A stretch of DNA of 63,828 nt, the filler included, from Vannella sp. (Eukaryota), in assembly GCA_023345925.1 (NCBI GenBank). It is 7 parts of 7 records of this genome, joined end to end, with 100 filler letters (N's around TTAATTAATTAA, not from the genome) between each part and the next. Parts side by side here need not be neighbours in the genome. Positions count along the whole stretch, not along the records: positions 1 to 13,186 come from JAJQQN010000871.1; 6 more parts are not named here. The stretch is one strand, 5' to 3'. The position numbers were made by a program, and so were the translations under genes. Numbering within the stretch: the first letter of the stretch is position 1; each line of letters opens with the position of its first letter. Positions 1 to 63,828 of this stretch are shown piece after piece. The notes beneath the pieces are model-generated. The model saw nothing but the letters and a program-made list of their open reading frames with translations, ran no database searches and was not told where the DNA came from.

Positions 1-52
1 TTTTCTCTTTCCCCGTTCCACGCCCTTCCCTTCCTTGAGCCTATCCAGTCTA

Positions 53-2706
53 ATGAGTGTAAGGATACTTCTCTTGGTGCTATTACTGTTTGTCTTCTCC
101 GTGGAAGGTCAGTGGGGAGGGTGCACTCTCATTCCTTTGAGAGGCTAAAGGATAGCGTCAGGTCAGAGCAGCCCGTCCGAGATCTCTTTGATTGGATTGT
201 TCCCCTTGGTCTCCACTGCCTCCATAGCAAAGCTAGCCGTGGAGAAAATCAACAGAGACCCCAACATTCTCAACGGCGTCAACTTGGTCATGACCTTCAA
301 CGACGACAAGCGAGACCCGCAGACCGCAACCTCTATCTTCCTCGAGCAGATTAACCTTCCTCGTAGCTCCCCTCCTATTGGCATTGTCGGTCCCAGGTCC
401 TCCCGCGTGTGCACAGGTTTGAATTACGCCGCCAGTTGGTACAAGATTCCTCAAGTCTCGTACTTCTGTACGGCTCAGACACTCTCTAACAAGCCGTTCT
501 TCTTTCGAGGGGTTCCCTCTGATACAGAGCAAGTGCAAGTGATGTTCGATCTGCTCAGGTACTTTGGATTCGACAAAGTGGCGACCATCTTCTCGACAGA
601 CGAGTACGGTTCAAGCTTCCAGACGGTACGTGGTATGATGGAGGCACTCTCATGAACTCATCAGTCTGTCGGTTAAGGTCTTTGCAGCGGAGGCGGTGAA
701 GAAAAACGTTTCTGTTCTCCTCTCGGAACAGTTCTACAGCACCAATCGCAATGTATCGGACCAATTGACGCTTTTGAAGGCATCTGGAGCTCGCGTGTTC
801 CTATCCTTCACTAGCGATCGAGATTTCTTGACAGTGCAGCAAGAAGCGAACCGACAGGACCTTTATGGGCCTTCTTATGTCTGGTTTAGTATCGACGGAG
901 GCGCAACGCGGCTCTCCTATTTGAACAATACGTCAGATGTCACTTCTATCGATCCTCTGGCAAACCAAACCCTTCCTGGCGCAATGGGAACCCAAGTGGC
1001 TAACGGATACGGTTCTGTCTATCAAGGTGAGTGAGAGGTTGAGTAGCTCGTAACCTTGTTCTCTCTTCTCAAGTTATGTAGCACTTGTACAAGAGTGGCA
1101 ACAACTGAACACGAGCCAGTACCCGGGGTCTGGAAGGTGAATTCTGTGAAAGCTGGTTGCCAGTAGAGACTGACTTGGGGCGGAGGGATGAGATTGATAA
1201 CTACGATGCAGTCACGTTTGACATTGTTTACGCGTACGCGTATGCGGCAGAGATGCTGTTGGCCTCGGGAGAGTCCCTGACTGGAGAGAACATGGCCAAG
1301 TATTTGAGACTGGTGAACTTTACTGGCATTACGGGGCCCTTTCTCTTCGACCAGCAAGGCAATCGGGTGCCAGTCGCCTATAACGTGGTCAACTTTCGGA
1401 AGGGGAGGACAAGCCCCCAAATAGTTGGGAGCTGGACTTCAGGAAACCTCCAAGTTGACGACTCCATTCTTGAATGGCCATCTGGGAGCAATGTGAAGCC
1501 CGATCTCAACGAAACGACTCCCCGAAAGTACTGGTCTTGTCATCAACGCCGAAGACGCGTTGATCCGACTGGGTACGCCCTTTGAGTCTGTTGAGATGTC
1601 ACTAATGGTAGATTTTAGCAAGAAAGTGAGGATAGAAAGACCGGATGGTGATGACGTGAACAACATTGATGACTCTTATCGGTGCGACGAGTTCATTGAT
1701 TGCCAAAACATGAGCGATGAAAGTGGTTGTAGTGTTTCCATCATCCCAGCCATGATTACCTTCGGAATAGTGACTGGGTTGTTGTTGTGCCTCCTCCTCC
1801 TGTTGGCGGTCGTCGTTTTCGCTCTCCATTTCGGATTCAAGTCTGAAAGAGTTCTTTCTGCTGGACCTTTGTTCCTTCTCACAATCATCGCTGCCTCTTT
1901 CCTGGGGTTCATTTCCACCTACTCCTTCTATGGGAAGCCAACAAAACCCAGCTGTGGGTTCCAGCCTTGGCTTTTAGGCCCTGCCATTATGTTACTGGTC
2001 TCGTAAGTTCCTCTCCCTCATTTCTCAACTACTAACAAAAGACCAGAGCTCTCTTTTGTCGAGCTGTATCAAAGTACTTGGCACTTCGCTCAAGTTTCAG
2101 CGTTTTCAAGATGAGCTCCATCAAGTTCCTTGTTGGCATAACCGTACTCATGACACCCTTCATCGTACGTCTATCCTATAGCCTATGCCAGTGCTTATGA
2201 AGTGTTTCTAGGTGGTTCTAGTGGTTTGGTACATCGTAAGCACCCCCACGGCAGGATTCAAGAAAATGCGTTCGCATAAGCATGGCCATTTCATCTGCTT
2301 ATCGGACGGACTGGTTCCCGGTCTGACGTGGGTCTTCTTCTTTATTCTAGTGGGATACTCCGGCTTTGTGCTATTGCTTGGAACAGCGTTTGCCTTCATC
2401 ACTCGAAGTGTGAAGACCCAGTACAACGAAGAGCAGTCCATCGCACTGTCCATTTACAATCTTACCTTCGTGGGAATGGTCTCGATAGCGGTTCTCTTTG
2501 TCCTGAACTACCAAGAGAACTACTTGGCCTATTGGATTCTTCTCATGGTGGCCATCAATTACGCCTTTGCCAGCACTCTGTTCTTCAACTTAGCTCCCGT
2601 TCTGTTTGGTACTTTGAAAGACAAGCTCTTCACCAAAGAAGAAAAGTTCTTGGCTAGACCAGACAAACGCGCACGCCTCTCCACTCGGCCAGACGACGAA
2701 GGATGA
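53..2706 (+). CDS. Class C (family 3) GPCR: signal peptide, Venus-flytrap/ANF-receptor ligand-binding domain, LDL-A-like Cys module, 7TM; multi-exon
   Basis: ATG 53 gives signal peptide MSVRILLLVLLLFVFSVE; intron 108-161. VFT motifs AVEKINRDPNILNG, IVGPRSS, IPQVSY, FFFRGVPSD, NFTGITGPFLFDQQGNR. CDEFIDCQNMSDESGC precedes the TM region. 7TM-3 motifs include FITRSVKTQYNEEQSIALSIYN. Confidence 0.88.
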
Positions 2707-2838
2707 GATCTCAATTCACCTTTTCCTACTTTCCCGCCGTTTTCACTCCTTTCAACACAGTTTAACTTGTTCTCCCTTCCGTGTTATGACTTGATGTTAG
2801 GAACTTGCGTTCCCTTCTCCAGGAGATTCATTTCTTGA

Positions 2839-3905
2839 ATGGCTGGTCATTGGTGGGGACTGCTAGTTGTAGCAGCGTTGTGTTGGAGTGGTAGGTGGAC
2901 TAGAGAGTATGAGATATCCTTGCTGAGAGAACGATGGAGCTTTGGGGACCCAGCCACCTCAGCAGTGGAACTTTCCAGCAACCCAACAGTGCCTGTTCTA
3001 CTCCTACGCTGCGTACTGTCCAGCTGCAAGCGTGACCGACTGGAACTGTAAATGGTGCATCCAGACCTCTTCATTCCAACCGCTCGCTTTCCCTTACGAC
3101 AAGCGGATTGAAGCATACGCGTACATCGGCATCAACCCTGACAACTCTACAAGTACGTTGGGACCAGGAGGGATACGAAAGTAGTGTTCACTATCGTGCA
3201 GTTGTTGTGGCCTTCCGAGGCTCCCACTCTATCAAGAGCTTCATCATCGACCTTCAGTCAGCGACTCTCATTCCTTACAAGAACGTGACAGGAGCCAGTG
3301 TTGGCCTTGGATTCTACAAGGAGTGGATTGATTTGAGTACTCAGGTGATGCCTGAAGTGAAGAAGCTGTTGCAGCAGCATCCTTCGTACTCGGTTTGGGT
3401 GACGGGACACTCTCTTGGCGGTGCCCTGGCCACCCTCTGTGCCCTTGACCTTCAAACTGATCTTCATATCAATGCTACGGTATACACATATGGTTCTCCA
3501 CGAGTAGGGAACGTAGCCTTCGCTCAGTACTACAACAGCCTCGTTCCAAACACCTTCCGCATTGTCAATGGACGGGATGTTGTCACTCACCTTCCTCTCA
3601 TGACCATGGACTTCTATCACGTAGCTACAGAGGTATGGGAGAACCCACCAGAGTGTAAGAACCATCACACCGGCCTCACACCACCAACTAACCTTCCTCC
3701 AGCCAACAGCTTCCGTGTTTGTGACGCAAGCGGGGAGGATCCGCACTGCTCCGATTCCCAACTTACAGACACGTCCGTTTACGACCATTTACACTACCTC
3801 AACTACTACGAGGACTGCGAATCCATCGAGGATCTCACTTTCGCTGACCTGCAACGCATCCTTTCAGGCTCCCACTCGCTCCAAGGCTCATCAACGCCAG
3901 TCTAA
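2839..3905 (+). CDS. Secreted class 3 lipase (alpha/beta hydrolase), copy 1; multi-exon
   Basis: Signal peptide; YSYAAYC, VVAFRGS, VWVTGHSLGGALATL nucleophile elbow, TYGSPRVGN, RIVNGRDVVTHLP, C-terminal DHLHYL. Confidence 0.92.
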
Positions 3906-4020
3906 CTTACTCTCTGAAGAATGCTCTTTAAGTTAATGCACATGGAGTGTCTGTTGGTCAAAGGAATGCTCAAAGGGCAGTCAACGGCAGTCTTTCGGAC
4001 ATTCTCTTTTCGCCTGGTTC

Positions 4021-5076
4021 ATGCGAGCGACCTCATTCGCGTGTTTATTGGCGCTTGTTGTCGTTGCAAGTGAGTGGGGCAGCAAGTACACATCCAATGG
4101 GACTAAATAGGGACTAGAAAGCCTCCCTGTTCGCTCAATCGAGTGGAACTTCGGAACTACTGAGCAGTTCCTCTTCTATTCGTACGCAGCGTACTGTCCT
4201 CTCGCTAGTGTGAGTGATTGGTCTTGCAAGTGGTGTAAAGAGCCTGCAGTAGATGACTTCCAACCGTTCGCTTTCCCCTTTGATGAGACGATCCAAGGCT
4301 CTGGCTTCATTGGAGTCGATCCCAGGAACCAAACAAGTGCGCTCCCGCCATCTTACTGAGTTACTTGTACTCACAGTGTATCTCTCTGTAGTTGTGGTGG
4401 CTTTCCGAGGCTCACAATCGCTCAAGAGCTTCCTTATCGACCTCCAGTCCGTCGTCTCGGTCCAGTACAAGAACGTCTCGGGGGCTACCGTCGGTTTGGG
4501 CTTCCTGAAGGAATGGGAAGCACTGCTTCCTCAGGTACTACCTGAAGTACAGAAGCTAATGGTCCAGTTCCCCACGTACTCCGTGTGGGTGACAGGGCAC
4601 TCCCTTGGAGGCGCCGTTGCCACTCTTTGCGCTCTCGACATCAAATCAGTGCTTAATGTTGACCCTAACGTCTACACGTACGGTGCGCCACGCGTGGGGA
4701 ACAAGGGATTCGCTCAGTTCTACGATCTTTTGGTGCCCAACACCTTCCGCATCGTCAATGGACACGATCTCGTCCCACGCGTTCCCATCCTCGCTTTGGG
4801 CTTCTATCATGTTTCTACTGAGGTTTGGGAGACCCCTTCGGAGTGTAGGTACCCTCAAAGGGAGCAGGAGCGTCGTCTAACATGGTTGTAGCGGACAGTT
4901 TCCTTGTCTGCGTAGGAGGCGAAGATCCTCACTGTTCTGACTCCTATGCGACTCCCACATCAGTGTACGATCATCTCCACTACCTGAACTTCACAGAAGG
5001 CTGCGCAGGCAACCAATTGAACGATCTGGAACCAAACCACCTCCAAAGCCTCCTCCCCGGTTTGGGCCTGATTTGA
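4021..5076 (+). CDS. Secreted class 3 lipase, tandem copy 2; multi-exon
   Basis: ATG 4021 signal peptide; same motifs (YSYAAYC, VAFRGS, VTGHSLGGAVATL, TYGAPRVGN, DLVPRVP, GEDPHCSDS, DHLHYL) and equivalent intron positions as copy 1. Confidence 0.92.
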
Positions 5077-5204
5077 TCTCCCTCTTGCCGAGGAACGCAA
5101 TGAACCGATACATACCGCTCTAAGAGAGGTTGGGTTTGGTGGCAGGCTCCTTTTAGAGGCTTCTCTTCCCCTCTTTGAGATCATTTGTTGGTTCCCCTTC
5201 GTTG

Positions 5205-6304
5205 ATGGTGACTGCTTGGGCGGTTCCCAGTGCGTGTCACGCGTTGTTCTTCTTCTCTTCGCTGCGTATGCTTCCTTACGCAGATGAAGATATCATCACA
5301 GCCATCCAAGGGACCTTGCTGCTTGTATCTGTGGGGTGGACGTGGCGCTTCCTCTCGCAATACAAAAAGTACGTCAACTATCGACTTCCAGAGAACGCCC
5401 CTGGAGCCCTCATCCTCTTGTGGGATCCTTCTCCTATGGCCTTCTTCTTCATGTGGTAAGAAGGCTCCTGTTCATCACCAGAGAGAGGCTGACATCGCCG
5501 GGCAGTTTATTTTCGCCCATGACCGTCCTGGTCCTCTTCTCTCTCATCCATCCGTTCACTACCTTCCTTGGTATTGTCAATAGCGAGCTCATCTGTCTAG
5601 GACTTGCTGCATTGGTGAGTAAGGTTCACTGGGTTGGCGAGTTCTCCCCACTCTGACCACTCCTGAAGCTGATCAAGATGAAAGACAAGTTCTTAGAGAG
5701 AGAGCTGACGATTAGGAAGATCGATGCCTGTGCCCAAGAAGAAAAGGACGACTATCAGACCAAGTTCTTCACTCAAGAGCCCAAAGGCGACTATTTCTCC
5801 AAGTTCAAGCCTGCTGAAGTGTCTCAGAAGACTGATTATCCTGAAAACAGGCCATTCAGAGCTCCTCCAGCAGAGGAGCCTGCAAACGAATCCCCCCTCT
5901 TTGCGCAGCCCGTTCGAGGACGCCTGCCCGCGCATCAGCCGGCTCGTCGCACTGACGTACAGACAAGGGATCCTCAGATGATTAAAGCCAACTCTCAGCA
6001 GAGACTTGCCAGGCACCCTGACACTCCCCATCACACCACCAGAAGAATCAAGGACGAACAGGAGGATCCCATGGAAGTAGAAGCTTCACCTCCGTCCTTC
6101 TTCTTGGGATCAGTACAAAGAAGTTCCTATTCATCCCCCAAGTCCGAGCCAGAGGAAGCTGACTTCCTTCCGCCGATCAAAAGTGTCACTGAAAGTCTCG
6201 CTCCGCGGCAGAGGCAGATCTCGACCCCACAGCCCTCCAATCCCTTCCAGAGTGGAAGTACCAAGAAGAAGAGACGGCAAACCAACCCTTTCAAGCTGGG
6301 ATGA
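5205..6304 (+). CDS. Nur1/Mug154-like (DUF2418) nuclear-rim membrane protein with disordered tail; start uncertain
   Basis: TM segments around LWDPSPMAFFFM(intron)LFSPMTVLV, then MKDKFLEREL, resembling the WDP...LFSP...KDK core of Nur1/Mug154; two NPF motifs in the tail. Confidence 0.55.
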
Positions 6305-6363
6305 GGCTCGCAGCAACCCACACAGGTCCAAGTCGTCTTGGGCAAGTGCTTTCATGAAAGCTG

Positions 6364-6995
6364 CTAAAGGTCGATCAAGCGGAAGACTCGTTCTGGGGAT
6401 AGCTGAAGATCATGGCCAGTGATCTCTTGGATCTCCTTGTTGAGGAGACCAACCAAGCAATGGCGATCGCGCGTGTTCACCCACGCCGTTGTGTTCTCGT
6501 CCCAAGTGTAGCGCTTGGGCCCACTCCATTCCCTGTCAACACTGATAGCACACGCAGAGGGACATTCATACCTTAAAGGGGAGGACAGCCAGATCTGCTG
6601 GTTAGGGGGCTGCTTGTTAAGGACAAAGTCATTCCCCCCTCCGAGGGAGAAGCTCAATACGCCATCCTGGCTTCGTTGTTAGTCGGCTGGGGGAGAGTTT
6701 CGGGTAGGATTTCCCCCACAGAGTACTGTAGATCAAAGCCAGGTAGCTCCTGCTTCTCCTCGATCTCTCCAATCAAGTCCGAAAGAGCCTCCAAGGTGCC
6801 GAGGACAAGCGTCGCGTAGTTCTCCACCTCCGGAGCCCCTAACTCCTCCACATGAGCATACCAACGAACAATCACCGGCCTCCTCTGTTCCCCACTACAA
6901 GAGGCCCCCGGCCACGCCCCCAAAGGCACCTTCCCCGCGCTCCATCCCGCTCGCCAACACCGCCATCCCAACACGCCTGTCGCTGCCCTCCGCAT
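6364..6995 (-). CDS. FXN: Frataxin (mitochondrial Fe-S assembly); multi-exon
   Basis: Arg-rich presequence; FVLNKQPPNQQIWLSSPL...SGPKRY signature. Confidence 0.92.
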
Positions 6996-7055
6996 TCCAA
7001 ATGGAATAGATACAGCCTCCTCATGATTTGATGCTCAAAGCACCAAGGAATGGCC

Positions 7056-7069
7056 TGGTCACGTGACCA
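7056..7069. promoter_or_regulatory. Perfect 14-bp palindromic E-box TGGTCACGTGACCA in the frataxin/START divergent promoter
   Basis: Palindrome read directly; its GTCACGTGAC core matches bHLH-ZIP (CLEAR/USF/Cbf1-type) sites; lies in a ~100-nt gap between divergent start codons. Confidence 0.45.
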
Positions 7070-7093
7070 AGTGGAGGTCATTAGCTTCCTCTC

Positions 7094-7961
7094 ATGCCTT
7101 CCCATGAAGACTACGTTGCCTTGGCAAAGGTGGGGTTCGAGCAAGGTGAGTAGGGGATGGCAGGAGGAGTGGGAGCTGATGTGGGGGATGGTGGAGTGGC
7201 GAGTTTGATGTCGGAGGAGTTGGGAGCTCCCTTTTGGGAGTATGTGACGGAGACGGATGGATGTGTGCTGTATCGTCGTATGAATGAGGAAGCAGATAAC
7301 AGCTCTGGAATCCGCACGGTCAGGGTCCAGATCCCTTTCCCTGTCCCTGCTAAACGCGTGTTTGACTTTGTCTGGGACCTGAGCAACCGCCGCAAGTTTG
7401 ATAGCCTCGTGACAGACCTTCAAGTTGTTGTAGACATCAAAGACGAGCTCGTAGAGCCCGTCAAAGCGTGTGATGTCCTCTACGCGTCCTTTTCAATGCC
7501 TTTCCCGATCTCCTCGAGAGACTTTGTGCATGTGAGGTATGTCTGAGTGACTCCTGTGAGGTACTGATAGGTTCAGAGCTTACCAAGAGTATAAAGGAGG
7601 CTGGATGACGTCAGCAAAGTCAACAACGCACCCAAACTTCCCTGAGCGTGGTCTTGTTCGTGGAAGCGTGAGTGCTGTGCCTCTGGATGTCTCGGTGGAT
7701 GTCTTATGAGTCTCAACAGATCGATGTGGACGGCTTTATCTTCCAACCGGATCCAGAGGACCCGGAAAACAAGTGTCTCGTCAAATACGTTGCTCGGATG
7801 GACCCCAAAGGTGCGTCTCTCGTTCCACCCGTCTCCCTCCTCTATCTAACATCCCTCTAGGAAGCCTCCCAGCCTTCGCTGTCAACTTGGCCAACCGAAA
7901 AGCAACTCAAACTCTCGTAGCGATCCGCTCAGCCCTTGTTAAGGACCTTATGAACAAGTAA
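7094..7961 (+). CDS. START-domain lipid-binding/transfer protein; multi-exon
   Basis: ATG 7094, intron 7146-7196; VWDLSNRRKFD, MPFPISSRDFVHVR, HPNFPERGLVRG, YVARMDPKG(intron)SLPAFAVN. Confidence 0.88.
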
Positions 7962-8045
7962 AGTGCCGTAGAGTTCCCTTTGTATCATCGAATCACGCTC
8001 TTCGAACAGCAAGCGAAGTTATTTTCTCTCCCTGCGCGCGTCAAC

Positions 8046-9449
8046 ATGGCGACGTGTACAAGGGAGCAGGACCAGCGAGTGGTACGTTGTCGTGTTAAAG
8101 GAGGTGCGGAACTCATGCGTGCGGGTAGTGGGTGGAGCTGGGGGACTTCCTTCGGGGAGAGAATGGAATCACCATCAAGGACCGGACTTACAACTTCCGC
8201 ACGTATCGCTCAGTGTTTATAGGTGCGCTCTCTACTTGATCCATCTGTTCTACGCTCACTCCCATCCTTCTTCGTTCCAGGAAGCGAGGCAGTGACGTGG
8301 ATGACCTTAAACGGCTTCGCTACAAGCAGGGAGAGTGCTGTGGCACTTGGACAAGAGATGCTAAGGGGAGGTATATTCCACCATGTCAACTATGGCTACG
8401 ACTTCAAAGACCAGAACCTCTTTTACCGCTTTCCTGTTCGTCTCCCCCTTCCTTCGCTCCCTGTTCCCTCCAGAGACTCACCATCGAGCAGGAGGACGAC
8501 CCCTTACAAAGGAGGGTCAAGGTTACAGGGCCATCAGTGGCTGAACTGATATCGGATTGTGGAGTGACCAAAGCTGGTTGGGTGCTGGGAAGCGGGAAGA
8601 TCTTCTGGAACCGCCGCTATCTGGTCGTCAAGCAAGACGAGGGCAAGCTCTTCTACTTTCATAGCAACCTGGACCACTCCCCCAAGCGCGTGTTCGAGTT
8701 GGGCGACGGAGTGGGCGTTCGCGAAGAGATCGGAAGCCGTGCGAAGAAGGGCAGTTACTGCTTTACCATCTTCTCTTCGGCAAGTTCCTTCACCTTTGCT
8801 TGTGAAGACAGCGTGGATCAAGAGAGCTGGATGGGGGCTCTAGTGGATGCGGGCATTGACATGGAAGAGGACGAGACCGCCGCTGGTGGTCCTTCCTCTC
8901 TGTTCGACTTTAACTGCATTGATATCGACGGAAACGATGTTCCACTATCAAACTACGCAGGAATGGTCTGTTTGGTGGTGAATGTCGCCACCAAGTGAGG
9001 AAAGACCGCCGTGAACTATCAACAGCTGCAGGAGCTCTATCAAGAGTTGGCTCCTCGCGGGTTCACGGTGTTAGCTTTCCCTTGTAACCAGTTTGGCCGC
9101 CAAGAACCTGGTACAGAGGCAGAGATCAAGGCATTCGCGACGGGAGTGTACGGCGCCGAGTTCCCTCTCTTTGCCAAAGTGCGGGTCAACGGTGCGGATG
9201 CCCACCCTCTGTGGAAGTTCCTTAAGTCTTCCCTCAAGGGCACCTTCGGTCAGAGCATCAAATGGAACTTCACCAAGGTCAGGAAGCCCGTTTCGTTGCG
9301 GTCTAATGCTCACTCAAATGCAGTTCCTCGTGGATCAGCAAGGCATTCCACGTGAGCGCTACGGTACTCCCACTAACCCTGCGGGAATACGAAAGAGCAT
9401 CGAAGCTCTCCTAGTAGGAGAGCCGCTGGGTCCCAGCGATGCTGAATGA
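8046..9449 (+). CDS. DEP-PH-glutathione peroxidase (GPx4/PHGPx-like) fusion selenoprotein, ~398 aa, Sec encoded by TGA 8996-8998
   Basis: Exons 8046-8081, 8129-8222, 8281-8435, 8492-9277, 9324-9449 (1197 nt, in frame). DEP: GITIKDRTYNFRTYRSVFIGSEAVTWM...AVALGQEMLRGGIFHHV...FKDQNLFYRF. PH: KAGWV...WNRRYLVV...DQESWMGAL. GPx: VVNVATK-TGA-GKT, AFPCNQFGRQEPG, IKWNFTKFL. Confidence 0.9.
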
Positions 9450-9487
9450 GCGCGACTCTTCATCGAAGGACCAGATGGCACCCTCGC

Positions 9488-9553
9488 AGGTCTCCAATGA
9501 CGAGTGCACTGAAATCCTTTCAAGGACAGTGTACTCTGAGCTAAGATAGACCT
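9488..9553 (+). promoter_or_regulatory. Eukaryotic SECIS element, type II
   Basis: Helix I AGGTCT/AGACCT; core ATGAC (9497) / TGAG (9537); 10-bp helix II GAGTGCACTG/CAGTGTACTC; AAA bulge 9512-9514; apical mini-stem TCCTT/AAGGA; lies 3' of a GPx with an active-site TGA. Confidence 0.92.
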
Positions 9554-9614
9554 CTGAGCTGCTATCTGCGGTCCAATACACTGCTTTTTGTTCATTTCCT
9601 CGTGGCTGGGTGGG

Positions 9615-10931
9615 ATGAACACTCTCAGGGAGTCCACGAAGATGCAGATCGTCTTGCGGACAACGTTAGACTCCTTGGCAAGTGAGGACAATGATGTGAG
9701 TGAAGAGGAATACGACGCTGATGCCATGGACGAGGAGGACGAGGAGGAACCGTTGGAGGAGATGCCTGCGACGTTCTCTGTGTCCAGCCCTGTCGATGAG
9801 TATCTCTTCTTCTCATCAGAGGATGAAGATAACGAGGAAGAGGAGCTCCTGGACTATTCTATCCTCCCTGCTGAGTCTGCGCTGGCGCCCCCTTCCTCCC
9901 AGGCCGCCGCAGCAGAAGGAGAGGAGAAGGAGACCGAGGCAGTGCAAGAGGACCTGTTTTACGTTCGAGACTATCTTAGGAAACGAAAAGAAGAGCCTCA
10001 GTACCCTCGTCTGGACTGCTTTGGCGCGATAAGCGAGCACGAAATGACCGAAGAGGAGAGCCTCCTTCATCATCACGAGCGCATCTCTCGCCTTGCAGAC
10101 CTCTATGGGGGACAGTTTAGACGTCTCTATGACTCCTTACAGTCTGCGTTCAAGCAATATCGAGTCCTCCACCGAGAATTGCTCTTCGCAAAGCGAATGG
10201 AGCAAGGCGGTTACTCTGCCTCGTTGACTACAGATGCAGGCGGCTACGGACTCACCATATCTGCGTCTTCGTCATCCAATCCAACACCCATGACAGAGGC
10301 AGAGCGAGCTGAAGCCAACCGTCATGAGGAGGACTTTGTCTTTTCCTCTCTCATGAAGCAAGTGATCCACTACACTGACGTCTTCCGCGAAGAGAACCTC
10401 TCTAGGAAGCAGTCAGAGTCAGAGTACGCCGCTTCTGCTGCCGTAAGTACTCCCGATCTTGCGAACGAGGCCGGAGACTGATCAGTCTGGGAAGCCTCGT
10501 CGATTCCCTCGCTCTTTAGAGACGAGAACACCTGAAGGAACTCAATGTGTGCTTGAAGGATGCCTCATGAGACAACTCCCACCCACCAATTACTGTTATT
10601 CACGTAAGAATGGAAAGGAGGGTCCGTTCTTTCACTGATCACGCTTGTTTCAGACATCCTACACGACCCACACCAGACCTTGTTTGTAGGATGCACTTTC
10701 CCACTACAGTCCAGTCAGCCCTGCAACTACCCGGTGCTAGTCAACCAGCCAACGACATTCTGTGCCGCCCACGCCGACCTTCCCAACTACGTCCGACCCT
10801 CTGGGAAGCATTTAACTGTCGAGGAGGATCCCAGTCTCCTTGGTAAGCGCGCAGCAAGTGATGCATCTCTCTACCAGCTTGAAGAGTTGCTGCAACCGCC
10901 ACCATCAGCCGACAGTTTGTTCCCTTACTGA
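9615..10931 (+). CDS. KANSL2/INO80D-like protein with C-terminal C3Hc3H zinc-finger region; start uncertain
   Basis: Acidic N-terminus; RLADLYGGQFRRL helix; spliced C-terminal CVLEGC...PPTNYCYSH(intron)ILHDPHQTLFVGC...CNYPVL...FCAAH. Confidence 0.65.
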
Positions 10932-11011
10932 AAGCCTTTTGTAACATCCTCACAGATAACAAAGTAGTGGCTTTAGGGGGCGTTGCCAGAGGAGGAAAGT
11001 GACTTCTTCCT

Positions 11012-12976
11012 TCAAGAAAGGGACTTTTTCCTTCGGTGTGAAGGTTTCTTGACTTTCTCAAAAGAAAGGAGACATTGCTCACTGATAGAGAACATCACTC
11101 CCTTTGAGAGCACGAAGATATCATCCTTGAGGAAGGTCTGGATAGCATCCATCTTGGGGAAGGGATAACAGGCGTTCTGAGACAGTTCGACCAGTTTCAG
11201 AAGCTGGCCGATTTCAGATAACTTGTAGAAGTTGATTGCGCCCGTGGATGTGTGAAGATCCATCTGTTCCACACTCATCAGATCGCCTAAAAGTCGACTC
11301 TGGAAAGGAATGAAGGGCGGAGTAGTCTCACTGAGTGCGTTCCTGTATTCTGTGAAATTCTGTAAAGGACTCATCAGCTCCTCCACTTGCTCAAAGATGC
11401 GCGTTCTCCGCTCTGGCATGGCCTTCCAAAGTGGCTTCAGACGAGATATCTCGCAAAAGTTCAATCCTGCATGGATGGCCATCAGACCGTTAAAGTTCTT
11501 GAGCTTTAGAAGCTCCTTTTCTATCTTAATCAGCCGGTCTAATACAGCCACGCGCAGTTCATTCGTTGGGGCGATGAGGACTTCTGTAGCAGCCCAAGTA
11601 GATACTCGATTGAAGCGCTTTGCAAACTCAATCACATTGGGGGCAAGAGTCTTCTTCTTCTTGGAGGAGCTCCAGTTGGTACGAAGGAGCTCTGTTAACT
11701 TAATATTACACATTAATTGGTGGTCAATCAGAGTAAGCTGCTCTGCAACATCCATCGCCGGAATCTGTAAGAGAGAGAGCCGGTTTCCGGACATGGATGA
11801 AGTTGGACGGCGCAGATTGCAAGAAGAAATGGAATTGATGTACCGCGCAGGTATCATTGTGACACTCTGTTCCAGTTCAGAAGCCCAGTGAGAGGCAACA
11901 GGATGGTTCGTGTTGCTTCTGAGCATTTGAATAAACTCTTGAAGTAACTGATGATTCTCTACCCCAGCTGCTTGAAAGTCATAACAAGGAAGCGACTTCC
12001 AACGGAGAATCGTCCGAATGATCCTCATGTGGACCAGATTCACTTCCGTCTCCTTAAATGGGAAGGCTTTGAAATGCCCAATGAGTGCCTCTAGGAGGTT
12101 CTGTGCTGGTGTGTGATACGAATGGGTCATCAAAAAGGTATGGACCCATTCCGCAGACTGTTGAGGGCTAGCAATGAACTGAATCATCTGGTCGAGGGTA
12201 CCAGTGGTGAGCCAAGTGAGATTGTGGAGCATTTCGAAGGTTGGTAAGACTGTCACTTCCGTGGTTTGAGGGGCGGAAGGCTCGAGGATGCTCATATTGT
12301 CTTCCTCTTGTGTTAGCTGCTCGATAGACTTGGAGAAGAAGTCGTTTGTGAGATGCCGGAGCATAAGATGCCCCTTCTTTTGGATGTTATCTCGAATGTC
12401 GCCTTTGCTAGGCGCTCTCCTGATACGGTGCCGTCTCTTTTGTGGAGGAGGTGTCCCAGCGTCAATACTGAGGAAGCGAACAGACTCAGATTCGAGAGAG
12501 AGGCCACTGGGCGTGGGACTCAACTTCTCATTTAAGGATTCCGAGCTTGTGGATCGCTTGAGAGATCTCTCAGCTCGTTGAGAGTCAATCAATAGTGACG
12601 AGCTTGAGTCTGGTACACTTTTGAGAGCCAGAAGAGTCAGTAGATGGCAGTTGGTCCGGTCAAAACCTCTTACTTGCTGTACTTTAGTCCCGCGAGGTTC
12701 CTCTCTGCAATAGTTGGTGCTCTTGGACTACTAGTTGTCACGCGTGTTAATAGGTAAGTAGTGCAAGGGTAGGTGGTACCTCTTGGTTCGATAGGAGTCT
12801 CCTCTTCCCAGCGTAGACAAAACAAGATCCTCCCAGTTCCCCTTGGACTCTGGACCCGCCCCCAGACCGCCAATAGATCTCCTCCTCAAATGCTTTGGTC
12901 GGATAGACCTAAATCACCATTGAGTGAACCACAGCAGCCCCACAAGAGCGACACACAGCAACGGTCCTGACGCCAT
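11012..12976 (-). CDS. Ras guanine-nucleotide exchange factor (REM + CDC25 domains); 5' exons tentative
   Basis: GTLDQMIQF...FLMTHSY (REM); VAEQLTLIDHQL, APNVIEFAKRFNRVSTW, LKNFNGLMAI, NFTEYRNAL, PPFIPF, GAINFYKL (CDC25). Confidence 0.9.
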
Positions 12977-13186
12977 CACGAAATGGCACTTCCCACCAAT
13001 TTATCTCCAGACCCCGTAGTCTATTTTAATTCCAACGTCGTGGAAAAGGACGGCTAACAAATTGGATAAGGCTCGAAAGAACTAAACTCCGGCCAATTGA
13101 CTAGGTTTCTGGTTTTGGAAGAATTATTAGAAAGCCAACGAAAGCTGATTGGCGGAACAAGCAAGACCGAACCCGGAGTGCGATCG

Positions 13187-13286
13187 NNNNNNNNNNNNNN
13201 NNNNNNNNNNNNNNNNNNNNNNNNNNNNNNTTAATTAATTAANNNNNNNNNNNNNNNNNNNNNNNNNNNNNNNNNNNNNNNNNNNN
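13187..13286. other. Artificial contig-join spacer
   Basis: 44 N + TTAATTAATTAA (stops in all six frames) + 44 N. Confidence 0.97.
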
Positions 13287-13308
13287 TGCTCTGCAAGAAG
13301 CATAAAGA

Positions 13309-13380
13309 AGGCCCCATCGGGGATTGAACCCGAGATCTCCTGCTTACAAGGCAGGCGCTTTGCCACTAAGCTATAAGGCC
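13309..13380 (-). tRNA. tRNA-Thr(UGU)
   Basis: GGCCTTA TAGCTTAGTGGCAAAGC G CCTGC CT TGT AA GCAGG AGATC TCGGG TTCAATC CCCGA TGGGGCC T: complete cloverleaf, A and B boxes, no intron. Confidence 0.95.
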
Positions 13381-13549
13381 GCTTTTGATTGGACGAAAAA
13401 ATTTCGAAAGTTGGGTAATGTTTTTATCTGAAAAAATTGGTACATTGTTTTCTGATTGGCTCACTGTTTGAGGAATTGGGATGTGCATTTCTTTTCTTCC
13501 GCGGGAAGTAGAATTTCTTTTCTGGGCCACTGGCCCATTTTTTCCTTCG

Positions 13550-16500
13550 ATGAACTTCCTTCTTCGTGTGTTGGGTCAGGCTGGACCTGACAAGGGTGAA
13601 GTTGAGTCTAGCCAGCCTCCTTCAGTCCTCTCTCCGCAGGATACAGAGGAACTCACTCGGCAGGAGTTATCGGGAGCGCCGGAGGAAAAGGGAGATGTTG
13701 TTGAGGCAAATGCACCCTCTTCAGCACGTTCTTCGGCGCGTCCTTTACAGGATCCAGATGAACTGCGCCGCCAAAGGCTTAGTCGGTTCTCCGACACGCC
13801 CACTTCCCCCATACCCGGGCCATCAAAGTCTCTCTCCAAACCACAGGCCAGTGCCACCCCCGCTAGGGCCATTCGCCGAGACATGAAACCAGCACCAGCT
13901 TCTCCAACTCCTTCAAAGTCTCCAAAGGAAGTGGAGATCTCCCCGCTGGCAGAGATTCGCTGGGAAAGCAGATTACTGTGCGATGTCTTCATGGTCTCTC
14001 TGCAGCCAGAGGAAGCATCTGCACGCACTACCTTCCTCCCAATACTAGCCTCAGAACTGGGACAAGAACCCCTGAGTGCGGTGCACTTGGACCGATTGCT
14101 TCTTGAGAAGCTCCGTGGCTGTGAACAGTGCCGCCACCATGCCTTTGCGTTTCTCATTCACTGCTTGATAGAAGTCAACAAACAAGCACGCCTTGCTCGT
14201 CATCAAGGGCGGAAGGAAGTTCTTCAACAGGTCACTGAGGTCGTGACGAACTACTCAGCTCTTCTTCTGGAGCACCCAGACCTCTTCGTAGACGAATCAG
14301 ACCGAGAGAAACCACTAGAGGAGTTGTTTATGAGTCTCTTCTCTGGCTCTCTTCCTTCTGGCTACCTCAATCAGCTCGTTGACCGCCTCGACATGTCCGG
14401 ATCGTTGTCTTCTGTGGTTGGGCCGCTCTTCCTCCTTCTTCAAAAGAGGGCTTCTTCAGCTTCATTGGAAGATGGCTCCTTTGCTGAGGTCATTGGGATC
14501 TTCATTGAGCTCATGCAATGCAAAAAGATCGCCCATCTCGTCATAAGTCACCCACAATCTCGCTGGCTGTCGCCTTCTTATATCACTGGGCGTCAGCTTC
14601 AACGGGAAAGCTATTTGGGCTCATTTCTTACGTTTGGAGCGATTCCCACAGAAACTGACCAGAACGCAGCTTCCAACTTCTTTGCTGACCCAGACGCCAT
14701 GAGCAACTCCCAGAAGGAGGATGCGAGACTGGCTCTGCGCAGCAAGATCTCTCCACTTATTCAAAGCCTCCAGCGATGCTTGTTGGAGTTGATTAAGGTT
14801 TTCAAGGATGATGGAAAGGAAGCTTGGCTCTCGTGGGTTGCTCAGCTGCTCCAGTTGAACCAAGGGTTAGCTCACACTAACCAAGACACTTCTCGTGTGT
14901 GCGATCTTCCTCTGATGCTGAACGCAGGTCAAGTTCTTCTCCTATTCTGCAATCCAATCCTTGACCAGGACCGAAAGGCGGTGCGTTTATTCAGCTTGCA
15001 CCTTGGTTGATACTAACCCAAGAACCTTAGTACTCTCGCATTGACCCTGCGTACCTGCAGTCCGATGTTAGGGTGAATGTTGAGAACGAAACAAAGCTTG
15101 CTGTGAACTCAAAGGAGCTGGAGAGTTGGGTGGATAGAAGGAACTTGGACAACATTGAAAAGTGGAGGAGGAAGAATCCTGGAATGGACTTTGACCCCTC
15201 CCGCTTCCGCAAGACAGAGAAAGCTGGATTCACTTCTGAGTGCTTCTTCCTGGCCTATTATTCTCTGCACTTGGGTTTCATTCAGGCGCACCAACACCTC
15301 CAATCTTTGTATCGGCGAAGAAATAATGACAAGTCAGCTGTGGACCAGCTGACAGGTCCTGAGAAGGATGCTGCCATTATCCGCTATAACAGCTGTCTGC
15401 GTATGATTGAGTGCTACCAGGTGTACTTGTTTGACACAGCAATGAGCCAAGAGTGCGAGCGGTTCTACTTGTTTGCCTGTGGGTGGCTCTTGCACTTAAT
15501 TGACCCTGAAGGGAAGGGTCTTCCGCTTCAGCCACCGTCAATGGAGTACGCTTCACTTCCAGAGTTCATTGTGAGCGATATTGGGGACTTTTTTGAGACA
15601 ATCTTCAATATCTTCTACCCTGCGTGCACTTGGTTGCCCTTGGATAACTTAATCCCGTTGATTGTCCTCCTCTTGGGAAGTCCAACGCACGTGAAAAACC
15701 CCCATCTGCGCTCCAAGTTGGTAGAAGTGCTAGAGAAACTAACAAATGTCCAACCGCGCTACCAAGATGTCGTGTGTGGACTACTGGCTTCTGATAAGAC
15801 CGTCAGAAAGCACTTGGCTGTCGTTCTGATTCACTTTTACATTGACATTGAACACACTGGAAGCCACACACAGTTCTACAGCAAGTTCAATGTGCGCCAA
15901 AACATTCAAAAGATCTTGAAGTTCATGTGGAATGTACCTCCACTTCAAACCAGTATTATTGAGGCCAGTAATGACGCAAAGTTCATCCAATTCATCAGCA
16001 TGGCCCTGAATGATGCCAACTTCCTGCTGGAAGACGGTCTCATTGCTCTAGCAGAGATTCGTTCTATTCAGCTGGCCATGAAGGACCAGTCTAGTTGGAC
16101 ATCCCTCTCAGACGTACGTTATAGCTTACTTTCCTCTTGTCTCACACTCACTTCCCATTGTCAGGAGGACCGAGAGAAGAAACTTGGGGAACTGAATGCA
16201 GCCGAAGGAAAAGCTGGAAACTTCCTCCGCACAGCCGATGGCATTGTAGAGATGCTCCAATACCTCTCTTCGCAGATAGTAGAGCCCTTCATGAGAGGCG
16301 AGTTGGTAGGAAGAATAGCCAACAGCCTGAACTTCTTCTTGGAACAACTTGCCGGTCCAAAGTGTTCTGACTTGGCCGTCGAGAACCGGGAAAAGTACGG
16401 GTTTGAACCCAAGCGACTGCTGGCGAGTCTCATTGATATTTACATCAATTTCTCTCGTCAACCTTTCATTGAGGCGGTGGGAAAGGACTTGCGCTGCTAT

Positions 16501-16909
16501 TCCAAAGCCACTTTCCTGCGGGCACGCGATATCATTGCCAAAACCGGGATTCGGCCAGCTGTAAGTGCCACTGGAAGGGGGTGCAGTCACTAATGGTTTT
16601 AAGTCGGTTATGCTGGCCATTGAGAAGTTTGCAGAGCAAGTGGAAGCTTCCAAAGTGGATGAGATGGAGATTGACTATCCGGATGAGTTCCTCGACCCAA
16701 TTACTCAGGATGTGATGACTGACCCTGTGCGGCTGCCCTGTGGCAACATCATGGATCGTTCTGCCATTCTTCGGCACCTACTTAATGACCCAACGAACCC
16801 TTTCACTCGCCAGCCACTAACTCCCGAGCAACTCATCCCGGACAACGAATTGCGAGTCCAAATCGAAGAGTTCCGTGCCAAAGCACTTCGAGAAGGCTCT
16901 ACAGCATAA
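13550..16909 (+). CDS. UFD2: Ubiquitin conjugation factor E4 (UFD2/UBE4, U-box); multi-exon
   Basis: [67 protein letters not shown]-box [20 protein letters not shown]...[22 protein letters not shown]. Confidence 0.95.
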
Positions 16910-16978
16910 CAAAAGAGATGCCACTCTTCCTTCTAACTCCCCAAGACCCTCCAAAAAGCATTCCGATGACTTTGGCAC

Positions 16979-17581
16979 TTATTTCTTGCGTGGCAGGTTA
17001 TGAAGAGCGCTTTCTAGCTTCAGAGAGACGGTGTTCTGATGCTGAACCATCTCATCTAGTCGTAGAAGATGTTTGGAGACTTCCTCATGAACTCCAGAGG
17101 CCAAGCGAGTGGCAAGGAAGTCGTCCGATTCTGCCCGATTGCGGGAGGGTATACTAGGGGAGGATAATGGCATAGTGTTGATGCGGCTTACAAGGTGGCA
17201 AGGGTCTGGATCTTCTGTCCCTCTCCTCTTGCGGGTGGAGGAGGAGGTCTGACGGGCGAGTGGGTTTGTGTGATGAAGGGCTGGAATGGGCGCATTTACC
17301 TTTGCCATGCAGTGATGAGAAGCAGCATGCTTCTCAGCTTCACCTAATAGAAGCTCCACGCGCTCCCGCAAAGCAAGATTCTCCTCCTTGACCAAGTCTC
17401 GATCGGGGGGATGAAGAAAGGGATCGCTGGCGATCCTTAGCAAGAGAGCCTCCTTGCTAAGGTCCTCCGTGACTTCTGAAAGACTAAGCTGTGCGATCAG
17501 CTCGTTCAGGTGAGCTAAACGAGACAAACACTCGCTCTGCAACTCCACAAGCCTCTGGATGACCTCCTCTGCCTTGCCCAT
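16979..17581 (-). CDS. Hypothetical coiled-coil protein (may extend upstream)
   Basis: 200-codon ORF with heptad-like helices; no recognised family. Confidence 0.45.
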   Translation of the reverse strand: MGKAEEVIQRLVELQSECLSRLAHLNELIAQLSLSEVTEDLSKEALLLRIASDPFLHPPDRDLVKEENLALRERVELLLGEAEKHAASHHCMAKVNAPIPALHHTNPLARQTSSSTRKRRGTEDPDPCHLVSRINTMPLSSPSIPSRNRAESDDFLATRLASGVHEEVSKHLLRLDEMVQHQNTVSLKLESALHNLPRKK

Positions 17582-17868
17582 CCCATAGAATGAATCGAAA
17601 GACCCTCAAACGACTCTACACTCAGCACCAAAGCTGTTGAACAGCAGAGTGGACCTTCTAGTCCCTTCCTGGTCTCCTTGGCTGAGGAGGAAGATGCTCT
17701 GCACTACTCGGTGGGTTCTCTGTGGCACTACGTAGTGGAAAGGAAGGGCGGCGTTGGTTCAAAAAGAGTGTTTAGCGAGTGAGATCGGAGTTGGTGCCAG
17801 AAGGGAAGACACTGTTCCGAAGGGAAGACACTGGGAAGACACTATTCTGTTCGTAGAGGGGACATGAA

Positions 17869-19150
17869 TTAGAGGTCGCTCCCCATATCTGCGTCCATGG
17901 AGAACGTCCCGTTCAAGGAGAAATCATAAGAAGTAGACGGAGGATACATCTCATCCTCCAGGGACTCAGGAGCTCCAAAGCGGTCATAGCTGGAAGAGTT
18001 TGATTTGTAGAAGAAGTGGTGAATCAGCTTGATTTTCAGCCGGTAGAGACCGTAGCACAGAAGGAAGAAGACAAAGTGTGCAGCGAATACAACAGCATAC
18101 TTAGGAAGGGCCAGAGGCACCCACAAGTTCAGGAAAGGATATCTCCATCTTTTGATAGTGAGCAGGCATCTCTTGTGGTGCTATAGAAGCTCACTTACAT
18201 GCCCGAGATAGAGTAGAAGATCAGGGCCCAAAGGATGTACGTCAGAGCCCACACCACCATCCAAGTCATGTTGAAGAGACGAACAGGAACTCGATTGAAT
18301 ACGAGGCTAGGGGATGGTCAGAGTGAACGTGAACATCAGAAAGTAGTTATTACTCAATCAGAAGGAAGACCAGGTTCATCCCATGGACAACGCTGCTGCT
18401 GAAAGTCAGCAGAATGTCCGCATGTCCTTGGGAGGACAGAACTGGAAGCAGGATGAACCAAACAACGCTATCCACCAAGAAGACCAACGCCAATTCGATA
18501 TTATAGATGACAATCTGGTTTTCCGTGCCGTCAGAAGAGTGACTTGGAGGGAAGTATACACTTACAGTGAAATTGCCAAGATATCGTACCACACCCGGTG
18601 CGACGTTGTGAGTACGATGCAAGACAGTTAACAAGATGACACACTACATTGTGTCAAGAGGGAGAGGGTGGGGGAAGAGCAGGGAACTCACAGCAAAGTA
18701 GGCAATCAACATGGTGAAGTTCCAGATCGTGTAGAAGGACGCAAACGACCACAGGTTACCCCCTCCATCATAGAAGAGAGTCCACAACCACACAAAGATG
18801 CAGAAGAGCAGTACTGCAATGCGGTACGCGAGGAGAAGCTTCCACCCATGTTCTCGTCGGCTCCCTCGAAGGGCTGGCACGGGAACGCTGATTTGAGTGA
18901 ACTGAGAGATGTGAACATCATTGTAGTGTGCCCAGCCACGCTTGGTACCATAGCTGATGAGGAATTGAGTCACAAACGCGGAAACATAGATGATGAGGAT
19001 CAATCCCGCCAAGTTGTACCAGTATTCAGCAGCCAGCTCCCTCAGACTCTCTTCCGTAGTCCCATCCGAGTCTTCTACGATCATTCCAACCACAGAACTC
19101 ACCGTTCCTTCCCAAGAGCGCCCAAAGAGGAGGGGAAGGAGACCTTCCAT
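17869..19150 (-). CDS. Multi-pass membrane protein, rolling-stone / FAR-17a-AIG1-like; multi-exon
   Basis: LLAYRIAVLLF, ASFYTIWNFTML, LVDSVVWFILLP, SVVHGMNLVFLLIE, WRYPFL; several TM helices. Confidence 0.7.
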
Positions 19151-19243
19151 TCCCTCGTCCGACCACCAAATGCCTCTTTTACCATCTCTCCTTGCACGTA
19201 ACGCTAAAATAGCTTCATTGCGTGGTTGTCTGGTGACGGAGAC

Positions 19244-20753
19244 ATGCTGGGGAAGGTGCTGGCGTTCTCTTTGTGCTGGCTGTTGGTCGCTGGAGGACAT
19301 ACAGGCATCCTTGAAGGAACTGCTCGTGTGGCAGTAGTTGGTGGTGGTGCGGGAGGAGCAGCTGCAGCTCTCTACTTGCGGAAAGCGGCTGGTTCGGAGC
19401 TTGACATCGAGCTCTTTGAGAGATCTCACCAGGCAGGAGGGCGCGTTCAGAGCATAGACTTTGCAGGTGAACATAGTGAACTGGGCGGTGCTGTCTATCA
19501 CTTAAAGAATGAGCTGTTCGCTGGCCTGGTGGAGGAAGGAAAGTTCCAAACCTTTAACCCTCTTCACGAGCACACCAATCCCTCTGTGCGGTCTCCTTTG
19601 CCTGCTGAAGAACCAGACCTCCTTGGGGTATGGAATGGGAAGCTCTTCGTCTTCCAACAGAGCGCCTCCTGGGTGTGGAGCATCGTGGAGGGCTTCTATC
19701 GTTACGGGATGGACCCTGTCTACGTCTCTATTGAAGCAAAGCGTGTTCTTGAAGCTTTCCTACAAGTATATCCGCTTCTAGAGGATCCTGGAAGCTCCTT
19801 TGGGACTGTAGAGGCGCTTTTGGAGGAACTGGGACTTCTCGAGTTGACCCGCGTGTCTCTTCTTGAGCATCTGACGTCCTTGGGGATCTGCAAGTACAAT
19901 GGAGGTGCTTATTGCCATGAAGTAGTGGTTGGATTGACCCGAGTGAACTACGGGCAGTCTTTGGAGCTCAACGCACTGGTTGGACTGATAGCGTTGGTTG
20001 GAAGTACAGATGAAGTGGGCAGCGTTGTAGGAGGAAATAGCAAAGTCATTAGCTATGCGATATGGAGAGCTAACGCTCTTGTCCATTGGAACTCCCCTGT
20101 GACTGCCATTCGCCAAGAGGAGTCCGGTTATCTGCTCACTGTTAATGGAACCGAGCACGGGCCTTTTGCCAAGGTCATCATCGCATGTCCTTTGGAGTTC
20201 TCCAACATTACTATGCCTGTGGGAATGAAGCCTTGGGCGCATAATCGCCCGTACCAGTTGGTTCACGTTGCCCTAATTGTTGGGCAGCTGAATCTTGGCG
20301 GGTACTTTGGACAGGATTCAGAGAGACTCAACCAGCCACAGCAAATCATCACAACAGAATCCTCAGAGCCAGGATTCACCAGTATCTTCTTGCATTCGAG
20401 TTATGACGAAAAGAGCAGACCACGAAACCTGTACAAAGTTTTCTCCCGGCTCCCTTTCGAAGAGGAGAAGCTTGACCAAATCTTCTTGAGTGAGTGAGGT
20501 AAGTGGAGGGCGGTTTGTTTGTTCTAACTCCAGGCGTTTAGACCGAACGGAAACTCATATTACCCGCTTTTATGCCTATCCTGTGTTGTCACCCATCCCT
20601 GAGACGCAACCGTTCCCTCCTATTGTGCTGGACGAATCTGAGGGCATCTTCTATGTGAACGCTATGGAAACGGCATTCTCCACCATTGAGACGGAAATGC
20701 TCTCTGGGAAGAATGTCGCTCAGCTTGTTGCTCGATCCTTGTTAAAGAAATGA
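19244..20753 (+). CDS. PCYOX1: Prenylcysteine oxidase/lyase (FAD-dependent)
   Basis: Signal peptide; RVAVVGGGAGGAAAALYL, FERSHQAGGRV, ELGGAVYH, TRVNYGQ, SVVGGN, FYAYPVL, YVNAMETAFSTIET...KNVAQL. Confidence 0.88.
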
Positions 20754-20867
20754 TCAATCGACTTGATGAGACCGAGACAGCTTCATTCGACGGACCAACA
20801 AGTTACCAGTCCACTTCGAGAGCGTTTATTCAAGGAATCTGAATCAAGATAGCTTAAGGAGATAAGA

Positions 20868-21481
20868 CTAGGAGACAAGATGTGAAAGCTCTTTGAAGAG
20901 CGATGTGGTTTTGATTCTTTCAGAAGGTTGGAATTGGGTGCATCGGTGGAAGATCTGACAGAGAGGAAGGTATTCCTCCTCAAGAGGGGGAAACTGAGGA
21001 GGAATCCCGTTCACCACGCTCTCACATATCTTCCAAGACTTTCCCACTTCCTGATACGGCAGTCTTAAAGTGAGCATCTCGAAGAGGATCATTCCAAGGG
21101 AGTAAACTGGGCTTATGAGTCAGGCTTGCTACCTGTCCATCAAAGTGACCTTACCATCTGCCTTGGAAGTGTAGCTGGTAATGTTGCCAGAGCTGAGAAC
21201 TTCGGGGGCAATGAAGCAAGGCGTTCCAATGGTGGTTCTTGCTTTCACTGACGTAGCGGCATCAAAGTCCCCAATCAGGAATACTGGTTTCTCCTTTGCC
21301 ACTTCCAAGACAAAGATGTTCTCCGATTTCAAGTCTGAAGAGATGCCCTCTGTTAGTTAACTTCCATGGTGAAGCAGTGGACGTACCTCTGTGGATGACT
21401 TTGTGTGAGTGCAGGAACTTCATTCCAGCAGCAATGTCGATGAGAGTCTCCAAAATCTCTTGAGGAGTGAACCGTGCGTTG
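20868..21481 (-). CDS. Ser/Thr protein kinase, C-terminal part (truncated by gap)
   Basis: GMKFLHSHKVIHR(intron)DLKSENI, IGDFD, IGTPCFIAPEV, KAD(intron)VYSLGMILFEML. Confidence 0.88.
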
Positions 21482-21581
21482 NNNNNNNNNNNNNNNNNNN
21501 NNNNNNNNNNNNNNNNNNNNNNNNNTTAATTAATTAANNNNNNNNNNNNNNNNNNNNNNNNNNNNNNNNNNNNNNNNNNNN
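21482..21581. other. Artificial contig-join spacer
   Basis: N44-TTAATTAATTAA-N44. Confidence 0.97.
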
Positions 21582-22749
21582 TGGTGATGAAAACAGCGAT
21601 GTTGAACTCGTTGGCAATCTTGGTGAGTCCAGAGAGCATTTTGCCGAGTCTTTGCTGTCGGTCCGCCAGTTCTCCTCTTCCGCTGAAGTCCACACGGAAT
21701 AGCGCCGTCGCAGAGTCCACAATGAGCTGTCTCGTGTCAGTCTGGAGCTAGCCTAGCGAGTCCTTACCAAACGGAATGGCTCCTCGACCATCTTCGACAC
21801 TGCAGCAGTGATCAGCTCCATCTGATGTTCATGAGTGAAAGCGCGTGCGACGATAATGTTGTTCTGGAGTGCCTTTGTGTGAGAAGGGGAACTCCTGCAA
21901 CCTCTTTCAGCCTACCAAAGCGTCGGTAGGATCCACACCGTATCTCTCTGCGATTTGAACAATGTTCTCGGGTCGGCTGTGATGGATTAGCCACAGCCAA
22001 GCTGGGGAATGGGCTTTTCCTTACAAGGTACCTTCCGTGTCGATGAAGGCCACTTTTCCGTTGCCACCACCAACTTCCAGGGGCAGTTGGGAGGTAACAC
22101 AGAGAGTGTGGCACAATTGGGTCTTTCTTAAGGGAGAATGAGGACTGAGCAGTGATAATGGATCTCTTACCCGGTGCGGAACTCGCCAAAGACTTCTGTA
22201 ATGCTTTGAGTCTCGACTCCTCCTCCAAGCAAAGTGTCCAACTCTTTACTTCCGGTGGTCAGCTTGACGACACCCTTCCTTCGTTCCGCCATCTGGTTGC
22301 CAGTCACAAACCCTCCACCCTAAAAAGTGTAAGCGTACAGGTTCCAGCGAAGGGGTCCAATACCTCTAGTTTGGAAGCGGCGGCGAGAATCTTCTCCACT
22401 TTCGCCTCTGACAAGCCTTTGATGGCTGTGAGTTGCTAGCAAGCGTCAGATGAATGCTGCAATGGAACACTTGAACTTACCTTCTTGGTTTGCATCCTCA
22501 CTCCAGCCACGGTGAAGATCCCGGCGAGTTTGAGTTTGTTCACGTCTGTCGCGTTGACTCCCAGACTCTCAAGCTTCTCAATCTCATCAAAGGTCACTTC
22601 AGCGGTCATCTCGACAGCAGTGTTCGCCATCTCCTGATCTTCATTCTCTTCCTCCGACTCACTCTCCACTTGCTTCCTATCAGACCGTCAGCATTGCAAA
22701 AGATCCTCTCTTCATGTTCTTACTGTTGCTTGCGCACGGACCGACTCAT
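21582..22749 (-). CDS. DMC1: Meiotic recombinase DMC1 (3' end truncated by gap); multi-exon
   Basis: ATG 22749; [58 protein letters not shown]1-type [41 protein letters not shown] rather than RAD51-type LYRTDYSGRGELSARQMHL. Confidence 0.88.
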
Positions 22750-22922
22750 TATCAAAGGCGATCAACAAATACTCAACTTTAGATCGACAAATGGAGAGAC
22801 CCACTACGCAAGACACGCGCATCCGATTGGTCGAGGAAGATCCTGGCAATTTCAAGAGAGAAGATATTTATCCCAAATATCTACGGGTGGAGATCTCTGC
22901 CTTGAGATGTCGGGGTCTGCTT

Positions 22923-23881
22923 TCAGTTGAACAAAGCGCGCAACTGTGACATTGTATCTTCTGGTCCAGTGACAGTGTGTCCGATAGTCAAAGGAGACTC
23001 GAATATCTCGAAGTCATTCCCGCCCTGAAAGGAAGGAGGTTAGGAGCCAAGGAGGGGGTTCAGGGGTTGTATCTTGCCTCTGAAGTTTTGTCTCCGAAGA
23101 AGTGGATCTCTTCAAAGGCTTGGTCTTCCACATGGCGAAGGGCGTAGGTCTTGTCCCATCCCTGAGGGAACACATCCATGCTGATCATCCCTCCAATGGC
23201 GAAACAGAGGTTCCAAGAGCCAAACTTCTCTTGGAGAGCAGCCACCATCTTCTCTCGGATGCGGTGCTTTGCATCATACTCGTTGAACTCCACTCGCTCC
23301 TCATAGGAACAGTTTCGGCCAATGGGGGACACGTTGAGCATGCCTGTACGAAACTCAATGAAGGTACCACTATGTCTGAGGTTAGAAGAGCATGAGAGGT
23401 CACTGGGGTGCGCCATACCGCTTGATGGGGATGTCAAGATCAGCCATGTAGTGAAGGAGGAAGTTGACGAGCTCCTTGATCTGCGATTCATTGAGGTACG
23501 TCTTCAACTCCATCTTGTGGAACTGTACTCCATCCTTGAAGCCGACCAGACCATTCTCTGGGAAGGTGTAGTCGAACAAATCGGTTACTGTCCCCAGTAG
23601 CGTGGTAAGGGATCCAGTTGGGACTACAAAGGGTATGAATGGCATGAGACTGACCATCATCACCAATCTGAGCCTTCTGCTTGTCCAAATTGGAGCCTCC
23701 CACCATCCCGATGTACATTTGCTTCCTCAGTTGCTGGAGGCACTCCTTCATCTCTACAGAGATCGTCTATGCACCACCTATCAGTCTACAAAGCTGTGAG
23801 GCCAGTGTACTATACCTTCATGGGCTCCGTCAGAGTACCATCAACGTCAAACAGACAAAGGACCCTCTTCCGCTCCGACAT
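22923..23881 (-). CDS. PMM: Phosphomannomutase (HAD family); multi-exon
   Basis: [24 protein letters not shown](intron)[49 protein letters not shown]. Confidence 0.95.
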
Positions 23882-24154
23882 GAGAAAAAGTGGCTCAAAA
23901 GGCTGCAAAGAAGAACTCAATCTGTACGGTCCCTTCAGAGAGTCATCATCATGAAGGACCATCTTGGTTCTTTCGATAACGACCCCCGAAGTCGGGTTCC
24001 TCACCTTCCCTTCCCTTCACTGCACTCTCAGCCAACTGAATGTCCGATTGGTTTTGATAAGATCCTTTAAAACTGCGCCTTACTGGCGTTGGTTGCATCA
24101 CAGAGGATGTAGCAGAAAGCTGTACGATAGTATTCCAGAAAACTGTGCGTTGGT

Positions 24155-27100
24155 TCACTTGCGCCGAGAGTTTTGGATCTATCTCATGTGAATACGAAAC
24201 TAGATGTGAAGATGGTGAACTTACGCGTTTCCCATTTGGAGGGGAGGATACTTCAGGTCGTTCTTTTCGCTTCTTTCCGACGGGAGGAGTCGCGACCTTC
24301 TTTGTAGGCGGCTTCTCTTTCTTGACTTCTTCTTTCTCGATGTACCCAATCAGAACATCTACCCGATCTCCAATCTCTTCTGGTTGGCGGGACTTGAGGA
24401 ACCAGTTGTAGCGGAACTGCACATCATCGCGGATAGCGCCTTTGACGAGGTCCCACTGGCCATATCCGAGTTGGTGGGTCTTGATGAGGATGAAGCGGTC
24501 TTCCTCGGGAGTGAAAGTGGAGTTCTTCTTTGGATAGGTAATGGTCAGCTGAGACTCTGGCTTGGCGTGTTTGTTGACTCTGCGCTTCAAAATTTGAATC
24601 ATTTCGGCAGTTCTCATCAGCCTCTTTTCTCCTCTTTCAATCGCAGTGACGATTCGGCTACCATCTGGAAGCTTCTTAATCCTTTTCCAGAACGTATCCG
24701 CGTACTCTGTGACCTCTTCCAGAGTCTTGCTGCCAATCAAATCAGTAATTTGGTCCAGTTCGTCTCTTCCGAATAGTTCAGAACCATGGCAGAACTGATT
24801 GAACTCTTTCTTTGTCCAAGTTCCGAAGCCTGAAGCAATCAAACGATCCTTTTCCTTCAGTTGCTTGTCAGATAGACCCTTAATTGCAGCCATCTCTGCC
24901 TCATCTTCAGCGTCGTCCTCTTCGTCAGAAGATTCTTCGTCCTCTTCTCCTTCTCTTCCTTCTGCTAATCGGGCAGCTTCCCGAACTGCTGCACGAGCAG
25001 CGGATCGTTCATCCTTTTTTGCTTGCTGTTGCTCAGCAAGTGCGCATTGCTTCTTCCAAATGTCAAGCTCCTTCTGCAAGAGAGGCTTCAGCTTTTCTGG
25101 ATAGAACTGGAAATCCTGGATCTGAGGCTGTTTGGGAGCAGGAATAATGTTCTTCTTCCTCATTCGCCGCTTGCGGTGACCAAATACCCCTCCGTAGTAC
25201 TCGTCCTCAGTGTAACTAGCCATTGAATTAGCACCACCGGACTCGCGAGAAAGAACTTACTTTTGTCGCTTCTGACGTTGGGGCAGTTTGACGAAAACTT
25301 GAGCCTTAGCAGCAGCTGCAGCTGCCTTGAGAGGATCGGACCCTTTCTTTTTCTGGTAGTCGACTCCCATAAACTCGTAGATGTTGACATCTCCGAGGTT
25401 ATCCTCCAAGGAGAAATTGAGCAAGTTGTTGGTAATGTTCTTCTGCAGCTTCGCTTGGCTCTCTTCAGTTCGGGCTTCACCTTGTTGGAGAATCAGGTCA
25501 ATATCAGCATCAGTGACGCCCCCTTCTTCTGCTTGGAAGACTTGATCAGCACCAAATGTGATCATTCCCCTGAGCTCTTGCTTGGAGAGTGCTTTGTTGT
25601 TATCTGCTAAGCGCCCTTCCTGGATAACCAAAGCATCCAAGTAGAGCTTGGCCTCCGCACGCTCAACTACCTTCTCTTCCACTGTGTTTTGTGTGACGAA
25701 GCGGTAGACGTTAACAGGCTTTGTTTGGCCAATGCGATGGGCTCGGTCTTGAGCTTGCAAATCCATTTGAGGATTCCAGTCCGAGTCGAAGAGAATGACC
25801 GTATCGGCAGTAGCAAGGTTGATTCCGAGACCTCCTGCGCGAGTGGACAGCAAGAAGATGAACAGAGGAGAGTTAGGTGCATTGTAACGTTCGATTGCAT
25901 CCTCTCTGTCAGCTCCATCAGTGGACCCATCAATGCGGCAGTACTGGTAGTCGCGGTAGTACAAATAATCCTCCAGAATGTCCAGCACACGAGTCATCTG
26001 AGAGAAGAGAAGGACGCGGGAGCCAAGTTCCTGAAGCCGAGGCAATAAACGATCAAGTAGGATCATCTTTCCACTACTCTGCACTATATGAGGCCCTAAG
26101 GTAAAAGGGGGACCTGGCTCAGCTCCTTGGAACAAGTAGGGATGATTGCAGCACTTTCTCAACTGCATGAGAATGTTCAGTAATCGCACTCTGGAATCAC
26201 CCTTCGTTCCACCATTGACAACGTCAATGTTCTTCGAGAGGATGTTGGTGTACCATTCCCGTTGGGTAGGAGTCAGTCCAATGTAGAGTTTTGTCTCCTT
26301 CTTCGGTGGGAGAGACTTCTCCACTTCAGACTTGAGCCTTCTCAACAGGAACGGCTTCAACACTTTGTGGAGCTTCTCAGCCATAGCCTCATTTTGAGAG
26401 GCTTCAGAGACGGAGAACCATTCATCGAAGTTTTCTGAAGAGTTGAAGACTTCTGGCAAGAGGAAGTTCAAGAGAGCCCAAAGCTCGTGCAAATTGTTCT
26501 GAAGGAGGCGTGAGAAGACCCAAAGGAGAGACAAGGGAGATCATCTTACCTGAAGCGGCGTGCCAGTCACAAGAAGGCGATGGTTGGAGCTGTACATTCG
26601 GACCACGCGGGATAGAATAGAGTTCTCGTTCTTGATGCGATGCGCTTCGTCGATGATGAGGTAGCGCCAAGAGTACTTCTTCAATGCAGCCTTCTCAATG
26701 ATAGCCATCTCGTAGGTTGTTATGAGAGCGTCGAAGTTGCTGGCAAAGAGAGCCTCTCGCTGATCCGCGCGTTCGCTCTTGCTCCCATGCAGCACAAAGG
26801 CGTTCAGAGAAGGGCACCAGCGGTGAAACTCCTTGGCCCAGTTCGCCAAGGTCGACTTTGGCACAATAACAAGATGTGGGCCGCTGGTATGACGGACGTT
26901 CTTCAAGTATCCCAGTAGGGAGATCGTTTGAAGGGTCTTACCAAGTCCCATCTCGTCTGCAAGAATGCCGTTAATGCCGTGATCGTGAAGCTGGATCAAC
27001 CAGTTGAGGCCTTGCAGCTGGTAGCTTCGCATCGTGCCTCCTGTGATGACTAGAGATCGAAACAGTTAGCGCGTTAGCAATAGAAAGGTGGTTGGAGAGG

Positions 27101-27684
27101 CACAGACAAGCTGGGGATACCGTGACTTGAGCCGCTGGGGTTTCGTCAAGAGCTTGAGCCACGAGCACCTTGTCCTCTGCTTCTTCTGCCTTCTTCGATC
27201 TTCTACCCTTCCTTTGGCCATCTGTGAGTGATTGTCTCGGCAACTGATCGCCGGAATGCTCCCTGAAGAGGCACAGGAAGATAGGAGGGGCTTCACGCAC
27301 TTGCCAGGGGTTGCAACATCAGTAGTAGGCTCCATAAAATGTCGAAAAATCTCTGTCTGCTGTAGTAGGAACTGAAAGCGGTCCTGCATCGAGGCAGACT
27401 ACAAGGAGCACATCACCGAGTAAGTACACAGAGGAAGTGCGTGGGTGATCGGCACATGCCTTCTCTTTCTCCAGATCAAGGTTCTGCTTCTCACGAAGCT
27501 CAGCGAGCTTCTGCTTTTGCATTTGCTTCACCCGCGCCACAGAAGGCTCGAGCTCAGACGGAGTTGCCGCTTCCTCCTCCACACCAGCTTCCGTATCATC
27601 ACCAATCAACACCTCATCCTCTTTCTCTATGTGTTCAGCCGATCCGCTCGTCTCCAACACGCCCAACACGTCGGTCGGAGCCAT
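24155..27684 (-). CDS. SMARCA5: ISWI-family chromatin-remodelling ATPase (SNF2 helicase + HAND-SANT-SLIDE); multi-exon
   Basis: [109 protein letters not shown]. Confidence 0.95.
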
Positions 27685-27926
27685 CCCAAAATGAGTAACG
27701 GCTCAGAAAACTCAATCGGATCTGCTCTCAAGCCTACTTTTCTTCACGGTTATTACACCACAATTTCAATAGCTGTCTTTGGGAATGGTCCTCTTTCTAT
27801 CCGTTGGTTTTTTGGCAAAAAATTCCAGGAACCCCAATTTCCATGATTATATTATTACGACATTATGATAGTTTCCCTTTTCTTCTTGACCAAGTCCCCT
27901 TTCAACTGCCATTGTTTTAACTCCAC

Positions 27927-29009
27927 ATGCCAGTGGAGGACTTCACCATTGCTCATGACGATCCTGAGCGATCGGAGAAGGTGGGGGAGGCGCTGAGAGA
28001 GTTCGGGGTTGCGGTCATAACTGGCGTCTTCTCGCCTGAGCGGTGTAATGAGGAGGTCGCTCGGACAATCAAGCAATTCCAGGCCATTTGCCCTGCCCTG
28101 AAGGTAGAAAGTGTCAAAGACATCCAGGACACGTGGAAGAGAGGGAACTTGATGCCTCAAACTCGACCAGGACTGTTCCAAGCTGGATGCGCTTCGATAT
28201 CCTGGCCCATTCGCTCTTCGTTGGAGATCATTGGCATCTTTCAACAAGCCTACACTCGTCTCCGCGGTGAAGACGTCATCGAACTCGTCTCTTCTCTTGA
28301 TGCCATTCATGTTCGTCCTCCGATCAAACCGTTTGCTTCTCCCAAGACCCCAGATTGGGCCCATTTTGACCAAACTCTCTCGGAGAACGTCTTCGAGTGC
28401 GTTCAGGGTCAGGTTGTGCTCACCAACACAACCGGGTCATTCTGTTGCAGTCCCAAAAGCCATTTAGTGTTTGCTGAGTTCCTCAAGAAGCACAAGAAAT
28501 TGGGATCCCCCGCCGACTGGTTCATGCTTCCGGGGCCTTTGTACGAGGGATTGAAGCAGACAATCCAAGATGTTGGCGGGGAATGGCAGATTCCAGTGGT
28601 GGCCCCTCAGGGGAGCGTCATTTTGTGGCTCTCTTCCACTCTTCATAGTGCCGTTGCGATTGATAAGAAATCAGCCATCAAGAAAGTGGATCCCACTGAC
28701 CCTTGGAATCAATGGCGATGCACGTTTTACGTTTGCCATCGCCCGAAGAAGGAAGTCCTTCCTGAACACTTGGAACGCTTGCAAGAAGCTTTCAAATTCA
28801 ACCGAACAACCAACCATTGGGGAACAAAGCTGTTCCCGACCTCTCTGCCCAACCGTTTTATGGTTCCCTCGCACTACGACCAAAACATTCAAGAGTACAT
28901 CAAACAGCCCAAGCTCATCTTAGACCTGGAAGGTTTTGAGAAGCCCGAGGAGACTAAATGGGTCCACCGCCTTCTTGGCAGAGGAGACTGGGATAAGCCA
29001 GATTCCTAA
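27927..29009 (+). CDS. PhyH-like Fe(II)/2-oxoglutarate dioxygenase-fold protein, single exon
   Basis: LREFGVAVITGV, DWAHFDQT (HxD), VQGQVVL, PKSH, GSVILWLSSTLHSA, R-x-x-x-YVC, NRTTNHWG. Confidence 0.7.
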   Translation: MPVEDFTIAHDDPERSEKVGEALREFGVAVITGVFSPERCNEEVARTIKQFQAICPALKVESVKDIQDTWKRGNLMPQTRPGLFQAGCASISWPIRSSLEIIGIFQQAYTRLRGEDVIELVSSLDAIHVRPPIKPFASPKTPDWAHFDQTLSENVFECVQGQVVLTNTTGSFCCSPKSHLVFAEFLKKHKKLGSPADWFMLPGPLYEGLKQTIQDVGGEWQIPVVAPQGSVILWLSSTLHSAVAIDKKSAIKKVDPTDPWNQWRCTFYVCHRPKKEVLPEHLERLQEAFKFNRTTNHWGTKLFPTSLPNRFMVPSHYDQNIQEYIKQPKLILDLEGFEKPEETKWVHRLLGRGDWDKPDS

Positions 29010-29108
29010 GGCTCCTTCAGCACAAGCTGCAGAATTTCCTGACTATTCCATAAACTGCTAAAGCTATCGCAGATCAAAAACATTGATCGTCGAGGTTCCA
29101 ATGAGGGA

Positions 29109-29893
29109 TTAGGGATTCATTGGGGGAGGCGGAGTTTGTCTCAGGACAGCCAACCGCTTAAGATCCTCTTTGAAGTGGATGATAAAGAGAAGGCCGATGG
29201 CGAGACAGAGAGTTAGAACAGCACTGGCCCACCGAGCTTTGTTGAGATGAATCAAATCGTCCATAATCAAAATCACAATAATTCCCACCAACTGGCCAGC
29301 GCTCATCAATACTCCAGAGGGGGTTGCCTCACTTAAAGGATAGGTTATTTCTGCACCAAGCTCTAATGCAAGCGGAAGAACAGGAGTTGTGAAGAACCCA
29401 ATGGCAGCCATCATGGAGAAGAGTTCCCAGAATCTGTTTGCTGAGAGATACCAAGTGAATAGCGCCAAGACAGTGGTTGACAATGTTAATGAAGTCACCA
29501 TTGCCCACTTGAAACAATGGTACTTATCAACAATAACTCCAGCTATCCCCGAACCGACTAATCCACAAATGATAATTGTCGCTCCCATCGCCCCACTTTG
29601 GTTCTACTTGGAATGAGTTTGTGTCCTTCCAGACGTCAGATGCTCACATTGTCGTATCCAAAAGGCAGGAGTATTTGAGTCAATAATGTGGCAAGTGCGT
29701 TAAACGCACCAAGGCCAAACCCGAAGGAAATAGTCAAAATGCAGAAATTGAAGTTGGAGAAGACGGCTTTCAAAGTGGCTAGAATGGACTCTTGGCGGTT
29801 CTCAGCACTAGATGAGATCGATGCTGGTGTAGGAGACTTCTCCCGCATGAAGATAACCGTGAAAATGGCGACAACAGTCACCAAAGCGGCCTT
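29109..29893 (-). CDS. MFS transporter, FLVCR/SLC49-like, C-terminal part (truncated by gap)
   Basis: REKSPTPASISS, GAFNALATLLTQIL, PVLPLALELGAEITYPLSEATPSG. Confidence 0.85.
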
Positions 29894-29993
29894 NNNNNNN
29901 NNNNNNNNNNNNNNNNNNNNNNNNNNNNNNNNNNNNNTTAATTAATTAANNNNNNNNNNNNNNNNNNNNNNNNNNNNNNNNNNNNNNNNNNNN
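29894..29993. other. Artificial contig-join spacer
   Basis: N44-TTAATTAATTAA-N44. Confidence 0.97.
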
Positions 29994-30102
29994 AGAGGCA
30001 CTTTTCAACCAGGGCCTGCGGACGTGGTTTAGTGCGGCCTGAACTCTCTCTCTCGCCTGGCTTCAACTATCCCTGCCCCAATGGCCAATTTGAAGCAAGA
30101 TT

Positions 30103-31287
30103 ATGGGTGCGGCCTATTTGTTGATGGCGGGACCGCTCGTTTGGGACGTGAAGACGAAGCTGGGAGTGAGCGGGACGGTTTTGTTCTTGGTGTTGCTGTT
30201 TCTGCAGTCCACTGCCTTTCAGTCCACTTCGCTTGGGACGGAACTTTTGAGTGTGACACGTTTGGAAGAGCTGGCAGGGAGGACACAGCTGCAGGTGATC
30301 AGGGAAGACATCGCAGCAATCTCTGTCGTTCGGGTTCCCAATACGCCTTCACACCTTCGCGTACAGCAGTATATAACACGCGAGATCAAACAACACACTC
30401 AGTGGAAGCTGGAGACCCATCGCTTCGCGGATAACACTCCTTTGGGACCAAATGAGTTCACAAACATCATCGCCACTTGGTCTCCTCTCGCCAAGACGAG
30501 TCCTCGCTTCTCCCAACCAGAGAACGAACGACGTGTTATCCTAGCTGCACACTACGACAGCAAAACCTTCGACTTTGAGTTCGTGGCAGCTACAGACTCG
30601 GGTGTGGCGTGTTCTCTCCTGTTGGACCTCATTCGGACGCTTGAAGAGGAGACGAAGCGCTTCTCTACTCACCGTTCAGCCAAGGTGAACAGTCAGCTCT
30701 CCCTACAAGTGATCTTCTTCGATGGTGAGGAGGCTTATAAGGACTGGACGGATACAGACTCGCTGTATGGCTCACGTGCCCTCGCTCAGAAGTGGAAAGA
30801 AGCAGATCACGCCTTTTCTACCTCTCAAAAGGAGGGCCAGACTCTCTCTGGCGAAGACAAGGCCAAAAGGAGGTCATCAGGCATCAACAACATCGAAGTG
30901 TTCATCCTTTTGGACCTGATCGGTGCTAAAGACCCCATCCCACAGTTCTACTCATACTTCAGTAACACCAATGTTGTGTTCCAGCAGCTCTCCTTGCTCG
31001 AGAAGCGCCTCGTCCAAGAGCAGCTTTACGACACAAGCAACATACCACAAGCGCGAAGGAGCAATCCTTACCTCTCCCCTTCCACTGTACCTCGCCCGTA
31101 TCAGGTATCAGACGATCATCTCCCCTTCCTCCGCCAGGGTGTTCCCGTCGTCCATTTGATCCCGTATGGATTCCCCAAGGTCTGGCACAAGGCGGGTGAC
31201 AACCTTCGCGCTGTGGACGAGGTCCAAGTGCGTAACTGGTCCACTCTCCTTCGAGTGTGGGTGGCGGAGTACTTCAACTTCGAATAA
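30103..31287 (+). CDS. QPCT: Glutaminyl-peptide cyclotransferase (M28 family)
   Basis: N-terminal hydrophobic segment; ILAAHYDSK, AATDSGVAC, FFDGEEA...DSLYGSRALA, LLDLIG, SDDHLPFL, PKVWH. Confidence 0.92.
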   Translation: MGAAYLLMAGPLVWDVKTKLGVSGTVLFLVLLFLQSTAFQSTSLGTELLSVTRLEELAGRTQLQVIREDIAAISVVRVPNTPSHLRVQQYITREIKQHTQWKLETHRFADNTPLGPNEFTNIIATWSPLAKTSPRFSQPENERRVILAAHYDSKTFDFEFVAATDSGVACSLLLDLIRTLEEETKRFSTHRSAKVNSQLSLQVIFFDGEEAYKDWTDTDSLYGSRALAQKWKEADHAFSTSQKEGQTLSGEDKAKRRSSGINNIEVFILLDLIGAKDPIPQFYSYFSNTNVVFQQLSLLEKRLVQEQLYDTSNIPQARRSNPYLSPSTVPRPYQVSDDHLPFLRQGVPVVHLIPYGFPKVWHKAGDNLRAVDEVQVRNWSTLLRVWVAEYFNFE

Positions 31288-31349
31288 AAGGCGGCCACCA
31301 ACCGCCAGCATTCAGCAGGAGAGTATGAAGAGGACTTCATTGTTAACCC

Positions 31350-31603
31350 TTATCGAGCTTCATAGGAAGATACTGCAAGACCGTGAGGAGATGGGTGAGG
31401 GAAGAAGAGGGCGACAAGTACCTCCATCAGGGTTTCGCTTCTTGTAGAGAATGAAGTTGGAGCAATGGTTGCATCGCCACTCTATAGGCTGGCCATTCAC
31501 AGCGAACCTTACGTCCTTCTCACAGCCTATCCAAATGAGAAGCTTCTCTTCCCCATCGCCACCACGCACCTCCGCAAGTGTATGTCACGTACTGGGTGTC
31601 CAT
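31350..31603 (-). CDS. RPB12: RNA polymerase I/II/III common subunit RPB12 (53 aa, 3 exons; not annotated as such by the ORF track)
   Basis: Exons 31603-31570, 31526-31422, 31372-31350 splice to MDTQYVTYTCGGCEKDVRFAVNGQPIEWRCNHCSNFILYKKRNPDGVSSYEAR: YxCxxC...RCxxCxxxILYKKR...EAR zinc ribbon. Confidence 0.85.
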
Positions 31604-31908
31604 CAAAAAATAGAGCTTCCATCATGATCCTGGGCATTCGAACCTGCACCCGACTGAGTCTTTTCCTTGTATCAAGAGAAGACGACATCCTCCCATCCCG
31701 TCTCCTTCGCCTGTTAACCCACACGTACAGAAGAAGGAGAATACCGCAGGTTGCACGGCCCTTCGTGTACGAGCGTGAAGTCAAAGCGCTTCGGGTTGAG
31801 TGAAAGGAGAAAGGTCGTTGAACGTGTGAGTCGCGGAAACTGGCTGCTGCTAAGGGCGATGCCTGCCTTGAGAAGAAGAGCGGGTATCTCGTAGCTTTAT
31901 CAAAGTAC

Positions 31909-32343
31909 TTACAAGACCAACATGACAAACCCAGCTGTGGCAAGAGAAAGGGAAACGAGGGCTCCGTCGCTGTTGCTGTTGCCGTTGTCGTTGTCGTTGT
32001 TGTTGGAAGAGATACCATTGGCGACAGCAATCAAAGAGGTTACGCCATCTCCAATGTCAACACAGGCTCCATCAAAGCGAATGGAGACGGCAGAAGCGTG
32101 GACTTCACAGGCGTTCTGGTAGGTGATACCATCACATCCACATGTTGCAGAGAAGTCAGTAGAGCACCCCTCTTCGATAGGTTTGCAGTAACCAGAGAAG
32201 GAATCACACTCTTTGTAGTCATACGCGCAGAACTCCCCTTTGGTGCAATCATCATCCGAAGCGCAGTTAGGCCTCATGTAGGCAATCGAAAAGACCCCTA
32301 CAAACAGCAGGGAGAGAACAAGAACTCTTGCGAGAGCGTACAT
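31909..32343 (-). CDS. Small secreted, probably GPI-anchored Kazal-type domain protein, single exon
   Basis: Signal peptide; CASDDDCTKGEFC...C...GYC; Kazal CSTDFSATCGCDGITYQNAC...DGAC; N/D-rich spacer and hydrophobic C-terminus. Confidence 0.8.
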   Translation of the reverse strand: MYALARVLVLSLLFVGVFSIAYMRPNCASDDDCTKGEFCAYDYKECDSFSGYCKPIEEGCSTDFSATCGCDGITYQNACEVHASAVSIRFDGACVDIGDGVTSLIAVANGISSNNNDNDNGNSNSDGALVSLSLATAGFVMLVL

Positions 32344-32483
32344 TGAGGAAGGAGGCGAAAGAAGTGAAAACGCTCCATCAAGCGGTGATTGGCTGGACCC
32401 ATATTGACCGAACGAACCCGAAATGTTGAGCTTTATCCATTCTCGCTTGACTTGATCACTCAAACGCAGACAAACTGAACGAA

Positions 32484-33692
32484 TCAAGAGAAGAGGCGAA
32501 GTCGCTGGGCAAAGGCTTTGCAGGAGAGGACTCCAGCAGGGTCGAAAGATAAGCAATCGGAACATTGTCGGACCATCTTAGCATCTTGGGTTTCTAAGCA
32601 AAGGTTGGTGGTGAATCGACCATTAACTAGGGGTTGTGTTTGCTGTTCTGCGGAAGAGAGAGAATGAAAGAGAATAGGAGTGTAGATGCCTTGACAATTA
32701 GGTTCAAGACAGTGCAATTCCTCAAGTTCACAATCAATCTGATGATGTCGCTGCCTCTCTGCGGGTCCTTCAAGGCGGCAACGCACACAAGAACAGCGAA
32801 AATAGTAGAAATCCCAAAGCTTGTCTTGTCTGGTTTGGTACTGATCCTTGAGATTGATGTAGGAAATCATCAACTCCGTCCCCTTCTTGATAGGATGAAG
32901 AGCTCTGATACTAATCGTTCCTCTCTGCGCTTCCGGAAAGCGAACGCAATTGGGATGGCAGGAATGGTTAAAATACGAACCCGAAGCGTAAATCAAACTT
33001 CCCAGACACTTTCCGTGCGGATTCCAAGCGCCAAAGCAGTTGCACTTGTAACTACAAAGCAGTCCTGCGGTCACCCTGGTGTTAATCAGTTGTTCCCACC
33101 AGAGCGGAGGTGCGTTGGGGGCAATGAGGAGGGCTTTGGTTACCATATTGACGATGTCTTGTGCGATAGTCTGGACTGCATTGGCTTCTTGAAGAGTGAA
33201 CTTGTCTTGGTTCCCCTCCAACTCGAAGATCTGACTGAAAGTGGGCGAGGTTGATGCTAGTTCGAGTCCTTTGTTGACGTTTCTGACATCTACACTGACT
33301 TGGTGTAGTTGAGGCATGGAAGACTCTCTTAAACCTCGACAAAGCAGGGAGATGATGACACGGACGTCGGATATCTCGTTGCTGCTGTACCGCCCCCGCT
33401 CTTTTGCTAGATGTTGAAGGGTTGCACACTCCCATCCTCCCTCCTCATGCGAGTACGCCATAGAGCATTGCCTTGAGCAAAAGAATACCTCCTTGCATCC
33501 CTTACAGCCCTCCTTGTACCGCTTGGGCGATTGCCTCCAACATGAAAGGCAAACAAAAGAGCGATAGTTATCACTTACCCCTTGACCGTACGGCTCCCCA
33601 CTCATCACCACCTCTCCAGCTTCTATATCCCTCCCAGCTACAACGTGACGCCCTTGTTCCACGGTCCAGAGCACCACCCCTGGCACCGCCAT
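32484..33692 (-). CDS. SMYD-type SET/MYND lysine methyltransferase
   Basis: GRHVVAGRDIEAGEVV, CLSC...CKGCKEVFFCSRQC (MYND), SYFNHSCHPNC, ELMISYI, post-SET YYFRCSCVRC. Confidence 0.9.
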   Translation of the reverse strand: MAVPGVVLWTVEQGRHVVAGRDIEAGEVVMSGEPYGQGVSDNYRSFVCLSCWRQSPKRYKEGCKGCKEVFFCSRQCSMAYSHEEGGWECATLQHLAKERGRYSSNEISDVRVIISLLCRGLRESSMPQLHQVSVDVRNVNKGLELASTSPTFSQIFELEGNQDKFTLQEANAVQTIAQDIVNMVTKALLIAPNAPPLWWEQLINTRVTAGLLCSYKCNCFGAWNPHGKCLGSLIYASGSYFNHSCHPNCVRFPEAQRGTISIRALHPIKKGTELMISYINLKDQYQTRQDKLWDFYYFRCSCVRCRLEGPAERQRHHQIDCELEELHCLEPNCQGIYTPILFHSLSSAEQQTQPLVNGRFTTNLCLETQDAKMVRQCSDCLSFDPAGVLSCKAFAQRLRLFS

Positions 33693-33879
33693 CCACAAAA
33701 GTGACTTTTTGCGTTTCGTTCCTTCTCTGTCACCAGGTACAGTTTCACTTTGTGCATATTGGATGGAACGTGAAGCTCCTGCTTACTCCCAGAGAGTTCT
33801 GAAGCAACTTAACGTAACCTCTTGTCATCGAAGAGTGTTGTTCCCTCCTGTTGATGTCCTTCCTGACTTGGAAGTCATG

Positions 33880-34298
33880 TGAATGTTACGGTTGGAGTGC
33901 TAAACTCGATATCAGAAGATCATTGAATGACCTTAACCACCTTACATCTCCAAGAAGGGTCTAGAGAGTGGCAAAAGTGTGTTCTTTAGAGCAAAAGGAG
34001 GTCATGAGTGGCGAGAAAAGCCGGATGTTCTGTAGACCGCAATAAGGTGTGATGCAGGTACCACCTCAGACTCTTCACTTGAGAAATCGGGGTGATCGAC
34101 TGTGGTGCTGGCCATGGTGGGGCTGGGTTGCTCTGAAGGACAAGAGGATGACGTTCTCTTGGCTGATCCTCGCCGGAAGACTCTCTTCAAAGAGCCGAGA
34201 AGTGTAATGTTGCCTGCCATAGCTCTGGCCTTATCAAGCGCCTGGGACAAATGATGCTCATGGGGCAACGACCTCCGCCCAGAGACTCCGAAACTCCA
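33880..34298 (-). CDS. Possible small hypothetical spliced protein; boundaries uncertain
   Basis: ATG 34298 with plausible GT-AG introns joining the ORF ARAMAGNITLLGSLKRVFRRG...; no family recognised. Confidence 0.25.
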
Positions 34299-34458
34299 TT
34301 AGGCCATATCTTTGTCCTTATTAAGCTCAGCCTGACGGAGGCCGGTTCCGCAGTACTCCGCTCTTTTCCAAACTCGGAACCCTCTTTTGTTTTGAGTGAA
34401 AGATAGCAATCCGGGAGGTTTAGGGGAGATTTAGGGTTGCTCTTCCTCCATTATTTCG

Positions 34459-35783
34459 ATGTTCTCTTCGTTGGTGAGACACCGTTCCGTTCTTTCGGTG
34501 ACCTCTCGTGGTATCCAGAACTTGGTGAGTCTTGAATAGGGTGCTTGGGGAAGGAAGAGGTTGACAGGGGAGTAGTTCCCTGTCAGTGTGGGGAACAATC
34601 GCTTCTTGGCGGACCCTCCCACTCTATCGATCATCGGTTCGCCTGTTTCAGCTGGCCAGGCCAAGTCTGGTACTGAGCTGGGACCAGCTGCTCTTCGTGG
34701 GACCAATCTAGTGGGCGAGATCATGAACACAGGCTGGAAAGTGGTCGACCAGGGAGACATTGAGTACCCCACCTTCGAGGAGGATCCTCCCAGCAAGTGG
34801 GGGATGCAACGTAGTCGACTCTGTGCTGCAGCCAACAAAGCATTGGCGGAGAAGATGTATCCAGCCCTGAAGAAGGGCCACTTCTGCCTCAATCTTGGAG
34901 GCGATCACAGCACAGCTGTGGGCTCTCTGGCCGCTGTATTGAAGGTGATAACAGTCACGCTGATTTGACTCATTTCTTACGCTACCTCCTGTCCCTCAGG
35001 CTCGTCCAGAGACCGTGGTTGTGTGGGTCGATGCTCACGCTGACATCAACACAGACAAGACCAGCCCCAGCGGCAACATCCATGGCATGCCTATCGCACT
35101 CTTGATGGGTTTGGTGAATGTGAGAGAGTTGCCCTCCTTCTCCGTGCGGCGCTGCTCACCGAAAAAAGCTGAGCGACGCTCCAGGGTGGGAATGGTTGAT
35201 GGAGTACCCACGTCTGCGGCCCAACAAGATAGTTTACATCGGCTTGCGTGATGTAGATCCAGGAGAGAAGCAAATCCTCTTCGAAAACGGCATCAAAGCC
35301 TACAACATGCACGATATTGACCGCGTTCGTGCTCCTTTCGCCTCTACAGTACCGGTATTCACTCGACTACCCCATTTAGTATAACATAGGACCTATCATG
35401 GACCGTGCTATGAATGATATCGACCCCTACGGCAACTCCCCCATCCACCTCTCCTTCGACATCGACTCCCTAGACCCTTCCATTGTACCAGCAACTGGCA
35501 CACCAGTGGTAGGTTCTCCTCCTCTTTGAACGCTCCTGAATACTCACAAGAGCAGATGGGAGGCCTCACCTTCCGCGAAGGAGCGTTCGTTTGCGAGTTT
35601 GTCGCAGAGACGCACCGTCTCGTCTCCATGGATCTGACAGAGGTCAACCCTAAGCTCGGTGACGAGCAGCAAGTCGCTCGAACGGTCGACATGGGAAGAC
35701 GCATGATCAACTGCGCTCTCGGGGAAACCCTTCTTTGGGGCACAGAGCAGCACTACCGCAAGTTCCTTCACTCCCCTATCTAA
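34459..35783 (+). CDS. ARG: Arginase with probable mitochondrial presequence; multi-exon
   Basis: [26 protein letters not shown]...[47 protein letters not shown]. Confidence 0.95.
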
Positions 35784-35844
35784 CAGAGAGGTCAATACAC
35801 CTTGGAACGACCTATTTGGACCATTTCCTGGTAGCCTGGCGGAG

Positions 35845-38800
35845 ATGGCGCGCCGAGACGTCTCCCTCGTCTTGGGAACGGACGACTTAGTGGAGCTGGT
35901 TGTACCCCCCTTTGGTACTTCGTACCACGAAGAAGAAGCGGGAGAAGCCGGGGCGGCAGGAGGGTACGCTTACAAGGACATGTCAGACCGATACATCCTT
36001 TGGCGCATCCACGGGCGGGCTTTGGAGCTTTTTGAACACTTTGAGTTGAAGGATCTACAAGGAGGATCTCTCTTGTTGTCCTTTGGCTCCATGCTTGTCC
36101 CCAATGCGCGTTTGATAGAGGGAGACCAAGATGGCGCGCCAGCGCTCTTCCTCTTCGTCCTTTCTGAGGACCACACCTTGTACCGGTTCTGCTTTGCACA
36201 CCCATCAGGATCTTCTATCAAGGTGAGGGCTTGGATTCACCATTCCTGCTGCTTCTGACGTCCACAGGCTGGGCGATCAGTCTTTCCCTCCAAGCTCAGC
36301 TCCAGAACTCTCCAGCACGTCACTGGAGTGGCAAATGGGGGTTCAGTTGAGTGCTTTGACGTCCTCTCACCCACAGAGCTCGTCATTGGAAGCGCCAACG
36401 GAAGCCTTACGCTTTGTAGCTTACAAACTCAGGGCAGAGAAGGTACGATCTCCCTCCGTTGGCTTCCCATAGCTAATCCAGAGGGCTGCCAGGTCTCTCT
36501 CACACCGAGAGGGTGCTCAAGAACACAGGCTTCCTCTCTAAGTTCTGGAATAGCATGAGCCTGAGGTAGGGAAGAGGACATCTCGGTGGCAGATTCTCAT
36601 TCCTCGTTTTCCAGCTCCTCTGGTGATGCAGCTGATGCCATCAAGTCTATCCTTGTGGACAGCGTAGTGATCACACTCTGTGCGGACAAGAAGCTGCGAG
36701 TGTGGGACTATCGACGCCAAGTTCTCTCTCAAACGGAAGATCTACCGGTAGAGGAGGAGCTTGTACCTCTCAGACTACAGCTAAAGAGCGCACGCACAGG
36801 AAAGGAGGGCGCGTCTCTCTTAGTTGCAGCTCGTGTGGACTTGGAGGAAGGTTCTCCGCCTGCAGGGCGTTCGGATTTCTTCGTCTACCTTCTGGAGGAT
36901 GGTCGATTGAACTTCCTCTTCTCTGTAGCGCCACCAGAGATTGATGTGGCTGACTTTGGACTGACAGAGACGACGCTCTGGGCAACAGGAACGCATTCCA
37001 CGGGCACATTCCTCACTCTGACTTGCCCAATCGCTAACAGTCGCATTCTCTCTGCACAGGCCCTCACAGAGTGGCAGAGCTCTTCTGTCTCTTCCATAGA
37101 TGCGTGGGAGAAGGTCCTTTCCCAACATTACACTCATCTACGTGAAGACTCGATCTCAGAGAACACTCTGAACCCTGCTGAAGCATTCCTCGATCGTATC
37201 TTCTACCCAGATCGCTTCTCCTTGGACGTGATCGTCCATTCTGCTCGGGAATTGGGCCTGTTGAAAGAAGAGGAAGTCTCCTATCAGGAGATTTTCACAG
37301 TCCCCAAGCTGCGCAGGATGATCTGTGAAGCATTGGGGAGAAGTGATGATATAATGGACGAGGATGTTGGAGACTACACCCGCTGGAAGAGTCTCTTGGA
37401 CTGCTGCGAGCAAAATAGGAACCAATTAGCGGACCCAGAAGGACTCTTCATCTCTGGGGACAATGCGATTGTCATCAATCGAGAGAGTGCATTGTTGATT
37501 CGCCCATGCACACCACTCGAAGAGATCCAGCGCTCTTTTGTTTACAGCGAATTCAATGGGAGGGAGCAACTTGATATTGACTTGCTGGAAACAACAGCCA
37601 ACGACTCTTCAGACCAGCTGCACCAGCTTTTCAGCTGCGCTCATTTACTGATGTCCCTGGTTGAGCCCGAACTGCTCTCCAACTTGGACCAGGAGGTACT
37701 TCATTTGAATGAAGCCGGCCCCTACTTTGCCGAATGTGTGCAGTCACTTTATTGCTCTGCCCAAAGCTCAGAAACTCAAGTAGTCCTTGATAGAGTCAGT
37801 GCTATGTACCGTCAGCTTCAAAACCCGGCTCTTCTGATAGAAGAATTCTTCTCCAATTGCCTTTATAGCGACTATCAATGCCCCTCAGGAGAGAGGTGCA
37901 CCTTTAGCACGGCTTATCGCCAAACGATTGCTTCCTCCTTCCTCCAAGTCTGTGAGGCCAACTATTTTGTTGCCAGGGCGGTAACATTCCTTTTGTTCTT
38001 CCTCTCTCGAATGCGGGGCCGCTTCCAGTGCGATCAATTCCTGTCGAATCTGATTCCCTACTCTCTTGAAACGACTCACCGACTTGCATTGCTGCGTTGG
38101 GTTGCTCTGAAAGAGCTCTTTCTCACAAACACCGAAGGGCTCTTAGAGTCCCGCTCATTGATTGGCCTTTACCTTTCGATAGCTCCTCTCACAGTCCCTA
38201 TTGGTGAGTCAGATGGAGGAATGACTAACCTCCTGCACCAACTGACTGCCCGGTTCCTCAGTCAGTGCAAGGACATGCTCGCTCAATCTCGTGTCGAATT
38301 GAATGTTCAAATAAGCTATCTGGAATGCTTCTTGGAGGCAGAGGAGCAAAATACTGTTCTTCTCGAGTACCTTCAGATCCAAGCCAGCCAAAGTGTCCAA
38401 TCTTTGTACTTCAAAGGCAAAGCTTATCTGAACTTAATCCAGTTCGAAAGAGCTTCCGATTGCTTCACTCAGGCTGCTTACAACATGCAAGGAAATGAGC
38501 TTTATCAGTATTACAGGCATGTGGCTGCCCAGTTTGAGGCCAAACTCCCCAACCGACAAGCTATTGAGTTTATTGTAGCGGCTATTCGGGTGTCTTCTGC
38601 AGCGGAAGATCTCTCGCCGTTATGGTCGAGCATCTTTAGAATTGCACTTCAACAGGCTGACTATCAATTGGCTTATGATGCGATGCTCTACTGCGGATCC
38701 TCAGCAGAGAGCAACATGCGTGCTCTTGTCGACGAGTTGTGCACTCAAAATCGCTTAGATCTCTTGTGCTTTGACGAGGGCTTCTCCTTCCCCTGGGCGG

Positions 38801-40069
38801 GGATGGTAGCTTACTCATATCGAGGTTCTTTAGTCTCCATTCCCATAGTTGATGCAGTAGATCGCCATTTGCAAGATCTAGCCCTTCGTTTGGATGTCCT
38901 CCAGCGACCTAATTACTACACAATCCTCTACTCCTTCCACTCTTTCCGCGGAAACTACTCCAAAGGTTTGTTCCTCTTTGCCTCCACGCACAATCTAACA
39001 AACCGTATCTTCTAGCGGGGCAAGCCATGATTGACTATGCGAAAAGACTGGGAAAATGCAGTGCAAGAGACATCCCCTTCGAAGAGAGACTACAAATGCA
39101 GGCAAAATGCTACTTGGCAGCGCTCAATCTCTTCCGCCAGATTGGTTCTGACTTTTGCTGGAGCGAAGAATCCTTCCAAACACGTGATGTGGAGTTTCCT
39201 CCCGCTTCCCCTAAACGCATGAGGGATGGAGAGGACGGTTACCTTGATGTAACCTCATTACCCAAGCCTGCACCCCGAGAATTCTATACATTGAAAGACC
39301 TGAAGCGTCGCTATGTCGTCACGAACTCGCAGCTTATCTTGGTTAAGCGTGGAGTGCTGCGTTCCGCACAAATCCTGAGCGAAACAGACACTCTCTCGCT
39401 TCTTGTTGATGGCAATGAATTCGAGAAGGCCATTCTCCTTGCCAAGTTGTGCGATAATGATACTGAGTGCTTTGGACTCACTCTGGTGTTCCGCAAGATG
39501 GCAGATAATGCCATCAGCCTCTACGATGAGTGAGTCTCCTTCCCCCTTCCCACTTCCTTGACTGAATTATGTTTAGGAGGGTGATTGCTTCCGCCTGGAA
39601 CAATCTCCAGGTCCAACTGAATCGCTATGACGACTCGGACAACAAACCCTACCATTTAGCGGTACTGAAACAGTGTCTCTCCCACCGTTATCCCTTCCCA
39701 GATTGGGTTTTGGAAACGGCCAGTACAAACGCTGGGGCCACTTTGAGGTTACTGTTGATCCATCATCGATTCAGTGAAGCAGCAGAGGTTGTCTTGGACT
39801 TATTGCAACAGCCAGCCTCGATCAGCAGCCCCAAACCCAGTCTGCCCTTCACTCAAATTGATCAGCTTTTGCTTCAGCAGGATGTGGGGGACGACTGCGA
39901 GGAGAAGCTTCATCAGATCCGAGATCTGATGAGAACCGACAGAGAACCCTATTCAGATGAAGATGCAGATGAAGACGCAGAGGGAGATGGACTGGGCGAT
40001 GGGATGGACGAGGAATACGATTACCGCCGCGACCGCGCAACTGCCCTCCCAACGGATGCCCTCCTCTAA
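35845..40069 (+). CDS. NUP160: Nucleoporin Nup160-like; multi-exon
   Basis: DRYILWR...LEL, TLCADKKLRVWD, RIFYPDRFS, LYQYYRHV, LWSSIFRIAL...AYDAM, NYYTILYSFHSFRGNY, QAKCYLAALN, SPKR. Confidence 0.8.
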
Positions 40070-40315
40070 CCTAGCTCTTGCTCGCTGTTCCTCTTCATAA
40101 ATCGCATGCAAACGACTTCCACAGTGCCGCCCCTTGCCGCTCCCATGCGCTGCCAGAATGCCTTCCAGTGGACCAAAAGTGTCTCTGCGAAGGGACAAGG
40201 CTTGTTGTCGAGGTTCTACAGCAGGACCTTCATCTACAAACCAACAGTATGATCATCTGCTCAACAGAAAGGACATTTCACTTGAAAGGGGCTCATTTCC
40301 CCCTGCACCCTCGTG

Positions 40316-41779
40316 ATGGGCAACTCTCCCTCAACGGGCTTTGATGCACACGCGGACTCTTCGCCTTCCATCGAGTCGGAAGATACGAGAGTTGATGTGG
40401 ACGCCCTCTCTGACTTGGCTCGGGATAATCGGGAGAAGATGAAGTCGTTCCCCGTGCAGATGGCGGATGGGGACCACTTTCTCTGTGGGTCTGCGCTAAC
40501 AGACTCTCTCGGAGGAGAAGGAGAGTACTATTTAGTGGGTCTGGATAGGAGTATTGGCTCTACGGAGCCCCTCGACACGGACGAAGAATGGTTCTTGATT
40601 CGATCAACCAACTCAGAAGAAGGAGGCCTCCCAGAAGAACCGGACTCCCGTCCAACCAAGAAGCTCGAGATAGTCGACGCACAGCCATCATGGTGGAACC
40701 GTTGGACCTCTCCAGAGCAACTAACGCCAGCATCCTCCGCCATTGGGTCAACAGAGAAGGAAGAACAGCTCCAGAGGGAGGTGAAAGCTCTTCAAGCTCA
40801 AGTGAATATCCTTAATCTCAAGTGGGAGCAAGTCATGTCAATGTCTCGACACTCTTCTGACCGTTCCACGAGCAATCACTATGTCACTTTATCCACTTCT
40901 CCATCAAATACCTCCCACCTGGCCTATGGCATACCTTCCCAGGGTCTTATTGGCCATAACAACATCCCAGCTATCCAAGGAGGACCATCCCCAGCCGCTA
41001 CAGGACCAGTTCTGTCTGTTCTCCCAGGCAATCCGATTCCCCCTGAAGTGCAAGTGCACCCTTCCCAACCTATCGAAGAATCTCTACCGAATCTAGTCAC
41101 TCCATTGATCCCTCCCCCGCCAGTAAGTGTACTTCCTCCTCCTCCACCACCACCTGCTCTCGATCTTCCGAGCTCCCCAATGAGCAGGGTAGAGAGAAAG
41201 AAGAAGAGCGGAAAGGCTGCTCTCTCAGAAACGCAAATATCGCAAGAAGTGATGCTGCTGATAGCAGCCTCTGACTTGCTCCCCAAGAATCATTCAATCG
41301 CTCACAAAAACTTCCTCGCAGCCTTTCCTGACAACGGTGGGTCGAGAATATTACAACGGCTCGTTGAAAACTATCATTTTCTCATCAAAAAGTACCCTCT
41401 CAATCCTTCCCACTGCTTCCAAACGATGCTTCGATGGGAGAAAGGACTTTTCTCCAATCTTCCAGTCTCAGAGGCAGCCAAAATCAGAAAGAATAAGTGG
41501 TATGAGATTGCTACACTCGAAAAGGAAGAAGACATTCAAAGGCAGATCAACTCGATTCTCATCCTTATCGAACGCAAAAAGAAAGAAGAGAAAGAACGCC
41601 ACTTGGCTGCCGCTGCTGGAGAGCTCCAAAACTCTGTTATCGATGAACTGAAGCAAAAACAGCAATCTTTTAGGGGCGCTGCAGAAGAAGAGCAGGCTAG
41701 AACTGAGCTTGCTGAACTCAAGCCAAATTGTATTGATATGAATGACTCGATGTTATTCCTTTCCATGTGCGAAGATTAA
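40316..41779 (+). CDS. Hypothetical protein: MGxxxS N-terminus, coiled coil, polyproline, helical C-terminus
   Basis: Intronless ~487-aa ORF; MGNSPS, LQREVKALQAQVNIL, PPPPPPP; no family recognised. Confidence 0.7.
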   Translation: MGNSPSTGFDAHADSSPSIESEDTRVDVDALSDLARDNREKMKSFPVQMADGDHFLCGSALTDSLGGEGEYYLVGLDRSIGSTEPLDTDEEWFLIRSTNSEEGGLPEEPDSRPTKKLEIVDAQPSWWNRWTSPEQLTPASSAIGSTEKEEQLQREVKALQAQVNILNLKWEQVMSMSRHSSDRSTSNHYVTLSTSPSNTSHLAYGIPSQGLIGHNNIPAIQGGPSPAATGPVLSVLPGNPIPPEVQVHPSQPIEESLPNLVTPLIPPPPVSVLPPPPPPPALDLPSSPMSRVERKKKSGKAALSETQISQEVMLLIAASDLLPKNHSIAHKNFLAAFPDNGGSRILQRLVENYHFLIKKYPLNPSHCFQTMLRWEKGLFSNLPVSEAAKIRKNKWYEIATLEKEEDIQRQINSILILIERKKKEEKERHLAAAAGELQNSVIDELKQKQQSFRGAAEEEQARTELAELKPNCIDMNDSMLFLSMCED

Positions 41780-41822
41780 GATGGCGCTTCCTTCCGCTAT
41801 GAATGTAGAAACTTTCCTCTCT

Positions 41823-43242
41823 TCAGATTGTGGCGTGGAACACTTTGATGGAGTGGCTTTGGTCCGCCACAAAAAAGTGAAGAGAATCCGACTCCGCTGC
41901 TGTTGCGAGCCAGTTTGTTTTGGAGGAATGACTCATCTCTGCTATTTTCTTTGGCTCCTCTCCTGAGGCATCAGCAGGGTTTGGTTCCGGTTCCTCTTCT
42001 AAAGCGGACTTCTGGGACGGTGGTGGACAAGTGTTCACCTTTGTGGACCCTTTGGGCTTGCTCTTTTTCTTTCCCTTTCCTTGTGCCTTGCGTTTGGGAG
42101 GCTGCGGAATCTTTTGTCGTTCTGGGGCTTGAGAACAAGGTGGGAGCTTCCACAAAGTGATTTGTTTGTCATTTCCTGCAGAGAGCAGAAGATCTGTTCC
42201 TTGCTGGTTCACAAGGCGCACCTGACTTACTGCAGAGCAATGCACTCCCTCCATTATGTGGGTAATCAGCTCTGATTGATCCATAACCAGAGACTGCTTG
42301 GAGTGGTCCACCAGAAAGATTGTTCCGTTCCCGGTTCCAACAGCCAACCGCGGGCCAGAAACGTCAATACTGTAGACGAATTTGGGGTTGACTACCTCCT
42401 GTTGCTGTTCATCTAGCTCCCTGGTCAGTCTCAGGACTTGGTCAGAATCTATTCGCATTGGCTCACCAGCAAAGTTGATACGGAAGCTTTCCTGGCGCTT
42501 TTTGTAGTTCCATTTGGCCACCATGCAGTCCAATCCACCTGTTATGAGCTGACTATCTTGTGTGAACAAGGCTGTCGAGCAAATCTGTCGAGAATCAGCT
42601 TCTTGGTCGTCCAAAGGCGAGCCTCTTTGAGTCTTACAATCTCTGGCTGTTGTGAATGGCTGATCCTTGCTATCGGCTTCATAGAGATGCTTTCCTCAGG
42701 TCTTTGGAGGAGAGAATCGAAGGCTTGCAGAGAGTAAACCGTGCATAATCCAGAGTCGTCGGCCATGGCGACAAACTGACCGTTTGGAGACAAGGAGATC
42801 TGGTTGATCTCATCTTGGTGTTCAGGAAACGAACAAAGAAGGTCCTCTTCCTTGAGTAGAGCCTTGTGAGCGCAGCCATCCTTGCGGAGATCGTAGCAGT
42901 AAGCACGGTTGCCCGCAGCGAGGAAGATCCTCCAATCGGTGGCCCTCGTACGAGAATGAGCGAACTGTACTGCGTTTACCTGAGCATAGATCCCACCCTT
43001 GACTTGAGAAACAGCAGAGAAGGCTACGATCAACATGTCCCCACCTCCTCCTTTCCCGGAGCCCAGAAGCAACAAGAACTTCCGTATCCCCCTTCCCGCA
43101 CATCCCACAGCCGCGCACTTCCATCCTCTGACCCTGATAGAAGACAACGATCCACCTCAGCGGCCAAACCCTTCACCGACGACTCCACACAGAGCACGTC
43201 GCCCTCGTGCCCGCCAAGAGCCTGGACGTGGCGCAGAGCCAT
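41823..43242 (-). CDS. WD40-repeat protein (WDR53-like); multi-exon
   Basis: GGHEGDVLC, LLSGSEDGSARLWDVR, DEINQISL, ADDSG, TGGLDC, VNPKFVYS, LLSAGNDKQITLW, HSSKTNWL. Confidence 0.8.
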
Positions 43243-43275
43243 CCTGAAATAGAGCGAAAGGCGGTCATTTGGGGG

Positions 43276-43918
43276 ATGGCGGTGCAATGCAAGTGGCGGT
43301 GCGAAGGGCGGCGGGCTGGGAGGGCGATAGGTCTGACCTCCTGCATAGGATCGTTCACTCTCTGCTTGAGGAAGACGAGGAACGTGTTTCTAACGTGGAA
43401 GAGGTGGAGGTGGAGGCGGAGCGGGACATCTTCAGTGTGATAACGAGTGCCATAAGCTCGCGTTCACGAACTCTCATCAGTTCTATCCTTGAGGTGGGTG
43501 GTGATCGATAGATACAGCTGTTCTCACATAGTGGAATGCTTAGAAGTACGAACAACGACGTGATGCCGTGTTACTCTTCCAGTCGCTGGCTTTCATCATG
43601 GAACATTGCCGCTTTAACCAGAAACGGTACCTCTTCATCCGCCACAAGTCCCTCAACCCTTGCCCAGACGTGAAACTGGACTTAGAAGACCTCATCAGCT
43701 TCCCCAAACAGTGTTGCAACCGAGGATGCATCAAAGACGGTAAACCCCCTCATTCCTCATTCCCCTTTTGGAGAGCTCACAATCGCGCAGGATTGATTTC
43801 TTGTTCTCTTTGTAAAATTGCGTGCTGGTGCGGGCCAGATTGTTTGGAAAACGATTATGCTGGACATCGGGTGGCGTGCGTCGTTGGAGAACAGATTCTT
43901 CAAGAATTGCATCTTTGA
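43276..43918 (+). CDS. Small protein with C-terminal MYND-type zinc finger; start uncertain
   Basis: CCNRGC...CSLCKIACWCGPDCLENDYAGHRVAC matches the MYND Cys/His spacing. Confidence 0.6.
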
Positions 43919-44397
43919 GGAAAATCGGTCGATTCGATCCATAAACGGGTTTGTTGAATATCGCTTCTCGTAAGGATCGGTCGTTTCAATGAACCTACAG
44001 TGAAGGCATCCACGTTTGGGAAACCCGAATACCAGGATGATTCTCATTCTGTTGGAACAACGTCCATGTCTACGTCCTTCCTCTGCCAGTGCGAATCATG
44101 CCTTTCAAACTGCTCTCCATCTTGTCTTCATTCAAGAGCGCAACTGGGTCCTTGTCCTCACACACAGAAACTCACCATCTTCTTCTGCAGTGGTTGTCTC
44201 TCCGACCGCTCTCTTGCAGCCGTCACAGACCAAGTCTCCCGTTTGCTTCTCCCGCCCAGACCCCTCGAATTGATGACTCGTCACGAGAATTAACTGACCC
44301 CCCTGCATCCCCTTATCCTTTAATCCACAAGGTTGCTTAGATCCATTAAATGTAAATACATCATCCAGATTAATCCCTTTGGCCATTGTGTGGAAGG

Positions 44398-44983
44398 ATG
44401 GGCCATGGAAGGGCCGACGCCCATGAAGGGGAGGACTTTCATTCCTCTTTAGTGAGCCAGGCGGCCAGTCTGCTTGATGGGGAACGGAACTACGTCGCAA
44501 ACTGCGCGAACATGGCTTCTCTCATTTACAACGAGCTTAATGACAAGCTGAAGGGCCACAAGGTCAACTGGGTTGGCTTCTACTTAGTGGACAAGTCAGC
44601 TTCCCTGCCTCGTAAGGTTGCCCTCTCTCTACGTATCATTGCTTAGTTGGTTAGAGCTGGTTCTGGGTCCCTTCATGGGAGAACCCGCTTGCATCCGGAT
44701 CAACATCGGGAGAGGGGTCTGCGGCACAGTGGCTCAGAAGCGTGAAGCGCTTATCGTGGACGATGTCCACGAATTCCCCGGCCACATCGCTTGCGATTCC
44801 CGCAGCAACTCTGAGGTGGTCATCCCCCTGATCGAACCTGTCAGCCAGGAACTCTTGGGAGTGATGGACTTGGACAGTCTCATCCCCAAAGGCTTCAACA
44901 GCACTGATCTCGACGCTCTCCAACAAATCTGCGCTCTCCTCGCATCTGGCTGCGATTGGGGGCCGGTTCTCTCGGCCAAGTAA
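44398..44983 (+). CDS. GAF-domain free methionine-R-sulfoxide reductase (fRMsr/MsrC type)
   Basis: ANCANMASLIY, VNWVGFY, LVLGPFMGEPACIRI..GRGVCG, VDDVHEFPGHIACDSRSNSEVVIP, GVMDLDS. Confidence 0.92.
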
Positions 44984-45074
44984 ACGGCAAGTGGCTCATC
45001 TCTTCCCATTTATTGATCCCCTGTTGCTTAGGAGGCGATAAGGCAACACCCAATGCCGCAGGAGTAGTGTGAGC

Positions 45075-45711
45075 TTAGAGACGTTTGAGAGTCTTCTTCC
45101 GTTGCGCTTGTTGTCGTTGAACCTTCTTGGTGACTGTCTTGGTGGGTCCAGTTGGGCCTGACGAGTTGTCAGTGACCTCCACTTGCTGAGCAACATCACT
45201 CTTGGCGTGGATGGACGTCATCAAGCGAGCTCTGGCCTGGTAATCGTCGTAGGACTCCAACAGAAGGCGACCTGCTTCCTCATTGAGAGCGCTCTCTGGG
45301 TTGGGATGAATAAGCAGGCACTTGATGGTCACTAGTACGTGGCGCAGGCCCATGTCCTCCTTCCAGTCTCGTTTGAGGGTGTTCACGCAGATCTCCCCCG
45401 TGTTCGAGATGTTGGGGTGGAAGATCTTGGTGATGAAGTATCCTTTGGGCGGTGACTGAGGAAAGTCAGCTCCAAAACGTAAGGTGATTCGGAAAGCACC
45501 CTCTTCGAAAGGAGTTCCCACTGGGCCATCGATGATCGCCTGCACCTCGCTGAGGTCATCTTCCACAGGGATGATCTTCACTCCTTCAGGTTGGTTCCTT
45601 GTCAGGTCAGCTACTTCATTCAGAATGCGACGCATAACGGCAGGAGAGATGTTCTCGTTCATTGTGCGATCATAAATGCCTCCCTTTCCCTCCCTCAGAG
45701 CAACTGATGCC
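45075..45711 (-). CDS. UBE2S: Ubiquitin-conjugating enzyme E2 S
   Basis: [27 protein letters not shown]...[35 protein letters not shown]-terminal KKTLKRL. Confidence 0.93.
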
Positions 45712-45909
45712 ATTTCCCGCCTCTTCTCTTCCACTGGCCCAACTCTTTTTACTTCGACAATTTGTGGAATTATAAATGATGTACACAGTGGAGCTCTCGA
45801 TTTCTCCAGGTGCGATAACTCTGGAAAAGCGAAAAATCCGTATCCGCTTTGCTAGCCAATCACATTTATCCACAAACATAACCCTAACCCTATACCCTGG
45901 TTTACTTTC

Positions 45910-46009
45910 NNNNNNNNNNNNNNNNNNNNNNNNNNNNNNNNNNNNNNNNNNNNTTAATTAATTAANNNNNNNNNNNNNNNNNNNNNNNNNNNNNNNNNNN
46001 NNNNNNNNN
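45910..46009. other. Artificial contig-join spacer
   Basis: N44-TTAATTAATTAA-N44. Confidence 0.97.
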
Positions 46010-46172
46010 TTTTCCATTTACTCGTTCAGACCAAGTTTCCGAAAGAAAAAAAAAGTTAAGAGTTTGGCCATTTTTGCCATTTTGGGGTTCATTTCACCTC
46101 GGAAACAAGGCTTCCAAAATAGCATTTGACAACTTTTTATGAGTTTTTAGACCATCTGGCAAAGAATGGGAC

Positions 46173-46529
46173 CAGGCTTCGTGAAAAACGGGTTTGGTCA
46201 TCTAAGTACTGCTGGAGAGCATGAGCGAGAGCCTGGGCAGTGAGAGATGCCTCTTTCCGCTCAAAAGGGAGATCCCCGCGGGTGCGGGTTTTTTGCTTTT
46301 ATTATGGGTTGGTGGGGAAAGCGAGTTTCCTGGAAAAGCAGACAGGACCCAGTTCGCCATTGAGCCCCTGCTTCCGGCGATGCAGCTCAGTCCAGAAGGG
46401 GCAGATTCGCCAGGACTGGACAATTCACCCACTCTCCTATAATCAATGGGCAAAACCCCGCTTTGCGGGTTTTTTGCGGGGGTTTTAGGCTCAAAAACCC
46501 CACTAAAAACCCCCTTTTCACGAAGCCTG
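46173..46529. mobile_element. Non-autonomous DNA transposon (MITE), probably hAT superfamily, 357 bp
   Basis: Perfect 15-bp TIRs CAGGCTTCGTGAAAA (46173-46187) / TTTTCACGAAGCCTG (46515-46529); identical 8-bp flanks AATGGGAC (46165-46172 and 46530-46537); repeated GCGGGTTTTTTGC motifs; no transposase ORF. Confidence 0.88.
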
Positions 46530-46689
46530 AATGGGACATCTCAGGAAAAGTCGCTTTATTGCTCACTAATTACCTTCTGCTGTAATATGTTGAATAACCA
46601 CCCCAAAACCCCAGCCTTTTTTTTTCAGAAACTCGGTCTGGACGCGTAATATTCGTAGGTATTGAACAAAAGGAAAAGCTCCATTTGCT

Positions 46690-48202
46690 ATGGAGGAAGG
46701 GCCTCTGCATCCTTTCGACTTTGAGGCGTGCCAATTACCACGTTTGTCGGTTGAGCAGCTATTGGGCATCGATGGGAGCTTCGCGGGAGTGCAACCAACA
46801 GCAAACTTCTTTCATGAGAGGCTCCACTTCAACGGGGAAGCCGCTTTGTTTGAGATCGATGTGGATGGAGATGAGGTTTCAGGGACAGCGCAACGTGGGC
46901 CCATGCTCTCTTGGAAGGAAGAAAAGGCAAACGTACCTATCCCTGTTAATCGCAAGCTCAACTCTCTTCTCACCTCCATCACAACGTCCGATATCCTGCG
47001 AAGCGCATCCGGAGCCTTCTCTCAAGAGAGTGAACTAGAGCGCAGTTCTACTCCTGAGATCGATGCAAGAGACGACAAGCGCAAGGTGACGGATAAGTGG
47101 GGCTTTGTGGTGGAAGACCCATCAGAGGCGACCACAAACTCGTCGCGTGGCAGCTCCCGAGCTCAAAACAAGCTTGAGGAGAAATGGTTAGACATCCTTC
47201 GCGACTGGAACTCCTATTCAGAGGAGAAGAAGCGACGAATCTGCAAAAAGTTCGTCTTTCCCCGGCCAGGGTCCTCATGCTGACCTTTAATGTGTTTAGG
47301 CGTATTCGCAAAGGTATTCCCAACCGTATTCGAGGAGAGATGTGGAAGGTGGTGCTGGATGTAGCTGAGATGCGCTTGGAAAACCGCGACTTGTTCCAAG
47401 TAAGCTCCTCTCGACCTTCTTGCAGCTCTCCTGACCGCTCAGCGTAGCGGCTACTGGAAGAGGAGTCAGAGTTTGAGAACCAGATTCATATTGACATTCA
47501 CAGAACCCTTCCCCGTCACATCTTCTTCCAGGAGCAAGGCGGAATGGGCCAGACTTCTCTTTTCAACTCCCTCAAAGCCTACTCCGTGTACAACAAGCAG
47601 GTGGGATACTGCCAAGGAATGGGATTCATCATGGCTGTGTTCTTGCTCTATATGACAGAGGAAGACGCCTTCTTCTTGCTCGCACAACTCATCACGAAAC
47701 ACGAAATGAACGGTCTCTTCGAGCCTGGCTTCCCAGCTCTGATCCAATGCCTCTACGTGCATGACCAACTCCTCCAAAGCACTTTACCCCGCCTTGCTGC
47801 CCACTTTGTAAGCCGTACCACCCTCTGAACGGTCTTGCTCACAGAAAACAGGAGGACCAGATGATAGCTGCGAGCATGTATGCCACCAAATGGTACCCAA
47901 CTATGTTCTCTATCTCTCTACCCTTTGAGTTTACCATCCGCATCTGGGATCTATTCATGGTGGATGGCTTCAAAGTGCTCTACAAAGCCGCTCTGACCGT
48001 CCTTCGGCTCCTCCAGAAGGATTTGATCAAAGTGGAGTTCGAAGGGATCATGGATCGACTCAAGAACCTGGGCAAGTACTTGACTGTGACACCAGATGAG
48101 TTCATCACGGTCATGATGGAGTCCAACATCAACGAAAAGCGGTTGACCAAGCTCAACAAGGAGTTCTCCTCCGGACAGGGCGCGGACTGGCAGCCAAGTT
48201 AA
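46690..48202 (+). CDS. TBC-domain Rab GTPase-activating protein; multi-exon
   Basis: DKWGF, RIRKGIPNRIRGEMW, QIHIDIHRTFP, VGYCQGMGFI, EEDAFFLL, YATKWYPTMF, RIWDLFMVDG. Confidence 0.93.
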
Positions 48203-48272
48203 TCGATGAATCAGAGTGACATGCTAATGAAAGTACTGCACGTTTAGAAGCCTCGCGACAGCGGGGGTTGAC

Positions 48273-49850
48273 TTAGGTGAGGACCAAGCCCATGTCCTTT
48301 GCTGCAACAGTGGGAGAGTCCCAGTTGTATAGATAGTACCGAAGCTTGCCATCTCCTGCACCGAACTTGAGCTCTTCTAGGAACTCATCGTTGTCCATTA
48401 AGTTCAACGCATTGAAGACATCAAAGTCCTCCTGCTTGGCCAGGATCAAGGCATCTTGCATCAAGTCCTTCAGAGACGTTTTGGTGGCAACGTTGTAGTA
48501 TGAGTAAGCAGCTTTCAACAGGTTGTGCTTGGGGTGGCCCACAATCGTCGACGGGAGCGTGTAGAAGCTCACAAAGTCAGTCACCTGCTTGGTAGTGGGG
48601 TCTTCGACCACGTAAGAGTTGATAACCCCTTTGCGAGGTACTAAGTAGTGGGAAACCTCCTCTTCTGTGAACACCGGAGCCACTTTGAACTTGCTCATAT
48701 ACTCGCTCAGCATCTTGCTGACTGGGCCGCAGTCCTTGGCCTCCATAGGGCGGATCCCACGAACAGAAGTAGCCTTTACGAGAGGGGGTTAGCACTAGTG
48801 GTAGTCTAGTCACTGGGAGAGGCTTACAGTGGGAAGGCGGAACATTTTGATCATCATGGACATGGTGGATCTCGGGTTCAAGTACGAGAAGCCGACTTCC
48901 ACGAGCTTCTTGGGGTTCAGAGAGCGGTGAAAGTATTGGGTGACGGCTACTGGACGAGGAAGGAGCTTCCCAGCGGTGTAGACAGCTTGCCAACGGTTGG
49001 TCAAGTGCACTTGCCGGGTGATCTCCTGGATGAGGATGGGGGCAATGCGCTTGTCTCTCAGCTTCTTGTGTACACAGAGGAAGTTGATCTCAACCAAAGG
49101 GATCTCCCTGGCCAGAGAGTGAGATGATCGAAGGCAAACCAAAGGAAGTTCGATCTTACTTGTTAAACGAGCGGAGGGTTGCGGGGATAGCAGAGATGAA
49201 AGCCACTAGCTTCTTGTTCTGCTTGACGCGGACTCCTAAGTGCCACTTCTTCAGCCAACCCGGAGGAGAGAGCGCCCTTCCATTCAGTCAGCAACGGGAA
49301 AGATGCTCAACAGGCGGGCTCACCAAAGCAGGAACTCGCGAGAGTAGTCAAAGCGGAAGGTGCAACCAGCATCTTCCACGTAGTTCTGATTGAGGAGGGT
49401 GTAGAGCTCGTCCATCTCCCCCGCATTGAAAATGTCCACCTCGCACCATTCCAGCACGGCGTTGAGCGCATAAGCTTCCTTCTGAACCTGTCCCACTGGA
49501 ATAGAGGCTTGGATAGGCTCGTTCTTCGTAGTGATCTCGTCCGCTACGACGAGTAAGTCCCGTGTACGTGAGGTGACACCCACAATAGACCTACTGAACT
49601 GGGGAACGGGCTGGTCCTTCCAAAACTCATACTCCTTCAGAGTTCCCTTCTCAAACTCTTTGCTGTTGCTCTCCACTGCGATGGGATCCACGTCCACAGG
49701 CGTGTTCCAATAATCTACCTCCTTCACCGCTATTCCCTGCTTCTTCGCCTTGCTCTTCTTCTTCTTCTTCTTTGTAGACTTGACAAGCCCCTCTTCCTTC
49801 ACCTCCTCAGCCTCAGCAACCGGCAGCATCTCCTTCTCCTCATCCGACAT
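48273..49850 (-). CDS. NMT: Glycylpeptide N-myristoyltransferase; multi-exon
   Basis: [16 protein letters not shown]...[62 protein letters not shown]. Confidence 0.96.
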
Positions 49851-50182
49851 CGCCACTCGCCCAAACCCAAAAAGAAGTGACAAAATCACAACCCTTCGCC
49901 CCCTTCACCTACTCCGCAGGGACTTGGGCCCAAACTGAATGCTGCTGGCTCAGAGTCTGATGAGCTGAGTCAGCATCCTCCCTCCTTAGCTTTTGGCACG
50001 TCAAACGCTCTTTCAATCAGTTTAGATGCCGTCCTGGTGTGCAGTGTGAAAGGAGTATCCATTTTGAGGACCTGTCGAGCAACCAGGATCCAAACAGCAC
50101 CAAAAGGAGGTTCTGAAAGTGTTTCTCGACCCTTCAAAGTGGTATTCTGGGCCGGTGTGAAGTGTAGTCAAACGAGGTGCTC

Positions 50183-50990
50183 TTATTCTAGAGTTCCGCA
50201 GTCTGCAATGGTGACAGGGACGCAGATGCAGCTCTTTGTTCTATTTGGTCCAGCACTTCCATTCCCTCGAGAATGGACCCAAACACGCAGTGCTTCTTGT
50301 TGAGTTGAGGGCAGCTCTTAAACGTGAAGAAGAACTGGGAGGTATTCGAGTTCTTGCCCGAGTTTGCCATCGAAACGACACCTCGGGCATGTTCACGCGT
50401 AAGGCCTCCCTTTTCGTCCGCAAACTTCTTACCAAAGATGCTCTCTCCACCTCTACCATCTCCATAGATGATGTCACCGCCTTGGCACATGAATCCAGTG
50501 ATGATTCGGTGGAAGGGCGTCCCTTTGTACCACAAAGGGCGCTCCCGATTGGATTTGGAAGCTCCCTTCTCTCCAGTACAGAGAACTGTGAAGTTTTGAG
50601 TTGTTTTGGGTGCGTTGGCGGGGTCTAACTCGATCACAATTCGCCCAGCGCGAAGAGGAAGTGGGGCGGAGGTTATAAAGTGTGCCTTTCCGTCCTTGCT
50701 CCATTGTGGGTTGCATTCAAAGGCTTCTTGTAGCAGAAGCAGAGACTCTCCATCGAGTTCCTGACAGAACGAGGCTTCTATGAGAGACTAGACAAAGAGA
50801 ACCACTGATCTTACCTCAGGACTCGTCACTGTTACCCCATACTGAGGCCCCACAGTCCCCACGAAGTCACAAGTATGTCGATATGCCTCTACCTGTAATC
50901 CATACTCCTCAGAGTCCCCAATCTACCCCCAGTCAGCACATCACAGCCAAAGGACTGGCCGCCCACATCAATGTCCAGGAAGACCTTCAT
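50183..50990 (-). CDS. Cyclophilin-type PPIase with N-terminal insertion; apparent frameshift near the 3' end
   Basis: MKVFLDID, LCTGEKG, YKGTPFHRIITGFMCQGGD, GGESIFG, VSMANSGKNSNTSQFF, KHCVFG; canonical ending VPVTIADCGTLE* lies in a different frame from IEQRAAS. Confidence 0.85.
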
Positions 50991-51052
50991 TAAAATGATC
51001 CAATTTTAATGCCGAATTCATTTGAGATGGGCTCATTGCTAGAGGGACTGTT

Positions 51053-52408
51053 ATGATGGAAGGGAGAGGGGCCGCGGCTCTATTTGTGAAGAACTTGCCT
51101 CCGTTGCCGAATTCCAGCCTGAAGGAGCTCTTTACTCTTGTTGGAGGGAGCGACTATAGATTGATGGATAGCGGGAAGATCGCTATCCTCTCCTTTCCCT
51201 CGCAGGTGGCTGCTGAGAAGGGTATCTCGGCTCTTGATGGGTTGACGGTGTGATTGATTATGATCAGCTGCTTTCTGTACCTGATGGAACTGTGTAGGTA
51301 GTTGGATCTGTCCTCCAAGCCCGCCTGCATACTCCCACAACGAATCAATCGGAGAATGACCTTCCAATCACAAAGATCCCCCTCCCACCACTCCCAGGGT
51401 ACCTTCCAGAACAGTGAAGAGGAGTGAATACTTACCCTGGGCCTTCCAGAACCTATCCAACTCACTCCCACCTCGAATACGTGTATCCTCCTCCCTCCGA
51501 TGATGTGCTAGCCAACATCCTCAATGCCCTACAACACAACCCCGCCTTCTACACTCAAGTGCTCCATTTGATGAACAAGATGAACCTGCCCCCTCCCTTC
51601 CGCCCGTCCCACACGGTCCCCATCACAATTGACTTTGCTTTGATCAAGAAAGGCCTCAAAGATAAGACAAAAGCTGCCAAAGATGAACTTCTTGCAAGTG
51701 ATGAATCGGAGATATCTGGGGACGAGGCCGAGCCCAGAGAATGTCACTTTCCTCCAAACATCACCCCCACCCCCACTTCCACGTCCTCTGCTCCCACATC
51801 GCATTTGGTGAAGAGACCGCTTCCAGATATTCTTCATAACCTTCCCAAAAGGAGAGCTGCTCAACAGCCTCTCATATCTATTGATATCAAAGCTATCCCA
51901 GTCCCTCCTCTTCTTCCCGAGGCCCAAAAACCCATCACTGCCTCCGTCCAGCATCGTTGGTCATCTCAAGGTGCTCTTAAACCTCATGAGAGTAATCCTG
52001 AGCCACTTGACTTACCAATGGATAGAAATTGCGGAGAGATTCCCCAATCACCACCCTGGCGAGCCTTCGCCCAAACTGTATCTCAAGAACATTGCCAAAA
52101 CGGTTTCCTCTTCAATGCTTTTGGATCTCTTCCTTCCCTTCTCGACCAGGTGAGTTTTTGAGTCCTTCAGCTTCTTGTCGACTAACCGGAGAAAGTGTGG
52201 CTCCGGAAGTGGACTTGAGGACCAAAGGCAGAATGCGGGGGCAGGCCTTTGTCACGTTCCCTTCTTCTCTCGAAGCAGCGGCTGCGCTCGAGGGTACTCA
52301 TGGCTTGGTTGTGGATGATCGGCCTTTGATTGTTGTGAGTCTCTTCGTTTCGCCAATCCCTTTGGAGAAGGAATATTGACTTTGCCTCAGCAATTCGCCA
52401 AGAAGTAG
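51053..52408 (+). CDS. RNPC3: U11/U12 snRNP 65K protein (two RRMs; minor spliceosome); multi-exon
   Basis: LFVKNLP (RRM1); HLEYVYPPP...LANILNAL...FYTQVLHLMNKMNLPPPF; DESEI; PGEPSPKLYLKNIAK; KGRMRGQAFVTFPS...LIV(intron)QFAKK. Confidence 0.9.
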
Positions 52409-52453
52409 AATTTTCAGTTGACTGGCGAGGTCTTGTAATGTATATTATTACAT

Positions 52454-53551
52454 TTAGGAAACGGGAGCCTGTTTGCCAGGGTCCTGGGTGGGGGTGTAAC
52501 CAGAAACAGAAGATTGAGGACCGGAGGCCTCAGCAGTGCGGCGGTAAGAGTCATCGGTGACACCAGCGGGCGCTTGCTTGCCAATATCCGTGGTGGGAGT
52601 GTAGTCCGCAATGGAGGACTGAGGGCCAGCGGCTTGAGCGGTTCGGCGGTAGGAATCGTCACCTTGGGCTGCAGGGGCCTGCTTTCCAATATCAGTGGTG
52701 GGGGTGTACTCGGCGGTGGCACTAGCAGGTCCAGAGGCAGCGGTACCAGGGCGACGGTAAGAGTCTTCTCCCTGACCAGCGGGGGCTTGCTTGCCAATAT
52801 CCGTGGTTGGAGTGTAGTCCGCAATGGAAGACTGAGGACCAGCGGCTTGAGCGGTGCGTCGGTAGGAATCGTCACCCTGGGCTGCAGGAGCTTGCTTGCC
52901 GATGTCAATGGTGGGGGTGTACTCGGCGGTGGCACTAGCAGGTCCAGAGGCAGCGGTACCAGGGCGACGGTAGGAGTCCTCTCCTTGGGCAGCAGGAGCC
53001 TGCTTGCCAATATCAGTGGTGGGAGTGTAGCTGGCAGTGGCGCTGGCGGGTCCAGAAGCAGCGGTACCTGGGCGACGGTACATTTCAGAGACCTGAGCGG
53101 CACCAGCTTGCTTTCCAATGTCAGTGGTAGGGGTGTAGTTGGCGGTAGCACTGGAGGGTCCAGAAGCAGCGGTACCAGGGCGACGGTACATCTCGGAGAC
53201 CTGAGCGGCACCAGCTTGCTTTCCAATGTCAGTGGTGGGAGTGTAGTTGGCGGTGGCGCTGGAGGGTCCAGAAGCTGCAGTTCCGGGGCGGCGATACATC
53301 TCCGAGACCTGAGCGGCACCAGCTTGCTTTCCAATATCAGTGGTGGGAGTGTACTCAGCGGTAGCACTTGCAGGTCCTAGGAACTATCTCGTTAGGAAGC
53401 AGGAGGAGAAGGGGAAGAACCGAAACTCACCAGATGCAGCAGTACCAGGGCGTCTGTACATGTCAGAACCCTTTGCAGCCTCTGCGGTCTTGCCGATATC
53501 ATCTTTGGGCTTGTACTTGTTGGTTCCGGGTCCGGTAAGTGCGGTTCTCAT
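52454..53551 (-). CDS. Tandem-repeat protein, ~347 aa, nine 35/36-aa repeats plus a degenerate first repeat
   Basis: Exons 53551-53431 and 53376-52454; repeat YRRPGTAASGPxSATAxYTPTTDIGKQAxAAQ(VSEM/GxDS); many repeat-to-repeat differences are at synonymous third positions. Confidence 0.85.
52460..53460 (-). repeat. Coding tandem repeat with 108-nt and 105-nt units and a 213-nt higher-order dimer
   Basis: Unit order A-A-A-A-A-B-A-B-B'; A (36 aa) begins YRRPGTAASG, B (35 aa) begins YRRTAQAAG. Confidence 0.85.
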
Positions 53552-53628
53552 GCTGGCAGATGATAATGATTGCTAAGACCGGCTCAGTCTCGCCCAAGTT
53601 CTTCAAAAATATCTGCCCACACGCCATT

Positions 53629-53653
53629 TGATTGGCTCCCGTGAACCAATCAG
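53629..53653. promoter_or_regulatory. Two oppositely oriented CCAAT boxes in a 150-bp bidirectional promoter
   Basis: TGATTGGCT (53629-53637) and AACCAATCAG (53644-53653) between divergent ATGs at 53551 and 53702. Confidence 0.5.
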
Positions 53654-53701
53654 GACGAGCTGGCCTGTGTTGGTCACAATGAGAACACTAACACTCGCTG
53701 A

Positions 53702-54830
53702 ATGATGGAGCAATCCACATTGCCAGTCATTCTGACGTTAGTAGGCTTCGTTCTTGTTGCATTGAATGTCCTGCCCTCTCTGTTGTGGTGAGGCGTCCTC
53801 CTCCTCCTTGCCTCAGTTGGTCTTACGCCACACAGCACCTTGGCCTTTTGCCTGTATCCTGGATACCTCTCCTTGACTGTGGGCGTGTCAAAGCAGGGCA
53901 AACCCCCATCATGGTGAGGAGAATCATCCTTTTCGTCTGGGAGTGACTGACGAGTCAGCAGGTTGCACTACTGGGTGTTCTATGCAGCTACTACCGTGGT
54001 GGAAGAGTTAGTAGGTCCTCTGATTGTCCGGTGGTTCCCCTGGTACTTCGTTGTCAAGTATTTGGTGGCCACCTCTGCTGTCGCTTTTGTCTCCTTTGTG
54101 AGGTCACATTGACCCATCCTGTATGTCACTCAGAATCCTTCAAGGTCCAGAACAAGGGAGCAGATGATCAGGGTTCCAAGCTCTCGCTGAAGGTCGCCAC
54201 TGAGAAGTTGAATGATCAGGTCTCCAAGTCCTCACAAGCACAAGTGGACAACGTGAAGCGCCTTAGTCAGCCCAAAAAGGATGAGAAACCTCCGGTATCA
54301 CCCAAAGTTCACCCAAAGGACCTCAAGAGTAGAGCCCCGATTACCACGGTCCTTCGAGGTTCAAAGGCAGCTTCCTTCCATCCAAACGCTCCAATAGGCA
54401 AACCGTTGTCGCAAACTGATAGTGAGAAGCATTCGACCAGCTCAGAAGAGGGTCTTAACACGGGTAGTGCTCCTCCTCTGGGCAAAGAACGTGACAAAGG
54501 ACTATGCAGGGGTCGAAGTGACCAACTGGACAACTAGTTGGTGGTCTGGGCTTGCCTACTGCGCCATCCTTCACTACTACTATCCTGATAGAATCACCTT
54601 CACTTCTCTCAAGCCTGAGAACAGACAGCAGAACATGGAACTCGCCTTCCGCACGGCCGAGGTGAGATCTCGTACCTTTCCAGGACACCAACTCACCCAC
54701 ACAGTCTCTGGGCATCTCCGCTCTCCTTGATGCAGAGGATTACATCAACATCCCTCCAGAGAAGCTCTCCAACACCACATATGTCTCTTGCATGTACTCA
54801 ACCTTGCGCCTGCGAGTTCACAATGAATAA
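53702..54830 (+). CDS. REEP/DP1/Yop1/HVA22 domain fused to a C-terminal calponin-homology domain (smoothelin/EHBP1/MICAL type), ~298 aa
   Basis: Exons 53702-53787, 53836-53913, 53962-54097, 54145-54421, 54468-54661, 54705-54830 (897 nt, in frame). REEP: LLCTLAFCLYPGYLS...WLHYWVFY...E...WFPWYFVVK. CH: MLLLWAKNVTKDYAGVEVTNWTTSWWSGLAYCAILH...NMELAFRTAESLGISALLDAED...PEKLSNTTYV. Confidence 0.75.
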
Positions 54831-54916
54831 AAAGGCAATTAGAATAATTTGGCGATAAATAATTGATTTTCTGGAGATTTCAAGGAGAAGCGATGTCGCG
54901 GGTCCATTCCTTTCTT

Positions 54917-55016
54917 NNNNNNNNNNNNNNNNNNNNNNNNNNNNNNNNNNNNNNNNNNNNTTAATTAATTAANNNNNNNNNNNNNNNNNNNNNNNNNNNN
55001 NNNNNNNNNNNNNNNN
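54917..55016. other. Artificial contig-join spacer
   Basis: N44-TTAATTAATTAA-N44. Confidence 0.97.
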
Positions 55017-55035
55017 TTTAGGCGCTTTATGGCAC

Positions 55036-57723
55036 TCACAGAGTACTGGCAGCTTCAAGAACGGCGGCAATATCTTCAGTAACGTTGGAGAGAAGCTGCC
55101 GGCGGGTATCGGGAGCAGTCATTAACTCCCTGACGAATGGAGCGTGCTTGGGAAAGGTTAGACTGCGAATAGCCAAGCCCTTCTCCCCAAAACGCACCTT
55201 TCGGAGGATCTCAACGAGATGCCCTCGAACACGGAACTCCAAGAAAGAGTCCTGAGCCACACTGGGTGACTCTGAAACGAGAGAGAATGCCTGATACCGC
55301 CCTAGTCAGTCACAAAGTGGGATGAGGACGAATGACTTACTTCAATCGCTGCCATAAGAAGAGTATCGAGTTCCTCGCGGGACTGGTCCTTCTGCTCTTC
55401 CAAGGCGGCAATCTTTCGTAGCTTGATCTCAGCGGGATCCCGCGGATCATCATCAAACTTGATCTCTCCTCGTTCGATCTGCTGGATGCGAGTCATGATC
55501 GTCTCCAAACGAGCCAAGGTCTTCTCAAAGACCTTTCGCAGTAAGATCCACATGAACCCTTGGCGGAGGTGTGCAGAAGCCTTGGGATGGAGGATCCAGC
55601 GCACGATAGAGAGGTTATCGACGACGCAGTAAGTCATCAGCTTGTCTACGATGATGATAACGTTCTGAGGACAGTGAACCCAGAAGGCCTGGACTGTCTG
55701 GAGAGCGACAATCTTGGAGGCTGTCGTCGTAATCATGGACTGCAGCAAGGGGAGGTATCTCTCGAACAGCTTGAGGATGTGCGTTGAGCTCTTGTGACCT
55801 CTCTGCAACAGCACTTGCAAGAGAAACTCTAAGCGCTCTTCATTCCCTTTCAGGTCTGACTCCTCAAGGAACTGGCGAAGTTCCTCGCCTGTCTCTCGCT
55901 GGTAGATGCGCTCCAGCAGCACATCACCCATTGTAGAGTCCTTGAAAGCAAAGACTGGTTCAGGTTGAGAGGGTAGAAGTGCAAAGAGCGGCTCAGGCAA
56001 GATGCGCTTGACTCGATCAATGTAGGAGAGTCGAGCGCACTGTTGGAGCACCTCCTTGATCCACTGTTGCTGATGAGAGACTTCTGGAAGGTTGGGAGTC
56101 TCATTCCAACATTCCCAGTCCCACTTCCAGTCGATTGAGCTCAGGTAGAAGGAGAACCACTCGGAGAAGCGGTCGAAGCATTCCGCGTCCATCTCATCGA
56201 GGCGGTCAAAGAGGATGTCCACACCCTCTCGTAGAGCATCTGCAAACTCTTTGCTTGCCTTGTAGCCATCAACAGTGAGGCATCCGTAGTAGATCAGCTT
56301 GTAGGGAGGCTGGGGAAGCTCGAACAGTTGCCCGAAGAGGATCTCAACCAGGAGATGCTCCCGCTTCACAGTAAACGGTAGAGATAAGAGATTGCGCATG
56401 CAAACCTTGTGAGAAGTGTTCAAGGCACAGAAGAGGTCCACCATGTACTGCTCCACGACAATGCGACCCGCTTCGCCAAGGTTGTCCTCCGTCTTTGACT
56501 TGTCGAACAAGCGGAAGGTGCTGCGAAGTCGTCGATCATATGACTGGCCTGAAATCTACCCCACTATTAGTCCTAACACTCCGCAGGGCAATGAACATAC
56601 GTGATCGGGGATGTTGATTGTGCTCAACTGCAAAGGCTTGGCGCGATTCAGCTCCACTTCGAAGATCGAGCGATTAGGTCGAATGAGCAGCTTGTCGAAG
56701 ATCTCCCACGAAGAATCGCTCGTCTCTGCCCAGTTGCCCTCACCGTTGGGGGTGATGTCGCTGACAAGTTGGTTCCATTTGTCCTGTGCTTGGTTGGTAG
56801 CCACCTCCTGGCCTTGGTTGAAGGTTGTGAGCATCTTCCGTGCACTCACAGAGAGCTGCTCCTCGCGTGCTCGGAAGATGTCGTCCAAAGTTGTCAAGAT
56901 CGAGTTGAACCGAACCTTGGAGACTTGGCAAAGCTTCTTACCAATGAATGGCAATGTATCAAGGATGACAGACAGGAAGAGTTCACTTCTGGCCACGCAC
57001 GCTCCAGATGCAGCGACTTCGGTGCCCATTTTGCCATTCTTCGATGGATCGCACTGTTCCACAATGCGTTCAAGCAGCTCTAAGTACGAGTCGCTCTCCA
57101 ACACATTGTTGTCGATCAGCTCAACGCAGAAGCGCACCAGAAGCCGCATCTAAAGCCATGCAAGGTGAGAAGAAGGTCTGTGACGGTTCAGCACCTTACT
57201 TTGTAGGGATTGACTGTGTTGAAAGCCTCTTGGAAGTTCTCTTCCAGTTTCTTGACGATCTCCGGGCCCAAATCAGGCACCCGCGCGTTCAATAGACCGA
57301 TAAGAGTACCGTACATGGATGTCTTCACGGGCTGCGCAAAGACCCTGCTTGTTGTGTCAGTGAAGGAGAGTTGAAGGGGATCACTCACATGGGGATGATG
57401 ATCTTCAGTAGAATGCCGCGATGGTGTCCCAGTTTGGACTCAAGGGCGCGAACGAGCTGCTCCAGAGTTCCCTGCAAAGAAGCTTGAGGCTTGGTGGAAG
57501 GGGATGGGATTCCTCTTACCTCTAAGCTTTCTGTCTCTGCTCCTTCGGTCTTATCTCCGATTTGGAAGAGAAGAGAGGCTAAGATCTGCTCTGGAGGCTC
57601 TGCAGGTGGCTCCCGATCTCTCCGTGGCGCCCTCCGATAGTCCCTTCCTCCTCGTCCACCACCACCTCCTCCCCCGCTGAAACGACGATCTGGTCGGTCG
57701 TGCGAGTCTCGGCGGTCTTCCAT
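55036..57723 (-). CDS. NCBP1: Nuclear cap-binding protein subunit 1 (CBP80); multi-exon
   Basis: LASLLFQIGDK, QPVKTSMYGTLIGLLNAR, LVEILFGQLFELP...YYGCL, DRFSEWFSFYLS..DWKWDWECW, RLSYIDRV, GHKSSTH, IIVDKLM. Confidence 0.9.
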
Positions 57724-57835
57724 CAAGGGCCAAGAAAAAGTAATCAACTAAACCCTTACATTTACAATTAATTCAACTAATGTTCCGGCGATAACAATTG
57801 GAGGGAACAGCGGTTTGCTTGAGTATTTCCAGGAA

Positions 57836-59179
57836 ATGGGAGTAAAAACGAGGACATGCACTGTTTGTTGGCGGATCGAGGAGAACAGCGCCAAGCCGAT
57901 GACATTGTTAAGAGATGTGAATGTTCAGAACTTTCTGGCTGGAGGGTGAGTGCGCATGAGCGGGATCAGCGGGATCGGCAAAGTTAACGGAATTAGCATT
58001 GCGGGGGGTGTTGGTGCAGTGCTTACTTGCCCTTTGGAGGTAGCCAAGACGAGGTTGCAAGTATGTTGCCTTCTTTGACGCTAGAGACTCACTTCCACAG
58101 GCAGCCCACCACAAAGAGCTCCTAACGGCTGCCCAAAAGGGCTCCTACAAGCTTGGAACTGGGGTGATGAAGACTCTAACGTAAGGGTTCCACACTGCAT
58201 CAAATTAGAATCCACTGAACCTTCTTTCAGGGACATCGCGGCAGTAGAGGGAGTAGGAGGGCTCTGGAAAGGATTGGGACCTTCCCTTGTTGGTGTTCTC
58301 CCTTCTCGGTTCGTCAGTCCGTTACCCATTGCAGATACCTGACACTGAAACAGAGCGATTTGGTTCACTACCTATCAGTACGCGAAGGCCAATATGCCCC
58401 AAAACTATTTTTCAAGCGACTTTCAACTTCACATGATGTCTGCTGTTATTGCTGGGTTCTTTGTTTCAACAGCCACATCGCCTATTTGGCTGATTAAGAC
58501 TCGAATGCAGCTGCAAAGCAAGAATCAGGATTCTCACATTCGGTATCGGAACTCCATCGACTGCGTCCGCCGAGTCTTTCGAGAAGAGGGAATCCGTGGG
58601 TTCTACAAAGGGCTGACAGCTTCATACATGGGTAAGATTCAAGTCTAGACTGAGAGAGGAGTAGACTGATGAGAATCATTCAGGAATCTCAGAAAGTACC
58701 ATTCAAATGGTACTTTACGAACATTTGCGAAAATCTCAACAAGAGAGAACCTATCAACGCCTTACTGACAAACCACAGCACATTCAAGACGGTAAGACAT
58801 ATGATCTTTCTCCCACCCAGTGCTGAGACTGGTCAAATGTAGTGAAAGTGACTGCTCTTCAACAATTTGCAATCGGAAGTATTGCCAAGCTGATAGCTGC
58901 TGCAGCGACTTACCCACACGAGGTATGCAATTCAAACTACTCTCTCGGATTGGGCTGATTGCAGAATAGGTCATACGAACCCGCCTGCGGGAGCAGCGAA
59001 CAGAAACAAATCCGAAATATCGAGGAGTCTTTCAGGGCCTGCGTATCCTTGCAAAAGAGGAAGGACTGGGTGGATTGTACGGAGGATTGGCTCCGCACCT
59101 ATTCAAAGTCGTCCCAAACGCAGCAATTCTTTTCTTTGTCTTCGAATATGTCCGAAGTTCGTTCAATTCGATACATTAG
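57836..59179 (+). CDS. Mitochondrial carrier, SLC25A33/36 (Rim2)-like; multi-exon
   Basis: Three carrier repeats: TCPLEVAKTRLQ, TSPIWLIKTRMQLQ, TYPHEVIRTRLRE; GLWKGLGPSLVGVLPSRAIWF, GFYKGLTASYMGISE. Confidence 0.9.
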
Positions 59180-59349
59180 CTTCTTTGCCATTCAATTCAT
59201 CTTCACGTGCTTGCCTTGCTCGGTCTGCGTCATCCATTGCTTCCTTGAGCAGCCTTTTTCTCTCTTGGTCTGGTAAGAAGGCGCCCTCCTTCCTGCGAAC
59301 ATCCCACTTCTTCAGATTCTTCGAGGAAGAAGCGAAGAGGTCAGCATTC

Positions 59350-60214
59350 TTACGAGTGAGCAAACATCTGGCGGATGTTAAGGTTGATTCTGGTGTGAGA
59401 GAGATATTGAACCAATGCCTCCGCTTCAGTTGGGGGAATGGGCAGTTTCTTTACCTCTTCCATCAACTCCGGAGGGCAGGAATCGGGAAACACTCGCGCC
59501 ACCCCTGTCTCCATTGTTAATCGTCAGTGACAATCCCTACCAATACCTCTCACCATGATAGAACACTCGAGAATGGCCACCCATAACCATCACATCACCA
59601 GATCTCATCCAAAAGGCTTTTGGTGCCTGGTCAGTCGAAGTACCACCCAACAGAAAGATAGCAGAGCAACCGATACAATAGGAAAGGATGGGCTGGTCAA
59701 ATGTAAACTCAGACTCGTCTTGGTGGGCTTTCATCATCGTGTCGTTGGCACGGTAAAAGTTGACAATTCCCGATTGCGGCTCAAAGGAGGTGAACCCAGC
59801 AAGTGCCGCGTGCTCCTTGCACATGTCGGTGAGTTCTTTAGGGAAGGGAGATATACGATCTGGCGTGTCTTCGTAGACATTTGTGGTCCAGTTGTAATGA
59901 TAACCTAATGTGACCCATCGCAGGCGAGAGAGCCTTGAGGCAGATGAGCTGAGGTGCTCTTTCCACAAATGAGAGTCTAATGTTCCCACTGGCGGACCAT
60001 TCCAATGATTGGGAGGACCTGCATAGCCGAGACTCTGGAGAGCCAGCTGAGCTTGTGCTGGAAAAGAGAGAAGATTTGGGAAGAAGTGGAATCCGTCAAT
60101 ACAAAGGGAGGCAGGACATCCTTTCGAGACATCCAACACTTCCGAGGTATCCAAAGGATCCTTCCTGCTTTTGTAGAACCGATACCTTCGCTCCTGAATC
60201 CGGAATTGGGACAT
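59350..60214 (-). CDS. ALKBH1: AlkB homolog 1 (2OG-Fe(II) nucleic-acid dioxygenase)
   Basis: LRWVTLGYHYNW, FEPQSGIVNFY, AHQDESE, SAIFLLGG, RSGDVMVMGG..RVFYH(intron)GVARV, RINLNIRQ. Confidence 0.92.
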
Positions 60215-60231
60215 TGCTAAAACGAAGTGCA

Positions 60232-60331
60232 NNNNNNNNNNNNNNNNNNNNNNNNNNNNNNNNNNNNNNNNNNNNTTAATTAATTAANNNNNNNNNNNNN
60301 NNNNNNNNNNNNNNNNNNNNNNNNNNNNNNN
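60232..60331. other. Artificial contig-join spacer
   Basis: N44-TTAATTAATTAA-N44. Confidence 0.97.
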
Positions 60332-61008
60332 TTGAGCCTTGCCCCTAACTTACAAGTAGCAGGAGGGTTATCATAGATGGGAATGGCTTTGTCCTCTCCT
60401 GCAAGGAACTGGGTAGCCACCAAGCAAGCCTGCTGAAGCTCGATCTGGGGGTTGTGAGCTGGGGGATCTGAGGGCAGGAACAAAATGCTGAGATTGTTCA
60501 ACAACTCTGACTTGGTACTGGCTGCAGCATGGAACAAGCCAAGCAACTGCATTCAGCACTACTGTCAGTACCTTGCGGGAAAGCCAAAGGAAGAGTGGAA
60601 ACGCACCAAACGAAGTTGTCCTGTGAAGTCCCACTCTTCAACAGAGGCTTTGATCTCCTCAAGCTCTCGAAGGTTACGTTCAAGAGAGTCTTTGGTCAGG
60701 AGAGAAGCTCGCTGGTCGTCGGAGACCTTCTTAGAACCTTGACTGACAGCTTGTTCAACTTCCGCGATTTTTCGAAGCTTCTTCTTCAACGCACGAGACT
60801 TCTTCGCGATCAGTTCAAGGTGCTTAGGAGGCTCGTCAAAGTTGAACGGAACGTAGGCACTGGGAACCGCTACAGGAGCTGCTACCACAGCCGCCTTCTT
60901 TTCCACAACAGCCACGCTCTGCACAGGAATAACAGGCTCCTGTACAATAGCAGGCTCTTGGGGTGAGCGCTTGGAAGACTTGTTCTTCTGCTGCTTCTTC
61001 TGGACCAT
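60332..61008 (-). CDS. Caprin/YAG7-like protein, N-terminal part (truncated by gap)
   Basis: LIAKKSRALKKKLRKIAEVE...VSDDQRASLLTKDSLE...LRELEEI resembles the caprin N-terminal basic helix. Confidence 0.55.
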
Positions 61009-61213
61009 GACAAGGCTACGGGGCAACAAGGAACTGAGATCCCCCAAAAGCAACCACAGTTGTTCAATTTTAATGGGTTTAAAAGGGCAACCATTATTTA
61101 CCACATCTTTTGGATATAGGGACCGGAATTGAGCTTGTCGCAAACGGAACAAGAGTCGCGTGATCATTTCCCTTCAAAGAGCAATCACGAAAAATGTGTC
61201 TCTCTGGAAATTA

Positions 61214-62480
61214 TTAATTTGGTAATGGGGAGTCTCGAGGCCACGCTTTGATGCGGCTGGAGGGCCTTCGTGTGGGCCTTTGGTTGTTGAGGTTGTTTGA
61301 AGCGTCCTTTTGGTTTGGTTCGTTGCGAGTGGCGTCTACAAACATGTTGAAGAAGCTTCTTTGCGGTGGGGCTTTGGTGAGGGACATCATTGATTGTTTC
61401 TCCTTCTCAAGAGCTTCTCGTTGTTGGACATGGAAGACATCCTGCTTGAACTGTTGCTGGTACTTTGGATTTGTCTCCAGCTTAGCTTCAACAGTAGCCT
61501 TGGCTTCCGCTGTCATCCTCCGATAGACAGACGTCATTCCACCAGTGGATCTCATCTCCTCTTCGTGGCTAAGGCGCTGTGTAAGGCCGTCTGGTTCGTC
61601 CACTTCCTCGTCAGAGTCTTCTTCAACATACTCTTCTTGCCCTGCTTGGTCCTCTTGTGTGTACTTGCGAAGAATGGGGTCCACGCGAAGTGGAGGGGCA
61701 GAGTAGAGGGTTCCATAGCGGGTCTTGAGGTCCTGTTCTATGAGCTTGGACCTTTCTGTCTTCGCTACAGCGCGCAAGAACGAGGTTTGGATGGACTTAA
61801 ACTCTTCTCTCTGAAGCCAGCGTGTGACTCTCTGCTCAGGAGTCGGAGAGAAGGTAGAGCCGACAATCTTGGACGCCGCCAAGGCGCTGAGACCGAACTT
61901 GTGGCCCAATCGAGGGAACTTCCACTTCTGAGGGTCCTTTTGATGCATCTGCCTCATCTGCTCCATCTCTTCGTACGACTGGGAGAGGTTAGTCTGTGAA
62001 TCAATGGTGATCGAGTGGTGATCTCACCAACAAGACAGCAGGCTCCCACGGGTGGCCTTGGAGCGACTCTCGAAGAGATATCTTGGCGACAATACGTTCC
62101 CAAATCTCGGGGTGCTCCTTCTTAGCCCACAGAGTGATGGAAGTCATCTTCCTTCGAAGCGCGCCTTTTGTAAGAACGGAGGAATCCTTGTCTATCTGGA
62201 GTTGCTTGCGCTCATCTGCTTGCCTCTTCCTCTCTTCTCTTTTCTTCGCACCTGCAATCATCGCTGCGCTTGGCTCCCGCCTTAAAAGCTTCGCGCCAGT
62301 CTTGCCCAACCTCTCATACTGCTTTGGACTGAATAGCCGCGGGGCAGCAGTAAGCTCCGACGCGCTCTTGATAGGCAAGTCACGGTAGATGACGGAGCTT
62401 GTCCGTAAAGCCCTCCCAGCCCAAGTAACACCAACCAACTGGCTCCCGCCCAAGAGCGCCCCCCGTGCCCTCAAGAACAT
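61214..62480 (-). CDS. Neugrin/Rrg9-like mitochondrial protein; spliced
   Basis: Presequence MFLRARGALLG; EEMEQMRQMHQKDPQKWKFPRLGHKFGLSALAASKIVGSTFSP resembles the neugrin domain. Confidence 0.6.
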
Positions 62481-62498
62481 GAATAATGCTTTAATCCA

Positions 62499-63701
62499 TC
62501 ATTCAAACATGCCTCCAACATCACCAAGGTACTCAAGCTCTTCTGCTAACTGCTGGAGGAGTTGAGGTGAGTCAGGAACGTAAACAGGTTTCAGCTTGAC
62601 AACAGGGGCCGTGGTGTCGGTGGATGAGTCGGTCATGTAGTATAGAGAGTGCACTTTGCTGATGTACGCTTCAGAGAAGCGCTTCTGGTGCTTGTGGAAG
62701 ATGCGGAAGAACAAGTTCTTGCGGTGTTTGGTGAGGCCTGTTTGGCCTCCGTAGTTGATCTGCTGGGCACAGACGAGACTCAGACGCTCAGCTAGAGAGA
62801 AGCAAATCGGAGGGTCTTCACCAGAGCCACAGGCAAAGGCGGAGGCTTCGAAGGAGGGATCTCCCACGACCCAGCTCATCGCGATACGAGGCGTCTGGGC
62901 TGGGTGTCCTACACTGTGATGGAACGATGCTGATGGGGCCACAGACGAGCCCCAATGAATCGTTCGGTGTGAGAAGTGGAGAAAGGACCCGCGAGCGATA
63001 GGACAAGACCGTATTTGTTGGTAGGCGAGTGGATTGGAGGCAAACACGGCAGCCAGAGGGTCCTCTCCCATCACATCACCAAGACGGAAGCCAGGATCAC
63101 ACTCTGCTGGTACGAAATGAAGGCAGCTGTTGGTAGCCAAGGCGTCCGTGAGGGCCAGCCAAGAGGTGGAGAGCATGGGAGTCCCATCAAGGGGGCGGAA
63201 GGAGCGTTGGTCACTTCCCATGCGATCTCTGTGTGGTCCCCATCCACTGATTTGATTAGAACGGCCTTGTTGCAGTGCAGGACGATTCGGATCCACTTTC
63301 CAAGCAAAGATATCTCCAAGGAACTGGCTGCCACCATTGGAAGGTTTCAGCAACGGCGTGAAGCGATGTACCAAAGCCCAGGCTTCATCATACGCATAAA
63401 TGAAGGAGGCGGGATAGCCCAGATCCACCAACGCGTCGACCCCTCTGGCAAGGCGGTCTATGACATCAAAGTAGTCCACTGTTTCCTCACTGGAGTCCCA
63501 ATGAAAGAAACCATGAGCAACAAACTCCTCTTTGAAGTCCCTCCGCGGATTAACGCTATCACTTGAAAGAACAGTGGACGATGGAGGAGTAGGTGTGGCT
63601 TCACCTTGTACAACGTTCAAGAATGGAGCAATAGCCGACCAAAGAATAGGGCTCATCAAAGAGTCGATGCTTTGGTCCTCGAAGAGAAGGCCGCTTCCCA
63701 T
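62499..63701 (-). CDS. PhyH-like Fe(II)/2-oxoglutarate dioxygenase-fold protein, single exon
   Basis: GWGPHRDR (HxD), TSWLALTDALATNSCLHFVP, FSHRTIHWGS, PRIAMSW. Confidence 0.72.
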   Translation of the reverse strand: MGSGLLFEDQSIDSLMSPILWSAIAPFLNVVQGEATPTPPSSTVLSSDSVNPRRDFKEEFVAHGFFHWDSSEETVDYFDVIDRLARGVDALVDLGYPASFIYAYDEAWALVHRFTPLLKPSNGGSQFLGDIFAWKVDPNRPALQQGRSNQISGWGPHRDRMGSDQRSFRPLDGTPMLSTSWLALTDALATNSCLHFVPAECDPGFRLGDVMGEDPLAAVFASNPLAYQQIRSCPIARGSFLHFSHRTIHWGSSVAPSASFHHSVGHPAQTPRIAMSWVVGDPSFEASAFACGSGEDPPICFSLAERLSLVCAQQINYGGQTGLTKHRKNLFFRIFHKHQKRFSEAYISKVHSLYYMTDSSTDTTAPVVKLKPVYVPDSPQLLQQLAEELEYLGDVGGMFE

Positions 63702-63828
63702 TGGCTAGAAGAATAAAATAACTTCATTTTGATTGAACCTTCCGCTTGATCCAATCACTTTTCAACTGTTTTTGCGTTCGTGTGTCACCTGATGTCTTAA
63801 GGTATGTTTTCAGTGTCGGGAATCGTAA

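Follow-up and report, generated by a model that had tools for sequence, protein, structure and literature searches.

Glutathione peroxidases of the GPx4 type guard membranes against lipid peroxidation and are, to our knowledge, known only as small single-domain proteins. GPX4 itself consists of a single domain and docks on membranes by means of its own basic patch, which in the human enzyme we take to be formed by K48, K125 and R152. Adjacent DEP and PH domains occur in pleckstrin and pleckstrin-2 (PH-DEP-PH), which carry an extra N-terminal PH domain and no catalytic domain. Joining of a selenoprotein domain to another module has likewise been named in microbial eukaryotes for three algal fusions, SELENOM-pVHL, SELENOM-ShKT and GST-MSRA, each of a single species and, in the text available from that source, none with a GPx, PH or DEP domain (PMC7539508). 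The same text, as far as it was available, gives ten GPX genes for Emiliania (PMC7539508). In the available part of PMC8614756 the word 'fusion' is absent, the GPx genes of Trichoplax and Amphimedon were counted with DEP, pleckstrin and fusion unmentioned in the accessible sections (PMC3473315), and the thioredoxin reductase of Acanthamoeba is the sole selenoprotein with which the accessible part of another paper is concerned (PMC11459619). No description of a PH/DEP-GPx architecture was found by full-text searches of literature other than subscription journals and domain-architecture databases, and the earlier note on this DNA likewise knew of no described protein with the DEP-PH-GPx architecture. 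It is possible that such genes have been listed before without comment.

The window analysed here is a stretch of 63,828 nucleotides of Vannella sp. DNA (GCA_023345925.1), made up of seven parts joined end to end with filler between them. It contains a gene of five exons (Table 1) encoding DEP, PH and GPx domains in 399 codons, that is 398 amino acids and a stop (approximately 44.2 kDa). The exons are separated by four GT-AG introns of 47, 58, 56 and 46 nt, and the sole internal stop of the spliced frame is the TGA at residue 264, within NVATK-TGA-G.

Table 1. Features of the DEP-PH-GPx gene, with positions counted along the whole window
Feature	Position	Strand	Evidence or remark
Exon 1, aa 1-12	8046..8081	+	start Met and conserved N-terminal Cys
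Exon 2, first DEP helix and DEP start, basic hairpin	8129..8222	+	DEP profile 1-19
Exon 3, remaining DEP, P-Rex/DEPTOR-like	8281..8435	+	E 2.5e-13; closest solved DEPs found with family sequences
Exon 4, PH, linker and most of GPx, one frame through TGA	8492..9277	+	
PH domain, aa 121-214	8567..8848	+	Pfam PF00169 E 4.4e-9; best PDB match TAPP1 PH 1eaz, E 8.2e-6
PH-GPx linker, short, acidic, of conserved length	8849..8899	+	spacing in 36/36 aligned members
In-frame TGA, predicted Sec264, catalytic residue	8996..8998	+	TGA at site in 23/23 PH-GPx loci
Gln299, catalytic tetrad	9101..9103	+	
Trp353-Asn354, catalytic tetrad	9263..9268	+	
Exon 5, coding part, end of GPx with Arg369, then terminal TGA 9447-9449	9324..9449	+	
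SECIS-like element, 3' UTR	9488..9553	+	Rfam SECIS_1, fold z, pattern scan

The claim that five GT-AG-joined exons give one 398-aa frame with three domains was upheld by comparison with relatives whose genes have no introns. P0143 is a single intron-free ORF of 390 amino acids on a 1388-nt contig, and the spliced model matches it at 64% over 387 aa with a lone gap of one residue, placed away from the splice joints. Over DEP and PH the model also matches five other relatives (P0142, P0010, P0145, P0009 and P0012) at 56-65%, 1-3 positions being gaps, and the start Met is common to the window protein and these close relatives. Removal of the four short introns is predicted from the genomic sequence, and intron-free relatives match across all four joints. 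The PH and GPx domains had also been said to share one uninterrupted exon through an acidic linker; Pfam places both inside exon 4, so that this join does not depend on splice prediction. The TGA is covered by contigs of two DNA runs from one study (X1, 8795-9718; X2, 8872-9334) with no differing letter, and the X1 contig may itself be the source from which the window was taken.

The GPx domain (GSHPx, PF00255) was recognised within exon 4 with an E value of 2.6e-43 and 146.5 bits against a cut-off of 27. Its catalytic tetrad is complete (U264, Q299, W353 and N354), in agreement with the active site NVATK-TGA-G and the intact Gln and Trp-Asn noted earlier. The top PDB matches of this part are a Schistosoma GPx and human GPX4, whereas GPX1/2/3/5/6 score about half as high as the GPx4-type proteins. 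In the alignment to vertebrate GPx4-type proteins there is no tetramerisation insertion, and no resolving Cys is present, the only Cys after the Sec site being that of FPCN; these features support the proposed assignment to the monomeric GPx4/PHGPx type. The fold is the same as that of human GPX4 and of the Schistosoma mansoni GPx (2v1m/2wgr), with Foldseek TM scores of 0.85-0.90 to the target and approximately 50% identity. The likeness to GPX4 extends from the U-Q-W-N tetrad and the lack of insertion and resolving Cys to the SECIS in the 3' UTR and to basic residues by the active site. Of the three basic residues of the membrane patch of vertebrate GPx4, two have counterparts in K266 and R369, and the loop of the third, the basic loop before WNF, is two residues shorter. 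The protein also differs by the DEP and PH domains in front. In three of 25 GPx domains of the family (L012, L019 and L026) a Cys lies close to the resolving position, and the reductant may therefore differ across the family.

The SECIS_1 match downstream of the gene reaches 31.4 bits (E 2.3e-4), below the Rfam gathering score of 35. It comprises an AUGA core at 9497, a helix of 10 bp, AAA at 9512-9514, an apical mini-stem and a 3' UGAG at 9537, and the region folds with a z of -3.18, none of 200 shuffled sequences being as stable. A SECIS-like pattern was found in the UTRs of 13 of 19 relatives against 47 of 400 shuffled UTRs, L017 and L018 being near-copies, and was not found in the other 6 of the 19 UTRs, one of which has just 26 nt. 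Rfam SECIS_1 was matched in 4 of 20 family loci, each time below the gathering score, and the sequence conservation of the family element is confined to the core and the AA. As regards the marks of eukaryotic selenoproteins, the in-frame UGA aligns to the Cys of homologues and the 3' UTR holds a SECIS with all core motifs at a sub-threshold score. The SECIS would recode UGA codon 264 to Sec. A TGA likewise terminates the gene. It lies 47 nt ahead of the SECIS core and would remain a stop by being too near to it, although some read-through giving a short C-terminal extension is possible; the terminal stop of the relatives is TAA or TAG in 17 of 19. General use of TGA as a Trp or Cys codon was rejected, there being no Cys form in the family. 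Ten long ORFs of the window (4956 codons) hold 70 TGG and 91 TGY codons, a weak test as these ORFs were defined from stop to stop. The only tRNA in the window is a tRNA-Thr.

The architecture is a conserved and widespread one, judging from its sequence relatives, rather than a one-off. With a profile built from 11 relatives, 27 protein clusters were found. Taken together, the searches for homologues covered lengths of 144-459, 89-471 and 584-2000 aa. The search of long proteins (584-2000 aa) gave two matches among 7994 scored, one P-Rex1-like and one a PH protein. The 27 clusters and P0011 make 28 proteins, of which 24 end just before the catalytic site, three have Trp there and one ends earlier, so that within the lengths searched Cys occupies the site in none of the 28. 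Trp at this position probably comes from gene calling with table 4, in which TGA is read as Trp, since sister sequences end there. Relatives with Cys, or full-length ones already annotated, may exist between 472 and 583 aa, a range that takes in the oomycete GPx cluster of 541 aa described below. A metagenome scan gave 80 loci, of which 39 were read, the remainder matching the start of GPx only. In 23 of the 39 a PH domain, with or without DEP, lies ahead of GPx and TGA stands at the site in every one; a near-complete GPx frame follows it in 19, in three the contig ends too early, and the frame of L011 is stopped after 19 residues. Among the 36 aligned sequences Pfam recognised a GSHPx domain in 34, a PH domain in 33 and a DEP domain in 29, and in all 36 the last Trp of PH and the Asn of GPx are 49-54 aa apart.

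Two members carry species names. The entry of the amoebozoan Stenamoeba stenopodia (EukProt) has DEP and PH and ends at the UGA. That of the haptophyte Emiliania huxleyi (EOD18387.1) has PH only, is filed as 'PH domain-containing protein' and likewise ends at the UGA. Amoebozoans and haptophytes are distant branches of the eukaryotes. Metagenome locus L018:151-720 is identical to EOD18387.1 (UniRef A0A0D3J4F2), and there the GPx frame and a SECIS continue past the UGA. With one named entry filed as a PH protein and the other ending at the UGA, domain-architecture surveys are blind to the fusion, which amounts to a blind spot of annotation. Members of the haptophyte type without DEP imply that this domain is dispensable. 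The fusion is testable now, since Emiliania huxleyi, from which a member of the family has been sequenced, can be grown in culture. One locus, L025:2449-3516, has a longer N-terminus and possibly a second PH-like region before PH-GPx. In the ESM Atlas, P0143 as query gave a cluster of 95 members, mostly oomycete GPx of 541 aa, as top match at full length (0.95) and as fourth match when the query was limited to DEP-PH (0.75). Neither a DEP nor a PH family is shown for this cluster, which could be a diverged relative or a tandem GPx.

In a tree of 108 GPx domains, from which L011, L014, L015 and L025 were omitted as their GPx frames are cut short, the 25 fusion members form one side of a branch with support of 72. 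A single origin of the PH-GPx fusion would be compatible with this tree and is not rejected by it. The fusion group together with one stand-alone sequence has support of 86 and adjoins GPX4-like stand-alone Sec enzymes, and the nearest relatives of the window protein are L001, P0143 and L002. The protein falls outside the animal GPX4 orthogroup, having three domains and belonging to a fusion group that lies, with weak support, beside the GPX4-like stand-alone group. The window protein is a member of the GPx family that probably works like GPX4 and is not an orthologue of animal GPX4. Only tentatively can these sequences be taken for a selenoprotein family that arose near the eukaryote root, was kept in amoebae and haptophytes and has escaped description because annotation ends at the UGA. 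In it a GPx4-like enzyme hard-wired to DEP-PH would act as a redox relay or as a reductase of lipid peroxides that is recruited by signals. If this were true, an ancient DEP-PH-GPx family would give a spatial control of membrane peroxidation that is absent from single-domain GPX4. Thirteen further loci (L027-L031, L036, L050, L053, L054, L070, L071, L076 and L079) encode stand-alone GPx with TGA at the catalytic site, and in the tree most of the contigs with these genes fall among sequences of bacterial type.

The DEP domain (PF00610) is divided between two exons, profile positions 1-19 in exon 2 (E 0.051, weak alone) and 21-72 in exon 3, which on its own scores 50.2 bits against a cut-off of 32.7; the DEP of P0143 covers the whole profile with 87.8 bits. 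By sequence, the closest solved DEP domains are those of P-Rex1/2 and DEPTOR, and the closest solved PH domain is the C-terminal one of TAPP1, in proteins where the order of the domains and their partners differ. For residues 1-262 of P0143 the nearest Atlas clusters are the pleckstrins, with a score of 0.79 that serves as a lead only. The DEP hairpin is basic, with K or R at two of its columns in 21 and 24 of the 26 members whose sequence covers them. PH domains binding 3-phosphoinositides (TAPP1/DAPP1/GRP1 type) have a signature of a beta-1 Lys and a beta-2 Arg. The window PH fails this signature, as compared with TAPP1 it has Gly for the beta-1 Lys, keeps the beta-2 Arg and has a loop two residues shorter. 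This makes signal-dependent binding of PI3K products doubtful for the window protein. Across the family K or R is found in 14 of 36 sequences at the beta-1 Lys column and in 30 of 36 at the next one, and the beta-2 position is Arg in 23. In most members the beta1-beta2 loop has a net basic charge and contains aromatic residues. AlphaFold models were obtained for the relative P0143 and not for the window protein, and they come without inter-domain error and so speak to single domains; with 36 sequences three domains were confidently folded (pLDDT 87.2, pTM 0.67), and with 12 sequences the model was poor (pLDDT 69.1, pTM 0.45).

The reading favoured here, with moderate confidence, is that DEP and PH would keep a monomeric GPx4-like Sec peroxidase on anionic membranes, at places where lipids are peroxidised or H2O2 is produced, for local reduction of lipid hydroperoxides or H2O2. 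Two surfaces would dock together on anionic lipids, the basic hairpin of DEP and the beta1-beta2 loop of PH with its basic and aromatic residues, and failure of the 3-phosphoinositide signature makes such a low-specificity, two-site binding likelier than a PIP3 switch. The linker of fixed length may turn the GPx face to the bilayer. Peroxide would then oxidise Sec, which by analogy with GPx4 chemistry would be re-reduced by a small thiol, likely glutathione, as there is no resolving Cys. Both the membrane targeting and the substrate of the window protein are predictions from its sequence, and so is the recruitment to signalling or phagosomal membranes put forward in the earlier note. The conserved wiring of GPx4 to DEP-PH would imply that in many eukaryotes the removal of peroxides is directed to certain membranes or sites of signalling.

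The cysteines of the family can suggest a different use of the same architecture. In the PH domain 32 of 36 sequences have the Cys of the YCF motif, and 23 have another one five or six residues before it. A pair of CxxC type occurs in 13, and beta-7 carries a Cys in 32 (23 and 9 in two adjacent columns). Outside PH, a Cys stands ahead of the first DEP helix in 17 of the 22 sequences having that segment. Along with the fixed PH-GPx spacing, this would fit a peroxide sensor or redox relay, in which Sec oxidised by H2O2 passes the oxidation to PH, N-terminal or partner cysteines and thereby switches DEP/PH binding, much as yeast Orp1/Gpx3 relays oxidation to Yap1. Nevertheless the CxxC is absent from the window protein, a Cys at the beta-6 position (YCF) is common in ordinary PH domains and the whole cluster could be structural or zinc-binding, and we consider a relay unlikely. 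Four sequences (P0123, P0125, P0147 and L005) begin with Met-Cys, the start motif of oxygen-sensing N-degron substrates; the Cys of the window protein is at position 4.

The local peroxidase of the favoured reading could also be recruited by proteins instead of lipids, if DEP and PH bound GPCR tails, G-protein subunits or the NADPH-oxidase complex and so placed the enzyme at the source of signalling H2O2. The PH domain lacking the canonical beta-1 Lys, the resemblance of the DEP domain also to those of RGS7, Epac and GPR155 and, as context only, the GPCR and RasGEF genes of the host would suit this explanation. On the other hand the closest DEP domains remain those of P-Rex and DEPTOR, which have been reported to bind phosphatidic acid, and the PH loop is still net basic in most members, so that protein recruitment appears rather improbable.

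It can further be imagined that selenium sets the ratio between two products, a DEP-PH adaptor when translation stops at the UGA and the enzyme upon read-through. In every member two complete domains do precede the UGA, and a Cys form is absent from the 28 proteins and the 23 loci. However, the position of the UGA is set by the GPx fold, the short product would end in about 35 unfolded GPx residues and the truncations in databases are artefacts of gene calling, which leaves such a switch with little probability. An artefact or pseudogene, with translation truly ending at the TGA or the domains coming from separate genes, can hardly be credited, for although the gene model was read from genomic DNA only, one exon holds PH and GPx, all splice joints are matched by intron-free relatives and the TGA, the GPx frame downstream and the SECIS are conserved across distant eukaryotes. 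That the gene model and the reading of the TGA as Sec are right is practically certain.

The host DNA is gene-dense with short introns, and matches to it were found in biofilm metagenome runs and, as short pieces, in freshwater runs. The six runs compared consist of DNA contigs and show no splice joints. It carries a RasGEF gene and a family C GPCR gene (ANF_receptor and 7tm_3) of several exons at 149-2703 on the plus strand, after which come two class 3 lipase frames. A spliced gene for a START-domain (lipid-transfer-like) protein at 7094-7961 on the plus strand, with a weak Pfam START match (E 0.004), ends 84 nt before the start of the DEP-PH-GPx gene; fusion of the two was ruled out, as the upstream gene has its own TAA (7959-7961) and the relatives start at the Met of 8046. 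Divergent from the START gene lies a frataxin-like gene (6364-7034, minus strand). Just past the SECIS, an open frame of 307 aa occupies 9558-10481 on the plus strand; it has a long run of acidic residues and matched nothing in Pfam.

What the first reader, a model, noticed from the sequence alone, without database searches (positions are those of the whole stretch)
53702..54830. REEP/HVA22 ER-shaping domain fused to a calponin-homology domain
Seen: six small exons, largely hidden from the ORF track, splice in frame to an N-terminal REEP core, a basic Pro/Ser-rich linker and a C-terminal CH domain. No suitable separate ATG for the CH part is evident. Known: REEP/Yop1 proteins curve ER tubules; animal REEP1-4 reach microtubules through unstructured tails; smoothelin/EHBP1/MICAL-type CH domains associate with actin-linked machinery. 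Inference: a single-chain ER-to-cytoskeleton tether. I know of no described REEP-CH protein. The fusion depends on introns 54098-54144 and 54422-54467.
Basis: partly seen in the sequence, partly recalled or inferred. Interest (0 to 1): 0.7.

Follow-up and report, generated by a model that had tools for sequence, protein, structure and literature searches.

The report
ER-bending REEP fused to calponin domain
A six-exon gene of an unnamed single-celled eukaryote likely encodes one 298-residue protein joining an ER-membrane-bending REEP domain to a calponin-homology domain, which would let it tie curved ER membrane to actin; no transcript or relative confirms the join yet.

Summary
Both domains are real: exon 3 passes Pfam's REEP/HVA22 cut-off, narrowly (28.3 vs 27.2 bits); exons 5-6 form a complete CH2-type calponin-homology domain (best PDB hits EHBP1 and alpha-actinin). 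The fusion is likely (about 0.8), not shown. For it: 28 other introns of this window are 41-56 nt, so the 36-nt stop-giving alternative is out of range; a splice model prefers acceptor 54144; exon 4 is coding in the fusion frame (0 of 2000 shuffles match), holds no in-frame ATG, and begins with a predicted long helix where REEPs carry their amphipathic helix. Most likely function: a REEP1-4-like oligomer that shows CH domains on curved ER membrane and binds F-actin by avidity (inferred; single CH2 domains often do not bind actin). It would work like calmin/CLMN, but with a membrane-shaping anchor. No REEP-CH protein turned up in five literature searches aimed at it. New variant of a known kind; interest 0.5.

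The parts
53702..53787 (+). Exon 1 (aa 1-29): start codon(s) and first hydrophobic segment of the REEP core
   Evidence: ATG at 53702 and 53705; hydropathy peak 2.4; no Pfam hit alone
53788..53835 (+). Intron 1, 48 nt, GT-AG
   Evidence: splice score 4.9; only plausible acceptor
53836..53913 (+). Exon 2 (aa 29-55): second hydrophobic stretch and loop of the REEP core
   Evidence: no Pfam hit alone
53914..53961 (+). Intron 2, 48 nt
   Evidence: splice score 9.4
53962..54097 (+). Exon 3 (aa 55-100): TB2/DP1/HVA22 (REEP) core
   Evidence: PF03134 E 1.7e-6, 28.3 bits vs cut-off 27.2; ESM Atlas nearest clusters all PF03134 at 0.79-0.81, a lead only
54098..54144 (+). Intron 3, 47 nt, the junction on which the fusion depends; rival acceptor 54133 (36 nt) would stop at 54186-54188
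   Evidence: model prefers 54144 over 54133 by 6.6 bits with the length term, 1.3 bits without; total score 3.0, weak
54145..54421 (+). Exon 4 (aa 101-193): predicted long helix (aa 108-141), basic Pro/Lys linker, first residues of CH helix A
   Evidence: coding margin 35.1 bits in the fusion frame, 0 of 2000 shuffles; helix in a single-sequence AlphaFold model, mean pLDDT 68; moment 0.36-0.39
54422..54467 (+). Intron 4, 46 nt; its removal creates the codon for Met193
   Evidence: score 1.2, weak; needed because the CH frame has no upstream ATG without it
54468..54661 (+). Exon 5 (aa 193-257): N-terminal two thirds of a CH2-type CH domain, EHBP1-like
   Evidence: PF00307 E 1.9e-11; PDB EHBP1 6zsh/2d89 E 1.3e-18
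54662..54704 (+). Intron 5, 43 nt
   Evidence: exons 5 and 6 match adjacent stretches of alpha-actinin CH2
54705..54830 (+). Exon 6 (aa 258-298 and stop): C-terminal helices of the CH, alpha-actinin-CH2-like
   Evidence: PDB alpha-actinin-2 E 0.0067; AATAAA overlaps the stop, AT-rich tail follows
53552..53701 (.). 150-nt gap between the divergent start codons of this gene and a repeat-protein gene, with two CCAAT-type boxes; likely shared promoter

Best explanation
The locus likely encodes one 298-residue protein in which a short REEP1-4-type membrane-hairpin core is followed by a predicted long helix, a basic linker and a single CH2-type calponin-homology domain, and it would likely tether curved ER-derived membrane to actin filaments. 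Shown: both domains and an open six-exon frame. Inferred from splice and codon statistics: that exons 3, 4 and 5 are joined. Inferred from the known family: the core inserts in ER membrane, dimerises and bends it, with the C-terminus in the cytosol. Inferred and least certain: REEP oligomers line up many weak CH2 domains, helped by the basic linker, so that avidity gives a usable grip on F-actin. Odds: fusion about 0.8; actin as the partner if fused about 0.55.
For: Domains. Intron size: after 248 GTRAG donors, branch-plus-AG ends are in excess at 40-59 nt (152 vs 72 expected) and not at 30-39 nt (30 vs 31.5); 20 training introns are 43-52 nt and 8 further introns 41/44-56 nt. Acceptor: 54144 beats 54133; the AG at 54133 is the end of the best branch word, whose A sits 13 nt before 54144 (mean 13.5); the next two acceptors, 54150 and 54156, keep the fusion frame; AGs at 30-39 nt that would break the frame are skipped in 3 of 20 training introns and 3 of 8 test introns. 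Exon 4 coding margin 35.1 bits vs 31.5 +/- 12.7 in 69 held-out coding pieces, 0 of 2000 shuffles; its first 135 nt 22.8 bits, 3 of 2000. No separate-gene model with its own genomic ATG and up to two extra introns scoring above -12. A helix is predicted at aa 108-141, where Yep1 and REEP1-4 carry the helices needed for function. EHBP1's lone CH binds F-actin at 9.34 uM.
Against: No RNA contig covers 53553-54910 in the 2 runs found, so nothing tests the junctions. Introns 3 and 4 score 3.0 and 1.2, below all 20 training introns (4.4-11.5, in-sample); spurious best scores in coding DNA reach 3.0 in 1 of 15 and 1.2 in 3 of 15 windows. Without the length term the acceptor preference is only 1.3 bits, and the model chose the wrong frame for 1 of 8 test introns. 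The 3' half of exon 4 shows no frame preference (-7.1 vs -7.3). The REEP core is divergent: it barely passes the cut-off and profile positions 56-77 are unmatched; the predicted helix has near-zero mean hydrophobicity. CH domains of MICAL1, MICAL3 and MICAL-L1 did not bind F-actin, and isolated alpha-actinin/utrophin CH2 have KD above 1000 uM; exon 6 matches alpha-actinin, not EHBP1. No homologue with or without the fusion was found.
Confidence: 0.45

Rival explanations
1. The fusion is real but the CH is not an actin grip: it is a protein-interaction or microtubule module, for example docking a bMERB-type Rab effector or recruiting factors to REEP1-4-like ER-derived vesicles or autophagosome rims.
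For: Three of four CH domains tested in PMC7442826 did not bind F-actin, and EHBP1's CH binds bMERB through its last helix; by inspection the equivalents of EHBP1 L534 and T538 appear kept here (mapping partly from recall). REEP1 vesicles showed little F-actin association. Weak CAMSAP_CH hit below cut-off (E 0.0012).
Against: All 49 PDB hits of exon 5 are actin-linked CH proteins, none a microtubule-binding CH. No bMERB domain lies in this protein.
Confidence: 0.33
2. Two genes, or two transcripts: a short REEP (104 aa with intron 3 retained, or 118 aa with acceptor 54133) and a stand-alone 106-aa CH protein that starts at the ATG created by splicing intron 4, transcribed from a start inside exon 4.
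For: The spliced ATG exists and gives 106 aa; a CCAAT lies at 54391; genes here are tightly packed (150 nt between divergent starts); introns 3 and 4 score weakly; the 3' half of exon 4 has no frame preference.
Against: The 5' half of exon 4 is coding in the fusion frame right after 54144, which a 3' UTR would not be; both short REEPs would lack the helix that REEPs need; no intron under 41 nt among 32 modelled; the CH would begin at Pfam position 6-7, losing the start of helix A; no AATAAA-like word between the domains (weak, since AT-rich tails are not general here).
Confidence: 0.17
3. A mis-assembly or a decaying chance join has put the two halves together.
For: The window is a chain of 3-16 kb contigs; the REEP core is divergent; no homologue was found.
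Against: The gene lies inside one 8907-nt contig; no 16-mer of 53600-54916 recurs in the window; GC is even across the gene; the frame is intact over six exons.
Confidence: 0.05

Closest known systems
REEP1-4 / S. pombe Yep1 (Hva22, Rop1) / plant HVA22, the short branch of PF03134
   Same: PF03134 core at the very N-terminus without REEP5's extra N-terminal region, followed by a predicted helix and a low-complexity tail.
   Different: Ends in a folded CH domain instead of a disordered tail; the core is divergent and the last third of the Pfam profile is unmatched. Human REEP1 is reported to reach microtubules through its tail.
EHBP1 / EHBP-1 (NT-C2, CH, bMERB)
   Same: Closest solved relative of exon 5 (E 1.3e-18); a membrane-binding N-terminus plus a single CH2 that links a tubular membrane to F-actin.
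   Different: No NT-C2 and no bMERB, so no Rab8-released autoinhibition; the membrane part is an integral hairpin; the CH C-terminal part is closer to alpha-actinin.
Calmin/CLMN, ER-actin tether (PMC12416146)
   Same: CH domain(s) plus an ER membrane anchor, enriched on ER tubules. This is what the protein would work like.
   Different: CLMN is 1002 aa with more than one CH domain and a transmembrane anchor not described as shaping membrane in the passages read; here one CH follows an N-terminal curvature-generating core.
HVA22-like proteins with added domains (potato HVA22 with three zinc fingers, PMC12954038, search listing only)
   Same: Shows that HVA22/REEP cores do acquire folded extra domains.
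   Different: Zinc fingers, not CH; plant plasmodesmata.

Membership tests
REEP/DP1/Yop1/HVA22 (PF03134) | Pfam PF03134 above the gathering score | tested here: met
   28.3 bits vs 27.2 from exon 3 alone, profile 21-55 of 77
REEP/DP1/Yop1/HVA22 (PF03134) | Match to the last third of the profile (positions 56-77) | tested here: inconclusive
   Not matched by the end of exon 3 or by exon 4 scanned separately; the spliced protein was not scanned, so a match across the junction is untested
REEP1-4 subfamily | Three membrane segments from the N-terminus, no REEP5-type N-terminal extension | tested here: met
   Hydropathy high from the N-terminus to about aa 45, moderate at about 60-80 and 82-100; only about 55 aa precede the Pfam match; criterion from PMC11455953. 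No tree was possible, so this is architecture, not orthology
REEP1-4 subfamily | C-terminal amphipathic helix after the membrane segments | tested here: inconclusive
   Helix predicted at aa 108-141; moment 0.36-0.39 but mean hydrophobicity near 0
REEP1-4 subfamily | Homodimerisation and membrane curvature generation | not testable with these tools
   Needs experiment
CH2-type calponin-homology domain | PF00307 match and continuity through the last helix | tested here: met
   E 1.9e-11; exons 5 and 6 match adjacent stretches of alpha-actinin CH2
EHBP1 family | NT-C2 domain and C-terminal bMERB domain flanking the CH | tested here: not met
   Stop codon follows the CH directly; no such Pfam hits in any exon
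EHBP1 family | F-actin binding by the lone CH | not testable with these tools
   Needs co-sedimentation
CLMN-type ER-actin tether | More than one CH domain plus a transmembrane anchor (tandem CH1-CH2 and C-terminal anchor recalled) | tested here: not met
   One CH only, membrane part N-terminal

The most novel reading that the evidence does not exclude
An undescribed protist lineage has built a single-chain machine that both bends ER membrane and grips actin: a REEP oligomer lines up CH domains along ER tubules, ER-derived vesicles or autophagosome rims, so curvature and actin anchoring are coupled in one polypeptide.
Probability: 0.4. Interest if true: 0.7.

Novelty: new variant of a known kind. 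Interest (0 to 1): 0.5.

Why it matters
How ER tubules attach to actin is poorly known; the CLMN paper says no ER-actin tether was well defined in animals before it. A natural REEP-CH fusion would be a Rosetta-stone hint that ER-shaping proteins couple to actin, and a small (298 aa) testable construct for asking whether curvature-driven oligomerisation can turn a weak CH2 domain into a tether. Its weight is limited by resting on one locus in one unnamed organism.

Tried and rejected
RNA: one run search found 2 metatranscriptome runs, each holding 0.06 of the words; their contigs covered only the neighbouring repeat gene and short cyclophilin pieces, nothing in 53553-54910 at 85% or 80% likeness. 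No evidence either way, and none on habitat. Homologues: CH exon against longer proteins, 0 of 5 candidates; REEP exon against longer proteins, 0 of 58; HMMER over 1.84 billion representatives with the REEP exon gave 2 hits, both repeat proteins without PF03134, rejected; this 45-aa query did not retrieve ordinary REEPs either, so the search was too weak to show absence. Metagenome scan with the CH exon: 1 of 167 stretches, L001, a 70% GC chance match, rejected; viral contigs 0 of 6. The Atlas search for the CH exon did not complete. No whole genome is held. A strict intron harvest gave only 2 usable introns. Two 31-nt intron candidates were inspected and rejected as coding sequence or a wrong donor. 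AT-rich tails as a marker of gene ends: not general here. Lineage: the NMT exon on the same contig groups with 5 unnamed environmental proteins (69-76% identity, SH-aLRT 96, quick tree, 121 rows); named hits are at 63% or less, so the lineage is unresolved. Earlier scan findings: none on this architecture. No complex prediction was sent.

Full report
Context. The window is a chain of eukaryotic contigs joined by N-linkers, about 50% GC, with tightly packed genes and very short introns. The gene lies wholly in the contig 46010-54916 and ends 86 nt before its end. No whole genome is held. The NMT gene on the same contig groups with five unnamed environmental proteins and no named one, so the host is an unplaced microbial eukaryote.

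Observation. The six exons named in 'parts' give an open frame of 298 aa. Exon 3 passes Pfam's cut-off for TB2/DP1/HVA22 (28.3 vs 27.2 bits, E 1.7e-6, profile 21-55 of 77). The ESM Atlas also puts it nearest to PF03134 clusters, at 0.79-0.81 and with recognition below the reliable level, so a lead only. Exon 5 is a CH domain (E 1.9e-11) whose best of 49 PDB hits is EHBP1 (E 1.3e-18). Exon 6 supplies the last helices and is closest to alpha-actinin CH2 (E 0.0067; EHBP1 is not among its 26 hits). Exons 1, 2, 4 and 6 hit no Pfam family alone.

Is intron 3 spliced at 54144? Donor 54098 can reach AGs at 54133 (36 nt, stop after 118 aa), 54144, 54150 and 54156 (47, 53, 59 nt, all fusion frame) and 54160 (stop); retention gives 104 aa. 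Window-wide, branch-plus-AG ends after 248 GTRAG donors are in excess at 40-59 nt (152 vs 72 expected) but not at 30-39 nt (30 vs 31.5). I hand-picked 20 introns from the 50 frame-supported candidates, dropping 30 as duplicate donors of one locus, weak donors or ambiguous cases; where several lengths fitted I chose the one near 48 nt, so the length range of this set (43-52) is partly circular. A model trained on them chose a frame-correct acceptor for 24 of 24 introns in leave-one-out (23 of 24 without the length term) and ranks 54144 above 54133 by 6.6 bits, or 1.3 bits without length. On 8 further introns outside the training set (a ninth had a wrong coordinate and was dropped) it was frame-correct in 7; true lengths were 41/44-56 nt. 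AGs at 30-39 nt that would break the frame are skipped in 3 of 20 training and 3 of 8 test introns. The AG at 54133 is the tail of the best branch word, whose A lies 13 nt before 54144, the typical distance (mean 13.5). Against: intron 3 scores 3.0 and intron 4 scores 1.2, below all training introns (4.4-11.5) and within reach of spurious scores in coding DNA (1 of 15 and 3 of 15 windows).

Is exon 4 coding? A three-periodic model trained on 20 long ORFs of the window gives exon 4 a margin of 35.1 bits for the fusion frame (held-out coding 31.5 +/- 12.7, n = 69; 0 of 2000 shuffles), and its first 135 nt 22.8 bits (3 of 2000). Its 3' half shows no preference between two frames, and the same model misplaces the short exons 1 and 2, so it is noisy on small pieces. 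The frame has no ATG in the genomic DNA, and no separate-gene model with its own genomic ATG and up to two extra introns scoring above -12 exists. A coding, ATG-less exon must be spliced from upstream, and exon 3 is the only good donor. A single-sequence AlphaFold model of exon 4 shows one long helix at aa 108-141 (mean pLDDT 68, pTM 0.23), with helical moment 0.36-0.39 but mean hydrophobicity near zero. This is where Yep1 has the helices needed for self-interaction and ER-phagy (PMC10659188, passages and section 10) and where REEP1-4 carry APH-C (PMC11455953, passages).

Removing intron 4 creates the codon for Met193 at the start of the CH; a transcript starting inside exon 4 would give a 106-aa CH-only protein, and a CCAAT lies at 54391 (one such word is expected by chance in a stretch of this size about four times in ten, my estimate). 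This could exist beside the fusion as a second isoform. It does not explain the coding signal at the start of exon 4.

Independent tests gave nothing. The two RNA runs found do not cover the gene. Five homologue searches found no relative; they used 45-64 aa single exons and missed even ordinary REEPs and EHBP1, so they show neither absence nor novelty. Mis-assembly is unlikely: no 16-mer of the region recurs in the window.

Mechanism. By family knowledge, REEP1-4-type cores have three membrane segments, dimerise and need APH-C to bend membrane; the tail faces the cytosol (recalled). That would hold one CH2 per chain on a 45-residue basic linker. EHBP1's lone CH binds F-actin at 9.34 uM, whereas MICAL1, MICAL3 and MICAL-L1 CH domains did not, and isolated alpha-actinin and utrophin CH2 have KD above 1000 uM (PMC7442826, passages). 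This CH is EHBP1-like in front and alpha-actinin-like in the last helices, which is where EHBP1's modelled actin site lies. I therefore commit to a weak actin binder made effective by REEP oligomerisation and the basic linker: fusion about 0.8, actin given fusion about 0.55, overall 0.45. The membrane could be ER tubules or the ER-derived vesicles described for REEP1-4.

Comparison and novelty. It is a member of the REEP/HVA22 family by Pfam score, divergent, with the short architecture of REEP1-4; it is not an EHBP1 or CLMN family member. It would work like CLMN, an ER-tubule-to-actin tether made of CH domains and a membrane anchor (PMC12416146, passages). Five full-text searches pairing REEP, HVA22, Yop1 or reticulon with calponin or CH terms (listings and abstract starts only) and one on HVA22 architecture showed no REEP-CH protein. 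A pan-eukaryote survey of ER-shaping proteins has 0 occurrences of 'calponin' in its main text (PMC9804665, passages; supplements not read). A REEP review was read in outline and the first part of section 18 (PMC9437294). The library lacks most subscription papers and no domain-architecture database could be queried, so 'undescribed' is provisional.

Verdict. Real domains, likely fusion, untested function, one locus. New variant of a known kind; interest 0.5.

Noticed in passing
window 52454-53551, - strand: Divergent neighbour: a 347-aa protein with about 7.6 tandem 36-aa (108-nt) repeats and no Pfam hit; it is the only gene of this contig with near-identical RNA contigs in the two runs. Its intron is 54 nt and skips a well-placed TAG at 47 nt. 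Possibly a cytoskeleton-binding repeat protein sharing a promoter with the REEP-CH gene (guess).
   Followed up: partly
window-wide: Introns cluster tightly at about 41-56 nt with a CTRAC/CTCAC-like branch word about 10-18 nt before the acceptor.
   Followed up: yes
window 48276-49904, - strand: N-myristoyltransferase groups with five unnamed environmental sequences and no named eukaryote; the host may belong to an unsequenced protist clade.
   Followed up: partly
window about 149-2700, + strand: ORFs read like a class C (Venus-flytrap) GPCR with a Cys-rich LDL-receptor-like stretch before the membrane part; by eye, not scanned.
   Followed up: no
window about 3036-3900 and 4253-4888, + strand: Two neighbouring lipase-like ORFs share near-identical peptide stretches, suggesting a tandem duplication; by eye.
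   Followed up: no
window 50191-52410: A cyclophilin (PF00160) and an RRM protein (PF00076; RNPC3/U11-U12 65K-like by recall) lie head to head on this contig; the latter would hint at a minor spliceosome.
   Followed up: no
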